Below, piece by piece: positions 1 through 64,000 of a stretch of 64,000 nucleotides of DNA (its first letter is position 1; every line of letters starts with the position of its first letter). The DNA is from Myxococcales bacterium (lineage in GTDB: Bacteria; Myxococcota_A; Polyangia; Polyangiales; DASUME01). Both the position numbers and the translations under genes were made by a program. The notes beneath the pieces are model-generated. The model was not told where the DNA came from. It saw only the letters and a list, made by a program, of their open reading frames with translations, and searched no databases. The stretch lies in the NCBI GenBank assembly GCA_047601445.1, contig JASGJH010000001.1, forward strand, positions 6,176,001-6,240,000, in the 5' to 3' direction.

Positions 1-788
1 GCTGTATGGTGGACTCCTGTCGGCTCTGTTCGAGCTGTGAGGAAGGACTCGAGCAGTACTGCGAGAAGGGTTTCAACCCCACCTACAATGGCTACGACCG
101 CGACGGCGAGACCCCCACCCAGGGCGGCTACGCGAGCAACATCGTGGTGCACCAGGACTTCGTGCTCAGGGTCTCCGACAAGCTGGCGCTCGCGAATGTC
201 GCCCCGCTCTTGTGCGCGGGCATCACCACCTGGTCTCCGCTGCGCCACTGGAAGGTGGGCCCGGGTCAGCGTGTGGGCGTGGTCGGGCTCGGCGGGCTCG
301 GTCACATGGCACTCAAGTTCGCGCGCTCGTTCGGTGCAGAGGTCGTGCTCTTCACCACGTCGCCGGGCAAGGCCGAGGACGCCAAGCGACTGGGCGCTAC
401 CGAGGTGGTGGTGTCCACGCGGCGTGCCGAGATGAAGCCTCAGAAGAACCGCTTCGACTTCATCCTCAACACGGTGGCGGTGCCCCACGATCTCGACGTC
501 TATCTCAACATGCTCAAGCGCAACGGCACGCTCGCGCTGGTGGGCGTGCCCGACAAGAACCACCCGGCTCCCAAGGTGGGCAACCTGGTGTTCAAGCGCC
601 GCAGCCTGGCGGGCTCGCTGATCGGCGGCATCGCCGAGACCCAGGAGATGCTCGACTACTGCGCCGAGCACGGCATTGCTTCGGATGTCGAGCTCGTCGC
701 CATCGACCAGGTCAACCTGGCCTTCGATCGCATGGTGAAGAGCGACGTGAAGTATCGCTTCGTGATCGACATGGCTTCACTCGCGTGA
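1..788 (+). CDS. Zn-dependent NAD(P)H alcohol dehydrogenase (CAD/YahK-like), 5' truncated by the window edge
   Basis: Structural-Zn Cys cluster CRLCSSCEEGLEQYC, PLLCAGIT, GLGGLG Rossmann motif, C-terminal YRFVID. The frame is open to the window start. Confidence 0.93.
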   Translation, partial: CMVDSCRLCSSCEEGLEQYCEKGFNPTYNGYDRDGETPTQGGYASNIVVHQDFVLRVSDKLALANVAPLLCAGITTWSPLRHWKVGPGQRVGVVGLGGLGHMALKFARSFGAEVVLFTTSPGKAEDAKRLGATEVVVSTRRAEMKPQKNRFDFILNTVAVPHDLDVYLNMLKRNGTLALVGVPDKNHPAPKVGNLVFKRRSLAGSLIGGIAETQEMLDYCAEHGIASDVELVAIDQVNLAFDRMVKSDVKYRFVIDMASLA

Positions 789-821
789 TGACGCGGCGCT
801 AGCCGAAAGAGAGAGCTCAAG

Positions 822-3005
822 ATGCCCAGCCAAGAGAACCAGCCGTCCGGCTCCGCCACACGCCACTACCGCACCTGCACGCTGTGCGAAGCCATGTGTG
901 GCCTCGTCATCGAGACCAAGGGGAGTGAAGTCAGCGCGATCCGCGGCGACCAGGAGGATCCCTTCAGCCGCGGTCACATCTGCCCCAAGGCCATGGCGCT
1001 CAAGGATTTGCACGACGATTCGGATCGCCTGCGCACGCCGCTCAAGCGCGAAGGTGACAAGTTCGTGCCCATCGGCTGGGATGAGGCCTTCGATCTGGTG
1101 GCCGAGGGCATCAAGCGCGTGCAGCGAGCCCACGGCAAGAGCGCGGTGGCCCTCTATCAGGGGAACCCGACCGTACACAACTACGGGTCCATGTTGTTCG
1201 CACCGATGTTCATGGCGGCGCTCGGCACCCGCGCGCGCTTCTCCGCGACCTCGGTCGACCAGCTGCCCCACATGCTGGCCAGCCTGTGGATGTTCGGTCA
1301 TCAGCTGTTGATGCCCGTGCCTGACCTCGATCGTACGGACTACTTCCTGGTGCTCGGAGCCAACCCGGCCGTCTCCAACGGCAGCCTGATGACGGCGCCC
1401 GGGGCAAAGGATCGCATCGAGGGTATCGTGGCGCGCGGGGGCAAGGTGGTGGTGATCGACCCCCGTCGTAGTGAGACCTCCGCGCTGGCCAGTGAGCATC
1501 ACTTCGTGCGCCCAGGCAAGGACGCGCTCCTGCTGCTCGGGCTCATCCACACGGTGTTCGACGAGCAGCTCGCCAAGCCGGGCCGACTCGAAGCGTTCAC
1601 GCAGGGACGCTCCGAGGTCGAGCGCTTGGTGCGCCCCTACGCGCCCGAGCGCGTGGCCAAGGTGGTGGGCATCGAGGCCGGCACCATCCGGCGTCTGGCG
1701 CGCGAGTTTGCGAAGGCCGAGCGCGCCGTGTGTTACGGGCGCATGGGCGTCTCGACTCAGGACTTCGGCGGCCTCACCTGTTGGCTGATCAACGTCCTCA
1801 ACATCATCACCGGGAACCTCGACCGCGTGGGCGGCGCCATGTTCACCTCGCCCGCCGTCGATCTGGTGCAGCTTCCGGTGCGCCAGTTCCAGGGGCACTA
1901 CGGCCTCTACAAGAGCCGCGTGCGCGGTCTGCCCGAGTTCGGCGGTGAGCTACCCGTGGCGGCTTTGGCCGAGGAAATCGAGACCGAAGGCAAAGGCCAA
2001 ATCCGCGGACTCGTCACCTCGGCGGGTAATCCCGTGCTGTCGACTCCCAATGGGGTGCGCCTCGAGCGTGCCCTGCCCAAGCTCGAGTTCATGGTGAGCA
2101 TCGACTTCTACCTCAACGAGACCACGCGTCACGCCCACGTGATCCTACCGCCGTCGGGTCCGCTCGAGCACGACCACTACGACATCGCGCTGCACCTCTT
2201 GCAGGTGCGCAACACGGCCAAGTACTCCAAGGCGATCTTCCCGCGTCCGAGCGAGGCACGCCACGACTGGGAGATTCTCAGCGAGCTCACCTGGCGCCTC
2301 GTCGATGGGCGGCTCGCGCGCCTCGCTGCACGCGCCCAGGCCGAGGTCACATGCAAGCTCGAACCCAAGGGCATGGTGGATCTCCTGCTGCGCGCGGGGC
2401 CCCATGGAGACCGCTTCATCCCCCTCAAGCGCGGGCTCTCGATCAAGCAGCTCGAGCAGCAGCCTCACGGCGTGGATCTGGGGGGCCTCGAGCCTCGCTT
2501 CCCCGAGCGTCTGAAGACGCGTGGCAAACAGATCCAGCTCGCCCCCGAGCCGCTGGTGCAGGACCTGCGGAGGCTCGAGCAAGCGCTGCGCGAGGACGAG
2601 CGCGCTGAGCCGGGGCTGGTGCTCATCGGACGCCGTCAGCTGCGCTCGAACAACTCCTGGATGCACAACAGCCTGCGCCTGGTGAAGGGGCCCGTGCGCT
2701 GCACGCTGCAGATGCATCCGGAGGACGCGCAGGCGCGCGGGCTCAACCACGGCGAGCTCGTGCAGATCCGCTCGCGGGTGGGTAGCGTCGAAGCGCCGCT
2801 CGAGGTGACCGAGGCACTGATGCCCGGGGTGGTGAGCTTGCCGCACGGCTGGGGTCACACGCGCAAGGGCACCAAGTTGCAGGTGGCCGAGCAACATCCT
2901 GGCGCGAGCATCAACGATGTGACTGACGAGGCGCGTGTAGACGCGTTGGCCGGCACGGCGAGCTTCAGCGGGCTGCCCGTGCAGGTAACGCGAGCGGCCG
3001 GGTAG
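822..3005 (+). CDS. Molybdopterin-dependent oxidoreductase catalytic subunit
   Basis: N-terminal CTLCEAMCG...CPKA Fe-S motif, GANPAVSNGS, C-terminal MHPEDA...PGVVSLPHGWG molybdopterin-dinucleotide domain. No Tat peptide is visible. Confidence 0.92.
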   Translation: MPSQENQPSGSATRHYRTCTLCEAMCGLVIETKGSEVSAIRGDQEDPFSRGHICPKAMALKDLHDDSDRLRTPLKREGDKFVPIGWDEAFDLVAEGIKRVQRAHGKSAVALYQGNPTVHNYGSMLFAPMFMAALGTRARFSATSVDQLPHMLASLWMFGHQLLMPVPDLDRTDYFLVLGANPAVSNGSLMTAPGAKDRIEGIVARGGKVVVIDPRRSETSALASEHHFVRPGKDALLLLGLIHTVFDEQLAKPGRLEAFTQGRSEVERLVRPYAPERVAKVVGIEAGTIRRLAREFAKAERAVCYGRMGVSTQDFGGLTCWLINVLNIITGNLDRVGGAMFTSPAVDLVQLPVRQFQGHYGLYKSRVRGLPEFGGELPVAALAEEIETEGKGQIRGLVTSAGNPVLSTPNGVRLERALPKLEFMVSIDFYLNETTRHAHVILPPSGPLEHDHYDIALHLLQVRNTAKYSKAIFPRPSEARHDWEILSELTWRLVDGRLARLAARAQAEVTCKLEPKGMVDLLLRAGPHGDRFIPLKRGLSIKQLEQQPHGVDLGGLEPRFPERLKTRGKQIQLAPEPLVQDLRRLEQALREDERAEPGLVLIGRRQLRSNNSWMHNSLRLVKGPVRCTLQMHPEDAQARGLNHGELVQIRSRVGSVEAPLEVTEALMPGVVSLPHGWGHTRKGTKLQVAEQHPGASINDVTDEARVDALAGTASFSGLPVQVTRAAG

Positions 3006-3028
3006 GGACCCCCCTGGGGGCTGTCCCT
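3004..3028. terminator. GC-rich hairpin between convergent genes
   Basis: AGGGAC/GTCCCT outer stem with inner C-run/G-run. There is no U-tract. Confidence 0.4.
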
Positions 3029-3035
3029 CGAGCGT

Positions 3036-4541
3036 TCAGGTGCCGGGCGGAGTCCAGGTCGTGATGCGCCAGCGACTGGGGCGTGTTCGGATGGGCTCCA
3101 TGGCGACGCCTTCGCCGAAGTCGAAATAGATGGGCTGTTGGCGGAGCGCGTTGTAGTCCGCCACGTTGTTGCCGTCGTAAACTCGTGAGCGCCAGTTGCT
3201 GAACTCCGGCGGCACGCTCTCGTCGACCTCGTCGGCGAAATGGGTTGCCACGTCGCTCAGGTCGGGGAACTGGAACGACTCCGCGCCCGGAGCCACCACC
3301 AAGCCGTAGCCGTAGTAGCTCTGGCCCTGGCCGTCGTTGGTGGTGAACGCGGCGTCGAAGGTGAACAGGGTGACGTCGGCCGCTTGCGGGTCACTGGTGA
3401 GTGTGACGAGCGGGCGCTTGGGATCGCTGTCGTCGAAGGCGCTGATTCGCACGGGGGCGAGTCGGTCGCTCGCGTCGTAGGCGAGGGCGCTGGTGTCGGC
3501 AGTGCGCTGCCGAAACTCGGAGTAGACGTTGTCGTTGAGGTCGGGAACGCTGAAGCCCACCTCCACGTCGAACTGGTTTACCACCGCGTCCGGGTAGAGA
3601 TAGTTCCAGGTGTGCTGGGGGTTCTCGTTGAGGTTGTAGCCCGTGTAGACCGCTTGTCCGTCCACGAACGGCGCGACGGTGATGTTGGGCACGAGATCGT
3701 TGGGCACGTTGTCGACGGTGACGGGGAATGTCGCAGGCGCCGCCCAGGTGCCTTGGTAGGTGAGCGTGGCGACGTTTCCGAGGGTGGGCGGCGCTTGATT
3801 GCGCAGCACCGCATAGCCGCCGGTGGTTCCGTTCACGATGCCAGCCACCACCAGGTCCATGCTGTCCGCGCGGCAGGCCGCCGTGATGTCTTGTGTGAAT
3901 GTGGTGTTGTTGGAAGAGCCACTGCAGCTGCTGTTGCGGGCGTAGAAGACGTACGTGCTGGCGTTGGCGAGCGGTGGCACGGTGAGCTCGAAGCTGCCGA
4001 GCGTCGGCAGAATTTGGTCGGGCTCCCGCAGCTGCACGATCAGGTCGTCGCCGTCTTTGACGCCCACGTAGGTGAGCGCGCCGCGCACGAGATCGAGATT
4101 GTCGCTGGGCGGGAGCACGGTCACCGCGTGCGGCGCGAGTGCGGAGTGGATTTGGCCGTTTTGATCGGTGAGCAGGGTGTCGAGCTTTGCGCCGGCGGCA
4201 TCGTAGAGCAGCACCGTTGCGTTCGGCACGGGATCGCTCGCGCCAATGCGTAGCGTCAGGGAGATGCCGTCGAGCGTAGGTCCTTCAGCGTCGGGCTCGC
4301 TTGCATCGGGCTCGCTTGCGTCGGGTTGGCCAGCGTCGGGCTCGCTTGCGTCAGGCGTAGGGCTCTGGGCGTCGAGCGGTGGCTGCGAAGCGTCTTGGCC
4401 AGGCGAGTGACCGGAGTCGACGGAGCCCGAGTCGAGCTCTTCGCTCTCCTGGTCATCGCTCTCGTTGCCGGAGCAACCGGGGGCGGCGAGGACGGCAAGC
4501 AAGGATACGAGCCAAGGAACGTGATGCTGGCGGGGGGACAT
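3036..4541 (-). CDS. Secreted lipoprotein with acidic PDASE-repeat linker, function unknown
   Basis: Hydrophobic signal ending APGC, (PDASE/PDAGQ)n linker, beta-rich body. Confidence 0.8.
   Translation of the reverse strand: MSPRQHHVPWLVSLLAVLAAPGCSGNESDDQESEELDSGSVDSGHSPGQDASQPPLDAQSPTPDASEPDAGQPDASEPDASEPDAEGPTLDGISLTLRIGASDPVPNATVLLYDAAGAKLDTLLTDQNGQIHSALAPHAVTVLPPSDNLDLVRGALTYVGVKDGDDLIVQLREPDQILPTLGSFELTVPPLANASTYVFYARNSSCSGSSNNTTFTQDITAACRADSMDLVVAGIVNGTTGGYAVLRNQAPPTLGNVATLTYQGTWAAPATFPVTVDNVPNDLVPNITVAPFVDGQAVYTGYNLNENPQHTWNYLYPDAVVNQFDVEVGFSVPDLNDNVYSEFRQRTADTSALAYDASDRLAPVRISAFDDSDPKRPLVTLTSDPQAADVTLFTFDAAFTTNDGQGQSYYGYGLVVAPGAESFQFPDLSDVATHFADEVDESVPPEFSNWRSRVYDGNNVADYNALRQQPIYFDFGEGVAMEPIRTRPSRWRITTWTPPGT
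4288..4355. repeat. 15-bp coding tandem repeat (about 4.5 copies, GCGTCGGGCTCGCTT)
   Basis: Read directly; encodes the PDASE pentapeptide repeats on the minus strand. Confidence 0.85.
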
Positions 4542-4705
4542 GGGAGTGAACGACCTCTTGGACCCAAGTACGGAGGCGAGACTCCCTCACCTTCCCGTTC
4601 GTCCTCCCCCGCGCACCATTCCCGACTCCTGGAACCGCGTTTGATCCGCCTGGCTCACGTAAGATCCACTTCTGTTTCTTCGTGTGCCCTGGATAGAATA
4701 TTCCA

Positions 4706-5644
4706 GTGGAAGCGCCCCAAGACGGTCTGACCGTCATCTTGTTGACCCACCCTGGAGCCCCGGCACGACAGCTGCGCGTGCCCCGAGCGTGGCCAGCTTT
4801 CTTGGGCGTTTTCGGCATGTTGTCGGTCTGCGGCAGCCTGCTCATCGGGCGTCAGGCGCGGGCCCTTTGCGAGGCTGAAGGCGCGCTGGGCCCGGAGCCG
4901 GCTCTGATGATGGCGGGCCTCGATCAGGAGGAGCCGCTGTTGGTCTCCTCGCTGGGGGGCGTCGGTTCGAAGCCAGCGGCCTCCATGGGCACGCTTGCCT
5001 CGGCGCGCACTTTGGCCGCGCTATCCGTGGCCCCTGGACTGTCGTCGGTGGCCGGGCTCACGCCCACTCCATCTCAGGCGCCGAGCCTCCCTGCCTCGGC
5101 GCGTCCGCTCGTGAGCGGCAAGGCCCTGCCGCTGTTCGACATCAACGGCGGCCGCGCCCTGACCGTGACCCCCTTCGATCAAGATGGCGTCGCGAACCCC
5201 GAGGCATTCGCGCAGATCCGCACGTTCATGCGCTGCCGCCGCAGCGGGCACGAGATGGACATGGACCCGCGGCTGATCGCTCTGCTCTCGCGCATCTCGC
5301 AGCACTTCGGCGACGCCAGGCTGCAGATCATCTCGGGCCATCGCAAGCCTGATGGCAAGGCCACGCGCGAGACCAGTCAGCACGCGTTCGGCACCGCGGC
5401 CGACATTCGCATCGCCGGCGTCGCCATCGACGACATCAAGCGCGCGGCGCACGAGCTCGGCGCCAAGGGCGTGGGGCTCTACACCAAGGGCCAGTTCGTC
5501 CATGTCGACGTGCGCGAGCGCGCCTACTCGTGGCGCGACACCGGCGAAGAACTCGACGAATCGGAGGGCGCCGAGACCTTATCTCAGAAGGGGTCGGGGG
5601 AAGCCGTGGCGGACGCACCCGTGGTGGCGGCGGCGGGGCTCTGA
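4706..5644 (+). CDS. Membrane-anchored peptidase M15A / YcbK (DUF882)-family protein
   Basis: MDPRLIALL, ISGHR, SQHAFGTAADI and FVHVDVR supply His/Asp/His Zn ligands; N-terminal TM segment. Confidence 0.85.
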   Translation: MEAPQDGLTVILLTHPGAPARQLRVPRAWPAFLGVFGMLSVCGSLLIGRQARALCEAEGALGPEPALMMAGLDQEEPLLVSSLGGVGSKPAASMGTLASARTLAALSVAPGLSSVAGLTPTPSQAPSLPASARPLVSGKALPLFDINGGRALTVTPFDQDGVANPEAFAQIRTFMRCRRSGHEMDMDPRLIALLSRISQHFGDARLQIISGHRKPDGKATRETSQHAFGTAADIRIAGVAIDDIKRAAHELGAKGVGLYTKGQFVHVDVRERAYSWRDTGEELDESEGAETLSQKGSGEAVADAPVVAAAGL

Positions 5645-5835
5645 GAACGCTGGTTCGGCGTGAGCTGAAAGCCGTACCAGGCAGCCAGCGCGAGCACGCT
5701 CAACCAGCCCACGAGCAACGAAGCGCAGACCCAGTGAGGTACGAAGAAGCGCCGGGGAACGCGCCCCGGTCCGCCCATGATCATCAGCGTGAAGCCGCGT
5801 GAGCTCGCTTCGATGCTACTCGGCGGCTGCCGCAT
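5584..5835 (-). CDS. Small single-TM protein coupled to the bactofilin gene
   Basis: Start overlaps the bactofilin 3' end; FTLMIMGGPGRVPRRFFVP followed by a hydrophobic helix. Confidence 0.55.
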   Translation of the reverse strand: MRQPPSSIEASSRGFTLMIMGGPGRVPRRFFVPHWVCASLLVGWLSVLALAAWYGFQLTPNQRSQSPAAATTGASATASPDPF

Positions 5836-6244
5836 CCGAGATCATCTCCACGTCCTGCGGGCGGGCTTCGACGTCGTTGGCCGGAGCTCCTGAGCCTGCT
5901 TTGTCGTCGAGACGAGATGCACGACCGTCCATCACGCCACCGCGGTCCACTTCGAGCGACGCGTAACGCGCGCCACCCTGCACCACGCCCGAAGCCAACA
6001 CATGCAGGTGGCCGCGTGCGTTGACGGTGCCCTCGATGCGCCCGGCGATCGACAGGTTGTCTGCGATCACGTCGCCGAGGATTTTGCCCTCGGGTCCCAC
6101 CGAGACGTGGCCTTCGGCGACCAGCGTGCCCTGGATGGTTCCGTCGAGCTGCAGCATGCCTTTCACGCGCAGCGTGCCCTCGACGACGCTACCCGCGGCA
6201 ATCACGGTGATCGAACTTGCTGGCTGTTGTCGCTTCCCGAACAT
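5816..6244 (-). CDS. Bactofilin (polymer-forming cytoskeletal protein)
   Basis: TVIAAGSVVEGTL...LDGTIQG...IAGRIEGTV...V.G...Y.SLEVD.GG.M.G beta-helix repeats; GGGGGA RBS before ATG 6244. Confidence 0.92.
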   Translation of the reverse strand: MFGKRQQPASSITVIAAGSVVEGTLRVKGMLQLDGTIQGTLVAEGHVSVGPEGKILGDVIADNLSIAGRIEGTVNARGHLHVLASGVVQGGARYASLEVDRGGVMDGRASRLDDKAGSGAPANDVEARPQDVEMISDAAAAE

Positions 6245-6380
6245 AAAAATTCCCCCCGACGAGATCGATGTTATCGCCGTCCCCCACGCTCGAGGAGGGT
6301 ACGTTCTTGCGGCGGATCTGGGCAAAATAGGCACCGGGTGGGACACGGTGCCAGATCCGTTGCGGGGGACCCAGGCCTGC

Positions 6381-6869
6381 TTAGGCTACTTCGACGATGG
6401 AGTACTCGCGGAGCGTTCCGCGCACCCGCAGTTCCACGTCGTCGCCCAACATGCGGCCCATCACAGCGGCTCCCAGCGAGGAAGCACCTGTGACCACCAA
6501 CACCTGCACGCCGTCGACCTCCACTTCGGTGCCCCCGGCGTAGGGCGCGATGAACACGCAACGCTTGCCCTCATCGGACTCCAGCATCACCAGCGCGCTG
6601 GCGCGCAGCGCGTCGTCCGGACCGAAGCGCAACAATGGCAGAAATCGCAGCTGTTCCCGCTGCTCTACCAGTTCCTCGGCGCGCATCGCTTGGCCGCGGG
6701 CCAGGTAGCTCTGTTCGAGGGCACGGGTGTCCTTGTCGTTCTCGGGCTTGGCTTCTTCGTGGGTGGCGTCCTTACGGGTCTGTTCCGCACTGGAGGACAT
6801 CTGGGAGAGGGTCTCGCCCAGGCGTGCCACCAGGGCTTCGAGGACGCGTCGCTTGTCTGGCAGAGCCAT
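6381..6869 (-). CDS. GreA/GreB-family elongation-factor-like protein
   Basis: ATHEEAKPENDKDTRALEQSYLARGQ coiled-coil tip; C-terminal SSLGAAVMGRMLGDDV. Start chosen at MALPDK. Confidence 0.8.
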   Translation of the reverse strand: MALPDKRRVLEALVARLGETLSQMSSSAEQTRKDATHEEAKPENDKDTRALEQSYLARGQAMRAEELVEQREQLRFLPLLRFGPDDALRASALVMLESDEGKRCVFIAPYAGGTEVEVDGVQVLVVTGASSLGAAVMGRMLGDDVELRVRGTLREYSIVEVA

Positions 6870-6930
6870 GCCCCAAGTAAAGCATTGGGTCGCCATGCGC
6901 GCGACGGAGAGCCGGCTCAAGATTTCGTGC

Positions 6931-7815
6931 ATGAGCAGGCAGCGATTGGGGTGGTGGCTGGCTGGTGGTTGTGTGTTGGGTTCCGCGTGCGCGCACGGGA
7001 GCCCGCCTCCGCGTGCTGCGGGGCGGCTCGGTGATGCACCGAAGACCGCCGAGGCCAGCGGTTCCAGCGAGCCCTTGAGGCCGCTGCGTATCCTCGCGCT
7101 CGGGGATTCCATCACCCAGGGCCGCGCCATGAAATCTGCGGATATGCCGGCGACCCAGAGCTGGCGCTATCCGTTTTGGAAAGAGCTGCTTACGACCGGT
7201 GTCGCCTTCGACATGGTGGGCGGGCTCGCGCACGGCTTCGAAGGCGATCCAGCGTGGCCGTCGGTGGAGGGCGTGGCGTTCGACCGCGAGCACGAGGCGC
7301 GCTGGGGCTTTCGTCTCGACGAGATGACGGAGATCCTGCGCAAGGACATTGAGCGGCTGCAGAGCGAGCACTTTTCGTTCGACGTCGTGATGGTGCTGCT
7401 CGGCGGGAACGATCTGGACCAGAAGGAAACGCTGTCCGAGTTGTGGCCCGAGTGGGATGCGCTGTTCGCGCTGTTGCGCGCCCGCAACCCGCAGGTGAAG
7501 GTTGCGGTCGGCGTGTACTGCCACGACTTCGGGGGTTCGGCCGAATATCGCGCCGAGCTCACGCGGCGTGCTCCGAGCTGGAGCACGGCAGAGTCGACGG
7601 TCGTGATCGCCAATGGTTGTGAGAACTGGGTCGCGGACCCTCGAGCGCCCGGGACCGACACCGTGGACTGGATCCATCCGAACGCGCAGGGGGACCAGAA
7701 GATCGCGCGCGGCTTTTTGCAGAGTCTGCGCGCGCTGCGCCCGGATTCGTTCGCACCGAGTCAGGGCACGCCGGCGTCGCTCGCCACGTCGGCGCCGGTG
7801 ACGTTGACCAAGTAG
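6931..7815 (+). CDS. SGNH/GDSL hydrolase lipoprotein
   Basis: GDSIT block I, GGND block III, DWIHPN block V; signal ending GSAC. Confidence 0.88.
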   Translation: MSRQRLGWWLAGGCVLGSACAHGSPPPRAAGRLGDAPKTAEASGSSEPLRPLRILALGDSITQGRAMKSADMPATQSWRYPFWKELLTTGVAFDMVGGLAHGFEGDPAWPSVEGVAFDREHEARWGFRLDEMTEILRKDIERLQSEHFSFDVVMVLLGGNDLDQKETLSELWPEWDALFALLRARNPQVKVAVGVYCHDFGGSAEYRAELTRRAPSWSTAESTVVIANGCENWVADPRAPGTDTVDWIHPNAQGDQKIARGFLQSLRALRPDSFAPSQGTPASLATSAPVTLTK

Positions 7816-8810
7816 CGATTCAAGAGCTCGAACTCGCGGGCGAAGGCGCTGAGCTTGGCCTCGAGCGCGTCGTACATGCTCTCGCGCAGATCGATCAGGG
7901 TTTGATCGTAGACCGCGCCGGTGCCGTAGAGCAGCTGTCGCACGCGCTCATGCTCGGAGCTCGGGTAGGTCTTGGCGATTTTCTCGTCGAAGCTATGGAG
8001 CAAATCCTCGCGCGGGGAGGGCTGATTGGGTCCCGGTGGGGTGCTGAGCAGGCGCCGGACGAAGGTGGGGTAGATGCGATCGTCGTCGTGTCCGCTGGCG
8101 ATGGGGGCGAGCAAGTTGTGCGGATGCAGATACGGGACGGTGTGTTGCTTGGGGACCAGGGCAGCCACACCGAAGCCGGCGCTGCCTGCGCCTCCGAGCA
8201 CTGCCACCAACGACGAGCCGGTGGATCGCTCGGAGGCGATTTCCCAGGCACCTGCGGCGATGCCCGCGGCAGCGGCGACCACGATGGACGCCAACGTCAG
8301 GCGCAGCTCGCGGTTGTCTTGGCGCTGAGAGAGCTGGGCGCTCAAGTCCTCGACCACGTCATCGGTGCAGTCCACCTCGGTCAACAGGGACTGTAGTTGG
8401 CTGTCGAAGGAGACCAGCTGCGTGAAGAGCCGTTGCTGCAGGGTAAGGATCCGAGTGAGGTCAGGGGCAGGCGCGCTGCGCGCCTGAAAGAGCGCCAGGA
8501 TCAGTGGCTCCAGACCGGCGGCGCGCGCCGAGCGCCTGGCCTCGGGGGGCATCACGTCGAGCAAGGGATCGTCGACCGGCTCCGCGAGCTCCTGGTGGTA
8601 GGGGCCACTGACTTGGACCGAGTAGCGCTGGCAGCTGCGGTCGCGCTGCGCGAGCGCGCCGTGGGTGGGCAGTGGCGCGGTGGGTGGCGTGGGTGGGTGA
8701 CAGGCAGCAAGCACGCCTGCGGTTGCCAAGCCCAAGCATTTCGCGCGCACCGAAGCCCCCGTGCGGTTCGTGGAAGCACGCGGTTTCGCGCGCGAGCTCC
8801 TGGTGGTCAT
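7761..8810 (-). CDS. Hypothetical lipoprotein with internal Gly/Ala-rich hydrophobic hairpin
   Basis: VLAAC lipobox, helical body and two hydrophobic segments; start uncertain. Confidence 0.7.
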   Translation of the reverse strand: MTTRSSRAKPRASTNRTGASVRAKCLGLATAGVLAACHPPTPPTAPLPTHGALAQRDRSCQRYSVQVSGPYHQELAEPVDDPLLDVMPPEARRSARAAGLEPLILALFQARSAPAPDLTRILTLQQRLFTQLVSFDSQLQSLLTEVDCTDDVVEDLSAQLSQRQDNRELRLTLASIVVAAAAGIAAGAWEIASERSTGSSLVAVLGGAGSAGFGVAALVPKQHTVPYLHPHNLLAPIASGHDDDRIYPTFVRRLLSTPPGPNQPSPREDLLHSFDEKIAKTYPSSEHERVRQLLYGTGAVYDQTLIDLRESMYDALEAKLSAFAREFELLNRYLVNVTGADVASDAGVP

Positions 8811-9104
8811 CTCCCAGTATGCGCCGACACGGGTGGATTCGCGCGGGCGAGGGCCAGCCAGGTCTTTCCAAAGCGATTTTACCGATCCTCAGTCAGTCGG
8901 AAACACAATGGCAAGAGGCCGGTGTCAGCGTAAACATTGAAGCGAGTGGCCGTCCTCCTCCGCTCGCTTTGTCCGAATCGGGGTTGCGCTGGCAGGTAGG
9001 TGGGCGGTTACTGAGGCGGCTCTGAGCGCCGACTTACCAGCAAGCGCAGCCTCGTTCGGACGGTGTAATGCGTGAGTGTCCACAACGAGTGACGCTCGAT
9101 GCGC

Positions 9105-9779
9105 TCAGTCGCGGGTGGCGAGCCAGATGTGATGGCGCGAACCGCCGCGCCGCCCACGGGACTTGGCCGACACCTCTTCCACGCGAAAGCCTCCGCGCGT
9201 CAGCCGCTGCGTGAACTCGCGGTCGCCGCCCGCAGACCACACGGCGAGCACGCTCTGCGCGCGCAGCGCGGTGTGTGCATGGCGCAGACCCGAGCGTGCA
9301 TAGAGCCAGTCGTTGGCCTTGCGCGTGAAGCCCTCGGGACCGTTGTCCACGTCGAGCAAGATAGCGTCGTAGTGGTCGCGCTCCGTGCGCAGGAGCTCCG
9401 CGACGTCGCCCGTGTGTACGCGCACGCGCGGGTCGTCGAGCGGGAAGCCCGCCAGGTGTCCCAGGTGACTGCGGTTCCAGTTCACCACGGCCGGTACCAG
9501 TTCGGCCACCACGACCTCCGCGTCCTGTCTCACCTGACGCAGCGTCTCGGCCAGTGTGAATCCCATGCCGAGGCCACCGACCAGCACGCGCACCTTGCGC
9601 CGCGCGCCCACCGGTCCGCAGCCCAGCCGGGCCAGCACCTCCTCGGAGTCGTGCACGCGGCTGTTCATCAACTCCTGCCCGTCGGCCCGGATGGAGAGCT
9701 CGCTGCCGCGTCGATACAGGCGCAGCTCTCCGCCGTTGTCGGGGATCAGGGCGCTATCCAAAAGTTCCCACGGGATCAT
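9105..9779 (-). CDS. Spermidine-synthase-like SAM-dependent methyltransferase
   Basis: LVGGLGMGFT SAM-binding motif, ILLDVDNGP, LMNSRVHDSE. Confidence 0.88.
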   Translation of the reverse strand: MIPWELLDSALIPDNGGELRLYRRGSELSIRADGQELMNSRVHDSEEVLARLGCGPVGARRKVRVLVGGLGMGFTLAETLRQVRQDAEVVVAELVPAVVNWNRSHLGHLAGFPLDDPRVRVHTGDVAELLRTERDHYDAILLDVDNGPEGFTRKANDWLYARSGLRHAHTALRAQSVLAVWSAGGDREFTQRLTRGGFRVEEVSAKSRGRRGGSRHHIWLATRD

Positions 9780-9794
9780 CGCGCAGGCTCTTTG

Positions 9795-10100
9795 TCACCA
9801 GTCTTCGCCATAGTCGAACGTGATCTCGCTGCCGGCTTCGATGTCCATCAGGGCGTACAGGCTGTGCCCCCGAAAGATGGCGTTGGCCGGGCGGGCGTGG
9901 TTCAGATAGCGGAGCTCGTTCTTGCCGTCGATGCCCGCGATCTCGCCGTCGTCGTACTCCACCCAGAGCACGTACATGCCGTTCACCACCGTGCGCTCAC
10001 CCTCGTAGTCGCCGATGAAGCTGTCGGCCGTGAAGGCCTGTCTGGCGAATACCCCGAGGCCATGGATTGGGCTCTCTTTTACTTCGAACAGCTCGTGCAT
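9795..10100 (-). CDS. Minimal SET-domain protein
   Basis: SPIHGLGVFA, RYLNH, EITFDYG; no post-SET Cys cluster. Confidence 0.88.
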   Translation of the reverse strand: MHELFEVKESPIHGLGVFARQAFTADSFIGDYEGERTVVNGMYVLWVEYDDGEIAGIDGKNELRYLNHARPANAIFRGHSLYALMDIEAGSEITFDYGEDW

Positions 10101-10103
10101 CTG

Positions 10104-11000
10104 TCAGCTGGCTTCCAGGCTCGTCACGCGGGCGCGGGCGCGCATTTGATCGGCGGTCAGGCTCGAGCCGTCGCTACTGTAGCCGGGGGCGCGCCAGAAG
10201 ACGCGCAGTTTTTCCCCGAGTGAGGGCTCGCGACGCAGGTCGCGCCAGAGTGCGATCCACTCGTGGAAGGCCACCGTCAATGGGTTGTAGCTGTCGATGT
10301 TCTTGGTCAGACCGTACACCACCGGCTCGTCGTCGCGCTCTTCCGCGAAAGTGCCGAACAGGCGATCCCAGAGGATCAGGATCCCGCCGTGATTGCGGTC
10401 CAGGTAGGCCACGTTGCTGGCGTGGTGCACGCGGTGATGGGAGGGCGTGTTGAAGACCCATTCGAAAGGCCCGAGCTTTCCGACTTGCTCGGTGTGGATC
10501 AAGAACTGGTAGACCGCGCTGATGCCCGCGTGGGAGGCGATCAGCAAGGGGTGGAAGCCGAGGAAGGCCAGCGGCAGCTCGAACCAGCGATTGACCAGCG
10601 GCTGGGTCCAGCTCTGGCGGACCGCGGTGGCGAAGTGCATGCGCCGGCTCGAGTGATGCGTCACGTGGGCGGCCCACATGAAGCGATGCTCGTGGTCCAT
10701 GCGGTGCGCCCAGTAATAACAAAAGTCACGCGCCACCAGCGCCACACACCAGGCGAGAGCACTGCTCGTGACGGTGAAGACACGGTGCTCGTACACGGCG
10801 AAGGTGATGCCCACGAAGGCGAGGCGGTAGAGGCCGCCAAAGGCGAGGCTGCCCAGGCCCATGGAGATGCTGGTGGTGGTGTCGCGGCGTTCGTGGAGGG
10901 TGCGGCCCTTGCGCCGCGCCAGCCAGTGCTCGCCGAACATGGCGAGGATGAAGAGAGGGATCGCGGCCAGCGATAGGCGCACGGCAGCAGGATAACCCAT
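10104..11000 (-). CDS. Sterol desaturase / fatty-acid hydroxylase family (alkylglycerol-monooxygenase-like)
   Basis: His boxes YYWAHRMDH, HVTHHS, FLIHTE, HHRVHH; several TM segments; start uncertain. Confidence 0.9.
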   Translation of the reverse strand: MGYPAAVRLSLAAIPLFILAMFGEHWLARRKGRTLHERRDTTTSISMGLGSLAFGGLYRLAFVGITFAVYEHRVFTVTSSALAWCVALVARDFCYYWAHRMDHEHRFMWAAHVTHHSSRRMHFATAVRQSWTQPLVNRWFELPLAFLGFHPLLIASHAGISAVYQFLIHTEQVGKLGPFEWVFNTPSHHRVHHASNVAYLDRNHGGILILWDRLFGTFAEERDDEPVVYGLTKNIDSYNPLTVAFHEWIALWRDLRREPSLGEKLRVFWRAPGYSSDGSSLTADQMRARARVTSLEAS

Positions 11001-11111
11001 GGTGGGGGCGCGCACAGAACGGAGTCTGCACCGCGCGCTTGGTCAAAGCGGTCAACGTAACGGTACCGGAATGGAATTCTCGCGCGCCCAGGCCTGCACT
11101 ATGGATGGCGC

Positions 11112-11462
11112 ATGCGACGTACTTACCTTGGCCTCGGCATGTTGCTCGCGGCCGGCTGTCAGGACCCGGCGGACAACACCCAGGCCAACTGCAAGGTCTA
11201 CCAGGAGAACTACTGCGACAAGGAGGCCGACTGCGCCATCGAGTTCGACGACCTCAAGAAGTCCGAGCGCGACCAGAGCGTGGCGAAGTGTTACGACAAG
11301 TTCCGAAGCCAGGGGCTGAGCTGTGGCGACGTCAAGCGCGTCTCGGAGACCTTCGATCAGTGCACCGAAGATCTCGAGAAGTGGTCGTGCACGCAGTTTT
11401 ACGATGTCTCCTCGAGCCGCCGCTACGTGCCACTCTCCTGCGTGAACGTGCTGCAGAACTGA
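11112..11462 (+). CDS. Small Cys-rich lipoprotein
   Basis: LAAGC lipobox and regularly spaced cysteines. Confidence 0.8.
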   Translation: MRRTYLGLGMLLAAGCQDPADNTQANCKVYQENYCDKEADCAIEFDDLKKSERDQSVAKCYDKFRSQGLSCGDVKRVSETFDQCTEDLEKWSCTQFYDVSSSRRYVPLSCVNVLQN

Positions 11463-11556
11463 GCGTGCGGCTTCGGAGTCCGGGCGCGGGCACGGGCGCG
11501 CCTTGCGGATGCAAGGCTGGCACGGGAGCAGGGCGCTGCCTGCGTCGGCGCCCCTG

Positions 11557-11931
11557 CTAGCGGCTCACCAGGTTCAGGATGTTGCCGTCGGGATCTCGAA
11601 ACCAGGCCACCTTCATGCCGTCGGCCGCATGGATGTCGCCGCGCCGGCTCAAACCCGGCATGTCGTAGTGTTCGAACTTGACGCCCTTGGCCTTGAGCGT
11701 TTTCACGGTGTCCTCGATGTCGGGCACACTCCACGTGACCGCGGTGGCTTGATTGGTGCCGGCGAAGTCGGAGCGATAGACGTTGAGGTTGCTGTGGCCG
11801 CTTCGATAGACCACCACCTCTTCGCCTTCGGCATCGACTTCCTCGAGCCCGAGCGTGTGGCCGTAGAAGGACTTGGCGCGCATCAAATCTCGGACCGCCA
11901 CGTTGGCGGTCGCATCGTGCTGGTTGAGCAT
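11557..11931 (-). CDS. VOC / glyoxalase-family protein
   Basis: VRDLMRAKSFYGHTLGL and AWFRDPDGNIL; AAAGGAG RBS. Confidence 0.92.
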   Translation of the reverse strand: MLNQHDATANVAVRDLMRAKSFYGHTLGLEEVDAEGEEVVVYRSGHSNLNVYRSDFAGTNQATAVTWSVPDIEDTVKTLKAKGVKFEHYDMPGLSRRGDIHAADGMKVAWFRDPDGNILNLVSR

Positions 11932-12182
11932 GACCGAACTCCTTTGGCAGTGGGCTGGCAGACGTTGCTACGAGTGAGTGCGGGCCCGCGTGCCAGTTTG
12001 ACTCCGGCGCGACGGGCCTTGCTGAGGCCGATGGCGATGGCTTGCTTGGCGGAGCGTGCGCCGTGCTTGCCATCGCGCACGTGCTCGATTTCCTCGCGGA
12101 CGAACTCGCCGGCTTGCGTGCTAGGAGCCTTGCCCGGGCGCTTCTTGCGCAGAGCACGTTCTTCGACGTCTCTTTCAGGCAT
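11883..12182 (-). pseudogene. DUF6496-like small basic protein, apparently C-terminally truncated
   Basis: KAPSTQAGEFVREEIEHVRDGKHGARSAKQAIAIGLSKARRAGV signature with GAGGAG RBS. The sequence loses family character after GVKL and runs into the VOC gene. Confidence 0.6.
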
Positions 12183-12259
12183 GTTCTCCTCTATCAGGAG
12201 GCTAGGTGAACACGCCTGCCAGGCCCGAAAACGGCTTTCGCAGCGACAACCCCTAAAAC

Positions 12260-13309
12260 TTAGGGCACGAGCTCCATCCACTCCTTGAGCGGACTCATGA
12301 CGAAGCGCGGCACGCGCTTGAGCTCGTCCACCGTGCGTGCGCCACACAACAGCATCACGGCGCGGATCTCGCGCTCCAGCTGCTCGATGACGCGCTCTGC
12401 CTCCGCCTTGCCGCCGCGTACGTGGGCTTGCAGCAGCGGACGAGCGATGCCAGCCGCCGTGGCTCCAAGAGCCAGGGCGCGCACGATGTCGACGCCGCTC
12501 TGCACGCCGCCCGTGGCGATGGTCTCATGCCCCGCCCGGACGCAGGCGTGAACACTGGCCGCGGTGGGCACTCCCCAGTCCCAGAGCAAGTTGCCCAGGC
12601 GCGCTTGGTCGCCCTGAGCACGCAGTGTTTCGACACCCACCCACGAGGTGCCTCCGGCGCCCGAGGTGTCCACGGTGCGCACGCCGGCTCCCTTGAGCTT
12701 GAGCGCCGTCTGATAGCTGAGCCCACAGCCGGTCTCCTTGCCGACCACTGGCACCTTGAGCTCGCTGACCAGGCGCGCGTAGGTCTCCACGCCGCCGCTG
12801 AAGTCGCGATCGCCCTCGGGCTGCACGATTTCCTGGGCCGGGTTGAGGTGCACGCAGAGGGCGTCGGCCCCGATATCGCTCACCATGGCCGCGATGATCT
12901 TGGTGGGCCACTCGCGCGCCTGCACCACGCCCACGTTGCCGAGGATCAAGGTGCTCGGAGCCCACTCGCGTACGCGATAGGTCCAGGCCGTGTCGGGCTG
13001 GCGCTGCATGGCGCGCTGGCTGCCGAGGCCGAAGCCGAGCCCGCGTGCCTCGGCGATGGAGGCAAGATCGCGGTTCACCTCGGCCGCGCGCTCGGTGCCA
13101 CCCGTCATGGCAGCGATCACGATGGGCAGACGCAGGCGCTTGCCGAGCAGCGTGGTGCTGGTGTCGATGGCGTCGACGCTGAAGTCCGGCAGAGACTGGT
13201 GAACGAGCTGCACCTTCTCCAGCAGATTGGTGGCCCCACGAAACGCCACGTCGTCGGTGGCGCAGAGGTCCAAGTGGTCGTCTTTACGGCGCTGGATCGG
13301 CGAGTTCAT
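12260..13309 (-). CDS. fni: Type 2 isopentenyl-diphosphate isomerase
   Basis: RKDDHL, MTGG, GSQR, HLNPAQE, KETGCG, GAGGTSW, ATGG motifs. Confidence 0.96.
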   Translation of the reverse strand: MNSPIQRRKDDHLDLCATDDVAFRGATNLLEKVQLVHQSLPDFSVDAIDTSTTLLGKRLRLPIVIAAMTGGTERAAEVNRDLASIAEARGLGFGLGSQRAMQRQPDTAWTYRVREWAPSTLILGNVGVVQAREWPTKIIAAMVSDIGADALCVHLNPAQEIVQPEGDRDFSGGVETYARLVSELKVPVVGKETGCGLSYQTALKLKGAGVRTVDTSGAGGTSWVGVETLRAQGDQARLGNLLWDWGVPTAASVHACVRAGHETIATGGVQSGVDIVRALALGATAAGIARPLLQAHVRGGKAEAERVIEQLEREIRAVMLLCGARTVDELKRVPRFVMSPLKEWMELVP

Positions 13310-13455
13310 CTGGGATCGGGCTATAGCAGAGGTCGGCGAAGCCGGGGCATACGTTTCAGAATGTGTTTAAGCGCGCTGAGTTGACGCTCGCCCCCCCTAG
13401 CGAGCATGCTCCGCGCCCCGCGCGCCCTTTGCGCGCCCCTGCTCGGAGTGTGGCC

Positions 13456-14511
13456 GTGGCCGTCGAAATCCCTTCCAAGAACGCCCCCATCGAGGCCTTT
13501 CTGGCCGAGATCAAGCAACACGTGGATGCGCGCCTGGTCCGCTATTTCGAGAGCAAGCGCACGCGTGCCCAGCAACTGAGCTCGCCTTCAGTAGAGCTGG
13601 TGGATGCCATCGACGTGTTCACCATGCGCGGCGGCAAGCGTACGCGGCCCGCCGTCCTGGTGGCCGGTCACATGGCCGTTTCCGAGCGTACGAACCTGCA
13701 AGCACTGCTCGACCCATGCGCCGGCCTCGAGCTCTTGCAGAGTTACCTGCTGATCCACGATGACTGGATGGATCAGGACGACGAGCGGCGCGGTGGACCC
13801 ACCCTGCACAAGGTCTTCGGTGAGCGCGTGCGGGACCGTCACCTCGGGGCCAGCCTCGCCGTCCTGGCGGGTGACCTGGGGAACGGTTTTGCCATCGAGC
13901 TGGTGGCCGGCGCGGACATGCCGGAGTCCCAGCGCAGCTCGGCCTTGAAGGTGTTTTGGGAGATGCAGCAGGACGTGGTGTGGGGCCAGGCCCTGGACCT
14001 GATCGCCTTCCCGGACGTGGCCTTGATCCAGCGCCTCAAGACCGGCAGCTACAGCGTGAAAGGTCCGCTCTTGTTGGGGGCCGTGATCGGCGGGGCCAAC
14101 CCGACGCAGGTCCAGGCCCTCGAGCGCTACGCGGACCCGGTAGGGCAGGCGTTCCAGGGTCGCGATGACATCCTCGGCACCTTCGGCGCCCCGGAGAAGA
14201 CTGGCAAGCCGGCCGGCAACGATCTGCGCGCCGGCAAGCGCACCGCCCTCATCGAAGAGGCCGAGCGCCGCCTGAGCGACGCGGACTACGCGCCGATCCG
14301 CAAGGTGCTCGGCAAGGCCGACTCCTCCAACGCGGACATCAGCTCCGCCCAGGGCCTGCTCGAAGCCTGCGGCGCACTGGCTGCTGTGGAGGAGCGAGTC
14401 GCCAAGTTCTGCGATGAAGCGCAAGCTGCCCTACAGAACGCCGGCCTCACGGACGAAGGAACCCTGCGTTTGGTACAGCTCGCCCGAAAGTTCGCCTTCC
14501 GGGACAGCTGA
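13456..14511 (+). CDS. Polyprenyl (GGPP-type) diphosphate synthase
   Basis: GGKRTRP, LIHDDWMDQDDERRG (FARM), KTGSY, FQGRDDILG; GTG start after GGAG, uncertain. Confidence 0.92.
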   Translation: MAVEIPSKNAPIEAFLAEIKQHVDARLVRYFESKRTRAQQLSSPSVELVDAIDVFTMRGGKRTRPAVLVAGHMAVSERTNLQALLDPCAGLELLQSYLLIHDDWMDQDDERRGGPTLHKVFGERVRDRHLGASLAVLAGDLGNGFAIELVAGADMPESQRSSALKVFWEMQQDVVWGQALDLIAFPDVALIQRLKTGSYSVKGPLLLGAVIGGANPTQVQALERYADPVGQAFQGRDDILGTFGAPEKTGKPAGNDLRAGKRTALIEEAERRLSDADYAPIRKVLGKADSSNADISSAQGLLEACGALAAVEERVAKFCDEAQAALQNAGLTDEGTLRLVQLARKFAFRDS

Positions 14512-14564
14512 GCGGCTAGTACCAGGGGCGCTTTTTGCTTAACGCGCTCGGATCTGGAAACGCG

Positions 14565-15521
14565 ATGGCCTACGGACACGGCAAAGTCATTCTGTTTGGC
14601 GAACATAGCGTGGTGCACGGACGCCCCGCCCTGGCCCTGGCCGTCGAGCGCGGCGCCGAGGTGCACGCGGTTCGCAAGGCCGAGGGGCCCACGGAGCTGT
14701 CGATCGCGCCCTGGGACGTGCAGGTCGACGCCGGCGGCGAGCCCAATCAAGGCCGTGAGCTCCTGCAGAGCGCGCTGAAGGTGGCGCGGGAGTTCTACGA
14801 GGACGACCTCGAGCTCTCGCTCACCGCCACCATGAACCTCCCGGGCGGAGCGGGCATGGGCTCGTCGGCGGCCCTGGGCGTCGCGGTCCTTCGCGCCATG
14901 GACGCAGCGCGGGGAATCAGCCGCTCGGACCAGGAAATCTTCGAGCGTTCGCTGCCCTGGGAGCGAGTCTTCCACGGCAACGCCTCGGGCATCGACAACG
15001 CCATGGCCACCTACGGCGGGATGGCCGTGTTCAAGAAGGGCGAGTCGCTGACCCGCATCGTGCCGCGCCACAGGGTGCGCCTGATCGCGGGCCACAGCGG
15101 TAGCCAGCGCATCGCCAAGCCCATGATCGAGTCGGTGGCGCGCCAGTTCCAGAAGGAGCCCGAGCGCGTGGGCAAGTTGTTCGATGCCATTGCCAGCATC
15201 GTGTCCAACGGCAAGCTCGCGCTGGAGCAGGGCGACCTGAAGGGGCTCGGTCAGCTGATGACCATGAACCACATGCTGCTGAGCTCCCTGATGCTGTCCA
15301 CCAGCGAGCTCGAAGAGATGATCGCCGCCGCCATGCAGGCTGGGGCCCTGGGCGCCAAGCTCACGGGGGCCGGCGGCGGCGGCTGCATGATTGCCTTGAT
15401 CGACAACGACGAGCAGCACGCGGCGGTGAAGGCTGCGCTGACTGGCCTCGGCAGAACCGTTTACGACGTAGAAGCGGGCCCACCCCGCGACGAAACCAAG
15501 CAGGAGAGCGGATCAACATGA
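14565..15521 (+). CDS. mvk: Mevalonate kinase
   Basis: GKVILFGEH, PGGAGMGSSAA, HGNASGID, KLTGAGGGG GHMP motifs. Confidence 0.94.
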   Translation: MAYGHGKVILFGEHSVVHGRPALALAVERGAEVHAVRKAEGPTELSIAPWDVQVDAGGEPNQGRELLQSALKVAREFYEDDLELSLTATMNLPGGAGMGSSAALGVAVLRAMDAARGISRSDQEIFERSLPWERVFHGNASGIDNAMATYGGMAVFKKGESLTRIVPRHRVRLIAGHSGSQRIAKPMIESVARQFQKEPERVGKLFDAIASIVSNGKLALEQGDLKGLGQLMTMNHMLLSSLMLSTSELEEMIAAAMQAGALGAKLTGAGGGGCMIALIDNDEQHAAVKAALTGLGRTVYDVEAGPPRDETKQESGST

Positions 15522-16501
15522 GTACCCACACCGCGACCGCCCTGGCGCGCGCCAACATCGCGCTCGCCAAGTACTGGGGCAAGAGCGACGTCGCCCTCAA
15601 CCTGCCTGCGGTGCCCAGCATCTCCCTCACGCTGGAGCCCATGCGCACCGAGACCACGGTCACGTTCGACGCCGGACTGAGCGACGACGAGGTGGTGCTC
15701 AACGGCAAGGTCGCCGAGGGCAAGGCCAGGACGCGCGCAATCAAGGTGCTCGATCAGGTCCGCAAGGTGGCCAAGCTCGAGCTCAAGGGTCGGGTCGAGA
15801 GCGCCAACAACTTCCCCACCGCCTCCGGTCTCGCCTCGAGCGCCTCCGGGTTTGCCGCGTTGGTGGCTGCGGCTTGGGGCGCTGCTGGACTCGAGCGTGA
15901 TAATAGTGTGTGGAGCGCCATGGCCCGTCAGGCCAGCGCGTCGGCGGCTCGAAGCATCTACGGTGGCTTCGTGGAGCTGCCCCGAGGTATCCCCGGCGAT
16001 GCCAAGTTGGGGGCCAAGCAGATCGCGCCGCCGAGCCATTGGGATGTACGCATCGTCGTGGCCGTGGCCAACGAGGGCGCCAAGGACGTGGGCTCCACCG
16101 AAGGCATGACCTTGAGCGAACAGACCTCGCCCTATTACCGAGCCTGGGTCGACTGCTCGGACAAGCTCACGGCCGAGGTGCGCGAGGGTATCCTCACGAA
16201 AGATCTCACCAAAGTGGGCGAGGCCATGGAGCAGAGCACGCTCGCGATGCACGCCTGCATGATGGCCTCGCGGCCGGGCCTCATCTATCTGCAGCCCGCC
16301 ACCTTGGCCGCCTTGAGCACGGTGAAGCGGCTGCGCAAGGAAGGCGTGGAGGTCTACGCCACCATGGACGCTGGGCCCCACGTGAAGGCGCTCTGCAAGG
16401 CTTCGGACGCCGAGCGCGTGGCGCGTGCCTTGGCTGATACGCCGATGGTCTTGCGCACGCTGACCGCGCATCCGGGACCCGACCTGGAGCTTCGCAAGTG
16501 A
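15518..16501 (+). CDS. mvaD: Diphosphomevalonate decarboxylase
   Basis: NIALAKYWGK, NNFPTASGLASSASG, TMDAGPHVK; ATGA overlap with mvk. Confidence 0.95.
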   Translation: MSTHTATALARANIALAKYWGKSDVALNLPAVPSISLTLEPMRTETTVTFDAGLSDDEVVLNGKVAEGKARTRAIKVLDQVRKVAKLELKGRVESANNFPTASGLASSASGFAALVAAAWGAAGLERDNSVWSAMARQASASAARSIYGGFVELPRGIPGDAKLGAKQIAPPSHWDVRIVVAVANEGAKDVGSTEGMTLSEQTSPYYRAWVDCSDKLTAEVREGILTKDLTKVGEAMEQSTLAMHACMMASRPGLIYLQPATLAALSTVKRLRKEGVEVYATMDAGPHVKALCKASDAERVARALADTPMVLRTLTAHPGPDLELRK

Positions 16502-17547
16502 CGCGCCCAGAAGGGGCGCTAGCGGGCCATTTCGTGCGCACGAGTGCGCCGGGAAAGCTCATGGTTTCCGGTGAGTACGCGGTGCTCGAGGGGGCCGTCG
16601 CGGTGGTGGCTTCGGTGGCCGCCCGCGTCTATGCGCGCCTGGATCCCGTCCCAGTCGGCGCCGTCTCGTCCGCCTCAGGGGTGGCTGTCGACGGTTCGGG
16701 CTCCGAGATTGGCGGTTTGCCCCAAAGGCCACCGTTGCCTCCCGAAGCAGTGCTAGCTCGAAGGTTAGCTGAGGAGTCATTTGGTTCTGTGAACGCCTCT
16801 CTTTCCATCGACGCCAGTGAGTGCCGTAAGTCCGGGAAAAAACTCGGCTTGGGCTCCTCTGCCGCCGCCTCGGCCGCGGCCGTGGGTGGCGTGTTGGCGA
16901 GCCATGGACAGGATCTTACGGACCCCGCGGTGCAGCGCCGGGTGCTCGATCTGGCCCTCGCCGGACACAAGGCCATCGCGCCCGAGGGCAGCGGGGCCGA
17001 CGTGGCGGCCGCGTCGCTCGGGGGCTTCGTGCGCTTCCAGCTCGACGACAAGGGCGCGCTCAAGCAGGCCGAGCGCGTGAGCTTTCCGGCCCACGTGGAG
17101 ACGCGCGTGGTGTGGACCGGCAAGGAAGCCCGCACAAGCGAGTTCGTGCGTGCGGTGCGCGCCTTCGAGGCGCGGGACCGCTCGGGCTACGCCACGCTGC
17201 GAGACCACTTGAAGGCCGAAGCCGTGCGCTTCGCCGACGCCATCGCCGCGGGCGATGCGGGCGAGATCATCGCGGCCGCTGCGTCCTACGGGCGCGGCAT
17301 GGGCGAGCTCGGGCAGGCGGCGGGCGTGGACATCGTGACCGCCGAGCTCGCGCAGATCGCCGAGCTGGCGCGCGTGCATGGCGGCGCTGCCAAGCCCTCG
17401 GGCGCTGGCGGCGGCGACGTGGCCATCGCGTTCTTCCAGCGCGCCAGTGACGCGCAGGCTTTCGACAACGCGTGCGATCGAGCCGGGCTCGACCGCCTCG
17501 ATATGGGTTTGGGTGCACCGGGCGTGCGCGTCGAACCCCACGTTTGA
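16498..17547 (+). CDS. Phosphomevalonate kinase (GHMP family)
   Basis: APGKLMVSGEYAVLEG, KLGLGSSAA, GSGADVAA, KPSGAGGGD; operon context. Confidence 0.9.
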   Translation: MTRPEGALAGHFVRTSAPGKLMVSGEYAVLEGAVAVVASVAARVYARLDPVPVGAVSSASGVAVDGSGSEIGGLPQRPPLPPEAVLARRLAEESFGSVNASLSIDASECRKSGKKLGLGSSAAASAAAVGGVLASHGQDLTDPAVQRRVLDLALAGHKAIAPEGSGADVAAASLGGFVRFQLDDKGALKQAERVSFPAHVETRVVWTGKEARTSEFVRAVRAFEARDRSGYATLRDHLKAEAVRFADAIAAGDAGEIIAAAASYGRGMGELGQAAGVDIVTAELAQIAELARVHGGAAKPSGAGGGDVAIAFFQRASDAQAFDNACDRAGLDRLDMGLGAPGVRVEPHV

Positions 17548-17571
17548 CCTTCCGAGTAGATGAGGACACCC

Positions 17572-18879
17572 ATGGTTTCGTCGCGAATCTCTGGATTCTA
17601 CAAACTCCCGATCGAAGAGCGTCAGCGCATCGCCGCTGAGCGCCTCGACCTGACCGCTGTCGAGATCCAGTCCCTGGAGCGCGGCGGACTCGAGCGCGAC
17701 GTCGCCGACAAGATGATCGAGAACGTGGTGGGCGCCTTCACGCTGCCCTTCGCGCTCGGCCTCAACGCCCAGATGAACGGCAAGGACTTCCTGGTGCCCA
17801 TGGTGGTGGAGGAGCCCTCGGTGGTGGCCGCTGCCTCCAACGCCGCGCGCATCATCCGCTCCGGTGGCGGCTTCATGGCCGAGTCCGACGAGCCCATCAT
17901 GATCTCGCAGGTGCAGCTCGACGAAGTGCCCGACACCAAGGCCGCCTGTGCCCTCGTGCTCGAGTTCAAGGCCGAGCTGTTGGCGCGCGCGGACGCCTCG
18001 GTGCCCAACCTGGTGAAGCGCGGTGGCGGTGCCCGTGGCCTCGAGGTGCGCGACCTCGGCGACGGCATGATCGTGGTGCACTTCCTGATCGACTGCCGCG
18101 ACGCAATGGGTGCGAACCTGGTGAACACCGTGGCCGAGTCGGTGGCCGACCGCATCGCCGAGATCACCGGCGGCAAGGTGGGCCTGCGCATCCTCTCGAA
18201 CCTGTGCGACCAGCGCTGTGTGCGCGTGCGCTGCTCGATTCCGATCTCGGCCCTCAGCGAGGGCGACGCCGACGGTGCCTCCGTGCGCGATGGCATCGTG
18301 CGCGCTTCGCGCTTCGCCGAGGCCGACCCGTACCGTGCGACCACGCACAACAAGGGCATCATGAACGGCATCGATCCGGTCGTGATCGCCACCGGCAACG
18401 ACTGGCGCGCCGCCGAGTCGGGCGCCCACGCCTTCGCGGCTCGCAGCGGGCGCTACAAGCCGCTCTGCACCTGGCGCAAGGGCGAGAACGGCAACCTCGA
18501 GGGCTTCATGGAGATCCCGCTCGCGCTCGGCGTGGTGGGTGGCCCCTCGCGCATGCACAAGGGTGCCGCGCTCGGCCTCAAGATCAGCGGCGTGAGCTCG
18601 GCCCAGGAGCTGGCCATGCTGACGGCCTGCGTGGGCATGGCCTCGAACTTCGCGGCCCTCAAGGCGCTCGCCACGGATGGCATCCAGCGCGGCCACATGG
18701 GTTTGCACGCACGTCAGGTGGCGGTCGCCGCTGGTGCGATCGGTGACGAAGTCGAGCGTGTGGCCGAGGAGATCCACGCCGCAGGCCACGCCACCCTCGA
18801 CGCCGCCATGGCGGCCCTGGCGCGCCTGCGCCGCAACGCGCGCGTCCCGGCCGAAATCGAGCTCGCCCCCGGGGAGTGA
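17572..18879 (+). CDS. mvaA: Class II HMG-CoA reductase
   Basis: ENVVG, EEPSVVAA, DAMGAN, ILSN, THNKGIMNG, GIQRGHM. Confidence 0.95.
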   Translation: MVSSRISGFYKLPIEERQRIAAERLDLTAVEIQSLERGGLERDVADKMIENVVGAFTLPFALGLNAQMNGKDFLVPMVVEEPSVVAAASNAARIIRSGGGFMAESDEPIMISQVQLDEVPDTKAACALVLEFKAELLARADASVPNLVKRGGGARGLEVRDLGDGMIVVHFLIDCRDAMGANLVNTVAESVADRIAEITGGKVGLRILSNLCDQRCVRVRCSIPISALSEGDADGASVRDGIVRASRFAEADPYRATTHNKGIMNGIDPVVIATGNDWRAAESGAHAFAARSGRYKPLCTWRKGENGNLEGFMEIPLALGVVGGPSRMHKGAALGLKISGVSSAQELAMLTACVGMASNFAALKALATDGIQRGHMGLHARQVAVAAGAIGDEVERVAEEIHAAGHATLDAAMAALARLRRNARVPAEIELAPGE

Positions 18880-18971
18880 GCTCCTTTTTCGGGACCTAGC
18901 GAGGGCCCGCGCTCGCCGTGGCCGGCTATGCTTGGCCGGTGAAGCGAGTTTCAGGTCCAGAACGCGTTTCG

Positions 18972-19850
18972 ATGTCCGACTTGATCGGTAACACCCCGCT
19001 CGTGTCGTTGAGCAGCGATGCCAACGCTCGCGTGCGCCTGCTCGGGAAGCTCGAGAGTCAGAACCCCGGCGGAAGTGTCAAAGATCGCCCGGCGCTGCGC
19101 ATGATCCGCGGCGCCGAGGAGCGCGGTCTGCTCGAGCCCGGGGTGCGTCTGGTGGAGGCTACCAGCGGCAACACGGGGATCGCTCTCGCGATGATCGCGG
19201 CCGCCCGTGGCTACCAGATCGAGCTGATCATGCCGGAGAGCTCCACCGCCGAGCGCGTGCAGCTCATGCGCGCCTACGGGGCCCACGTGATCCTCACGCC
19301 GGACGATACGGGCATGGAGGGAGCCATCGACCTCGCGCGTCAGAAGGTCGCCGAGGGTGGCTACGTGATGCTCGATCAGTTCAGCAACGACGACAACTGG
19401 CGCGCCCACTTCGAGACCACCGGGCCCGAGATCTGGGCGCAGACCCAGGGCGAGGTGCGGGCGTTCGTCTCGGCCATGGGCACTACCGGCACCATCATGG
19501 GGGTCGGGCGCTTCCTCAAGTCCAAGCAGGCAGGTGTTCGCATCGTGGGCTGTCATCCGGCGGACGGCGCGAGCATTCCGGGCATTCGGCGTTGGCCCGA
19601 GGAGTATCTGCCCAAGATTTACCAGCCGAGCGAGGTCGATGAGATTCTCGACATCGCGCAGGAGGCTGCCGAGAACGAGGCGCGCCGTCTGGCTCGCGAG
19701 CTCGGCGTGTTGGTGGGCGTGTCCTCCGGCGGTGCCGTGTGGGCTGCGCGACAGATCTGCGCACGCATGGAGCGCGCGGGCGAGTCGGGCTGCGTGGTCT
19801 GCATCTTGTGCGACCGTGGGGATCGCTACCTGTCGTCCAACCTGTTCTAG
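18972..19850 (+). CDS. cysM: Cysteine synthase B
   Basis: IGNTPLV, NPGGSVKDR (PLP Lys), TSGNTG, MGTTGT, IPGIRRWPEEYLP, CDRGDRYLS. Confidence 0.93.
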   Translation: MSDLIGNTPLVSLSSDANARVRLLGKLESQNPGGSVKDRPALRMIRGAEERGLLEPGVRLVEATSGNTGIALAMIAAARGYQIELIMPESSTAERVQLMRAYGAHVILTPDDTGMEGAIDLARQKVAEGGYVMLDQFSNDDNWRAHFETTGPEIWAQTQGEVRAFVSAMGTTGTIMGVGRFLKSKQAGVRIVGCHPADGASIPGIRRWPEEYLPKIYQPSEVDEILDIAQEAAENEARRLARELGVLVGVSSGGAVWAARQICARMERAGESGCVVCILCDRGDRYLSSNLF

Positions 19851-19918
19851 TTCGGCGCAACCTCAAGCAGGCAGCGCGTCGAGACCTGCGGGTCCTCGAA
19901 AAAGAGAGAGAGAGCCTC

Positions 19919-20341
19919 ATGGCGGTCGGTACATTGAAGGTCAAGCTCGAGCGCATCGGGCCTGCGGCATTTCGCGCGCAGGCCGCCTCCGGCGGTGAGC
20001 TCATCGTGGATGGCGCGCCGGATATCGGCGGCGAAGGGCGCGGCATGCGTCCGATGGAGTTGCTCGTGAGCTCCATCGCCTCCTGCGCCTCCATGGACGT
20101 GGTGCACATCCTGCGCAAGCAGGGCGAGCTCCTGACCAACCTCGAGGTCTATACCGAGGCGCAGCGCAAGGACGCCACGCCGGCGCCCATCACCAACGTG
20201 CACCTGCGCTTCGTCGCCCACGGCGGCGTGAACGCCCACAAGCTCGAGCGCGCCGTGAAGCTCTCGGTCGAGAAGTACTGCTCGGTGATCGAATCACTCT
20301 CCAAGGACATCACCGTCACGCACGAGGCGCAGGCCGTGTGA
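19919..20341 (+). CDS. OsmC/YhfA-family protein
   Basis: GMRPMELL...CASMDV...KYCSV two-Cys pattern. Confidence 0.92.
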   Translation: MAVGTLKVKLERIGPAAFRAQAASGGELIVDGAPDIGGEGRGMRPMELLVSSIASCASMDVVHILRKQGELLTNLEVYTEAQRKDATPAPITNVHLRFVAHGGVNAHKLERAVKLSVEKYCSVIESLSKDITVTHEAQAV

Positions 20342-20345
20342 TTTA

Positions 20346-20422
20346 CGGGGAGGTCACGCGACCTCCCCGCCCGTCGCGGCCAAGCCGCGCCGGGACCCAC
20401 CCCGCGAGGTCCGCTTCGCTCA
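20346..20422. repeat. REP/MITE-like palindromic element, copy 1
   Basis: CGGGGAGGTC-ACGC-GACCTCCCCG perfect 10-bp hairpin, then CCCGTCGCG and CGCGAGGTCCGCTTCGCTCA; shared with 30940-30988. Confidence 0.8.
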
Positions 20423-20554
20423 CGAGCGCGGGAGCACCCCGCAAGCGAGGGCTGCCGCTGAGCCCGGTGGTTGCGCGGCTTACCGGCACTCCGTTCAGGG
20501 CTTTCCCGTTTCGTGGAGCACTCCAGCGTGCGCATGAACTCGCGCGCACGCTGA

Positions 20555-21883
<1,329 letters not shown>

Positions 21884-22136
21884 CGCAGCGTGGCATGCGT
21901 CAAAGGCTGCGTAACTTCTCGCCACTTGGTCCCGACTCTGGGGAGGTGGCGGTCGTTGGCGGGACATTTTGTCAGCTCGACTGCCCGGTTTTTGCGGCAA
22001 TCCTCGCTGAATTTCGCTTATCCTGGTGGAGGCACACGTCTTGCTGAAGTCCTGTTCTGACGCGCGCGGAATCAACGCGCTTTGACCTTTGCTCGTGCGC
22101 GGAAACCGCGCGCTTTGCCGGAGCCAGGAGAACGGA

Positions 22137-22493
22137 ATGAGCGAGTTTCAAATCACGTTCCGCGGTGTGCTGCCCGAGCCGAACCTGCGCGCGCTCGCCG
22201 AGGCGATGTACCAGAAGGTCAAAGGCCAGTACGGGCGTGCTTCCGGCTTCCATCTCGCCATCATCGAGCAGCCCTCGGCCTATGCGCGCTCGGTCGCCGT
22301 GTCCGCGCGCGTGCAGCTCCACGCGGGTCCGCACGGTGCCATCGCGGCCGCAGAGGCCTGGAACGAAAATCCGGTGGCCGCGGTGCGCGAGGCCTTCGCG
22401 CAGGCGTACACCGAGATGAACAACGTGTTGCCGAGCGCGTGCAGCTCGGCCAAGCGCGCCAACAAGTTGCTGCTCTTTCGCACGCGAGCCTGA
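22137..22493 (+). CDS. Small HPF/RaiA-fold-like protein (divergent)
   Basis: N-terminal FQITFRG and C-terminal AVREAF resemble ribosome-associated HPF-like proteins; AGGAG RBS. Confidence 0.6.
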   Translation: MSEFQITFRGVLPEPNLRALAEAMYQKVKGQYGRASGFHLAIIEQPSAYARSVAVSARVQLHAGPHGAIAAAEAWNENPVAAVREAFAQAYTEMNNVLPSACSSAKRANKLLLFRTRA

Positions 22494-22637
22494 GCTCCCA
22501 GCGTGCCTTTCCATCCGTGTGTCGCCGTCGTCAGTGCTGCGTACTCGGCGTTCGTCGACGACGTGTCATGCGGGCCCTCGCGCGGCTTCCGCTCTGCAGC
22601 GTGCAGCGCGGAGCCGGCGAACATGGGTAGCTGACTC

Positions 22638-22847
22638 TTACTGGGTCGCCCCCTCCGTGCCCTCGGTGGGCTCCGTGCCTTCCTCCACCGTATCGGTCGC
22701 GGTATCGGTCGCGCTCTCGGCGGCCTGTTGCGCCTGGTCGCCGGCGGCCTCGGCTCCTTCCTGCGCTTGCTCTGCCTTCTTCTTGCAGCCCGCGAACACG
22801 AGGCTGCTCAAGGCCAGTACGACGACGATGCCCAACTTGCTTTGCAT
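22638..22847 (-). CDS. Small acidic low-complexity lipoprotein
   Basis: FAGC lipobox followed by KKK and an A/E/T-rich tail; GGGGAG RBS. Confidence 0.8.
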   Translation of the reverse strand: MQSKLGIVVVLALSSLVFAGCKKKAEQAQEGAEAAGDQAQQAAESATDTATDTVEEGTEPTEGTEGATQ

Positions 22848-23209
22848 TGGATCGATCTCCCCTTGTGCGCTGCGAGCCGGTGCGCTTACTCCACTTCAAA
22901 TCGCTCCACGACGTGGGCCGGGCTCGACAGCGGTGCTCACACTCTAGCCCAAATGCTCCGCCATGCTGCTTGTCGCTACGTGTGCTCGACGGGCTGCCTC
23001 CGGCCTGTCCAAAACGGGAGAGGGTGCGTTCGACGATCACTCCGGGCCTGTCCTCCGTCCCCCGGTGAGACCGCTTACGGCCTGTAAGCAGCGCGCGGCT
23101 CCACGGGCGGTGCCGGGGCCTTGACCCTGACCAGGGAGTCCTCGCACGCCGATTCTTTTTTTGCGGGGCCCCCTTCCCAAAGCGCCCGGGCCGCGTGTTA
23201 ACGGAGGCG

Positions 23210-24934
23210 ATGCGAACTTTCTTCGGGATCTTGAGCCTGCTGGTGGGGGCCCTGTGTTGCCTGCCGCGGGCCCGGGCGGAGGGCCCCCTCCATACCTACG
23301 CGCTGGTGGTCGGCAGTAACCGCGGGGGGGCCGGGCAGGCCCACCTCAGCTTTGCCGAGCATGACGCCGAGCGCATGGCCGAAGTGCTGGTGGAGCTCGG
23401 TCGGACGCCCACCGAGCACGTCCAGCTGCTCAAGCAGCCCAGCGCGCGCGAGCTGGAGCAAGCGCTGGTGGAGCTCGCCAAGCGCGTCCAGGATCACGCT
23501 GGGCAGGGCGAGCGCTCGCAAGTGCTGTTCTACTACTCGGGTCACGCGCGCGCGCGCTCGCTGAGTCTGGATCAGGAAGAGGTCGCCCTCGACACCCTGC
23601 GCAAGGCACTGACGGCGTTGCCGAGCACGTTGACCGTGGTGGTGCTCGATGCCTGCCAAAGCGGAGCCTTCTCGGGCGTGAAGGGCGCGGCGCCTGCGGC
23701 CGATTTCTCATTGAGCTCCGTGAACGACCTGCACAGCCAGGGCATCGCGGTAATGGCCTCCAGCACCGCGGCCGAGTTGAGTCAGGAATCTCCCGAGCTC
23801 GGCTCGAGCTACTTCAGCCACCATCTGGTGGCCGCCCTGCGCGGGGCGGGGGACGGCAACGGCGACGGTCGTGTGTCGCTCGACGAGGCCTATGGCTACG
23901 CGTACCAGCACACGCTTTCGGATACGGCGCGCACGCAGGTCGGCACGCAGCACGCCACGCTCGAGACCGACATTCGCGGCCGCGGTGACGTGCCGCTGAG
24001 CTATCCGGTGGACGCAGACGCACAACTGTCCTTGCCAGCCGAGCTGGAGGGCCGCGTGATGGTCCAGAAGGAAAACCGCGGCGTGGTGATCGCGGAGATC
24101 GTGAAGGCCGCGGGGTCTCCTCTGTCGCTGGCCCTGCCCGCGGGCAAGTACGACGTCGTGGTGCGCAAGGCCAGCGGGCGGGACACGCGGCAATGCTCCG
24201 TGACGCTCGCGCGGGGCGCCACGTACGCGCTCGATCCACGGCAATGCGCCGTGGTGGCGGAGACGGTCGGGGTAGCCAAGGCTGCGGGGACCGACGATTT
24301 CCAGACCTGGGAGGCGCAACGCGAAGCCGAACGCAAGAACTACTACGAGCACTGGTTCTTCGAGGTCGGTGGCGGACTCAACTCCAAGCAGGACGATGAC
24401 TACACGCGCACGCTGGGGCAGTTCCGCTTCGCGGAGGACCTCGGCCAGGCGCGCGTACTCGGCCTCGACACCTCGGCGGGCGTAGGGCTCACGCGGCACC
24501 TGAGCTTGCTTGCGCACTACGACAACAAGATCGAGCGACGCGTCTACACGCGGTCATTGCAGGGGCCGGACAGCGAGTCGCGCGACGAACGCTTCTCCTG
24601 GACCACGCGCGCGGTCTCCCTCGGTCTGCGCGCACGCCTGGCGCTCTCGAAGAAGGAATGGGTGGTGGGCTTTGCGGAGGGCGACGTGGGACTCGGCATC
24701 GCGCGCACCCGGATGGTCGGCACCGGCGTGCACTCCTTCGATCACGACTTCGGTCTGGTGCTGAGGGGCTTGCTCGGCCTGACCTTCGGCGTCGCCGAGT
24801 ACTTCGGCGTGTACTTGGCGGGCGGCTACACGTACGCGCCCGTCACCAGCAACTTGATCGGTCAAACCCACAACGACGGTGGAGTCACCATCGTTACGGG
24901 TGTGCGTGTTCGCGGCATGAAGGGAGCCTGGTGA
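23210..24934 (+). CDS. Exported caspase-family (peptidase C14) protein with PEGA-like linker and C-terminal outer-membrane beta-barrel-like domain
   Basis: Signal peptide ending ARA; ALVVGSN, FYYSGH (His), VLDACQSG (Cys), SQES...SYFSHHL, GDGNGDG.VSL.EAY.Y; LPAGKYDV; amphipathic beta-strand C-terminus; GGAGG RBS. Confidence 0.88.
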   Translation: MRTFFGILSLLVGALCCLPRARAEGPLHTYALVVGSNRGGAGQAHLSFAEHDAERMAEVLVELGRTPTEHVQLLKQPSARELEQALVELAKRVQDHAGQGERSQVLFYYSGHARARSLSLDQEEVALDTLRKALTALPSTLTVVVLDACQSGAFSGVKGAAPAADFSLSSVNDLHSQGIAVMASSTAAELSQESPELGSSYFSHHLVAALRGAGDGNGDGRVSLDEAYGYAYQHTLSDTARTQVGTQHATLETDIRGRGDVPLSYPVDADAQLSLPAELEGRVMVQKENRGVVIAEIVKAAGSPLSLALPAGKYDVVVRKASGRDTRQCSVTLARGATYALDPRQCAVVAETVGVAKAAGTDDFQTWEAQREAERKNYYEHWFFEVGGGLNSKQDDDYTRTLGQFRFAEDLGQARVLGLDTSAGVGLTRHLSLLAHYDNKIERRVYTRSLQGPDSESRDERFSWTTRAVSLGLRARLALSKKEWVVGFAEGDVGLGIARTRMVGTGVHSFDHDFGLVLRGLLGLTFGVAEYFGVYLAGGYTYAPVTSNLIGQTHNDGGVTIVTGVRVRGMKGAW

Positions 24935-26419
24935 TGCGCTCGCGCTTGCTTTTCGGTGTCTTGGGGTTCGCGGTGCTGGGCACGAGCTTCGTGGCTTGCG
25001 ACGACGACAACCTCGTCAACAACCCCTCCTTCGACCTGTGGTGCGGCAACTCGCTGTGCAGCTGGCACACCGATTCGGGTGCCATCGAGCGCGTGGCCAC
25101 CTGGCACAAGAAGGACTACGGCGTCTCCTTCGAGGAGCAGAACACGCAGAATCTCGCAGGTGTCCGAGGTGGACCCCGTGAAGTGCATGCGCTTCGACTT
25201 GATCGCCGATGCGGAGCCCGAGGCGCAGCTCTCGCTGGTGCTGGACTTCAACGACGATGGTTACGAGGAGTTCGATCAGCTGATCCCGGACGTGCGCTGG
25301 AAGAGCCTGCAATTCGTGGTGCGGCCGCCCACGGACTACCGCAGCCTGCGCTACATCCTGCGTAAGAAGGGCAGCGGACGCGCGGTGATCGCGCAGCTGC
25401 GCGTGGTGGAGGAGACCGAGGGCTGCGACGGACCTGCGTTGATGATCGCGGCTGGTGGCGCCTGCACGACGGACCTCTCGTGCGCCAGCGGACTGTGCGC
25501 CGACTTCATCTGCAGCACATGCGCGATCCCGCCCGAAGGGGGGCCAGCCGTCGCCTCGCAGTGCATCGATGGCAGTGCGTGTCGCGAGGACAGCGGGTGC
25601 CAGAGCGGTGCCTGCGTGGGCCGAGTTTGCCAGGGTTGCGCGCTCGACGGCAGCTGCCGGGAGCTCTCTCCCTGCGACGATGCCAGCCAGTGCGCGAGCA
25701 AGGCTTGCGTTCCACGGCTTACGTTCTCAGGCGTGGTGGAAGCTACGTCGTGCTTGCACTGCAACTCGAACGAGGACTGTGGTGGACCCAGCGCCCTCTG
25801 CACCGACGGCGTGTGTGAGGTGTGCCTGCTCGACCCGTTCCCCAAGCAATGCGCCGAATGCACCGACGATGCTCAGTGTTCGTCCGGCGTGTGCGAGGCA
25901 GGTCTCTGCGTGGACTGTCGTTCGGATGAACAGTGCGGCCCCGGCCAGTTTTGCCGCTACGTCAATCCCTTCGACGCCAACCTCCGCCGCTGTTCCGGCG
26001 GGTTCGCGACGAACCTTCCACGGGGAGCCCTGTGCGACACCGACTCTCAGTGCGCCGGTGGGCTCGCTTGTGGCGCTGGAGCCGGCGAGCCCAAACGCTG
26101 CGGTGTGGCCTGCGAGGTCGACCCCAACGTGTGCGCTGCGGGTACCATCTGCACGAGACCGGCTTTCTCCGAGATTCAGGGGATCATCTGGTATCCGCAG
26201 CGCCGACTGGTGGCCCCTTATGCAGACGTCGCTTCGAACATCGCCACCTGCCATCACGTGATCACCGACGCCGAGGCCGCGCAGCTTCCCTGCAGCCTGC
26301 ATGCGGAGTGCGCGAGCGGTGTGTGCTGCGACGGCCACTGCGCCAATCCCGACGACCATCAGAAGAACCTGCGCACGGGTGGCTGCACCTATTCGCCGGA
26401 CCAAGACGATTCGGAGTAA
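24934..26419 (+). CDS. Cys-rich lipoprotein (CBM-like N-domain plus Cys repeats); +1 frameshift at about 25150
   Basis: ATG overlaps the caspase TGA; FVAC lipobox; NNPSFDLWC. Removing one A in CAGAATC (25147-25153) joins it to the Cys-rich frame ending at 26419. Confidence 0.8.
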
Positions 26420-26433
26420 CCTGTGCAGGCCCC

Positions 26434-26907
26434 GTGGAAAGCTATCGACGTTACGGTCCCGCGCTGCTGCGCAAAGCACGCCGCCTGCTGCGCAACGAGG
26501 AAGACGCTCGCGACGCGCTGCAGGGGTTGTTCGTCGACTTTCTCGCGCGCGGAGAGGAGCCGCGTGAGCTCCCCTATTTGTACCGGGCCATCACCCATCG
26601 CTGCCTCAACCTGCTGCGTGACGACCGCAATCGGGCGCGCCTGCTCGAGCGAGAGAGCCCTGTCTTGGCCGGCGCGGCGCAGCTCGCCCCGGACACGGTC
26701 TCGCTCGGGCTCGACGCGTTGCTCAAGCTGCAGCGCTGCGTGGACGAGACCGTGATGGAAACCGTGGTCTACCGCTTCGTGGACGAGATGGGCCTCGAAG
26801 AGATCGCCGAGGTGATGCAGGTCAGCCGCAAGACCGTGCAGAACCGGCTCGCGCGCGCCCAACAGGAGCTTGCGCTCTTGCTCGGCAACACCGGGGGGCA
26901 GACATGA
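26434..26907 (+). CDS. ECF RNA polymerase sigma factor
   Basis: YRRYGPALLRKARRLL...ARDALQ..F (region 2), YLYRAITHRCLNLLR, EEIAEVMQVSRKTVQNRL (region 4 HTH); start uncertain. Confidence 0.9.
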   Translation: MESYRRYGPALLRKARRLLRNEEDARDALQGLFVDFLARGEEPRELPYLYRAITHRCLNLLRDDRNRARLLERESPVLAGAAQLAPDTVSLGLDALLKLQRCVDETVMETVVYRFVDEMGLEEIAEVMQVSRKTVQNRLARAQQELALLLGNTGGQT

Positions 26908-27564
26908 GCCTGTCGGAGCGACGCACTCTCTCGTGGTTCACGCTGGAGCGCTACGCCCTGGGCGAGCTCAGCGAAGCCGAGCGCAATGAAGTGGAGGCGG
27001 AGCTGCAGGGCTCGGCGTTCAACCGACGTCGGCTCGAACAGAATCCTGGCGGACCGCAGTGAGTTGCCCGACCTGCCCACCAACGTGGCTCCTCTCAGGC
27101 CGCAACGGGCACGCAGCGCAGCGCGTTGGTTGGGGGTGGGCGCCACCCTCGCGGCTGCGGCCGTCGCGCTGCTGGTGGTGCTGCGGGACCCGTCGACCCG
27201 CCAGGACGAGCAGGGGGGCAATCACGTGAAGGGCGGCGAGCTGTCCTTCGAGCTGGTGAGCGAGCGGGGGCACCACGATCCCACGCGCTTCGCTCAGCAC
27301 GAGCGCTTCAAGGTCCTCGTGACCTGCCCGCCTGACTTCGCGGAGCGCCTGCACTTGCTGGTGTTCCAGGGGGGGCAGCGCTACGAGCCGCTGGCGCCGA
27401 TCCAGCTCGCGTGCGGCAACCAGGTGCCCTGGTCTGGTGCATTCGCACTCGACGGGGACCAACCCGCGGAAGTGTGCGTGGCGTGGGGCGCGCGGGCCGC
27501 TCGGGCTCAACGTGCCGGGGACCTGTCGGACGACGCGGTGTGCAGCATGCTCGCGCCTGACTGA
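26904..27564 (+). CDS. Membrane anti-sigma-like protein; +1 frameshift at about 27042
   Basis: ATGA overlap with the sigma gene; MSLSERRTLSWFTLERYALGELSEAERNEVEAEL N-terminus. Removing one A in CAGAATC (27039-27045) continues into ILADRSELP, a TM helix, NHVKGG and an exported domain. Confidence 0.8.
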
Positions 27565-27666
27565 CTGACCCCATTAATACTAGGGGATCTGGCGAAAAAT
27601 CAATAGCTAGCGAGGACCCGCCCAAATCCAGAGGATGCTCCTTTTGTCGACGAAAAGGAGTCCACC

Positions 27667-28962
27667 ATGGCCGTCATCCGTCGCGACGCGTCGCGTTCCA
27701 GGTCACGCGCGCTGCGCTACCGTCCGGCTTCGTCCGGCCAGCTCTTGCGCCACATCCTGGAGCACCCGAGCCTCACGGCTGCCGTGCGCGAGCTGCCAGG
27801 TCCCGCGCTGGCCAACCTGATCGCTCGCGTGGGTCTGGAGGACGCGGGAGAGATCGTGGCAATGGCGAGCGACGAGCAGCTCGCGAGCGTGTTCGACGAA
27901 GATCTGTGGCGCGCGGATGCGCCGGGCGCGGACGAGCGATTTCGACCCGCGCGGTTTGCGCTCTGGCTCGAGGTCCTCTCGGAGGCTGGCGATGAGTTCG
28001 TGGCGCGCAGGCTGGCGGGGCTGCCACGCGAGCTGCTGATCTTGGCGATCCATCGGTTGGTGCTGGTGCTCGACATGGATGGCTTGGCCGAGGAGCTCTG
28101 CGAGGCAGAAGAAGACGACGCGGTCGCCACGGAGAAGGCGCTGGAATGCGGGCTGTACGAGGAGTGGGAAGGGTTCCGCTTGATCGCGCGCGACGCGCGC
28201 GTGTGGGACGTGTTGTGGTCGGCCCTGTTGAGCCTCGACCGTGATCATCACGAACTCTTGCGAGAAGTGCTCGAGCGCTGTGCCGCCATGGACCAGGAGT
28301 ACGTCGAGGACAACGGTGGTCTCTACGATGTACTTACCTCGGAGGAGATGCTCGAGGCTGACGTCTCGGGGGAGCGCGCCGATCGCCGTGCGGAGCACGG
28401 CTTCGTGTCGCCAGCCGATGCGCGAGCGTTCCTGGCGTTGGCACGCAGCGGGCGGGAGCTCGAGCAGCGCGATGCCGTCACACAGGCCTACTTTCGTGGC
28501 CTCTCACGCGCACCGCGCGCGGAGCTGCAGCGTCCGGTGCAAGAGCGCGCTAGCCCCGCCGTCACGGAGCTCTTGCGGCTCGTGGGCCCCAGCGAAGCGT
28601 CCCCTGCACATCCGCTGCTCCCCACGCGGGGAACGAGAACGGAAGAGTCGACGGAGCCGTCCTTGTTTCGGGCGGCGCTGTTGGAGCTCGGGCGAACGCA
28701 GCCACAGCTCGGCGCAGAGCGCCTCGAGGAGCTCGCCTACTTGGCCAACGTGCTTTGGGTAGGAAGCGCGCACACGGGACGTCAGCCGCGGCCCATTGAA
28801 GCCCTCGAACGGGCCATGGAGACGTGCGACGCGGGCTTGCGCAGCGCCCTCGAAAGCGCGGGCGTCGCGAGTGATGAGCAGCCTGCGTTGCTCGACGCGG
28901 CGGTGGCCACGCTGGCGCGCACGCACGCCGATCAGCTCTTTCGAATGGGCGCGCGCGACTAG
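27667..28962 (+). CDS. Hypothetical helical protein (DUF6178-like)
   Basis: GLEDAGEIV...FDEDLW, WLEVL.EAG, RRAEHGFV, RLEELAYLANVL; AAGGAG RBS. Family recalled from motifs only. Confidence 0.75.
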   Translation: MAVIRRDASRSRSRALRYRPASSGQLLRHILEHPSLTAAVRELPGPALANLIARVGLEDAGEIVAMASDEQLASVFDEDLWRADAPGADERFRPARFALWLEVLSEAGDEFVARRLAGLPRELLILAIHRLVLVLDMDGLAEELCEAEEDDAVATEKALECGLYEEWEGFRLIARDARVWDVLWSALLSLDRDHHELLREVLERCAAMDQEYVEDNGGLYDVLTSEEMLEADVSGERADRRAEHGFVSPADARAFLALARSGRELEQRDAVTQAYFRGLSRAPRAELQRPVQERASPAVTELLRLVGPSEASPAHPLLPTRGTRTEESTEPSLFRAALLELGRTQPQLGAERLEELAYLANVLWVGSAHTGRQPRPIEALERAMETCDAGLRSALESAGVASDEQPALLDAAVATLARTHADQLFRMGARD

Positions 28963-29151
28963 CCAAGGCGCGCGGCAATCGAGCTTGCAGGTTCCCTTGT
29001 CTCGCGGTGAGATGCCTTGCCTTGGAGACCTCGCCGTTCCCAAACGGCTGTCAGTTCTGGGCATGACGACGACGACCTTCACGCCAGAAAATCGAGGGGC
29101 GGGGCCTCAATCCGCGCGGGGAATGCAGAGCTCACGGGTAAACTCCGCTAC

Positions 29152-29490
29152 ATGGGGCTTGTCTATGTCTATCTGGCGGCTTGGATCGCCGGCGGCGTGT
29201 TGTTGGGCAGCATGATGCTGCTCGAGCATCCGCACGACCAACCCGACGCCGAAGAGCTGGCGCAGCCGGTTCAGCGCTCCGCGGGTTTGCACGCGCTAGC
29301 GTTGGCGTTGACTGGCTTCGGCTTGGGCGGGCTCTTGGCCGAGGGCTTGGGCCTGGTGCCGTCGCCGTGGACGGCGGGCTGCGCCTTGGCCGGTGCGATG
29401 CTGCTCGGAGCGGGCGGCTACCTGAGCGGACAGTTCAAGCGCGCGCGCGACGACAAGGGCTCGAACGAGCCGCTCACGCGTAGTCCTTGA
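29152..29490 (+). CDS. Small membrane protein (3 TM)
   Basis: Three hydrophobic segments with a His/Asp-rich loop. Confidence 0.6.
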   Translation: MGLVYVYLAAWIAGGVLLGSMMLLEHPHDQPDAEELAQPVQRSAGLHALALALTGFGLGGLLAEGLGLVPSPWTAGCALAGAMLLGAGGYLSGQFKRARDDKGSNEPLTRSP

Positions 29491-29866
29491 TCTGCGTTTC
29501 CCAGTTCTTGCCGTCGAAGTTCACGCGCTCGAACCAGCTCGCCTCCACGCCGCTTAGACAGCGTGCGTTGACGCTGAAGCCATCCGGGTGGGAGCGCGGG
29601 ACGTAGTAGGAGTGGACACCGCAGGTGCTGCAGAAGAGGTGACGCGCGGTGCCGGTGTTGAAGGTGTAGTTGGTCAGCGCGTTCGGATCGCCCAGGAGCT
29701 CGAAGTCTTCCTTGGCCGTGATCAGGTGCAGAAAGCCCTTCTTCGTGCAGATGGAGCAGTTGCACTCGCTCATGCGCCAGCTGCGCAAGGTAACTCGGAA
29801 GCGAACGTTGCCGCAGTGACAGCCGCCTTCGAAGGTGGCCGGGAGCTCGGGGCGCGCGGTGGACAT
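29474..29866 (-). CDS. GFA / CENP-V family protein
   Basis: GGCHCGNVRF, CNCSIC, FCSTCG, RSHPDG.SVN. Confidence 0.93.
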   Translation of the reverse strand: MSTARPELPATFEGGCHCGNVRFRVTLRSWRMSECNCSICTKKGFLHLITAKEDFELLGDPNALTNYTFNTGTARHLFCSTCGVHSYYVPRSHPDGFSVNARCLSGVEASWFERVNFDGKNWETQIKDYA

Positions 29867-29888
29867 TGCGGCAGTGTGCGTCACGCGC

Positions 29889-30890
29889 TCAGGCGCGCAA
29901 GGCTCGCGCCGGCTCGTCACCCTGGAAATAGCGGGCGGGGTTCTCCACGAGCATGGTGCGCACGTCGCGGTCGCTTAGCCCGAGCTCCTTCATGCGCGGC
30001 AAGATGCGCTTGAACAGGTGCGTGCTCTCCCAGTTGGGCAAGGCGCGCGCGATGCGCTCCGCGCTGAGCACCGTCTTTCCGTCGAAGCTAGGACGTCCGA
30101 GCCAGGCCGCGCAGGTGGCGTCGTGCGAGAGACACAGCGAGCGTGTGTAGCCGGCCTGCACCATCTGCAACACGCTCTCGATGCGCGCCTGGTCGCTGAG
30201 CAGCGTCTCGATACCGAAGCGATCGAAGCCCACGTACGCGCCCGCGTCCGCCAGGGCGCGATGGTAGTCGTGATCAGCGCGACCATCGCTGTGCCCCACC
30301 AGGATGCGATGGGCGGGTACAGCCACCGAGGTCAACAGCTCGATTTGCTCCAGGCCGCAGCTGGCTTCGTCCGTGTGGGTCAGCACCGGACAGCCCGTCT
30401 GAGCGGCGGCTCGGCCTCCGGCCAGGATCAGCTTGCGCTCGTAGTCGCTCACACGGTGCGCGCCGCTGGCCACCTTGACCAGGCCTGCGCGAATGCCGGT
30501 GTCGCCGATGCCCTCGGTGAGCTCACGCAGATAGGTGTGCTCGATGTCCTCGGGTCGCAACGCGGAGAACGTATAGGTGAGGCCCTGATTCTCTTTGTAG
30601 GCGCCGGTGGCGCAGATGATCTGCATGCCCGAGCGCTGGGCCACCTCGGCCATGAACTCGACGTCGCGCCCGAGGTCCATCGGACACGGATCGACGAAGG
30701 TCTCGACGCCGAAGTCTCGCAGCTCCTGCAGCCGATCGACCCCGCGGGCCAGGGCCTCGGCACGGCGGAACGGGGGAGCCTTGCCATCCATGAACCAGCC
30801 CGGGTAGCCGAGCAGCAGGTGTTCGTGCACGAGCGTGAGCCCGAGCTCTTCCACACGCACGGGCCCGGTGACGGTCTGAACCCACTCCAT
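29889..30890 (-). CDS. Phosphotriesterase-family (PHP-like) metallohydrolase
   Basis: TLVHEH, GLVKVA (carbamylated Lys), LTHT, GHSD, FDRFG, LSHD, ENPAR. Confidence 0.93.
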   Translation of the reverse strand: MEWVQTVTGPVRVEELGLTLVHEHLLLGYPGWFMDGKAPPFRRAEALARGVDRLQELRDFGVETFVDPCPMDLGRDVEFMAEVAQRSGMQIICATGAYKENQGLTYTFSALRPEDIEHTYLRELTEGIGDTGIRAGLVKVASGAHRVSDYERKLILAGGRAAAQTGCPVLTHTDEASCGLEQIELLTSVAVPAHRILVGHSDGRADHDYHRALADAGAYVGFDRFGIETLLSDQARIESVLQMVQAGYTRSLCLSHDATCAAWLGRPSFDGKTVLSAERIARALPNWESTHLFKRILPRMKELGLSDRDVRTMLVENPARYFQGDEPARALRA

Positions 30891-30916
30891 GAAAGGCGAG
30901 GCTCCTTCTGTGGCGA

Positions 30917-31008
30917 GCCTACTTCTCTTTCGATCGTTTCGGGGAGGTCACGCGACCTCCCCGCCCGTCGCGAGGTTCGCTTCGCTCAGTGAAGTGCCTA
31001 CTTCTCTT
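30917..31008. mobile_element. REP/MITE-like element copy 2, flanked by 13-bp direct repeats GCCTACTTCTCTT
   Basis: Hairpin at 30940-30963 is identical to 20346-20369; direct repeats at 30917-30929 and 30996-31008. Confidence 0.7.
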
Positions 31009-31276
31009 CCGAGGGGGGTACGTAGCCTTCCGGCTTGGCGGAGCCTTCGCCGAAGAAGAACTTCTCGCACTCGGTGAGCCAGATTTTCTGGGCCTTGGGG
31101 TCGTTGAAATCGAGTCGCAGCTCGTTGATCAGCATGGTCGAGTGGGAAATCCACTGCTTCCACGCTTCCTTGGAGACGTTCTCGAAGAGTTTCTGGCCGA
31201 ACTCACCCTTGATGGGCGGGCGTTCCAGGCCTTCGGCCTCGTGGCCGAGTTTGATGCAATTCACCGTACGAGCCAT
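30998..31276 (-). CDS. yggX: Fe(II)-trafficking / oxidative damage protection protein (YggX family)
   Basis: MARTVNCIKLGHEAEGL, SKEAW..W....TMLINE.RL, EGYVPP. Confidence 0.93.
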   Translation of the reverse strand: MARTVNCIKLGHEAEGLERPPIKGEFGQKLFENVSKEAWKQWISHSTMLINELRLDFNDPKAQKIWLTECEKFFFGEGSAKPEGYVPPSEEK

Positions 31277-31363
31277 GGCCGGGAACATGGGGAGGGAAAG
31301 CGGTCTGGTCAAGCTCCTACAGCTGAACACCCTTTCCGTTCGTGGTAGGGTGCTCGTTCGCCT

Positions 31364-34300
31364 ATGCCTCTCTCTACGTTTCACCCAGCCGTGCAGCGTT
31401 GGTTCGAGGACACGCTCGGTGCACCCACGCATGCCCAACGCCAAGCCTGGCCCCTGATCCAGCGCGGTGAGCACACGCTCGTCGCCGCTCCCACGGGTTC
31501 TGGTAAGACCCTGGCCGCCTTCCTGGTGGCCCTCGACGGCTTGGTGCGCGAGGGCGCCGAGCACGGCACCCTGCCGGACGAGACGCGCGTGCTCTACGTG
31601 TCCCCGCTCAAGGCGCTCAGCCACGACGTCGAGAAGAACCTCAATGGCCCCCTGGCGGGCATCGCCGAGGAGTTTCGGCGCACGGGGGGCGCGCCATTTC
31701 ACATTCGCACCTGGGTCCGCACCGGGGACACCAGCGCGCGTTCACGGCTCGAGGCCACCAAGCGCCCGCCACACATCGCGGTCACCACGCCCGAGTCCCT
31801 GTACATCCTGCTCACGAGCGAAGGCGGGCGGCGCATGCTGTCCACGGTTCGTACCGTCATCGTCGACGAGATCCACGCCCTCGTGCGCGACAAGCGCGGC
31901 TCACACCTGGCCCTCAGCATCGCGCGGCTCGAAGCCCTGGTGCGCAGCCAGAACCCCGCAGCGCGCCTCACGCGCGTGGGCCTCTCCGCCACCCAGAAGC
32001 CCATCGAGGAGATCGCGCGCTATCTGGTGAGCGGAGCCACCAGCGAGGCGGGTGCGGGCGAGCCCCGGGAGCCCGCATGCAACATCGTCGACACCGGTCA
32101 TCGCAGGCAGCTCGACCTGGAGCTCGAGATGCCGGAGTCGCCGCTCGAGGCCGTGATGAGCGGCGAGGTGTGGGAGGAGATCTATCAACGTTTGACGGGG
32201 CTCATCGGTCAGCACCGCACCACGTTGGTGTTCGTGAACACGCGGCGTGTGGCGGAGCGCGTGGCGAAGCAGCTCAGCGAGCGTCTGGGAGAGGACAGGG
32301 TCTCGGCCCACCATGGCTCGCTCTCCCGCGAAAAGCGGCTCGATGCCGAGACGCGCCTCAAAGCTGGACAGCTCTCGGTGCTGGTGGCCACGGCCTCGCT
32401 CGAGTTGGGGATCGACGTGGGCGAGGTGGACTTGGTGTGCCAGCTCGGTTCGCCGCGCTCCATCGCCACCTTCTTGCAACGTGTGGGGCGCTCGGGCCAT
32501 CACCTGGCGGGCATCCCCAAGGGCAGATTGTTTCCGCTGAGCCGAGACGACCTGCTCGATTGCAGTGCGCTGCTCGAGAGCGTTCGCGTGGGCGAGCTCG
32601 ATCGTGTGCACATCCCGGAGGCGCCGCTCGATGTATTGGCGCAGCAGATCGTGGCCGCATCGGCCTGCGAGGAGCTCGGGCTCGACGAGCTCTATGCGCT
32701 TTGCCGCAGTGCCTATCCCTACCGTGAGCTCGCGCGGGCGGATTTCGACGCCGTGCTCGAGATGTTGGGGGAGGGCTTCGCCACGCAGCGCGGTCGACGC
32801 GGCGCGCTGGTTCACCTCGACGCGGTCCAGCGGCGGGTCAAGGGCAGGCGCGGCGCACGCTTGCTCGCCATCACCTCGGGCGGCGCCATTCCGGACACCT
32901 TCGACTACGAGGTGCAGCTGGAACCCGAGCAGGTGCGGGTCGGCACGGTGCACGAGGACTTCGCCATCGAGAGCATGCAGGGCGACGTTTTCCAGCTCGG
33001 CAACCACAGCTATCGCATTCGCAAGGTCGAGCCGGGGATCTTGCGCGTGGAGGATGCCAAAGGGCAGCCACCCTCGCTGCCGTTCTGGGTCGCCGAGGCG
33101 CCGGGGCGCACCACGGAGCTGTCCCAGTCGGTGTCACGGCTGCGCTCGCGCATGGACGGCTGGTTGAGCCAATCTAGCGAGCACGCTTTGCAGATGTTGC
33201 GTGAGCACTACCAGCTGGGCGAGCGTGCGGCTCGGGAGCTCACCGACTATCTCGCGGCGTCACGTGCGCTGTTGGGTAGTCTGCCTACGCGCGAGACGCT
33301 GGTGCTCGAGCGCTTCTTCGACGAGACCGGCTCCATGCACTTGGTGCTGCACTCGCCGTTCGGCTCACGCGTGAACCGGGCGTTCGGCCTGGCCCTGCGC
33401 AAGCGCTTCTGTCGCAGCTTCAACGTGGAACTGCAGGCCGCGGCCACCGACGACGCCATCGTGCTCTCGCTTGGACCCATGCACAGCTTCGAGCTCGGCG
33501 ACGTCTTCCACTTCGTGAAGCCACGCACGGCACGCGACGTGTTGATCCAGGCCATGCTCGACGCACCCATGTTCGGCACTCGCTTTCGCTGGAACGCCTC
33601 GCGTGCCCTGGCCATCCCGCGCTTCCGCGGCGGCAAGAAGGTGCCCCCGCGCTTTCAGCGCATGCTCGCCGACGACCTTCTCGCGTGTGCTTTCCCGGAT
33701 CAGGTCGCTTGCGCCGAGAACCTCACCGGCGAGCGCCAAATCCCCGAGCATCCGCTCGTGAAGCAGACCATCCACGACTGCTTGCACGAGGCCATGGACA
33801 TCGAGGGCATGCAGCGGCTGGTGGAGGACATTGCCCAGGGCAACGTGGTGTGTTTGGCGCGTGACGTCAGCGAGCCTTCGCCGCTGGCTCAGGAAGTCAT
33901 CAGCGCTCGGCCCTACGCCTTCCTGGACGACGCGCCGCTCGAGGAGCGCCGCACCCAGGCCGTGATGCAGCGTCGCTTCCTCGACCCCGAGACCGCCCAA
34001 AAGCTCGGTGCGCTCGACGCGGATGCCATCGCGCGTGTGGTCGCAGAGGCCCGCGTGGAAGCCCGGGATGCCGACGAGCTGCATGACGCCCTGCTCGTGC
34101 ACTGCGCCTTGCCGGCTAGCGAATTCCCGGAATATCGAGAGCTGTTCCAGGCACTGCACGAGAAGCGCCGGGCCTTTGCGGTGCCGCATGGTGGCCGGCT
34201 GTTGTGGGTCGCGGCAGAGCGCCTGCGCTGGCTCGCTCAAGTGTCGCCCGACGCTGTGCCCGATCTTTCCGACGCGACCTTCGGGGGCAAGGTACCGGAG

Positions 34301-35680
34301 ACGCGTGAGGCAGCGTTGCGAGAGTTGGTGCGCGGACGCCTGGAGCTGGTGGGTCCCACCACTGCGGACGAGATGGCCGACGCGCTCGGTCTCTTGGTGC
34401 CCGACGTGGAGGCGGCGCTGCATGGGCTCGAGACCGAGGGCTTCGTACTGCGTGGTCGGTTCCGCCCGTCGAGCGAAGGGCAGCTGGCGCGTGGGCAGGA
34501 GTGGTGTGAGCGCAGGCTCTTGGCGCGCATTCACCGCGCCACGCTCGAGCGTTTGCGCGCGGAGATCGAGCCGGTGACGCCCGCGGTATTCATGCGTTTC
34601 CTGCTCGGGTGGCAACACCTCGGGAAGGGCAACGAGATGCAGGGCCTCGAGGGGCTCTATGCGGTCGTCGATCAGCTATCGGGCTTCGAGCTGGCGGCGG
34701 TGGCCTGGGAGCGCGACGTGCTGGCGGCGCGGGTGCGGCACTACGACCCGGGCCTGCTGGATGCCTTGAGCTTCACTGGGCGCGTTTCGTGGTCCCGCGT
34801 GCGGCTCACGGACAGCGGGCGTACGCCCATTCGCACCACGCCGATTGCGCTCTATCCACGTGAGCAGATGGAGCTGTTTCGCATCCAGGAGGGCACCGGC
34901 GAGCCAGCGCTCTCTTCGGAGGCGCAGCGTGTCCACGAGTTCTTGCGCGAGCGTGGCGCGAGCTTCTTCAACGACATCGCGCGCGGCAGCGGGCTGTTGA
35001 AGGCCCAGGTCGAATCGGCGCTGGCCGAGCTCGTCGCTTGCGGGCGCGTGAATTCCGATGGCTTCGCGGGGCTGCGTGGCTTGTTCTCCCAAAGCGCCGG
35101 CAGTCGCCATCCCTTGCGTCGGCGATCGCAGCAGCCGCTCGGAATGGAGGGGGCGGGGCGCTATGGACTCCTGGCGCTGCCGGCGCAACAACGGGACCCC
35201 GTGGAGCTCGCGCGCGCGCTGCTCAAGCGTTGGGGCGTGGTCTTTCGGCGCGTGCTCGATCGCGAGTCGGTGAAGATTGCGTGGGGAGAGTTGGTGCCGG
35301 TGTTGCGACGCATGGAAGCGCGTGGCGAGGTGCGGGGAGGTCGCTTCGTGTCCGGCTTCAGCGGCGAGCAGTATGCGTTGCCGGAGGCGGTGAGCGCTTT
35401 GCGCAAGCAGCGGCGAGATGCGCCTCAAGGGGAATTGATCTCGATCAGCGCGGCCGATCCGCTCAACCTGATCGGCCTCATCACGCCGGGACAGCGACTC
35501 GCTAGCCAGCCCAGGAACCGAGTCCTGTTCGAGGACGGGGTCCCGGTGGCGGCGCTCGACGCCGGCGAGGTGAAGTTCTTGCGGGAGACCGAGCCCGCCA
35601 AGCAATGGGCACTCGAGAGTGCCTTGGTGGCGCGCCGCGTCAGACCCGAGGTCAGGGCGTACCAGGGAAACGTCGGCTAG
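31364..35680 (+). CDS. lhr: Lhr-family ATP-dependent DEAD/H helicase
   Basis: APTGSGKT, SPLKAL, TTPES, DEIH, LSAT, HHGSL, LELGID, QRVGRSGH; C-terminal GEVRGGRFV...GEQYA. Confidence 0.93.
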   Translation: MPLSTFHPAVQRWFEDTLGAPTHAQRQAWPLIQRGEHTLVAAPTGSGKTLAAFLVALDGLVREGAEHGTLPDETRVLYVSPLKALSHDVEKNLNGPLAGIAEEFRRTGGAPFHIRTWVRTGDTSARSRLEATKRPPHIAVTTPESLYILLTSEGGRRMLSTVRTVIVDEIHALVRDKRGSHLALSIARLEALVRSQNPAARLTRVGLSATQKPIEEIARYLVSGATSEAGAGEPREPACNIVDTGHRRQLDLELEMPESPLEAVMSGEVWEEIYQRLTGLIGQHRTTLVFVNTRRVAERVAKQLSERLGEDRVSAHHGSLSREKRLDAETRLKAGQLSVLVATASLELGIDVGEVDLVCQLGSPRSIATFLQRVGRSGHHLAGIPKGRLFPLSRDDLLDCSALLESVRVGELDRVHIPEAPLDVLAQQIVAASACEELGLDELYALCRSAYPYRELARADFDAVLEMLGEGFATQRGRRGALVHLDAVQRRVKGRRGARLLAITSGGAIPDTFDYEVQLEPEQVRVGTVHEDFAIESMQGDVFQLGNHSYRIRKVEPGILRVEDAKGQPPSLPFWVAEAPGRTTELSQSVSRLRSRMDGWLSQSSEHALQMLREHYQLGERAARELTDYLAASRALLGSLPTRETLVLERFFDETGSMHLVLHSPFGSRVNRAFGLALRKRFCRSFNVELQAAATDDAIVLSLGPMHSFELGDVFHFVKPRTARDVLIQAMLDAPMFGTRFRWNASRALAIPRFRGGKKVPPRFQRMLADDLLACAFPDQVACAENLTGERQIPEHPLVKQTIHDCLHEAMDIEGMQRLVEDIAQGNVVCLARDVSEPSPLAQEVISARPYAFLDDAPLEERRTQAVMQRRFLDPETAQKLGALDADAIARVVAEARVEARDADELHDALLVHCALPASEFPEYRELFQALHEKRRAFAVPHGGRLLWVAAERLRWLAQVSPDAVPDLSDATFGGKVPETREAALRELVRGRLELVGPTTADEMADALGLLVPDVEAALHGLETEGFVLRGRFRPSSEGQLARGQEWCERRLLARIHRATLERLRAEIEPVTPAVFMRFLLGWQHLGKGNEMQGLEGLYAVVDQLSGFELAAVAWERDVLAARVRHYDPGLLDALSFTGRVSWSRVRLTDSGRTPIRTTPIALYPREQMELFRIQEGTGEPALSSEAQRVHEFLRERGASFFNDIARGSGLLKAQVESALAELVACGRVNSDGFAGLRGLFSQSAGSRHPLRRRSQQPLGMEGAGRYGLLALPAQQRDPVELARALLKRWGVVFRRVLDRESVKIAWGELVPVLRRMEARGEVRGGRFVSGFSGEQYALPEAVSALRKQRRDAPQGELISISAADPLNLIGLITPGQRLASQPRNRVLFEDGVPVAALDAGEVKFLRETEPAKQWALESALVARRVRPEVRAYQGNVG

Positions 35681-35731
35681 TCCGCCAGGTTCGCGCGCGC
35701 TCAGGCCCCGCAGCCGAGCGACACCAACCTG

Positions 35732-35776
35732 GCGCGCGGGGCCCGTCTCAGCTTGCTGAGACAGGCACCCGCGCGC
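35732..35776. terminator. Long GC hairpin between lhr and a convergent small ORF
   Basis: GCGCGCGGG/CCCGCGCGC outer stem and GTCTCAGC/GCTGAGAC inner stem. Confidence 0.5.
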
Positions 35777-35920
35777 TCAACCCAACCACCGCCAACAACT
35801 CAACGCAGCCAACGTAAGAGCTGTCGCGTACACCAACCCGAGCAACCAGCGAGGTTGCTCAATAGATTCGCGTGCGCGCTCAGCAAGCAAAGCTTTGTCG
35901 TACCTCCACCCGCTCATCAT
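35777..35920 (-). CDS. Candidate 47-aa small membrane protein
   Basis: MMSGWRYDKALLAERARESIEQPRWLLGLVYATALTLAALSCWRWLG; AAGGGG RBS 7 nt upstream; hairpin directly after the stop. Confidence 0.45.
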   Translation of the reverse strand: MMSGWRYDKALLAERARESIEQPRWLLGLVYATALTLAALSCWRWLG

Positions 35921-36080
35921 TGCCGCACCCCTTACAAGGTGTATGGGGCCGGCCCAGGCCTTTTGTGACGAGCAGGTAAAAAAAGAGGGTGACGGGGCCG
36001 GACCCGGACAGGGACACGGGCGGGCACCGACGCGGTGGCGGAGGCCGAGGCGGTGGCCGTGGCCGTAGACCGTGGCTGCG

Positions 36081-36158
36081 GCTGGGGCCGAGGCGGCGAG
36101 CAGCTGGCCGGGGCCGAGGCGGCGAGCAGCTGGCTGGGGCCGAGGCGGCGAGCAGCTG
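36081..36158. repeat. 26-bp tandem repeat x3
   Basis: GCYGGGGCCGAGGCGGCGAGCAGCTG at 36081, 36107 and 36133. Confidence 0.92.
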
Positions 36159-36182
36159 GCCGCACGCCGCGAGCTGCTAGCG

Positions 36183-36231
36183 GATGGCAGATGGCGGATG
36201 GCCGATGGCGGATGGCCGATGGCCGATGGCC
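36183..36231. repeat. Heptamer repeat (GATGGCN) x7
   Basis: Read directly. Confidence 0.92.
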
Positions 36232-36245
36232 CCCCCCTCTTTCTC

Positions 36246-38558
36246 CTACCCAAGTGCCTCCCCAAGTACCCGAACAATCTCCTCAGCATCAGGGCGCAGA
36301 TGGGGGTCGAGTTCTAGGCAGGCGTCGATGCAACGGATGACGTCGCGCGGGATGCTCTGTACGACGGGGGCCATCGAGGGGGCTCGCTCGGGGACTTCGC
36401 CCGCGAGGACGGCGGCTGCGGCGGGGCGCAGCGAGGGGCGGCGCTTGGCCATGAGCTCCCAGGCGAGGACCCCCAGGCTGTACACGTCCGCCTTGGGGGA
36501 GGCCTTTACGCCGCGTCGTGCCAGCTCAGGGGCCATGTAAAGCGGCGTTCCGGCGACCTGTCCGCTGCGCGTGATGAGCCCGGTATCACCGCTCGAGGGG
36601 GCGGGCAGCATGCGCTTGCTGCCGGAGGGCGGTCGCACGCTCTGGGCCACGGTGTCGAGATCGGAGGTGGGCGGGAATGAGAGCGCCGTGTCGGAGCCAT
36701 CCCGGGAGCTCGCATACGGGGCGGGCGTGACTCCGCTGCGCTCGGCCGGCGTGTAGCGAGCGATGCCGAAGTCGGTGAGTTTGACGCGGACCTGCCGCGG
36801 GTCGTCGCCGTCCTGCACGAGGATGTTGGGCGGCTTCACGTCGCGGTGCACGATGCCGGCATGGTGCAGCACCGCCAGGCCGCTCGCGATCTGGTGCAAC
36901 ACCGTCATGGTCCACACGGGGTCGCCGAAGCGCTGCGAGAGATGGTGCAGGGGTTTTCCGTCCACCAGCTCCATCACCAGGAACAAGAAGCCCGAACTCG
37001 CCACGTCGACGTCGACGATCTTCACCACGTTCGGGTGCGAGAGCTGCGCCGCGATCTGCGCCTCGCGCGCCAGCAGCGCGAGGGCCTGTCCATGGGTCTC
37101 GCGGGCGAGCTTGAGCGCGAAGCGCTGGCCGTCCCCGATGCGCTCCACTTCGTACACCGCTCCCATGCCGCCCGATCCGCGGAGTGACACCACGCGATAG
37201 CGGCCCTGCACCACGTCTCCCGGCTGCAGCGCTTGAGCCGGATTGTCCGCCCGATCCCGCAGCGCGAGCGCCGCGTAGATTTGCTCCGAGCGCTCCGCGA
37301 TCTGGCGCCTGAGCTCGGTGTTGAGCTGCTCGACCTCGTGGCCCCGCGTCTCCAGCTGGTGCACGCGCTCCTCGAGCTCCGCGGCCAGGCGGTCGCTGCG
37401 GGTGAGCGAGCTCAAGTGGCGCTGGCTCAGCGTCAGCGAGAGGAAGAACGAGAAGATGGCCAGACCCGCGCAGGCCACGTGGGCGCCCCCGAATATCTCC
37501 CCGAAGCCGCCCCACATGGCCATGTCGCTCCAGGTGGTCAGCGCCAGTGCCAGCCAGCAGCCCACGAACCAGCGCGCGTCGTTGCGCCAGCGCGCGTCGA
37601 ACATCAAGCGATAGCCGAGGCGTACCTGGGCGATCACGCCGAGCGTCACCACGATGATGGTGGCCCCACCCGCGACCGCGGTGGACCAATATGGGTCAAA
37701 GCCCAGCAGGCACACCAGCACGGCTGCGAAGCACAGCGCATCCCAGCGCCGCGGGAAGCGTCCCCGCTCGAAGAAATCGCAGGCGAACCGCAGCGAGCTC
37801 CACACGGCGCAGACGAGGGATGCCGCGATCACCGGCACCTCGTAGCGCCCCAAGAGCCGCAGCCAGAGGCCATTCACGTAGGCCGGGTAGGTGGCCGCGA
37901 AGAGTGCCTGGAACCCAAGCCACAGGTACTCGCGGCGTCGACCCCCGATGAAGAAGATGGCTAGCGCCGAGATCCCGATTTGGATTAACCACGCGCTCGC
38001 CACCAGCGAGACCTTCTCGTTGAACAGGCGCGCAACGTTGGTGGTGGTGTCACTCTCGCCGGCGAGCACCAGGCGGGGGACCACGTCGAGCCAGGCGCTG
38101 TGGGTCCAGCGATGATGCACGAGCAGGCGCAGGTCCAACACGCCGTCCACGGTGGCCCGCGCCGGCACGCGATAGATCTGAGCCTGGATTGCCCGGTGGC
38201 CGTAGTTGGGGGTCGGTAGCGCGGAAATGGCGCGCGCCCCGTCGACCCACAGCTCCGTGTGCGCCCAGAAGTGGGGCAACACGAAGTCCAGGTCTCGTCC
38301 CTGCAGCGGAGCGGGCAGGCGATAGCGAGCCACGAGCTCGTAGGCGAGATCCCGATCGGGCACCATCCGGTTGAGGTGCGCAGGCAGCTTGATTGAGACG
38401 GGCTTGGCGCTGGCGTCGAGCGAAAGCTGCCAGTGATCGACCGCGTTCGGCGGACCCGCGCAGGCGGTGAGCGTGCAGAGGACGAACCACGCCAGGCCGA
38501 GCCAAAGCCAGCCGACGCGGTCTCTGCCGCCCACGGGCGCTGTCGAGTCACTTCGCAA
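36246..38558 (-). CDS. Membrane Ser/Thr protein kinase with extracellular beta-domain and multi-TM (7TM-like) region
   Basis: GSGGMGAVY, ALK, HRDVKPPN, DFG, GTPLYMAPE, DVYSLG; N-terminal TLTAC; about 7 hydrophobic helices; coiled coil. Confidence 0.9.
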   Translation of the reverse strand: MRSDSTAPVGGRDRVGWLWLGLAWFVLCTLTACAGPPNAVDHWQLSLDASAKPVSIKLPAHLNRMVPDRDLAYELVARYRLPAPLQGRDLDFVLPHFWAHTELWVDGARAISALPTPNYGHRAIQAQIYRVPARATVDGVLDLRLLVHHRWTHSAWLDVVPRLVLAGESDTTTNVARLFNEKVSLVASAWLIQIGISALAIFFIGGRRREYLWLGFQALFAATYPAYVNGLWLRLLGRYEVPVIAASLVCAVWSSLRFACDFFERGRFPRRWDALCFAAVLVCLLGFDPYWSTAVAGGATIIVVTLGVIAQVRLGYRLMFDARWRNDARWFVGCWLALALTTWSDMAMWGGFGEIFGGAHVACAGLAIFSFFLSLTLSQRHLSSLTRSDRLAAELEERVHQLETRGHEVEQLNTELRRQIAERSEQIYAALALRDRADNPAQALQPGDVVQGRYRVVSLRGSGGMGAVYEVERIGDGQRFALKLARETHGQALALLAREAQIAAQLSHPNVVKIVDVDVASSGFLFLVMELVDGKPLHHLSQRFGDPVWTMTVLHQIASGLAVLHHAGIVHRDVKPPNILVQDGDDPRQVRVKLTDFGIARYTPAERSGVTPAPYASSRDGSDTALSFPPTSDLDTVAQSVRPPSGSKRMLPAPSSGDTGLITRSGQVAGTPLYMAPELARRGVKASPKADVYSLGVLAWELMAKRRPSLRPAAAAVLAGEVPERAPSMAPVVQSIPRDVIRCIDACLELDPHLRPDAEEIVRVLGEALG

Positions 38559-38823
38559 AATCCTGGGTCAGCGCCTGTAGATGGGCCTCTGAGCCTCCTT
38601 CCGAAGTGTCGCCCAACGGGCGCCTCATCACAACCTTTGGACGGGGTTTGCGCGGGTGGCCCACAGGCGCGTACGAGGTGGGGAGCGCCTCACAGCGTTG
38701 GTGCTTGCCTGACCGGTTGGTCTAGCCCTGCGCGGTCGGCCGCGCGCGGGGGGTGGCGAGACTTTGGGGGCTTCAGCCTTACGACGCCTGCTGCGACGAC
38801 GTGATAGAGTCCCAAACGCCAAG

Positions 38824-39666
38824 GTGACCTTCTCATTTTTCAAGTACGAGGGTTTGGGTAACGACTTCCTGATCGCGGAGCAAGGACATGGCCCTGAGGT
38901 CACGCCCGAGCTCGCAGCTCAGCTGTGCGATCGCCATTTCGGAGTGGGCGGCGACGGCGTGCTCATGACGGGCTTCAAGCAGGGCTCCCCTTTCATGAAG
39001 GTGATCAATGCTGACGGCTCGGTGCCGGAGATGTGCGGCAACGGCTTGCGCTGCGTCGCGCTCTACCTGGTGCACCGCGGGCTGCTCAAGGAGCGGACCT
39101 TCACGGTGGAAACCGACGCCGGGCCCCACCCCGTGGCCGTGTTCCCCGAAGGGCGCGTGGGTCAGGTCCGGGTGTCCATGCGCCCCGCCTCGCTCGACTC
39201 CTCGGAGGTGCTCTCGGATGGACGCGGGGAGTTCCTGGACGCCTCCTTCCCGGTCGACGGTCGTGAGCTTCGCGTGAGCGCCGTTTCCATGGGCAACCCC
39301 CACGCGGTGATCTTCGACGAGATCGGCGACGACGCGCCCCACTTGGGCCCGCGCATCGAGAAGGACCCGCGCTTCCGCGCCGGGGCCAACGTGGGCTTCG
39401 CGCGCATGCGCGACCGCTCGACCATCGAGCTCAAGGTCTGGGAGCGAGGGGTGGGCTTCACCCTGGCTTGCGGGACCGGTGCTTGCGCCGCGGCGGTGGC
39501 AGCCGTGGAGACGGGCCGCGCGGATCGCGACTCCACGCTCACGGTACACCTGCCTGGTGGCCCGCTCTACATTCGCGTGGGCCAGCGCGGCGAGCGCATC
39601 GAGATGACGGGCCCTGCTCGCGAGGTGTTCTCGGGAGGCACGCTGTTGCACTCGGGGGATCGATGA
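38824..39666 (+). CDS. dapF: Diaminopimelate epimerase
   Basis: KYEGLGNDF, CDRHFGVGGDG, EMCGNG, SMGNPH, ERGVGFTLACGTG. Confidence 0.96.
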   Translation: MTFSFFKYEGLGNDFLIAEQGHGPEVTPELAAQLCDRHFGVGGDGVLMTGFKQGSPFMKVINADGSVPEMCGNGLRCVALYLVHRGLLKERTFTVETDAGPHPVAVFPEGRVGQVRVSMRPASLDSSEVLSDGRGEFLDASFPVDGRELRVSAVSMGNPHAVIFDEIGDDAPHLGPRIEKDPRFRAGANVGFARMRDRSTIELKVWERGVGFTLACGTGACAAAVAAVETGRADRDSTLTVHLPGGPLYIRVGQRGERIEMTGPAREVFSGGTLLHSGDR

Positions 39667-41513
39667 GCGCCCCGCGTTTGCGGGTGCTGGTGGTGGCCGC
39701 CGAAACCAGCGATTCAACCTTTGCTCAGCGCGTCCTGGACGACAACGGAGACCGCGCCGAGACCTGCGCCGATGTACCGGAGGCGCTCGCCCGGCTGAGC
39801 CAGGAGAAGTTCGACCTGGCCCTGGTGTCGCTATCCATGCCGCGCGGCGACGGACTCGCGCTGGTGCACCACCTGCGAGCCCTCTACCCGGAGCTCGACG
39901 TGGTGGTGATGTCCACGGCCGACGAGGTCGAGGAGGCCGCCAGTGCGATGGCCCTCGGCGTGTTGAGCACCATGGTCACGCCGCTCACCGGCGACGAGAT
40001 CCTGGTGGCCGCCGATCGCGTGCGCGAGCGTCGCCTGCTGATCGCCGAGCGCACCAACCTGCGCGCGAAGGTCGCCTCGAGCGCACGCCGCAACGAGACC
40101 TATGCGCGCTGTGCCGCCTTCGTGGCGGAGCCTGACACCACGGTGGCCGCGCGTCGCGTGCTCGAAGCCTGTGCCGCCGAGGTGGAGGTGGAAGTCAGCG
40201 CGCTCTACCTGGTGGACTCGCGGCAGGAGCGTTACTTCCGCGTGGCCAAGAGCGGCCTCGGCAGTGCCCTGGTCGAGCAGGTGCAGTCCAAGGATATCCA
40301 CGTCGCCAAGGGTGAATCGCTGGGGCAGGTGGGCGACGAGATTCACCTACTGCTGCACAGCGGAGATACGCGCATCGGCCTGGTGGTGCTCAAGAACAAG
40401 GACAGCACGCCGATCTCACTCGAGGCCCACGAGCTACTCGAGGTCATCGCTCGCCTCGCCAGCGCCGCCCTCACGGCTGCTCGTCGCGTGGAAGCCATCG
40501 CGCGCGGGGGCATCAAGGATCCCGATACCGGCGCCTACACGTTCGCCTACTTCGGGGACGTGGCCTCGCGCGAGATCGACCGCGCCATCCGCCATCACCG
40601 CGCGTTCGCGCTGCTCACGCTGCAGATCTCGGGCCTCACCGAGGTGGCGCCGGACATGTCGATCAGCGAGCTCGCCGGGCTGCGGCGACTCACCACGCAG
40701 TGTGTCTTGGCCTCGGTGCGCGACAGCGACATGGTCGCGCGCGTGGAGGACGACCAGTACTACCTGCTATTGCCCGAGACGGGTTTGCTCGGTGCGCTGG
40801 CCTGTCGTCGTCGCATTCTCGAGCGACTCAAGAGCTTGCCCAAGGACGTCGAACGCGGGATGCCGGGACTCGAGCGCCGCGTGGATCCCACGCGCCTCGT
40901 GGCCAGCGTCGGCATCAGCGCGTTCCCCAGCGACGGCGCCGATCTGGGCGTTCTCATCAAGCTGAGCCGTCGGCGCAGCGATCGCGCGCGCGAGAGCGAC
41001 TGGTATCGTTTGGGGCTCGACGGACTGCCTTTCTGGGATGCCGTGACGCGCCTGGTGCAGGGAGACCCCGGGGACCAGGACAGCGGCTCGGGGCTAGGTG
41101 CGCGGGCCATGATGCCCGTCGAGCTGATCGCCCGCATCACGCTCGGCCTCATCCGCGACGCACACCGCGACAACACGGCCGGCACCCTGTATTTGGCGGG
41201 CGACGCCGAGCTCAGCGCACAGGTCGCTCGTGAAGCCCTGACGGCCCACGATCCTGCCCTGCGCACCTGGTTGCTCGGTCCTTCGCCGTCCGTGCGCGAC
41301 CCCGCGGCCGAGCTGCGCCTCCCCATCGCCGATCCACGGCTCAAGCAGACCGCCCTCGTCTTGTGCATCACCGAGCGCTGCGGCTACTGCCTGGTGGCGC
41401 GCCGCGGCGAGGCCGGTCAGGTGGTCGCCTATCACTCGTCGGACCTCGAGCTGGTCGAGGGCCTCGTCAACGCACTGCAGACCACCTACCACCTGCAACC
41501 GGAGCTCCGGTGA
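39663..41513 (+). CDS. Pseudo-receiver + GAF-like + degenerate GGDEF protein with C-terminal DICT-like domain
   Basis: FDLALVSLSMP (phospho-Asp replaced by Ser); DPDTGAY; RDSD-MVARV-EDDQY in place of RxxD-x5-GGDEF; ATGA overlap with dapF. Confidence 0.82.
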   Translation: MSAPRLRVLVVAAETSDSTFAQRVLDDNGDRAETCADVPEALARLSQEKFDLALVSLSMPRGDGLALVHHLRALYPELDVVVMSTADEVEEAASAMALGVLSTMVTPLTGDEILVAADRVRERRLLIAERTNLRAKVASSARRNETYARCAAFVAEPDTTVAARRVLEACAAEVEVEVSALYLVDSRQERYFRVAKSGLGSALVEQVQSKDIHVAKGESLGQVGDEIHLLLHSGDTRIGLVVLKNKDSTPISLEAHELLEVIARLASAALTAARRVEAIARGGIKDPDTGAYTFAYFGDVASREIDRAIRHHRAFALLTLQISGLTEVAPDMSISELAGLRRLTTQCVLASVRDSDMVARVEDDQYYLLLPETGLLGALACRRRILERLKSLPKDVERGMPGLERRVDPTRLVASVGISAFPSDGADLGVLIKLSRRRSDRARESDWYRLGLDGLPFWDAVTRLVQGDPGDQDSGSGLGARAMMPVELIARITLGLIRDAHRDNTAGTLYLAGDAELSAQVAREALTAHDPALRTWLLGPSPSVRDPAAELRLPIADPRLKQTALVLCITERCGYCLVARRGEAGQVVAYHSSDLELVEGLVNALQTTYHLQPELR

Positions 41514-42928
41514 GCGAACGTATCCAACGCCGCGTCCTCGTGGTGGACCCCGACTACAACACCACTGGCACGCTGTCGCGCGCGCTGCGCGCCCGAGGAC
41601 ACCACGTGACCTTGGCCGCGGACGGACGCGCGGGGCTGCAGCGCGCCGTGGAGATTGCGCCCGACGTCGTGCTGGTCGATCGCGACGTGCCAGTGGTCGA
41701 TGTGCAGACGTTCCTCGAGGTGCTGCGCGACAATCCGCGCACGAGTAGCGCGCACGCCTTCGTGCTCACGGCGGCGGATCCCACCTACCTCAGCGCCCTC
41801 GATCCGCGCATCGAGGCCCTGGTGAAGCCGTTCCACGTGGCCGAGGTGGTGGCGCGCATCGAGTCCGTATTCCGGCGTCGCAGCGCGCCCAAGCGCGAGC
41901 CCGAGCTGCGCGGTGACCTCGAGCAGGTGGCGTTGTTCGACCTCCTGCAGGTGTTCGCGCAGAACCGCCGCACGGGCACCTTGCGCGTGGAGGCACGCGG
42001 CGCCACCGGCGAAATCTGCGTGCGCGACGGGCGCATCGTGGACTGCATCTACCGCGGCGCACGCGGCGAGAAGGCGCTCTACCGCCTGCTCGCCTCCACG
42101 CGGGGACAGTTCGTGTTCTTGCCTGGTGTGGTCTCCTCGCGCGACACCATCGAGGCCTCCACCGACATGCTGATGATGGAGTCCGTGCGTCAGGCCGACG
42201 AGCTGCTGGCGATGAGCTCCCAGATGCCCTCGCTGAGCGCCCAGGTGGCGGTGGCGCGCAAGCCAGCCAACGAGATCTCCGAGATGGCCCAGCGCATCCT
42301 CACGGCGCTCGGCGACGACACGCGCGGCATCGACGAGGTGCTCGACGTATTTCCAGAGAGCGATCTCGACGTGATGGGTGGCCTCAAAGAATTGCTCGAG
42401 GGCAACGTGCTGGTGGTGCTGGACGGCGGCAGCAGCACCACCCAGCTGTGCGACGAGGACGAGGCCGTCGCGCTGCGCGCCGCGGCGCTCAAGCTGCGCC
42501 CGGTGGGCTACGAGAGCGCGGCCCGCTTGGCGGTGTTCGCGGGCTCCTACGTCGCGTTGTCGCGCTTCGCCCGCGCGCTGTCGTCGATCGAAGGCTTCGT
42601 CGCCGAAGCGGCCACCCCCGAGGCCGCCGGCGAGGGCAGCCTCGGCCCGCTCGGGTGCTTGCGGGTAGGAGGCGTGGAGGTCGAGCTGTTCGCGCTGCCC
42701 ACGGACCCCGCCCTGCGCCCGCTGTGGGGGGCATTTCTGGGCCCGGTGCGTGCCGCCGTGTGGCTCACCGAGCCGCTGCCGGACGCGATCGGCTGGGAAC
42801 TTTTGCGGGCTCTGCGCGTGCAGGTGGTCCAAGCCACGGAGGGTTGGGAACACCCACAAGGCGCGGCCGAAACCCTGCGTGCAGCGCTCGCGACCACCAC
42901 CCGGTCGCAAGTTCAGAGCTCTTACTAA
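41510..42928 (+). CDS. Response regulator with DUF4388 domain and degenerate MglA-like C-terminal domain
   Basis: VLVVD...PDVVLVD...KPF receiver; LRGDLEQVALFDLLQ....RRTG.L; VELFALPTDPALRPLW. Confidence 0.82.
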   Translation: MSERIQRRVLVVDPDYNTTGTLSRALRARGHHVTLAADGRAGLQRAVEIAPDVVLVDRDVPVVDVQTFLEVLRDNPRTSSAHAFVLTAADPTYLSALDPRIEALVKPFHVAEVVARIESVFRRRSAPKREPELRGDLEQVALFDLLQVFAQNRRTGTLRVEARGATGEICVRDGRIVDCIYRGARGEKALYRLLASTRGQFVFLPGVVSSRDTIEASTDMLMMESVRQADELLAMSSQMPSLSAQVAVARKPANEISEMAQRILTALGDDTRGIDEVLDVFPESDLDVMGGLKELLEGNVLVVLDGGSSTTQLCDEDEAVALRAAALKLRPVGYESAARLAVFAGSYVALSRFARALSSIEGFVAEAATPEAAGEGSLGPLGCLRVGGVEVELFALPTDPALRPLWGAFLGPVRAAVWLTEPLPDAIGWELLRALRVQVVQATEGWEHPQGAAETLRAALATTTRSQVQSSY

Positions 42929-43139
42929 GCGCTTTCCAAGCCTCTTCGCCCTTGTGTTCCCGGTACGGGAGTACGCCATTCGGTGAGCGGGTCTCAACGC
43001 TCCGAAACCGCGGAAACTAGGGCGTTTGAGGCCTGTTCACGGCTTGAGCCGATGTGTTCGCTTCTGCTATTGTCGATAGCAGTGCGTGCTCGTTCCCGCG
43101 ACGACGGGTGCAGGCAGTGCGCGCAGGTGGGGATCGACC

Positions 43140-45014
43140 TTGGGCGAACGAGAGCGAGACTCGGACGATAGCGGCGCGGGCGTCAAGCGGGCGGGTACGC
43201 CCGTGGACCCTTTGCGCATCTGGAACGCGCTGCGCGCGCGCTGGACATGGATCTTCGTGGCCGGCGTGATCGGCGCCTTCGTGGGGGCCGCGGTCGCCAA
43301 GAAGATGATCTCGCAGACCTTCGCTGCCCAGGCCGTGGTCGCCTATCAGGGGGATGTCTCGCCGCAGTCGCCCGAGCGCCAGACCGTGTTCGAGTCCCTG
43401 ACCTTGAACTCCATCTTGGCCGAGACCGCCAAGCGCATGAAGCTCCCGCTGCCGCCGGCCACCATGCGCAGCTTCATCACGCTGACCACCAACGAGCGCA
43501 CCAACATCGTCACCATCGACGGTAACTGGGCCACGGCCGACGGCGCCGCGGGCCTGGTCAACACCCTGGTGGACGTGTTCCTCGAGTCGCGTCAGCGCAT
43601 CATGCGCGAGCGTCTCGAGCTCGAGGCCCAGCGCTTACGCGGCGCCGTGGGCCAGGCGGAGGCCAAGTACTCCGACGCCAGCAAGGCTTACGACAAGTTC
43701 CGGCGCGAACAGGGCATCACCGACATCTCCCAGGAGCGCGAGCTCGCGATCACACAGGCCGCCGAGCTGGCGGCCCAGGCCGACACGGCGCGTGCCGACG
43801 AGCAGGCCGCGCGCAGCAAGCTCGACGGCATCAAGTTGGTGCCCAGCACGGCGCCCGCTCCGACCACCACCAGCGAGGCCGACGCGCGCCAAGCCGACCT
43901 CGACGAGAAGCGCTTGCTCGAAGCACGGCGCGAGCTCGACGTGGCCAAGATTCAGTACTCCGAGGACCATCCCACGGTGCGCCGCCTGGCCGCCGAGGTG
44001 AGCACCTTGGACGCGCGCGTGAAGAACCGTTACGGCGACAAAGATGGCTTGAGTGCGCGTCGCCACGCGGCAGCCGAGCGTCAGGCCTCATCGGCCGCGA
44101 ATCGTCAGCGCGTGGCCGAGGAGTATCGCGCTCGGCTCAAGGACCGGCTCAACAAGTTGTCGGCGGTCGAAGGACAGGCTGCCGTGCTGCTCGGTGAGCT
44201 GAAGGTGGCCGAGGAGTCGCTCGAGCGCGCCAAGCAGATGCTGTCGGGCGTGGAGCTGCAGCTCTCGCGCCCCTCGGCCGAGTTCCAGGTGCTCGAGCGC
44301 GCCGTGGTCCCTCAATACGCGCTGTCTTCCTCGCGGCGCCGCGCCGCCCTCGGCTTCCCCCTCGGCTTCGCCCTGCTCGCCACGCTGATCACCATCGCGC
44401 TCGCCTTCCGCAAGCTCGACGTGCGCACCCCCAGCGAAGCGGCGTACTGGAGCAAGCTGCCCGTGATCGGCGCCAGCACCTGGCCGCGGGACCCCGAGAT
44501 GCTCTCGAGCTTGATGCACGACCTCGACGACTACGCGCCGCACTGCGAGGGCGTGACGTTGATCGTCGGAGTGTCCATCGAGGAAGCTCACCTCGCGCGT
44601 CGCGTGGCCGAGTGGGACGGTCACCGCATGCCCAAGATCCACGACGTGAACCGCCTGCTCGCGGCGGGCGCACCGCTCGCAGTGGCCGAAGATCGCGCCA
44701 GCGACGGCGGCATGCCCGAGCAGGAAATGGGCCCCCCCGTGATGCAGATCTTGACGCTCACGGGTCCGGTCCCCGCCCAGGCCTTGCGCCGTGCCGCCCG
44801 CCTGGCCGACCGCGTCTTGGTGGTGGTCTACAGCGGTAAGCACGACATCTTCCAGCTCATGAAGATCCGTGGGCGCCTCGGGCGAGACACGGGCATCGGG
44901 CTCTTGTTCGTGGGCCTCGAGAAGGACTACGCGATGGTGCGTGATCGCGTCGGAGCCATCGAGAGCTTCTGGTACGCCACGCGCAGCGCGGTGAGTGGTC
45001 GCGCCGAAGCCTGA
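43140..45014 (+). CDS. Polysaccharide co-polymerase (GumC/Wzc-like) with kinase-like tail lacking Walker A
   Basis: N-terminal TM, long coiled coil with YSEDHPTV, VLERAVVP before the second TM, LPVIG, ADRVLVVV; start uncertain. Confidence 0.82.
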   Translation: MGERERDSDDSGAGVKRAGTPVDPLRIWNALRARWTWIFVAGVIGAFVGAAVAKKMISQTFAAQAVVAYQGDVSPQSPERQTVFESLTLNSILAETAKRMKLPLPPATMRSFITLTTNERTNIVTIDGNWATADGAAGLVNTLVDVFLESRQRIMRERLELEAQRLRGAVGQAEAKYSDASKAYDKFRREQGITDISQERELAITQAAELAAQADTARADEQAARSKLDGIKLVPSTAPAPTTTSEADARQADLDEKRLLEARRELDVAKIQYSEDHPTVRRLAAEVSTLDARVKNRYGDKDGLSARRHAAAERQASSAANRQRVAEEYRARLKDRLNKLSAVEGQAAVLLGELKVAEESLERAKQMLSGVELQLSRPSAEFQVLERAVVPQYALSSSRRRAALGFPLGFALLATLITIALAFRKLDVRTPSEAAYWSKLPVIGASTWPRDPEMLSSLMHDLDDYAPHCEGVTLIVGVSIEEAHLARRVAEWDGHRMPKIHDVNRLLAAGAPLAVAEDRASDGGMPEQEMGPPVMQILTLTGPVPAQALRRAARLADRVLVVVYSGKHDIFQLMKIRGRLGRDTGIGLLFVGLEKDYAMVRDRVGAIESFWYATRSAVSGRAEA

Positions 45015-45333
45015 CCAGGAAAACGCGCGTCCTCGTCCAGGCACCAAGTGAACATCGCGTGAAGCACTGCTCTGGACGCCAACCTGCGCGTGACCGCTGG
45101 TCGCGGCGGGCCTAAGTCGCGCGCAAGACTGACGATCCCAATCTCGCACGCTACGACGCGCGGCTTTTCGCAGTGCTTGCGTGAGCATGATCCTGCGCCC
45201 GCGCAGGCCTTGACCTGTTTCGGTGAGCACGCGTGCTGATTGGCCGCGCAGGAATTCGCCAGCTAGCGTGAGTGTCGGATGCAGTGAGCGCTTGCCTTCA
45301 CTGCGTCACCCAACTCGCATAGGGAGGAACCCC

Positions 45334-47100
45334 ATGTCTCAGTGGCTCTCCGGGGCCGGCCGTGAGGTTGGCATGTACTTGCCGACCCTCGGGATGGCGC
45401 TCGCGATTCTCATCGGCGGCTTCTTGGTCGCGTACTTGCTGCGCGCGATCACCTTGGCGGCGCTCAGGCGCACGGGCATCGGCCAGCGTGTTTCGCACGG
45501 CTTCGGTGCACACGACGCACCCAGCGCAGCGCGTGTGGAGAGCTGGATCGCCAAGGCGGTGTTCTACACCACGCTCGCCTTCGTGTTCGTGGCGTTCTTC
45601 TCCCAGCTGCGCATCAACGCCGTCACCGATCCCATCGTGCGCGCTTTGTCGGGCATCACGGGTGCAATCCCGAACCTGCTCAAGGCCGCCCTGATCGGCT
45701 TCGCGGGCTACTTGCTCGCCAAGCTGGCGAAGAGCGGGGTGTCGACGCTCATCGATCGGACTCACCTCTCGGATCGCCTGGCGCGCATCGCCGGCGATGC
45801 GCCGGAGGGCTTGGCCGAGACTCAGACCCTGAAACCCGGCACCGCGGAAGGCACCACCTACCGTGAGGTGGAGCGGGCGCCCATCAAGGCCAAGAAGCTC
45901 AACTGGCTCGGGCACACCAAGCTGGCGAGCACCGCCGGTGAGATCGCGTACTGGGTGGTGCTCGCCATCACGGCAGTGCCGGTCCTCGAAGCTCTGAGCG
46001 TGGGCGTGTTGGCGATCCCGCTGTCGCGGGCCATCGAGGCCATCACCACATACGCTCCGCGCGTGATCGGCGCCGCCATTCTGCTGGCGATCGGTTACCT
46101 GGTCGCACGCTTCACCAAGAAGGCCATCAGTGCGCTCGCGCACCGCATCGGCGTCGACCGACTGGTCACGCGCGTCGGGGGCGAGCGCGTCATGCGCGGT
46201 CAGTCCTTGTCGAGCATCCTCGGCACCATCGCGATGGCGTTCGTGCTCTTGCACTTCGCCATCAGCGCCGTGGGTCGCCTGGAGATCGCCGAAATCAGCG
46301 GGCCCCTCACGGGCTTCCTGGCCGCCATCTACACCTTCCTGCCGCGCTTGTTCGTGGGCGCCTTGGTGCTCGCCGTCGGCATCGTGTTGGCGCGCCTGGT
46401 GGGCAATCTGGCAGCGCGTCTGCTCGCCGGAATGGGCTTCAATACCTTGATGGCCCAGATCGGAATCTACCGCGGCGAACAGGTGTCGGGGGTCGACCAG
46501 GAGGTCGAGGCCAAGGCCCTGATCAACGCACGTCGTGGTGTCTCGCGCGTCACCTATCATACTGGCAGCAGCATCAACGGAACCGGCGCGGACGACTTGC
46601 TCAGCGGCGGCGCTACCCTGGCTACCGCCAAGACGCCCTCCGACGTGGGTGGTCTGGTGGTGACCGCGGCCATCGCGATCATCTTCCTGCGTCAGGCTTT
46701 GGGCACCATGCAGCTCCAGGGCTTCGCGCAGCTGCTCGACACGGTGCTCGCCTTCTTGCCCAACCTGTTCGTGGCCGCCGTGATCCTGGCGGCTGCCATG
46801 GCGGCGGGCAACTGGGGACGCCAGCGCGTGCGGGAGCTCACCGGAGGCTCGGACGACCGGCTCATGCGCTCGCTCGATCAGGTGGTCTACGTGGCGATCA
46901 TCACCGTGGGTGTGATGATGGCGGCCCAGCAGCTCGGCGTGGGGTCCCAGCTGATCGGCACCGCCTTCACGCTGATCCTGGGCGCGGTCTGCCTGGCCCT
47001 GGCCCTGGCGTTCGGGCTCGGCGGTCGCGAGGTGGCCGGCGACTTCCTCCGCAAGGAGGTCTCGCGTCGCCAGCGTGGCTCGATGGCACCCGGCGAATAA
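45334..47100 (+). CDS. Multi-TM protein with repeated MscS-type TM-helix modules (CmpX-like)
   Basis: Repeated P(N/R)L..A..I units and LALAFGLGGREVAG C-terminus; GGGAGG RBS. Confidence 0.82.
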   Translation: MSQWLSGAGREVGMYLPTLGMALAILIGGFLVAYLLRAITLAALRRTGIGQRVSHGFGAHDAPSAARVESWIAKAVFYTTLAFVFVAFFSQLRINAVTDPIVRALSGITGAIPNLLKAALIGFAGYLLAKLAKSGVSTLIDRTHLSDRLARIAGDAPEGLAETQTLKPGTAEGTTYREVERAPIKAKKLNWLGHTKLASTAGEIAYWVVLAITAVPVLEALSVGVLAIPLSRAIEAITTYAPRVIGAAILLAIGYLVARFTKKAISALAHRIGVDRLVTRVGGERVMRGQSLSSILGTIAMAFVLLHFAISAVGRLEIAEISGPLTGFLAAIYTFLPRLFVGALVLAVGIVLARLVGNLAARLLAGMGFNTLMAQIGIYRGEQVSGVDQEVEAKALINARRGVSRVTYHTGSSINGTGADDLLSGGATLATAKTPSDVGGLVVTAAIAIIFLRQALGTMQLQGFAQLLDTVLAFLPNLFVAAVILAAAMAAGNWGRQRVRELTGGSDDRLMRSLDQVVYVAIITVGVMMAAQQLGVGSQLIGTAFTLILGAVCLALALAFGLGGREVAGDFLRKEVSRRQRGSMAPGE

Positions 47101-47182
47101 CACCCGGCTGCGTCCAACGTGTGCCCGCAGATGCTCCGGCGTCTGCGGGCACTCGCCGTTTCGGCGGCTGAACTCATCGAAT

Positions 47183-47214
47183 CTCACGGACTCACGGACT
47201 CACGGACTCACGGG
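47183..47214. repeat. Octamer repeat (CTCACGGA)x3 + CTCACGGG upstream of ada
   Basis: Read directly. Confidence 0.9.
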
Positions 47215-47301
47215 CCGCGTTTTCTCGATTCGGGAGCAAGCCGCGGAGCGTCCCATCGTCGTCGCCCGGCCACAGTGCTACGCCAGAAAGGAGCCATTCC
47301 C

Positions 47302-48417
47302 ATGGCCGTAGCCGTTTCCGTGACCCCGATGGTACGCCGCGCACGTCCCACCCCCCGCACGCTGAATGCCGACGACGATCCTCGTTGGGCTCAGCTCGTC
47401 GCGCGCGACGCGGGCGCCGACGGACAGTTCTATTACTCGGTCGAGACCACGGGCGTGTATTGCCGCCCGAGCTGTGGCGCTCGCCGGCCCAACCCCAAGA
47501 ATGTCCGCTTCCATGCCACTCCTCAGGACGCCGAGCGCGCGGGCTATCGTCCCTGCAAGCGTTGTCGGCCGGAGCAGCTCAAGGATGCGAATCGGGCCGC
47601 ACTCGCCGAGAAGGTGACGTTGGCCTGTCGGCTGCTCGAGCAGCGCAAGGACTCGCCGTCGCTCGCCGAACTCGCGCAAGCCGTGGGCTTGAGCACTTTC
47701 CACTTCCATCGCCAGTTCAAGGCCCACACCGGCCTTACGCCGCGGCAATACCAGGCCTCGTTGCGAGGTAGCGAAGTGCGCGCGCGGCTCGGTCGGGGCG
47801 CCTCGGTGAGCTCGGCCATCTACGGCGCGGGCTATGGGGCCAGCTCGCGCTTCTACGAGAAGTCCTATCAGCTGCTCGGCATGCAACCCAAGAATTTCCG
47901 GGCCGGCGGCAAGCAAGTGTCCATCCACTTCGCGCTCGGTGCATGTTCGCTCGGCAACATCCTGGTGGCGCAGAGCCCCAAGGGGCTATGCGCCATCTTG
48001 CTCGGTGAAGATCCAGAGGAACTGTTGCGGGATCTCGAGGCGCGCTTTCCACACGCGGACCTCATCGGCGGCGACCGTGCCTTCGACGACGTGGTCGCGC
48101 GCGTGGTGGCCTTCGTGGAGGCGCCGCGCAAGGGGCTCGCGCTGCCCCTGGATATTCAGGGCACGGCGTTTCAGCAACGGGTCTGGCGCGCTCTGAGCAG
48201 GGTCCCGGTGGGATCCACGTTGAGCTACCGCGAGCTCGCCGAGCGCATCGGCGCGCCCGGAGCCTCGCGCGCGGTCGGCCACGCATGCGGGCAGAATCCA
48301 CTCGCGGTGGCCATCCCGTGTCATCGCGTGGTGCGCGCCGATGGTGGCCTTTCGGGCTACCGCTGGGGCCTCGAGCGCAAACGCGCGCTGCTCGCTCGCG
48401 AGGGGGGAGAACCATGA
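47302..48417 (+). CDS. ada: Bifunctional regulator / O6-methylguanine-DNA methyltransferase Ada
   Basis: TTGVYCRPSC, GYRPCKRC Zn domain, AraC HTH, IPCHRV active site; AAGGAG RBS. Confidence 0.96.
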   Translation: MAVAVSVTPMVRRARPTPRTLNADDDPRWAQLVARDAGADGQFYYSVETTGVYCRPSCGARRPNPKNVRFHATPQDAERAGYRPCKRCRPEQLKDANRAALAEKVTLACRLLEQRKDSPSLAELAQAVGLSTFHFHRQFKAHTGLTPRQYQASLRGSEVRARLGRGASVSSAIYGAGYGASSRFYEKSYQLLGMQPKNFRAGGKQVSIHFALGACSLGNILVAQSPKGLCAILLGEDPEELLRDLEARFPHADLIGGDRAFDDVVARVVAFVEAPRKGLALPLDIQGTAFQQRVWRALSRVPVGSTLSYRELAERIGAPGASRAVGHACGQNPLAVAIPCHRVVRADGGLSGYRWGLERKRALLAREGGEP

Positions 48418-49151
48418 GTCGCGCCGCTCCGGCACGCACCGCGTCTCATCGTGCGCCAGGGATCGAGTCCGAGCACATGGCGAGCGTGGAGAGCGATCTC
48501 GAGCGTCAAGGCTGGGCGAGCGTGCCCCATCTCTTGAGCGAGGCGAGCTGCGCGAACCTCACGGCCCTTTATGCCGAGCCCACGCACTTTCGCAGCCGCG
48601 TGGTGATGCAACGCCACAACTACGGACGCGGAGAATACCAGTACTTCGCTTACCCATTGCCCCCGCTGCTCGCAGAGCTACGAGCACAGCTCTACGGTCA
48701 GCTCGTGCCGCTGGCGAATCGCTGGATGGAGGCCTTGCAGAGCGACGTCCGCTATCCGGAGCGGCACGCCGAGTTCGTGGAGCGCTGTCATCGAGCGGGC
48801 CAGACCCGGCCGACGCCGCTGCTGCTCAAGTACCAGGCCGGCGACTACAACTGCCTGCACCAGGACCTCTACGGTGCCCACGTGTTCCCGCTGCAGGTGG
48901 CGGTGCTGCTCTCGCATCCCGGACGCGATTTTACGGGCGGAGAATTCGTGCTCACCGAGCAGCGTCCGCGCATGCAGTCACGGGCCAGCGTGGTGCCGCT
49001 GCAGCAGGGCGACGCCGTGGTGTTCGCAGTGGAGAAGCGCTCCGTTCACGGGGCACGCGGCACCTATCGCGTCAACATGCGGCACGGCGTGAGCAGCTTG
49101 TCTTCTGGCGAGCGCTACACGCTGGGGCTCATCTTCCACGACGCCAGCTGA
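48414..49151 (+). CDS. 2OG-Fe(II) oxygenase (DUF2086-type), coupled to ada
   Basis: GRGEYQYF, RPTPLLL, LHQDLYG (HxD), RHGVS, R.TLG.IFHDA. Confidence 0.9.
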   Translation: MSRAAPARTASHRAPGIESEHMASVESDLERQGWASVPHLLSEASCANLTALYAEPTHFRSRVVMQRHNYGRGEYQYFAYPLPPLLAELRAQLYGQLVPLANRWMEALQSDVRYPERHAEFVERCHRAGQTRPTPLLLKYQAGDYNCLHQDLYGAHVFPLQVAVLLSHPGRDFTGGEFVLTEQRPRMQSRASVVPLQQGDAVVFAVEKRSVHGARGTYRVNMRHGVSSLSSGERYTLGLIFHDAS

Positions 49152-49152
49152 C

Positions 49153-50469
49153 TCATTCGGTGCGCTCGAACACGAAGGGATAGCTCACGCTCACGTATCC
49201 TCCGCCGTCGGGCGCCGGAAAGGTCCAGCGCCGCACCGCGTCGGCCACACAGCGATCTACCTCCGCGCTGCCGAGCGTGCTCTGACCCGCGGCCGAGTTC
49301 TGCACGACGCCCGAAGGCGCGATCATGAAGTTGATGGCCACCCGACCCGAGAGGTCCGGCCGTGCGTTCAAGGCTTGCTCGTAGCAGAAGCGCACCTGGG
49401 CCAGGTTGCGATGGATCACGCGTCGGATCGCCTCCTTCGAGAGCGAGCCCCTCACTTCGACCGGACCCATCTTGAGTGTGGGCACGACCGACTCGCGCCG
49501 GCGCATGCTCAAGCTGTGTGAGCCCGGTGTGCCACGCGCGAGTTCGCCCGTCTGCAGGTTGCCGATGCCGATTGCGCCGTCCACCAGCCCGCCGCCGTGA
49601 CGACCCGTGCCGCGCATGCCGAGTCCGTTGAAGCCCGCGTTGTCACCGATCTGCGAGCCGAACAGTGCGCCCATGGCTGCCACCGCGTCGTAGCCCTCAG
49701 CGTTCGCGTTCCACACGTCCGACACGGGGCCCGGCGTTGCGCTTGCTGCGAGTGCACCGAGGATGCCCGCGGTCTTCACGCTCTCCGCGCTGACTGCGCC
49801 CGGGCGACGCTGCGTGGCATTGCCGGGGATGGCCATGCGGCCGTCGGTCTTGGGCGAGTCGGGTTTGCCCGCCTTTCCTTCATCTCCCTTGTCGCGCGCG
49901 GCGTCCTGAGGCTTGTCGCCCTGTCCTCCAAGTCCGTCGTCGGGGGTCCAAGGCAGCTCCTCTTCTTCGATCACCGGCGTCGCGAGGTAGCGCGCATAGC
50001 GATCGTCGAGGCCGATGGCGTCCAGCGAGAGCGAAGACGCCTTGGGAGGCATGAGCGCCATGCAGCCGAGCATCAACCCGTGCAAGGCCACCGAGGCCAT
50101 GGTCCACACATGACGCTGCCGATCCACGGGTACGGCGCTCACGGGCAACCGCTCGGGCGTGCTCACACGCACGCGAAAGCTGAGCGGACCCACGTGCACC
50201 AACGTCTGCTCTCCCACCGCCAGCCTCACGCTGCCGCTGGTCGAATGCACGCTCACGCCGGTTTCGTCCACAGACACCAACTCGTGCGTGGGCTTGTCCA
50301 GCCACTCGCTGCTCACCACGAAGGCCGCCTCGCCATCCTGTACCGCGCTGTCCTTCAATACGAAGCTGCGCGGCGGGCACAAGTGCTCCTGCCGTAGCGG
50401 GGTTCCGTCTTGCCAACCGATCTCGATGTCGAGGGCGCACGTCGCCGTGCGCGCTGCTTGAGCACGCAT
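49153..50469 (-). CDS. AgmX/PglI (TonB C-terminal-like) domain protein, GltG-like architecture
   Basis: One TM with SVALH, Gly-rich linker, LSKEAIRRVI...CYE..L...GRV...F.I...C...FPAPDGGG.V.V.YPF; AGGAGG RBS. Confidence 0.85.
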   Translation of the reverse strand: MRAQAARTATCALDIEIGWQDGTPLRQEHLCPPRSFVLKDSAVQDGEAAFVVSSEWLDKPTHELVSVDETGVSVHSTSGSVRLAVGEQTLVHVGPLSFRVRVSTPERLPVSAVPVDRQRHVWTMASVALHGLMLGCMALMPPKASSLSLDAIGLDDRYARYLATPVIEEEELPWTPDDGLGGQGDKPQDAARDKGDEGKAGKPDSPKTDGRMAIPGNATQRRPGAVSAESVKTAGILGALAASATPGPVSDVWNANAEGYDAVAAMGALFGSQIGDNAGFNGLGMRGTGRHGGGLVDGAIGIGNLQTGELARGTPGSHSLSMRRRESVVPTLKMGPVEVRGSLSKEAIRRVIHRNLAQVRFCYEQALNARPDLSGRVAINFMIAPSGVVQNSAAGQSTLGSAEVDRCVADAVRRWTFPAPDGGGYVSVSYPFVFERTE

Positions 50470-50573
50470 ACTGCCTCCTTGTGTTGAACGCACGTGGCCC
50501 CTGGAACGGAGCGCGCCGACCACACCGCGCCGCTCTGCTAAGCGGCAACGAACGTCTGCGTCGGTCTCCGTGA

Positions 50574-50601
50574 TGGACACGCGCTGCGGCCGAAGGTTCC
50601 C
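50574..50601 (-). promoter_or_regulatory. Candidate ECF-sigma promoter for the AgmX/PglI-domain gene
   Basis: Minus strand GGGAAC-CTTCGGCCGCAGCGC-GTGTCC resembles GGAAC-N16/17-GTC promoters. Confidence 0.4.
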
Positions 50602-50780
50602 AAGGAGCGCTCATTGCGCTGTCGCTGGAACCACGGTCATCCGCTCGAGCGCCATCCAGCAGGCGTCGTTGAGTCCTGTCGAGGAGGTGCCGCCCACCGG
50701 GCCGCGGGGGATCGAAAAAATAATCTCGCCCCAGAATCCTTTGTGCCCGAGGCCTCCTCTCCCTTTGCAGGAGGTCATCC

Positions 50781-51014
50781 ATGACATCGTTGAAAGCAGC
50801 GTTCTTCATCAAGAATGTGCCTGGCTGGGAGCGCGCCTTGCGGGTTGCCGCGGGGCTCCTGGTCGGTGGGATTGCTTACCTGGGCGGGGAATCACCCTGG
50901 AACTGGCTTGGTGCACTCCTGGGGGCCGAACTCGCGCTGACAGGCTTCGTGGGGTTCTGTCCGATGTGTGCGCTGGCAGGGCGTCGACTCGACAAACTAG
51001 GATCCGCGCCATGA
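50781..51014 (+). CDS. DUF2892 (YgaP-like) membrane protein
   Basis: KNVPGWERALR...TGFVGFCPMC; AGGAGG RBS. Confidence 0.9.
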   Translation: MTSLKAAFFIKNVPGWERALRVAAGLLVGGIAYLGGESPWNWLGALLGAELALTGFVGFCPMCALAGRRLDKLGSAP

Positions 51015-51529
51015 GCGCGTTCTCCATGATGGACCTCGAGGCAGCACGGGCAGGGGACCCGCGCGCCATCGAGCGCCTCCTGCTCGCGAGCCAGCCCAAC
51101 ATCCGGCGTTACGCGGAGCGGAGCTGCATCTGGACCCACGTGGACGACGCCGTGCAGGAGACCATGTGGATCCTCGCGCGCTACGTGGCGCAACTGCGAC
51201 AGGCCGCGGCCTACTCGAGCTGGCTGCTCTCCATCGTGCGACGCGAGTGCCGACGGCTGGCACGGCGCAGCCTAGGCATCGATCTCTGGGACGACGCGCG
51301 CGTGGATGCCTGGGTCGCCGAACGCCCGAGCGAGACCATGCGGCTGGAGGTGGCCGCGGCCTTCGAGTCTCTGCCGCCCGAGTTTCGCGAGGTGCTCGTG
51401 CTGCGCGACTTCGAGGGACTCACCATCGGTGAGGCCGCCGCGCGCCTGGGGATCACCCGTGCGGCAACCAAGAGCCGGCTCCATCGTGCGCGCGCCCTGG
51501 CGCGTGAATATCTACTCGACGCGCCGTGA
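51011..51529 (+). CDS. ECF RNA polymerase sigma factor
   Basis: VDDAVQE, SSWLLSIVRREC, LPPEFREVLVLRD.EGLT..E.A..LG....ATKSRLHRAR; ATGA overlap. Confidence 0.92.
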   Translation: MSAFSMMDLEAARAGDPRAIERLLLASQPNIRRYAERSCIWTHVDDAVQETMWILARYVAQLRQAAAYSSWLLSIVRRECRRLARRSLGIDLWDDARVDAWVAERPSETMRLEVAAAFESLPPEFREVLVLRDFEGLTIGEAAARLGITRAATKSRLHRARALAREYLLDAP

Positions 51530-51601
51530 GGGCGGCGAGCACGCGCACGCGGTGGTCATCGGAAGAGCCGTCGTGCACGTGCACGTGCACGGGTGGGTAG
51601 A

Positions 51602-52615
51602 TCAGAGGTGGCCCATCTTTCCGCTCTGGTAGTCCACGAAGGCCTGCTCGAGCTCCTGCCGCGTGTTCATCACGAAAGGTCCGTAGGAGGCCACCGGTTC
51701 GTCGATGGGCTCACCGCTCAACACCAACAGCCGAGCGTCCTTCTCGCCGCGCACCCGCACGACGCCCTCGTCGCGACTCATGAACGCCATGGCACCCACG
51801 CCGGTGGGCTTCTGGTCGGAGCCGATCAGCAGCTTGCCCTCCAGATTGAACAACAGCGAGGTGTAGCCCTTGGGCAGCTCGAACTCCGCCAGACCGTCGC
51901 GGTCGAAGCGCAGATCGAAGATGGTGATGGGGGTGTGCGTCATGGCTGGGCCCTTGTGGTCCTGGAGCGAACCCGCGATCAAGCGGGCCTCCGCCGCGCC
52001 CACGCTCAAGCGAGGGAAGTCCTTGTCGAGTAGGGGCTGGTAGCCGGGCGTGCTCATCTTGTCCTTGGCGGGCAAGTTGACCCACAGCTGCACCATCTCC
52101 ATATCGCCGCCCTGCTCGGTGAAGCGCTTGGAGTGGAGCTCCTCGTGCACCACGCCCGAGGCCGCCGTCATCCACTGCACGTCGCCGGGACCGATGAGGC
52201 CGCCGCCGCCCGAGGAGTCGCGGTGCGCGATCTCGCCCTTGTAGGCGAAGGTCACGGTCTCGAAGCCACGGTGCGGGTGCTCGCCCACGCCGCGCTGGCG
52301 GTCGGTGGGTTCGAAGCGACGCACGGAGGCGTGGTCGAGCAGCAAGAACGGGCTCTGCAGCCTGGGATTGCCGGCAGGCGACAGCACGCCGTGCACACGG
52401 AAGCCGTCTCCTACCCAGTGCTCCCCGGGCGAGGTCAGCACGCGATCGACACCGCGCAGGTTGCGATCGGAGAGCGTCGATTGGGTTTGCATGGGTTTGT
52501 TCTCTTTCTGTGAGCCGAGCGTGCGCGAGCAGGCACCCAGTGCCCCCGCCGCGGCCACTGCGGCCGTGCCGGTGAGGAACCTTCTTCGCGTGGTCGTCTC
52601 GTTCACGGAGCCCAT
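51602..52615 (-). CDS. Pirin-family protein with possible Tat-lipoprotein extension
   Basis: WVGDGF, PFLLLD, HPHRGFETVT, QWMTAASG..HEE, QLWVNLP, GPFVMN; N-terminal TRRRFL...LGAC. Confidence 0.93.
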   Translation of the reverse strand: MGSVNETTTRRRFLTGTAAVAAAGALGACSRTLGSQKENKPMQTQSTLSDRNLRGVDRVLTSPGEHWVGDGFRVHGVLSPAGNPRLQSPFLLLDHASVRRFEPTDRQRGVGEHPHRGFETVTFAYKGEIAHRDSSGGGGLIGPGDVQWMTAASGVVHEELHSKRFTEQGGDMEMVQLWVNLPAKDKMSTPGYQPLLDKDFPRLSVGAAEARLIAGSLQDHKGPAMTHTPITIFDLRFDRDGLAEFELPKGYTSLLFNLEGKLLIGSDQKPTGVGAMAFMSRDEGVVRVRGEKDARLLVLSGEPIDEPVASYGPFVMNTRQELEQAFVDYQSGKMGHL

Positions 52616-52690
52616 TCTAAGCCGCCTGTCTGAGCCCGGGAGGGGGCGTTCCCTTGACACATGGTTGCAAAAACGGAACGTTGGCCAAAG

Positions 52691-53590
52691 ATGCCGCCGA
52701 GCGCCGACAATATCGCAACTTTCGTGGAGGTGGTGCGAAAGCAGAGCCTGTCCGGGGCGGCGCGCCGCCTGGGGCTGCCCAAGTCCACGGTGAGCCGCCG
52801 GCTGTCGCGCCTGGAACAGGAGCTGGGCGCCCAGCTACTGCACCGGAACGTGCGGCGCATCACGCTCACATCGGCGGGAAAGGGGTTCTTCGAGGCGGTT
52901 TCGGGGCCGGTCGACGCCCTGGAGAGCGCACTCCTGGAGCTCAACCAAGTGAGCCAGGCGCCGCGCGGGGTCGTGCGGCTAACGGCGCCGCCGGATCTGG
53001 GTCGCATGTTGCTCTCGAGCATGTTGGTTGCGTTTCTGGAACGTTATCCGGAGATCCAGCTCGAGCTGTTGTTCACCAATCGCATGCTCGATCTCGTGCA
53101 GGAGGGCGTGGACCTGGCCGTGCGGGCCGGGCGCAGCACGGGCCAGGAGCTCATCGCGCGCAAGCTGTGCGACTCCGAGCTGCACCTGGCGGCGAGCCCC
53201 AAGCAGGCCGCGCTCATCGAGCAACCCAAGCAGCTCGAGAAGGTACCCTTCGTGCTCTATGGCGCGCCTGGCCGTGACCAGACCATCCGCCTCGAGCGGG
53301 CCACGGGCAAGCGCGCGCAGAGCGTGGAGCTCGAGGTCAGCGGGCGAGTCAGCGTGGACGACTATGCGGCGCTGGCCGAGCTGGTGGCGAAAGGGGAGGG
53401 CGTGGGTCTGATGCCGGCCATTCACGTGCACGCGGGCGTCGAAGCGGGGCGCCTGGTGCGGGTGCTGCCCGAGTGGGCCTCGCGCACGGCCCATGTGTAT
53501 CTGGTGAGCACCGGCAGGCGGCAGCCCGAGCGCGTGCGTCTGCTCTCAGAGTTCCTGCGTGAAGAGTTCGCCCGCGTGGCGCACGTGTAG
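52691..53590 (+). CDS. LysR-family transcriptional regulator, divergent from pirin
   Basis: SLSGAARRLGLPKSTVSRRLSRLEQELG.QLL.R, DLVQEGVDLAVR. Confidence 0.95.
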   Translation: MPPSADNIATFVEVVRKQSLSGAARRLGLPKSTVSRRLSRLEQELGAQLLHRNVRRITLTSAGKGFFEAVSGPVDALESALLELNQVSQAPRGVVRLTAPPDLGRMLLSSMLVAFLERYPEIQLELLFTNRMLDLVQEGVDLAVRAGRSTGQELIARKLCDSELHLAASPKQAALIEQPKQLEKVPFVLYGAPGRDQTIRLERATGKRAQSVELEVSGRVSVDDYAALAELVAKGEGVGLMPAIHVHAGVEAGRLVRVLPEWASRTAHVYLVSTGRRQPERVRLLSEFLREEFARVAHV

Positions 53591-53627
53591 GCGCGGGCTC
53601 CTCAACGCCCTGGCGCGCGTCGGCGTT

Positions 53628-55136
53628 TTACTTGTACGGATTCGGTGCCTTCGGCGTCTGCGTGTCGGTGAGCGTCTTCAGGTAAGCCACGAGCGCGGCC
53701 TCCTGCGTCTGTGACAAACCAAGATTGCCGAGGATGAACACCGGGGCCATGGAGGCCGGCCACTCGGGCGCAGGCCAGCACTTCTTCGCCAGCGCTTCGC
53801 GCTCGGTCAGGGCGCCCTCGCAGCGCGGCAAGACCCGCGCCGTGTTGTAGAAATGCACGATGCTCTCTAGGCTCTTGAACCAGCCGTTGTGGCCGTAGGC
53901 CTTGGTGAACCCGTTGCCTTTGCGTTTGTCGACGTTGCGCAGCGTGGGCGCCTTGAAGCCACCAGCGATGAGCCGTCCGGTGGCCGGATCGATGTTGGGC
54001 AGCTGCGCGTGTCCGCTGACGCCTGGATCGGGTGCGGCAGCGAGCTCCGGATTCACGGGTGTGCCGATGTTGTGGTAGGCGTGGTCCGTGTAGAGCTCGA
54101 ACAGGCCGGTGCCGTCCGGATGCTGGGCATCGCTGGCATGACAGAGGCTGCAGTTCGTGGCCGGCAGGTTCGGGAACGGCTTGGGTCCAAAGGCTCCCAG
54201 GTTGTAGAACAGATCGTGACCGAGGTTCTCCTCGGCGCTGAAGCCGACCAGCGGGAAGCGCCCCGGCGATCCGCTGTAGTTGGGATGCGTGCAAACCTTC
54301 GGATCGGCGTCCGGTGAGTGCTCGAGGCAGGCGAGCTCGGCACGCAAGGCCAGGTCGCGCTTGGAGCTGAACGAGTTGAGCTCCGACGAGTGCTGCCAGG
54401 CTCCGACCGCCAGCATGAGGCGCTTGAAGCTGATGTCGAACTCCGCCTCGACCGCCGGGCTCACGTCGTCGGCGCTGACGCTCACCGTTCGATCGCTGCA
54501 ATCGATGGGCTCACCCCAGGCGCGCTCGTAGAGTTCGGCATAGGCCGCGCTCGCCACGTGCTGACAGACCGACTTGCGATCGATGTTCTGCTCGACCGTG
54601 TTCGGCATCGGGTTCAGCGCCTGGTCCGACGTGGGTCCGAAGTACTTTGCATAGGCGAGCAGGCGTGCGTCGGTGGAGCCTTGAAACACCTCGTCGCCGA
54701 GGTGCTTGGTGGCGCCCGACAACAGCGCAGGATCGCGGCCCTCGGCCCGTCCGTTCCAGAAGTTTCCGCCGCAATACAGCACACCCCGGGTGCCAATCCG
54801 AAGGCCGCCGCGATTGCACTCGCCGAACTCCGGGATGAAGCTGGCGTAGGCATTGGTCGGTGGCTTGAGGTTGCCGACGGTGTGCGGATTGGCGCCGGTG
54901 ACGGCCACCTGGTGCAGGTTCACGCCGGACACGCTGCCGGTTCCGCCCGTGTCCGGATCGTGGCAGCTCGCGCAAGCCATGCGCTCGGGGGTCGAGATCT
55001 TGTCGAAGAAAACGTACTTACCCAGCAGCTTCAGCTCGTAGTCCGGCTCAGCGGAGTCGAGCGCTCCAGCCTGACCAACCAGATAAAAACCAAAGGGTAA
55101 GACGGACGCCAGCGCGGCGACGGTCCATGGTCGCAT
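53628..55136 (-). CDS. Diheme cytochrome c peroxidase superfamily protein (MauG-like)
   Basis: CASCH and CSLCH heme motifs, FWNGRA, FKAPTLRNV, YGHNG...VHFYN; signal peptide; start uncertain. Confidence 0.9.
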   Translation of the reverse strand: MRPWTVAALASVLPFGFYLVGQAGALDSAEPDYELKLLGKYVFFDKISTPERMACASCHDPDTGGTGSVSGVNLHQVAVTGANPHTVGNLKPPTNAYASFIPEFGECNRGGLRIGTRGVLYCGGNFWNGRAEGRDPALLSGATKHLGDEVFQGSTDARLLAYAKYFGPTSDQALNPMPNTVEQNIDRKSVCQHVASAAYAELYERAWGEPIDCSDRTVSVSADDVSPAVEAEFDISFKRLMLAVGAWQHSSELNSFSSKRDLALRAELACLEHSPDADPKVCTHPNYSGSPGRFPLVGFSAEENLGHDLFYNLGAFGPKPFPNLPATNCSLCHASDAQHPDGTGLFELYTDHAYHNIGTPVNPELAAAPDPGVSGHAQLPNIDPATGRLIAGGFKAPTLRNVDKRKGNGFTKAYGHNGWFKSLESIVHFYNTARVLPRCEGALTEREALAKKCWPAPEWPASMAPVFILGNLGLSQTQEAALVAYLKTLTDTQTPKAPNPYK

Positions 55137-55342
55137 GACTTCTTGCCTGATCTTTCTCTTGCAGACCGTCTGCCGGAAAGACATCCCAGGGCAGCAGTCA
55201 TGCAGAACAACTACTGCCTAAACATTCACTGGGCGCAGACGCGACGCAAAGGCGGATTCTGGATCTCCCGTGTCACGACTCGCTTGCGTACTCGGCTGGG
55301 AGAGCCGCTTGAAAGCTTGCAGTGCGGCGCCGGCAGTTTGGC

Positions 55343-55804
55343 TTACCAGAGCGGACGGATCGGTGGCAGCTCGCCGGAGTGGCTCGCGCGCAGCACGTGT
55401 TCGAGGTCCGCGCGCAGTTGCTCGAGCCGTTTCTTGCCGATCACCGCCGCCCACTCGGCTTCGAGCTCTGCGTAGATCGCTTCGGCTGCCTCGAGCAGAC
55501 GACGACCCTTGGGAGCGATGTGGAGGAGCTTGGCGCGCGCATCATCGGGGGCGGCCTTGCGCGACAGATAGTGTTCGGACTCCATCACGTCCACCAACTT
55601 GGAGGCTGCTTGCTTGGTCACGCCGAGCAGCTGGGCCACGTCGTTGCCCGTGAGCGGGCGCTTGCGCGACTCCAGCAGCACGAACGCGAAGGCCGGGCGT
55701 ACCTCGAAGCCGCGCGCGCGCAGCTGCTCGTGCAGATCGTCGAGCAAGGAACGAACTGCCATGGACATCAGCCGGGCGAGTGGAACGGGAGGGGAGGCGG
55801 ACAT
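55343..55804 (-). CDS. MarR-family transcriptional regulator
   Basis: VAQLLGVTKQAASKLVD.ME...YL.R...PDDARAK.L..T/A.KG. Confidence 0.93.
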   Translation of the reverse strand: MSASPPVPLARLMSMAVRSLLDDLHEQLRARGFEVRPAFAFVLLESRKRPLTGNDVAQLLGVTKQAASKLVDVMESEHYLSRKAAPDDARAKLLHIAPKGRRLLEAAEAIYAELEAEWAAVIGKKRLEQLRADLEHVLRASHSGELPPIRPLW

Positions 55805-55873
55805 CGCAGTGAAGGCTAGCAGGGATCTTGGCGGCTTTGGTAGAAGCCGCGTCGCCGTCGCTGTCGCCCGACA

Positions 55874-56027
55874 GACGCTCACGCACACCGTCGCCGTCAA
55901 AGTCGTTCGTCAAAGACCACCACCACGCTCGCGATCAGCAACGGTGTGCGATCTGGAAGCCTGCCCGTCGACCTTGACCTGGTCGGCGTGGATTTTGACT
56001 TGAACGGCGACGGCGTGCGTGAACGTC
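55874..56027. repeat. Imperfect 31-bp inverted repeat (27/31) between the cupin and marR genes
   Basis: GACGCTCACGCACACCGTCGCCGTCAAAGTC (55874-55904) pairs with GACTTGAACGGCGACGGCGTGCGTGAACGTC (55997-56027). Confidence 0.8.
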
Positions 56028-56094
56028 GGTCGCGGTGGCCGACAGCGAGCCAAACGGCCGGTTGAGGGCGACGGCGGCGAAAGTAGCCCTGCTC

Positions 56095-56469
56095 CTAAAG
56101 CGCCCACGGCGGCGTAAACAGATCTCCACCCGCGATGCGCCCCTGTCCTCCCACCGGCAAGCAACACAGCAACTCCGCACGCTCGGTGACGGGTCCCAGC
56201 ACGAGCTCGGTATCGGGCGGTACGACGATGGCATCGCCCGGCTGGGCTTCCGATGCGACTCCGGCAATCACGACTCTCACGCTGCCGGCGAGCACGACGA
56301 AGATCTCCTCGCGTGTGAGCGAGTGAGGCGGGCTATCCTGGCCGGCGCCGAGCAGCTCCACGCGCCAAATGCTGTTCTCGCGCGAGCCGAGGCTGGGTGT
56401 GGCGATCGAACGGAAGCGGGCGTGGGGCAGCTCATGGGTATGGGCCGGTGGGGCTTGGATCACGGGCAT
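56095..56469 (-). CDS. Cupin-domain protein
   Basis: PPHSLTREEIFVVLAG...PGDAIVVPPDT; GGAG RBS. Confidence 0.9.
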   Translation of the reverse strand: MPVIQAPPAHTHELPHARFRSIATPSLGSRENSIWRVELLGAGQDSPPHSLTREEIFVVLAGSVRVVIAGVASEAQPGDAIVVPPDTELVLGPVTERAELLCCLPVGGQGRIAGGDLFTPPWAL

Positions 56470-56489
56470 GGCAGGATCTCCATGTGAAT

Positions 56490-56542
56490 GGTCAACTTGG
56501 TTGACCGTAGATCCGTGCGCGTGGATAGTCAACTGGGTTGAC
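56490..56542. promoter_or_regulatory. Twin palindromic operators GTCAAC-N3-GTTGAC (candidate MarR sites)
   Basis: GGTCAACTTGGTTGACC at 56490-56506 and GTCAACTGGGTTGAC at 56528-56542, upstream of cupin-marR. Confidence 0.75.
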
Positions 56543-56616
56543 CGTTCGGCTCGGGGTGGTGCTGCTAGCCGGCCGTCGCCAGTTCGCCTGCCGCGCTGCC
56601 ACCGAGGGCGCGCTCG

Positions 56617-57282
56617 CTAGCGCATTTCCAGCACGTACGGATATTCGACGATCACGATGCCGCCGCCCTCGGGCTTGGGGAACTGGGCTTCGCTGATGAC
56701 TCCCGTGACACATGACGCGAGCTGTGGATCGCTGGCTTGATTGAGAGGATGGGCCTCGCTGACGTGACCGTCGGACTCGACCACGAACCGAATGGGCAGC
56801 CTGATGTTGTCTTCGCCGGGGCTGCGAGCGAGGGTGCACTCCAGGCAGGCGCGCACGTCGAGTGCCAGGTTCTGCATCACCGCTCTGATGGCGGCCTTGG
56901 GCAAGGAGCCGCTTGCCGAAGTCTCAACCAGGTCTTGGGTTTGCTGGGCTTCGAGATCGACGGCTTGCGCCGACTCCCCTGCGCGTGAAGCACGCTTTTT
57001 GGAGTTTGCGATTTCCCCCTGTTGCGCGCGCGCCGCGCACCAACTTTGGCGCTCTGCATCTGCGCTCGGGTGCGCCCAGCAGCCCTGGGAAGGCCGCCCG
57101 CATTCTACCAGCATGCTCCGATTGCAGCCGCTCGCGCGATAGTAGCTGACGTCTACGCGCCGGATGCCGATCTCCTCGGGCGCGCAGCGCAGGTAGCCGG
57201 GCGCTTTGATCTTGGCGTACTCGCCGGGAGCGCAGGCGAGGAGAAAGCTGCCCGAGAGCGCGGCGCTGAACATTCGGAGCAT
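56617..57282 (-). CDS. Lipoprotein with C-terminal AgmX/PglI (TonB-C-like) domain
   Basis: LLAC lipobox; GSLPKAAIRAV...C...FPKPEGGGIVIVEYPY; start uncertain. Confidence 0.78.
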   Translation of the reverse strand: MLRMFSAALSGSFLLACAPGEYAKIKAPGYLRCAPEEIGIRRVDVSYYRASGCNRSMLVECGRPSQGCWAHPSADAERQSWCAARAQQGEIANSKKRASRAGESAQAVDLEAQQTQDLVETSASGSLPKAAIRAVMQNLALDVRACLECTLARSPGEDNIRLPIRFVVESDGHVSEAHPLNQASDPQLASCVTGVISEAQFPKPEGGGIVIVEYPYVLEMR

Positions 57283-57411
57283 TGCGTGATGGCGCAGGAA
57301 CACGGAGACCACGCTGGCGATGTAGCATCCGTTGGCCGCGCGAGGGAAGCCTCGTGCTCGGCCTTGTCGGCCGCCTACCTTCGACTGCGTGCAGGCTGCG
57401 GAGCGCCCTTA

Positions 57412-57516
57412 CTAGCCCGCCGGTCGCAGCACAAATGGATACGTGACGATCACGATGCCGCCCCCCTCGGGCTTGGGGAACTGGGCCTGGCTAAGGACCC
57501 CCGTGACGAAGACCAC
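57412..57516 (-). pseudogene. 3' fragment of a paralogous AgmX/PglI-domain gene
   Basis: Translates VTGVLSQAQFPKPEGGGIVIVTYPFVLRPAG*; DNA closely matches about 56640-56709; in-frame TAG just upstream. Confidence 0.8.
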
Positions 57517-57577
57517 TCGCGCGATCTAGCACCGCCTGAGCGCGCATGGCGCATCGTTCACACCTGGCTGCTCGACC

Positions 57578-60190
57578 TCAGAACCCCTGGATCAACACGT
57601 CGCGGCGCCCGCCGGCCTTGCCCGAAGCGGGGCCGACCACGCCTTCCTTCTCCATGCGCTCCACCAGCTTGGCCGCCTTGTTGTAGCCGACGCCCAGCTG
57701 GCGCTGCAGGTGGCTGATGGAGCAGTAACCGGCCTGCGCCACGATGGCCACGGCCTTGTCGTACATGGGGTCGTCGCTCTTGGGGCCGGTGAGGGCGGGG
57801 CCGCCTTCGCCGTCTTCGTCGTCGCGCGGGCGCAGGATGTTCTCGTCGTACACGGGCTTGCCCTGCAGGCGCAGGTTGTCGCAGAGGGCTGTGACTTCGT
57901 CCTCGCTGATGTACGCGCTGTGCACGCGCTTGAGGTCGCTCGCGCCAGGCGGAATGATCAGCATGTCGCCCATGCCGAGCAGGTGTTCGGCGCCCTGACG
58001 ACCGAGGATGGTCTTCGAGTCTTCGCGCTGGCTCACCTTGAACGCAATGCGCGCCGGGAAGTTCGCCTTGATCATGCCCGTGATCACGTCGACGCTGGGA
58101 CGCTGTGTGGCGAGGATCACGTGGATACCCGCGGCGCGTGCCTTCTGGGCCAGGCGCGCGATGGCGGCCTCGACGTCCTTGGCCGCCACCATCATGAGGT
58201 CGGCGAACTCGTCGACCACCAACACCACGTAGGGCAGCTTCTCGGGCGTGGGCAGCTCGTCGGGCTTCTCGTCGCCCTCGGGCCACAGCCACATTTCTTC
58301 GCCGTTGGGGCCGGTGCTCTTGACCTTGCCTGCGCGGGTGGGCCACAGCTTCTCGGCCGACATCTCGCCCGAGATTACCTTTTCCACGCGCTGGTTGTAG
58401 CTGGTGACGTTGCGCGCGCCGGCGTCTGCGAACAGCTGGTAGCGGCGCTCCATCTCGTCCACCGCCCAGCGCAGCGCGAGCGAGGCCTTCTTCATGTCGG
58501 TCACCACCGGCAGCAGCATGTGCGGGATGCCGTCGTAGACCGCGAGCTCGACCATCTTGGGGTCGATCATCAACAGGCGCACTTCTTCGGGCGTGCGCTT
58601 GAACAGCAGCGAGGCGAGCATGACGTTGAGGCCCACGCTCTTGCCGGCGCCGGTGGCACCCGCCACCAGAAGATGCGGCATCTTGGACAGATCGCCGTAG
58701 TAGGGCTGGCCCGCGATGTCTTTGCCGAGCGCGATCGGCAAGGGGCCGTTCTGCTTCTCCCAGCGCTCGTCCTCGAGAATCTGACGCAGGCTCACGGTCT
58801 GGCGCTGCGCGTTGGGCAGCTCGAAGCCCACGCGTGCCTTGCCCGGGATGGGCGCAACGATGCGCACCTTTTGGGCGGCGAGGCTCATCGCGAGGTCGTC
58901 GGAGAGGCCGGCGATCTTGGAGATCTTGGTGCCGCTCTTGGGCTCGAACTCGTACATCGTGACCACGGGACCCGGGTGGATCTCGTCCACGCGCCCGGTC
59001 ACGCCATAGGCCTCGAGCTTCTCCACCAGCTTGGCGGCGTTCTGCTTGAGCTGCGCGGCGTCGATGTGCACGTCCGAAGCCACCACGGGATCGAGGAGGC
59101 CGGTGGCAGGCAACGAATAGGTGGCCTTCTCGCCCTCGGCCTGCGCCGGCGCGGCCTTGGCGGGACGCTGCTGCGCGTCGGGCGAAGGCGCGACGATGGT
59201 GGGGCCCTTCTCGGGGGCGGCCTTCTTGGGCGCGGTTCCGGGCTTGGGGATTTTGGAGAAGTGAGTGGCCTCGGCCTTCTCTTCCGCCTCCTGCTCCTCG
59301 TCCTCTTCTTCGCCTTCTTCTTCCTCGTCCTCGTCCTCGTCCTCGCCCTTTGCCTCGTACCCTTCGGGCTCTTCGATGAAGTCCTCGTCGTCCTCTTCAT
59401 CCTCGAAGAGATCGTCCTCGTCTTCATCCTCGTCGTCGTGCGCCCGCGCGTCCTCGTCGACGTCTTCTTCTTCCTCGTCCTCTTCCTCGTCCTGCACGCC
59501 CACCACGCGCGGCTCGTTGCGCTTGGCTTCCTTCTCGCGCTGGATCCGCTCGAGCTCCTTGGCCTCACGCCAGGCCTCGGTCACCGCGCCCAGACCGTTG
59601 CGGGCCGCCATGAAGCTCTTGGCGCAGCGCGCCCACAGCATGCTCACGCTCTTGGTGGTCAGCCCGGTGACGCTCACGGTCGTGCGCAGCACCAGGGTCG
59701 TAAGCAGCACCGACGTGCCCACCACGAAGGCCCCCACCAGGCCGAACAGCGAGCGCAGGAGCTCCCCGAACACCTCGCCGAGCACGCCCCCTGGCAGCTG
59801 CCCCCCGAACACGCGCAGCTCCGGGCAGGCCAGGTGCACCAACCCGCAGCCCACGATCAACAACACCACCGTGGCGGCCAGGTTGGCGGCGCCCAGGGGT
59901 GAGCTCTTCCGGCTGAAGATGCGCACCGTAAAGGAGGCGAACTCGAAGGGCACTACCCAGGCCGCCAGGCCGAAGGTCATGCTGAGCAGGTTGGCCAAGC
60001 CGTGTCCGACCGGTCCAATCCAGTTTTCCCCGCTCTTGGGCCCATAGGAAATCAGGGACAGGCTCAGCAACAGGGTCGCGGCCAGGGCGGCGATTCCCAC
60101 CACCTCTTGGCCCCGACTTCCCTCGAGATCCCGGGCAGATTCTTCGTTTCTCGGAGCTTTCGTAGCAGCGACACGGGTTGCCAAGCGCAC
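57578..60190 (-). CDS. ftsK: DNA translocase FtsK
   Basis: N-terminal 4TM (NWIGPVG), PGPVVT, RIVAPIPGK, GATGAGKS, IDPKMVEL, VDEFADLM, ATQRPSVDV, gamma domain LQRQLGVGYNKAA. Confidence 0.97.
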   Translation of the reverse strand: MRLATRVAATKAPRNEESARDLEGSRGQEVVGIAALAATLLLSLSLISYGPKSGENWIGPVGHGLANLLSMTFGLAAWVVPFEFASFTVRIFSRKSSPLGAANLAATVVLLIVGCGLVHLACPELRVFGGQLPGGVLGEVFGELLRSLFGLVGAFVVGTSVLLTTLVLRTTVSVTGLTTKSVSMLWARCAKSFMAARNGLGAVTEAWREAKELERIQREKEAKRNEPRVVGVQDEEEDEEEEDVDEDARAHDDEDEDEDDLFEDEEDDEDFIEEPEGYEAKGEDEDEDEEEEGEEEDEEQEAEEKAEATHFSKIPKPGTAPKKAAPEKGPTIVAPSPDAQQRPAKAAPAQAEGEKATYSLPATGLLDPVVASDVHIDAAQLKQNAAKLVEKLEAYGVTGRVDEIHPGPVVTMYEFEPKSGTKISKIAGLSDDLAMSLAAQKVRIVAPIPGKARVGFELPNAQRQTVSLRQILEDERWEKQNGPLPIALGKDIAGQPYYGDLSKMPHLLVAGATGAGKSVGLNVMLASLLFKRTPEEVRLLMIDPKMVELAVYDGIPHMLLPVVTDMKKASLALRWAVDEMERRYQLFADAGARNVTSYNQRVEKVISGEMSAEKLWPTRAGKVKSTGPNGEEMWLWPEGDEKPDELPTPEKLPYVVLVVDEFADLMMVAAKDVEAAIARLAQKARAAGIHVILATQRPSVDVITGMIKANFPARIAFKVSQREDSKTILGRQGAEHLLGMGDMLIIPPGASDLKRVHSAYISEDEVTALCDNLRLQGKPVYDENILRPRDDEDGEGGPALTGPKSDDPMYDKAVAIVAQAGYCSISHLQRQLGVGYNKAAKLVERMEKEGVVGPASGKAGGRRDVLIQGF

Positions 60191-60453
60191 CTCTCCCTAC
60201 TGCCGGAGGGTACGGGTGGCTCGGAAGACCGGTCAACAAATGGACTTCCGGCCCCGATGTGGTCGAATGGAACGCGGGTGTCGGGGGTGCAAACCCTGCG
60301 GAACCCATGCAAGTTCGGTCTGTACGGTGCGCGACGGACGTCCTATCCTCGTGCCTGCCGGAAGGTCCCGGGGGGGGCCAGCAGCATGCCCCCGTCTCAG
60401 TGTTTTCCGCGCGCGGGCCCGCGCGCTCGAACGTGTACGAGGTCTGAAGAGCG

Positions 60454-61919
60454 ATGCTCGAAAAGAAAGCCCGCGTATTGGTCCTGTGCTCCCTGATCGC
60501 GTTGTCGGCTGGCTGCAAGGTCAGCGCCGAAGACATCGACTACTGGAAGGGAACGGTGAAGGGACCCGGCAAGATCACCGCCGTGATGCTGGCCGACAAA
60601 TACCCGATGGAGCTGCGCACCCAGGCGGCCCTCGCGCTGGTTCAGATGAACCGCACCGATCGCGACGGCATCGCCGACCTGCAGCAGGCCCTGGCGCGCC
60701 TCGACGACACGACCCGTGCACAGGTGGTCGCGGGGCTCGTGCCCGGCCTCGAAAAGCAGATGAACGAGGCGGATCCCAAGCTCGAGAACGGCGCACCCAG
60801 CCCGGGCCAGATCCGCGCCAAGGACGCGGCCTTCGTGCTCATTCCCTACGCTTCTCCGGAGATCAAGGCGCAGCTCACCCAGCAGGTGGTGGGCTGGTAC
60901 GCCCAGGACTTCAACGGCCGCAGCCTCTCGGGCAACTTCAGCGCCGAGCAGGTGGTGCGCGCGCTCGGCTCGCCGGCCGCCAAGGTGTTGGTGGTGGGCC
61001 TCAAGGCCCAGCTCCCGCAGCAGGCACTCGTGAAGATGGCCCAGCTCATCGGCCAGGTGGCGGACCCCGCCACCAAGAAGGAAGCCGGCGAGCGCCTCGT
61101 GGCCATCGAGCAGGAGATGGAGAGCGCCGAGTTCCTGGGCTGGATCACCAAGACCATCGAGGACCAGCAAAAGGGCAACAAGATCGACCCGGCCAAGCTC
61201 AAGAAGGCGGCCGAGATGAACCGCGACAACTTCATCAACGATGGCGCCATCGCGGCCATGAAGTGGCTGGCCGACGAGCCGCCGGTGAAGAAGCGCCTGC
61301 TTGCCCTGGCTTCTACGCCCAATAAGGCCGATCCCGAGACGCGCCGGGTGCGCGCCCTGGCCGCCCTGGAGGGCAAGGTCGACCGTGGGGACCTCCAGCA
61401 GGTGCTGGCGCTGGCCCTCGACAACAACAACCCGAAGACCGTGCGGGACTACGCCTTCGACCGCGTGGGCGACATCAAGAGTCCCGAAGCGCTCCCCTCC
61501 CTGTGGCCCCTGGTCAGCGGCGCCGAGGACCCGAAGCTGCGCTGGCGCGCAGGTGAGATGGTGCTGGCTATCGGCGGCTCGGGCATCGTCGACGAGTTCT
61601 TCTCGCGCCTGCCCGGGGGCGGCGAGTACCCCCCGAGGAGCTGGAGGGCTACGCTACCCGCATGGGTCAGATGAGCCCCCTGCCCACGGAGCAAGCCCGA
61701 CGTTTGCTCAACTCCTCAAACTGGTATGCTCGCGTGGCGGCCGTCGATTTCTTCGAGCGCAAAGGCGGCCAGGAAGACGTGAAGCGGTTGGACGCGGTGA
61801 AGTCCGACAAGGCGCCGGTCAAGGGACCGCGCTGGGGTAAGACCAAGACCGTGGGCGAAGTGGCCGATGAAGCGTTCGATTCGGCAAAGCAGCGTTTGAG
61901 CCAGGCGAGCGCTCAGTGA
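60454..61919 (+). CDS. HEAT/ARM-repeat-like lipoprotein; frameshift in the C6 run at 61629-61634
   Basis: SAGC lipobox, helical repeats. Adding one C gives YPPEELEGYATRMGQ... and joins the 61662-61919 ORF. Confidence 0.8.
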
Positions 61920-61956
61920 AGCGACGTCTGTCTGGGGCGAGCGAAGAAAAAGCACC

Positions 61957-62646
61957 ATGACTCAGGACCACAACAAGAAGACCCTGCGGCAGTTCCAGTG
62001 CCGGGATTATCTCTGGGAAATCTTCGAACAAATGGGCGCCGAGCTCGAGTGCTCCACCGACTACCTGGTGAACGAAGCGATGCGGCAATACGCGCGCTCG
62101 CGGAACTGGGGTAGCCGGGGTCGCACCAGTCAGCCGGGTGCCGCGCCCGCCATGGCCGCGGCCATGGGAGACGTGGCGGCGGCGGCTCCGCGTCAGGCTC
62201 CGCCCCCCATGCGCCCTACGCCCATGGCCGGGACCCCGGCGGCCGTTCCCCAGCCGAACCCCAATCAATCGCAGGGCTTCGCTGTACGCGGGGGAGCCTC
62301 GGCGAGCTTGCCCCCTCCGCTGCCCGGCGGCGGTGCGCCTGCGCCAGCGGCGCGCGGCGGCGGGATGCCTCCCTTGTCGGTGATCTTCAACGGCCAGAAG
62401 GTGCCGGTGAACAAGGAAGAGTTCGTGATCGGGCGCGGCTCCAAGACCGCCGATCTGCCCATCAAGGACGGCAATATCTCGCGCCGCCACGCGGCGATCG
62501 TGCTGCAGAACGGGAACTTCTACATGAAGGACCTGGGCAGCACCAACGGCATCGAGTTCAACGGCGAGCGCGTAGACAGTCGCAAGATCGAAGAGGGCGA
62601 CGTCTACCAGCTGTGTGACTACGAGCTGCGCTTCACCTATCGCTGA
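61957..62646 (+). CDS. FHA-domain protein with N-terminal ribbon-helix-helix-like domain
   Basis: RQFQCRDYLWEIFEQM...STDYLVNEAMRQY; Pro-rich linker; FVIGR...ISRRHA...DLGSTNG FHA motifs. Confidence 0.9.
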   Translation: MTQDHNKKTLRQFQCRDYLWEIFEQMGAELECSTDYLVNEAMRQYARSRNWGSRGRTSQPGAAPAMAAAMGDVAAAAPRQAPPPMRPTPMAGTPAAVPQPNPNQSQGFAVRGGASASLPPPLPGGGAPAPAARGGGMPPLSVIFNGQKVPVNKEEFVIGRGSKTADLPIKDGNISRRHAAIVLQNGNFYMKDLGSTNGIEFNGERVDSRKIEEGDVYQLCDYELRFTYR

Positions 62647-62679
62647 GCCGGTCCGCGCGACCGCAGGGTGCGAAACAGG

Positions 62680-64000
62680 ATGCAGGGGTCGGACGTCGGC
62701 GCCAGCTCGTTCTCGCCTGCTCCGGGCCCACGCGCAAACCTGGCGTCGGTCGCGTTGCCACTGCTCTTGGCCTGCGCGCTGGGAGGCGTGGCGATCCTGC
62801 GGCTGCCCGTGATCGACGACGAAGCTTTTGCCATTCAGCTCTCGCTGCGGGGCGTGGAACCCGTGTTGCGCCAGGGGCTCGGACAGGGCGGACACTTCCA
62901 TCCTCCCCTCAATGACCTGCTGCAGAGTCTGTGGCTGAGCTGCGTGACCCCGCGCCCGCTCTGGCTCGCGCGGCTGCCGGCGCTCGCGTGGTGGTTGGCC
63001 ACGTGCGCGTTGTTGCCCTGGGCGTTCGAGCCGCTCCTGGAGCGTGTGCAGCGCCGCTGGGCGGTGTGGGCCACGGTGCTGTACCCGGTACATTGGGTCC
63101 TCCCGTTCGTGGCGACCTGGTACTCGCTCGGTGCCTTCAGTGGTGTGCTCGCCAGCGGCGCGTTCTTGCGCGCTCTGCAAGCGCCCATGGGCAGCAGGTC
63201 GCTGCACGGCTGGTCGTGTCTGTGGGCGCTCTCTGTGATCACGCTCGGCTACACGGTCTTCGCCTGGCCCGCTCTGCTGTTCGGTCAGCTATGGCTCGCG
63301 CTGCGTGTGCTCCAACGGTCTGAGTGGGGAACCCGAGCGCGCAGCGTGGCGCCATGGTTGCTGGCGATCGTGCTAGGGCTGGCCCCCACCGCGTGGGTGA
63401 TCCTGGATCGCATGTCCTATGCGATCGAAGGCCAAGCGGGGGGCGGGGGATTGGTGCCGCTGGGGGCCATCTTGGCGCTGCTGGCTGGCTCCACGGTGCA
63501 GGCGAACCCGTGGCTGCTGCTGGCTGCGGTCGGCGCGACGATCGCAGGTGGGGTGGCGTGTCTGCGACGTGCCGGGCCCAGTGCCAAGGCCTTGTTCGGC
63601 GTGGGTGTCGGGGTGTTCCTGACGCTGCTGCTGACCCGCACGCTGTCGGACAAACGTCTGCTCTTGGGCAGCGTCTTCTGCACCGTGGCGCTCGGTGCAG
63701 CGGGGCACTCCGCATCCCGCCGCGCCCGCATGGCGCTCATGCTCGGGTGGGCGCCCAGTGCGCTGGGGTTTCTTTGGCCCACGGCCATGCCCATGCTCTT
63801 TCCGCGTTGGTCCGACCCCCACACCGAACTGGTGGCGAGCCACTGCAGCGCGCCCGAGCCGCGCCTGTTGTTCGTGGACCATCCTGCGCTGTGGCTGACG
63901 GCGAAGGCAGGCTGCGGCAGCGTCGCGCTCGGCGCGGAGGAGGACCCGCAGATCATCGATACCAGCGAGTCCGCGGAGGTGATCGCGCGGGTTCAGGAGG
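62680..64000 (+). CDS. Multi-TM GT-C-fold glycosyltransferase-like protein (PMT/ArnT-like), 3' truncated by the window edge
   Basis: Absent from the ORF track because it has no stop. Manual translation gives TM-IDDEAF...HPPL...RLPAL followed by many hydrophobic helices. Confidence 0.7.
   Translation, partial: MQGSDVGASSFSPAPGPRANLASVALPLLLACALGGVAILRLPVIDDEAFAIQLSLRGVEPVLRQGLGQGGHFHPPLNDLLQSLWLSCVTPRPLWLARLPALAWWLATCALLPWAFEPLLERVQRRWAVWATVLYPVHWVLPFVATWYSLGAFSGVLASGAFLRALQAPMGSRSLHGWSCLWALSVITLGYTVFAWPALLFGQLWLALRVLQRSEWGTRARSVAPWLLAIVLGLAPTAWVILDRMSYAIEGQAGGGGLVPLGAILALLAGSTVQANPWLLLAAVGATIAGGVACLRRAGPSAKALFGVGVGVFLTLLLTRTLSDKRLLLGSVFCTVALGAAGHSASRRARMALMLGWAPSALGFLWPTAMPMLFPRWSDPHTELVASHCSAPEPRLLFVDHPALWLTAKAGCGSVALGAEEDPQIIDTSESAEVIARVQE

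Follow-up and report, generated by a model that had tools for sequence, protein, structure and literature searches.

The operon described here raises the question of how an anti-sigma factor anchored in the membrane lets go of its ECF sigma factor, and whether a caspase-like protease encoded beside the two makes the releasing cut. Four linked myxobacterial genes on the forward strand were read from the sequence of the window, i.e., the whole 64,000-nucleotide stretch analyzed, and encode a caspase-barrel protein (gene 1, 23210-24934, 574 aa), a lipoprotein (gene 2, 24934-26419, about 494 aa), an ECF sigma factor (gene 3, 26434-26907, GTG start, 157 aa), and a membrane anti-sigma factor (gene 4, 26904-27564, 219 aa). 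The tight coupling reported in a preliminary description of this DNA was re-found in the sequence, with a TGATG overlap between genes 1 and 2 (24932-24936), a 14-nt gap between genes 2 and 3 (26420-26433), and an ATGA overlap between genes 3 and 4 at 26904.

In the assembly, a +1 frameshift interrupts both gene 2 (25147-25153) and gene 4 (27039-27045), and both breaks consist of the same extra base in CAGAATC. Neither frameshift had been mentioned in the preliminary description. Of 267 scorable CAGAATC sites in the genome, 56 (21%) precede a +1 frame change, as do 120 of 762 AGAATC sites; the share is 1-4% at eight control motifs and 8% at CAGATTC. The corresponding frames are uninterrupted in all 68 anti-sigma factors and in 72 lipoproteins of the relatives. 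The two frameshifts are probably a genome-wide assembly error. That this copy is instead decaying, with both frameshifts real, is improbable and would concern the copy rather than the mechanism of the family: both breaks are present in the assembly and the anti-sigma factor also lacks its zinc motif, but the identical extra base, the genome-wide rate against the controls, and the relatives that read through argue otherwise, and the zinc motif is also absent from intact close relatives such as L005, L007, and L009.

The preliminary description had called for a survey of gene neighborhoods, and the linkage of caspase, ECF sigma, and anti-sigma genes proved to be conserved. Gene order was surveyed on 80 contigs, 12 of which end too early, while the 68 that reach gene 4 were counted. 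The four-gene order was retained in 66 of these, the exceptions being L034, which lacks the sigma gene, and L060, which lacks the lipoprotein gene. In the wider family, a same-strand sigma gene lies within the fetched stretch for 204 of 225 caspase ORFs, and most members carry the sigma/anti-sigma pair directly upstream of the caspase. Of 301 genomes sampled from the phylum, 118 matched the module, and four copies occur in this genome. The operon is real, and the linkage of sigma factors and metacaspases is itself already known (2012, PMC3501461), reported there without a mechanism in the available part of the text. What the present comparison of sequences appears to add is evidence pairing the protease with a substrate. 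No described mechanism for the module was found in the literature outside subscription journals, nor did that search return work tying the act operon of M. xanthus (ActD) to this module.

Gene 1 encodes an exported clan CD (C14) protease composed of a signal peptide, a caspase domain, an EF-hand-like loop (D215-E226), a beta-rich middle domain, a linker, and a predicted eight-stranded outer-membrane barrel. The signal peptide was called by eye and hydropathy from a hydrophobic N-terminus ending in A-R-A, in agreement with the earlier call. Pfam Peptidase_C14 (PF00656) matched residues 30-215 with an E-value of 1.4e-15 and 58.1 bits against a cut-off of 21.4, while the profile for EACC1-associated caspases (NF047832) scored 71.2 bits, under its curated cut-off of 140. 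The dyad, described earlier as intact, consists of His112 (23543) and Cys149 (23654) and spans 23543-23656 together with the pocket residue Asp147 (23648), and it is invariant in 78 of 78 close homologues. D/E52, H112, D147, C149, and E193 occur together in 228 of 230 family members; the remaining two are truncated. D52, D147, and E193 are the acidic S1 residues expected for Arg/Lys-specific caspase homologues, i.e., an Asp near the N-terminus, an Asp two before the Cys, and an Asp/Glu at the position of caspase Arg341, and the equivalent residues are named as the acidic Arg/Lys pocket in the part of PMC2064784 available. By these pocket residues, gene 1 is predicted to encode an Arg/Lys-cleaving caspase homologue. 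The EF-hand-like loop pattern (D..D..E) occurs in 219 of 230 members.

The AlphaFold (AF2) model of gene 1 reached a mean pLDDT of 84.8, and its caspase domain matched the folds of metacaspase 4 (Z 18.1), MALT1 (Z 17.0), and caspase-7. The beta-strand C-terminus noted earlier was modeled as a barrel of eight long strands within residues 382-569 that aligned to OmpA with a Z of 17.6 and an rmsd of 2.6 over 172 residues; Pfam OMP_b-brl scored under its cut-off on this protein. Residues about 262-346 form a confident beta-rich domain in the model, and the PEGA-like segment of the preliminary description was not recovered, as a whole-protein search gave no Pfam PEGA match up to an E-value of 1.

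Two basic sites in gene 1 may be targets of the enzyme itself. The post-catalytic loop G-V-K158-G159 (23675-23686, family consensus R-x-K-G) is a predicted self-cleavage site, with K158 conserved in 77 and G159 in 78 of 78 close homologues and a loop pLDDT below 50. The linker before the barrel reads K357-A358 in the window (24278-24283), where the family consensus is K/R-G and 72 of 78 close homologues carry K-G; it is a possible, less constrained release site. As a strictly Lys-specific site the linker was ruled out, since 55 Ser200 enzymes from the wider family carry Arg there. Ser200 itself (23807-23809) is placed by motif only, and is likely located in the specificity (S1) pocket; its spacing of seven residues after E193, whereas Ser347 of caspase-1 lies six after Arg341, counts against this placement. 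A PDB sequence search with the single gene 1 protein found nothing, and PDB profile searches returned weak matches of which none covers residue 200, so its position in S1 is not confirmable by alignment.

The lipoprotein of gene 2 carries a lipobox Cys22, a CBM-like jelly roll, and Cys-rich repeats, with 49 Cys in the copy of the window. Its N-domain, modeled on the intact relative L005 with a pLDDT of 92.9, aligned with CBM16 as a jelly roll (Z 14.8, rmsd 2.6 over 132 residues), while Pfam gave scattered weak matches only across the lipoproteins. The CBM-like domain and the many Cys of the preliminary description are thus borne out, the modeled jelly-roll fold being one whose sharing shows no function. 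The proposal that the lipoprotein is a ligand or cargo of the caspase found no support here. One of the 68 close loci (L060) dispenses with gene 2, most of the wider family places the sigma/anti-sigma pair directly before the caspase, and an R-x-K-G site was found in only 2 of 72 lipoproteins.

Gene 3 is an ECF sigma factor as first described, passing the cut-off of TIGR02937 (sigma70-ECF) and matching Pfam Sigma70_r2 and r4_2, with sigma2 and sigma4 only and a short length common to most of the relatives shown. The anti-sigma factor of gene 4 comprises a cytoplasmic domain, a single TM at residues 75-93, a stalk, and a DUF4384-like ectodomain of about 110 aa, in line with the one TM and exported domain reported before. 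Its HxxxCxxC zinc (ZAS) motif is missing, while 61 of 68 relatives have it. None of the 68 members matched Pfam DUF4384 (PF14326), and Atlas structure neighbors carry DUF4384 at TM 0.63-0.68, which is under the Atlas naming bar. The predicted site-1 cut, K109-G110 (27229-27234), lies sixteen residues beyond the TM and immediately ahead of the ectodomain's first strand, and is kept in 68 of 69 close homologues. The stalk is variable, with a median length of 17 residues, while the P1' Gly is found in 167 of 180.

Upstream of the caspase gene, a predicted ECF-type promoter, TTCCCA-N16-(C)GTGTTAA (23174-23201, forward strand), was found de novo. The motif was matched in 70 of 79 relatives and, with a matrix trained without this site, it is the best match in the whole 9.5-Mb genome with 26.7 bits. 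It is probably read by the sigma factor of the operon itself. No regulon outside the operon is established: searched with the strict pattern, 13 genomes yielded 4 matches away from the operon against 6 in the control, and in this genome 4 hits of at least 19 bits stood against 1 in the control, the second-best hit overall lying inside a coding region.

The pairing of protease and substrate is drawn partly from a motif, R-x-K-G, that is common to the anti-sigma stalk and the post-catalytic loop of the caspase. Stalk and loop share a consensus of P3 Arg (108 and 153 of 180, respectively), an aliphatic P2, Lys, and Gly. Among 207 pairs, Ser200 in the caspase was accompanied by a stalk Lys in 180 of 180, while the 27 pairs with Gly or Ala at this position, which fall into 10 clades, had Lys in 14 stalks, Arg in 11, and a degenerate stalk in 2; L137 first appeared as Arg through misalignment and was rescored by hand as Lys in the pair table. 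With the loci chosen for their pattern set aside, the counts become 180/0 against 13/5. On the tree, which was built with FastTree only, all 7 independent events in which the stalk lost its Lys (5 to Arg, 2 degenerate) fall in Gly/Ala clades that make up 14% of tree length, for which simple arithmetic on that share gives 0.14^7 or about 1e-6. Among 92 conserved columns, residue 200 alone changed in all 7 events. An Arg in the post-catalytic loop occurs only with Gly/Ala200 (13 of 13). One locus, L226, combines an Arg loop and Gly200 with a Lys stalk, which counts against the pairing. In a distant subfamily examined afterwards, all 30 enzymes carry Gly200, and the stalks have Arg in 21 and Lys in 1, with 8 stalks not found (Arg in 21 of 22 scored); being a single clade, it adds one contrast.

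The symmetric independent-pairs test was not significant, with 3.5 pairs running the same way, 0 the opposite way, and a median p of 0.125-0.25. Clade structure contributes to the co-variation, since other anti-sigma columns also differ between the groups (0.3-0.4, against 0.52 for K109). From the sequences we infer that the stalk residue is read by the S1 pocket of the caspase, where Ser200 would restrict it to Lys and Gly/Ala200 would admit Arg. The earlier proposal that the caspase is the site-1 protease and the stalk K-G its cut site thereby gains support of a comparative kind, from the conserved linkage, the pocket residues, and the co-variation of residue 200 with the stalk.

Because residue 200 and the Lys/Arg of the anti-sigma factor change together, a cut at this place in the inhibitor is likely the way in which the protease turns the sigma factor on. 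The reading preferred here, with a probability of roughly 0.7, is that the periplasm-facing caspase cuts the anti-sigma factor at K109|G110, RseP follows, and the sigma factor fires TTCCCA-N16-GTGTTAA before the operon. The operon would then form a self-amplifying envelope switch, in which a caspase held on an outer-membrane barrel cuts the stalk after Lys109 and frees the ECF sigma factor. The features pointing to it in sequence and models are the exported C14 domain with its intact dyad and acidic pocket, the barrel anchor, and the single-pass anti-sigma factor with K-G sixteen residues outside. Self-cleavage in the R-x-K158-G loop, perhaps while calcium occupies the EF-hand-like loop, would mature the enzyme, which may in addition detach itself from the barrel at the linker. 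The DdvA system suggests by analogy that a stalk without its ectodomain would leave the TM open to RseP, and the genome encodes M50 peptidases, one of which has the long insert that an RseP should show. The conserved promoter motif suggests that the sigma factor would transcribe its own operon and so raise the amounts of protease and lipoprotein. As the trigger, one may guess at damage to the envelope or at a glycan that the lipoprotein binds.

The same residues could be recognized without being an inducible on-switch. The cut may be a constitutive priming step, or the stalk may occupy the pocket without being cut, serving as an inhibitor or tether, while the signal acts elsewhere; the co-variation speaks to recognition and not to timing or outcome, the Lys stands just before the first ectodomain strand, and autoproteolysis is reported for the ectodomain of another anti-sigma factor, RsgI. 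This is unlikely yet the most serious of the rivals, as every complete member retains the dyad and a conserved P1' Gly in an otherwise variable stalk suits a scissile bond. That the caspase serves solely as an output of the sigma factor and acts on other envelope proteins, the stalk K-G being structural or cut by an unrelated trypsin-like protease, has a small chance of being correct. The promoter precedes the caspase gene, which makes the caspase an output in any case, a K-G ahead of a beta strand could be structural, and the pair test was not significant, but such a role leaves unexplained why a stalk Arg occurs only with Gly/Ala200 (none of 180 with Ser200, 11 of 27 with Gly/Ala200, and 21 of 22 for the distant subfamily).

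Least probable is a caspase domain displayed on or released from the cell surface, in predation or biofilm, that never meets the anti-sigma factor. A signal peptide with a C-terminal barrel resembles the autotransporter layout and the K/R-G linker could release the domain, but the barrel was modeled with 8 strands and matches OmpA, and barrels of the OmpA type have a periplasmic N-terminus and a pore too narrow for a passenger. With cutting by the periplasm-facing caspase preferred over these alternatives, a wider generalization is a closer call and only just favored: a widespread myxobacterial signaling family in which an outer-membrane-anchored caspase would be the site-1 protease of its own anti-sigma factor, and in which its specificity could be read from sequence at a single residue (Ser200 admitting Lys only, Gly200 admitting Arg as well). 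The shared loop motif would then unify activation, barrel release, and anti-sigma cutting as a periplasmic caspase cascade. If true, the family offers a named substrate and bond (K109|G110), as well as a candidate for the specificity residue (Ser200) and a promoter for reporter use.

Bacterial caspase homologues are usually discussed as cell-death proteases, and to our knowledge their natural substrates are mostly unknown. In the regulated intramembrane proteolysis of DegS/RseA/RseP, a periplasmic site-1 cut is followed by RseP and sigma release, and the same order of steps is proposed here by analogy. Site-1 proteases include inner-membrane serine or metallo-proteases, signal peptidase, and Prc; the literature searched yielded none of caspase fold that is anchored in the outer membrane and encoded within the operon itself. 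Metacaspases, MALT1, and orthocaspases share the caspase fold, the His-Cys dyad, and the acidic Arg/Lys pocket (PMC2064784, PMC6426788, as far as their available parts go), whereas the gene 1 protein is exported, fused to a barrel, equipped with an EF-hand-like loop, and predicted to be Lys-selective through Ser200.

Operons that resemble this one by description were reported by Asplund-Samuelsson et al. 2012 (PMC3501461), who placed a caspase homologue and a sigma factor in one operon, with four such operons in M. xanthus DK1622 and further linkage in Anaeromyxobacter, Haliangium, Sorangium, Ralstonia, and Fibrobacter. The excerpted text of that paper names no anti-sigma factor, barrel, cut site, or promoter, and its discussion leans to cell death. 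The anti-sigma factors of ECF25 (Casas-Pastor et al. 2021, PMC7826278) carry a zinc domain and/or DUF4384, with members in Deltaproteobacteria, Fibrobacteres, and Spirochaetes; compared by description only, the available account of the conserved ECF25 context names no caspase. The DdvS/DdvA system of M. xanthus (PMC11506125, in part) shares the ECF sigma factor and the single-pass anti-sigma factor, and there a periplasmic clan CD domain was proposed as the site-1 protease acting on the stalk and RseP was shown to remove truncated DdvA. In DdvA, however, a TPR-CHAT unit lies within the anti-sigma factor and cleavage was not observed, whereas here the C14 protease is encoded apart, on a predicted outer-membrane barrel, and the anti-sigma factor has a small DUF4384-like ectodomain. 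If the proposed cut is correct, this operon would fill in the site-1 step, which eluded demonstration in DdvA.

The four-gene cassette is real and conserved. The window sequence holds all four genes at the positions of the preliminary description, with the overlaps it claimed: a caspase-like protease (23210-24934), a lipoprotein (24934-26419), an ECF sigma factor (26434-26907; profile searches agree) and an anti-sigma factor (26904-27564). The caspase, 574 aa, is an exported C14 protease with an intact His112/Cys149 dyad. Its model (mean pLDDT 84.8; structural match to metacaspase 4, Z 18.1) shows a caspase domain followed by a middle domain rich in beta structure, and then an 8-stranded barrel matching OmpA (Z 17.6), in line with the predicted beta-stranded C-terminus. 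The PEGA-like segment was not upheld, as Pfam gives no PEGA. An EF-hand-like loop, present in 219/230 caspases, suggests calcium control. The CBM-like first domain of the lipoprotein was modelled in an intact relative (locus L005) as a CBM16-like jelly roll. The anti-sigma is single-pass, as described; its ectodomain has no Pfam match and has structural neighbours containing DUF4384.

An acidic lipoprotein-like small ORF of ~85 aa (22590-22847, minus) diverges from the operon, and a DUF6178 family gene (27667-28962, same strand) lies shortly downstream beyond an AT-rich gap. A Cys-rich long repeat protein with units of ~30 residues occurs at G000:C1:3842602-3844098 in the source genome; the operon lipoprotein gave no tblastn match to it.

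Scoring of 8000 candidates in a protein search yielded 1204 homologues. In the best 80 genome loci, gene 4 was reached in 68, and 66 of these carry all four genes in the same order, as the proposed caspase/ECF/anti-sigma linkage implies; the two exceptions are L060, which has no lipoprotein gene, and L034, which has no sigma gene. At L034:7669-8663 the sigma gene and the anti-sigma cytoplasmic domain are gone, and a hydrophobic leader, K-G motif and ectodomain are retained downstream of the caspase and a short lipoprotein. Matches occurred in 118 genomes of a 301-genome sample of the phylum; the wider set covers 140 of 150 places among the matches listed, beyond which 89 more exist. Among the 225 caspase ORFs of all loci to that point, the sigma precedes the caspase in 119, follows it in 85 and is absent from the stretch in 21. 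The source genome has four sigma/anti-sigma/caspase loci, the additional ones being L001:6476-10183 (minus) and L002:6630-9720 (minus), both of Lys type, and L003:5319-8670, of Gly200/Arg type. The L003 caspase has a helical, hydrophobic C-terminal region replacing the barrel. A fifth caspase-like gene (L004:5566-7500, minus), apparently fragmented over several frames, has a repeat region and barrel-like end; a search for a sigma neighbour found none.

Genes 2 and 4 each contain one extra base, both at CAGAATC (25147 and 27039), and the relatives' copies read through without frameshift. Genome-wide, codon-frame scoring found a +1 shift at 56/267 scorable CAGAATC sites (317 more were unscorable). 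The rate was 1-4% across eight control motifs, and CAGATTC reached 8%. Both frameshifts are taken, from these patterns, as probable systematic assembly errors near GATC. AGAATC/GATTCT sites also show excess +1 changes (120/762 scorable), so further apparent pseudogenes at the motif could be artefacts of this assembly. Methylation-linked long-read error is our guess at the source, and Dam-family methylase genes were found in the genome.

A motif search found TTCCCA-N16-(C)GTGT(T/C)A(A/T) upstream of the caspase gene in 70/79 relatives, and the copy at 23174-23201 is the top match genome-wide. Off-operon matches were not above the pattern control, and the operon itself is supported as the motif's output; we infer that its own sigma reads it. 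Extra copies lie shortly upstream of predicted lipoprotein genes (G000:C1:6705190, minus; L053:7291; L255; L257), encoding a small Pro-rich lipoprotein, a VWA-like one and two others.

K109-G110 of the anti-sigma, found in 68/69 close homologues, ends a variable stalk of median length 17 residues. K158-G159 of the caspase lies nine residues past the catalytic Cys in 77/78 close homologues, and a further K-G precedes the barrel in 72/78. In caspases generally, maturation takes place in the loop that follows the catalytic Cys; here that loop shares R-x-K-G with the anti-sigma stalk. D52, D147 and E193 are the counterparts of the acidic pocket residues of Arg/Lys-specific caspase homologues (PMC2064784).

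Further loci, picked by caspase-loop pattern alone, brought the set to 230 caspases and 207 caspase/anti-sigma pairs (L137 stalk rescored by hand). Ser200 caspases pair with a Lys stalk in 180/180 cases; of the stalks paired with Gly/Ala200 caspases, 14 carry Lys, 11 carry Arg and 2 are degenerate. A FastTree tree built after masking the positions under test places Gly/Ala200 in 10 clades, and all 7 independent non-Lys stalk events fall within these clades, which make up 14% of tree length; among 92 conserved columns, residue 200 alone changes in all 7. At L051 the stalk, loop and barrel linker have all switched to Arg together. A distant paralogue in the source genome combines Gly200 with an Arg stalk and served as a fresh query; 30 loci of the 57 matches listed were obtained, with Gly200 in 30/30 and stalk Arg in 21, Lys in 1 and not found in 8. 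The single locus with a Lys stalk, L285, also carries Lys in the loop and the barrel linker. One Arg-type clade (L233, L236, L245-L248) carries Asp52 to Glu, Glu189 to Ser and Gln192 to Arg, a wider remodelling of the active-site area. The rule is one-way: Arg is permitted by Gly200, not required. Residue 200 presumably aligns with caspase-1 Ser347 when anchored on the following Phe. Counted from E193, it sits one residue off. Ser347 is a P1-pocket residue (PMC6438033).

Several observations temper this co-variation. The tree-kit pair test gave 3.5 pairs in the same direction and 0 opposite (median p 0.125-0.25). L226 pairs an Arg-type loop with Lys in the stalk, and 55 Ser200 enzymes have Arg in the barrel linker, counter to a strict rule at that site. 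Anti-sigma columns other than K109 likewise differ between the Ser200 and Gly/Ala200 groups. One Arg-type clade (L233, L236, L245-L248) carries Asp52 to Glu, Glu189 to Ser and Gln192 to Arg, a wider remodelling of the active-site area.

We consider the caspase to be the site-1 protease of the anti-sigma, with a probability of roughly 70%. The caspase domain most likely faces the periplasm, on the basis of OmpA-type topology. It would mature at K158 and then cut the anti-sigma at K109|G110, and RseP may complete the processing by analogy with truncated DdvA, on which its action has been shown (PMC11506125). M50 peptidases were found in the genome.

Sigma-metacaspase linkage is already described in PMC3501461, the available portion of which gives no mechanism, and a literature search outside subscription journals found none described for the caspase/sigma/anti-sigma cassette. 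DdvA is the closest mechanistic precedent.
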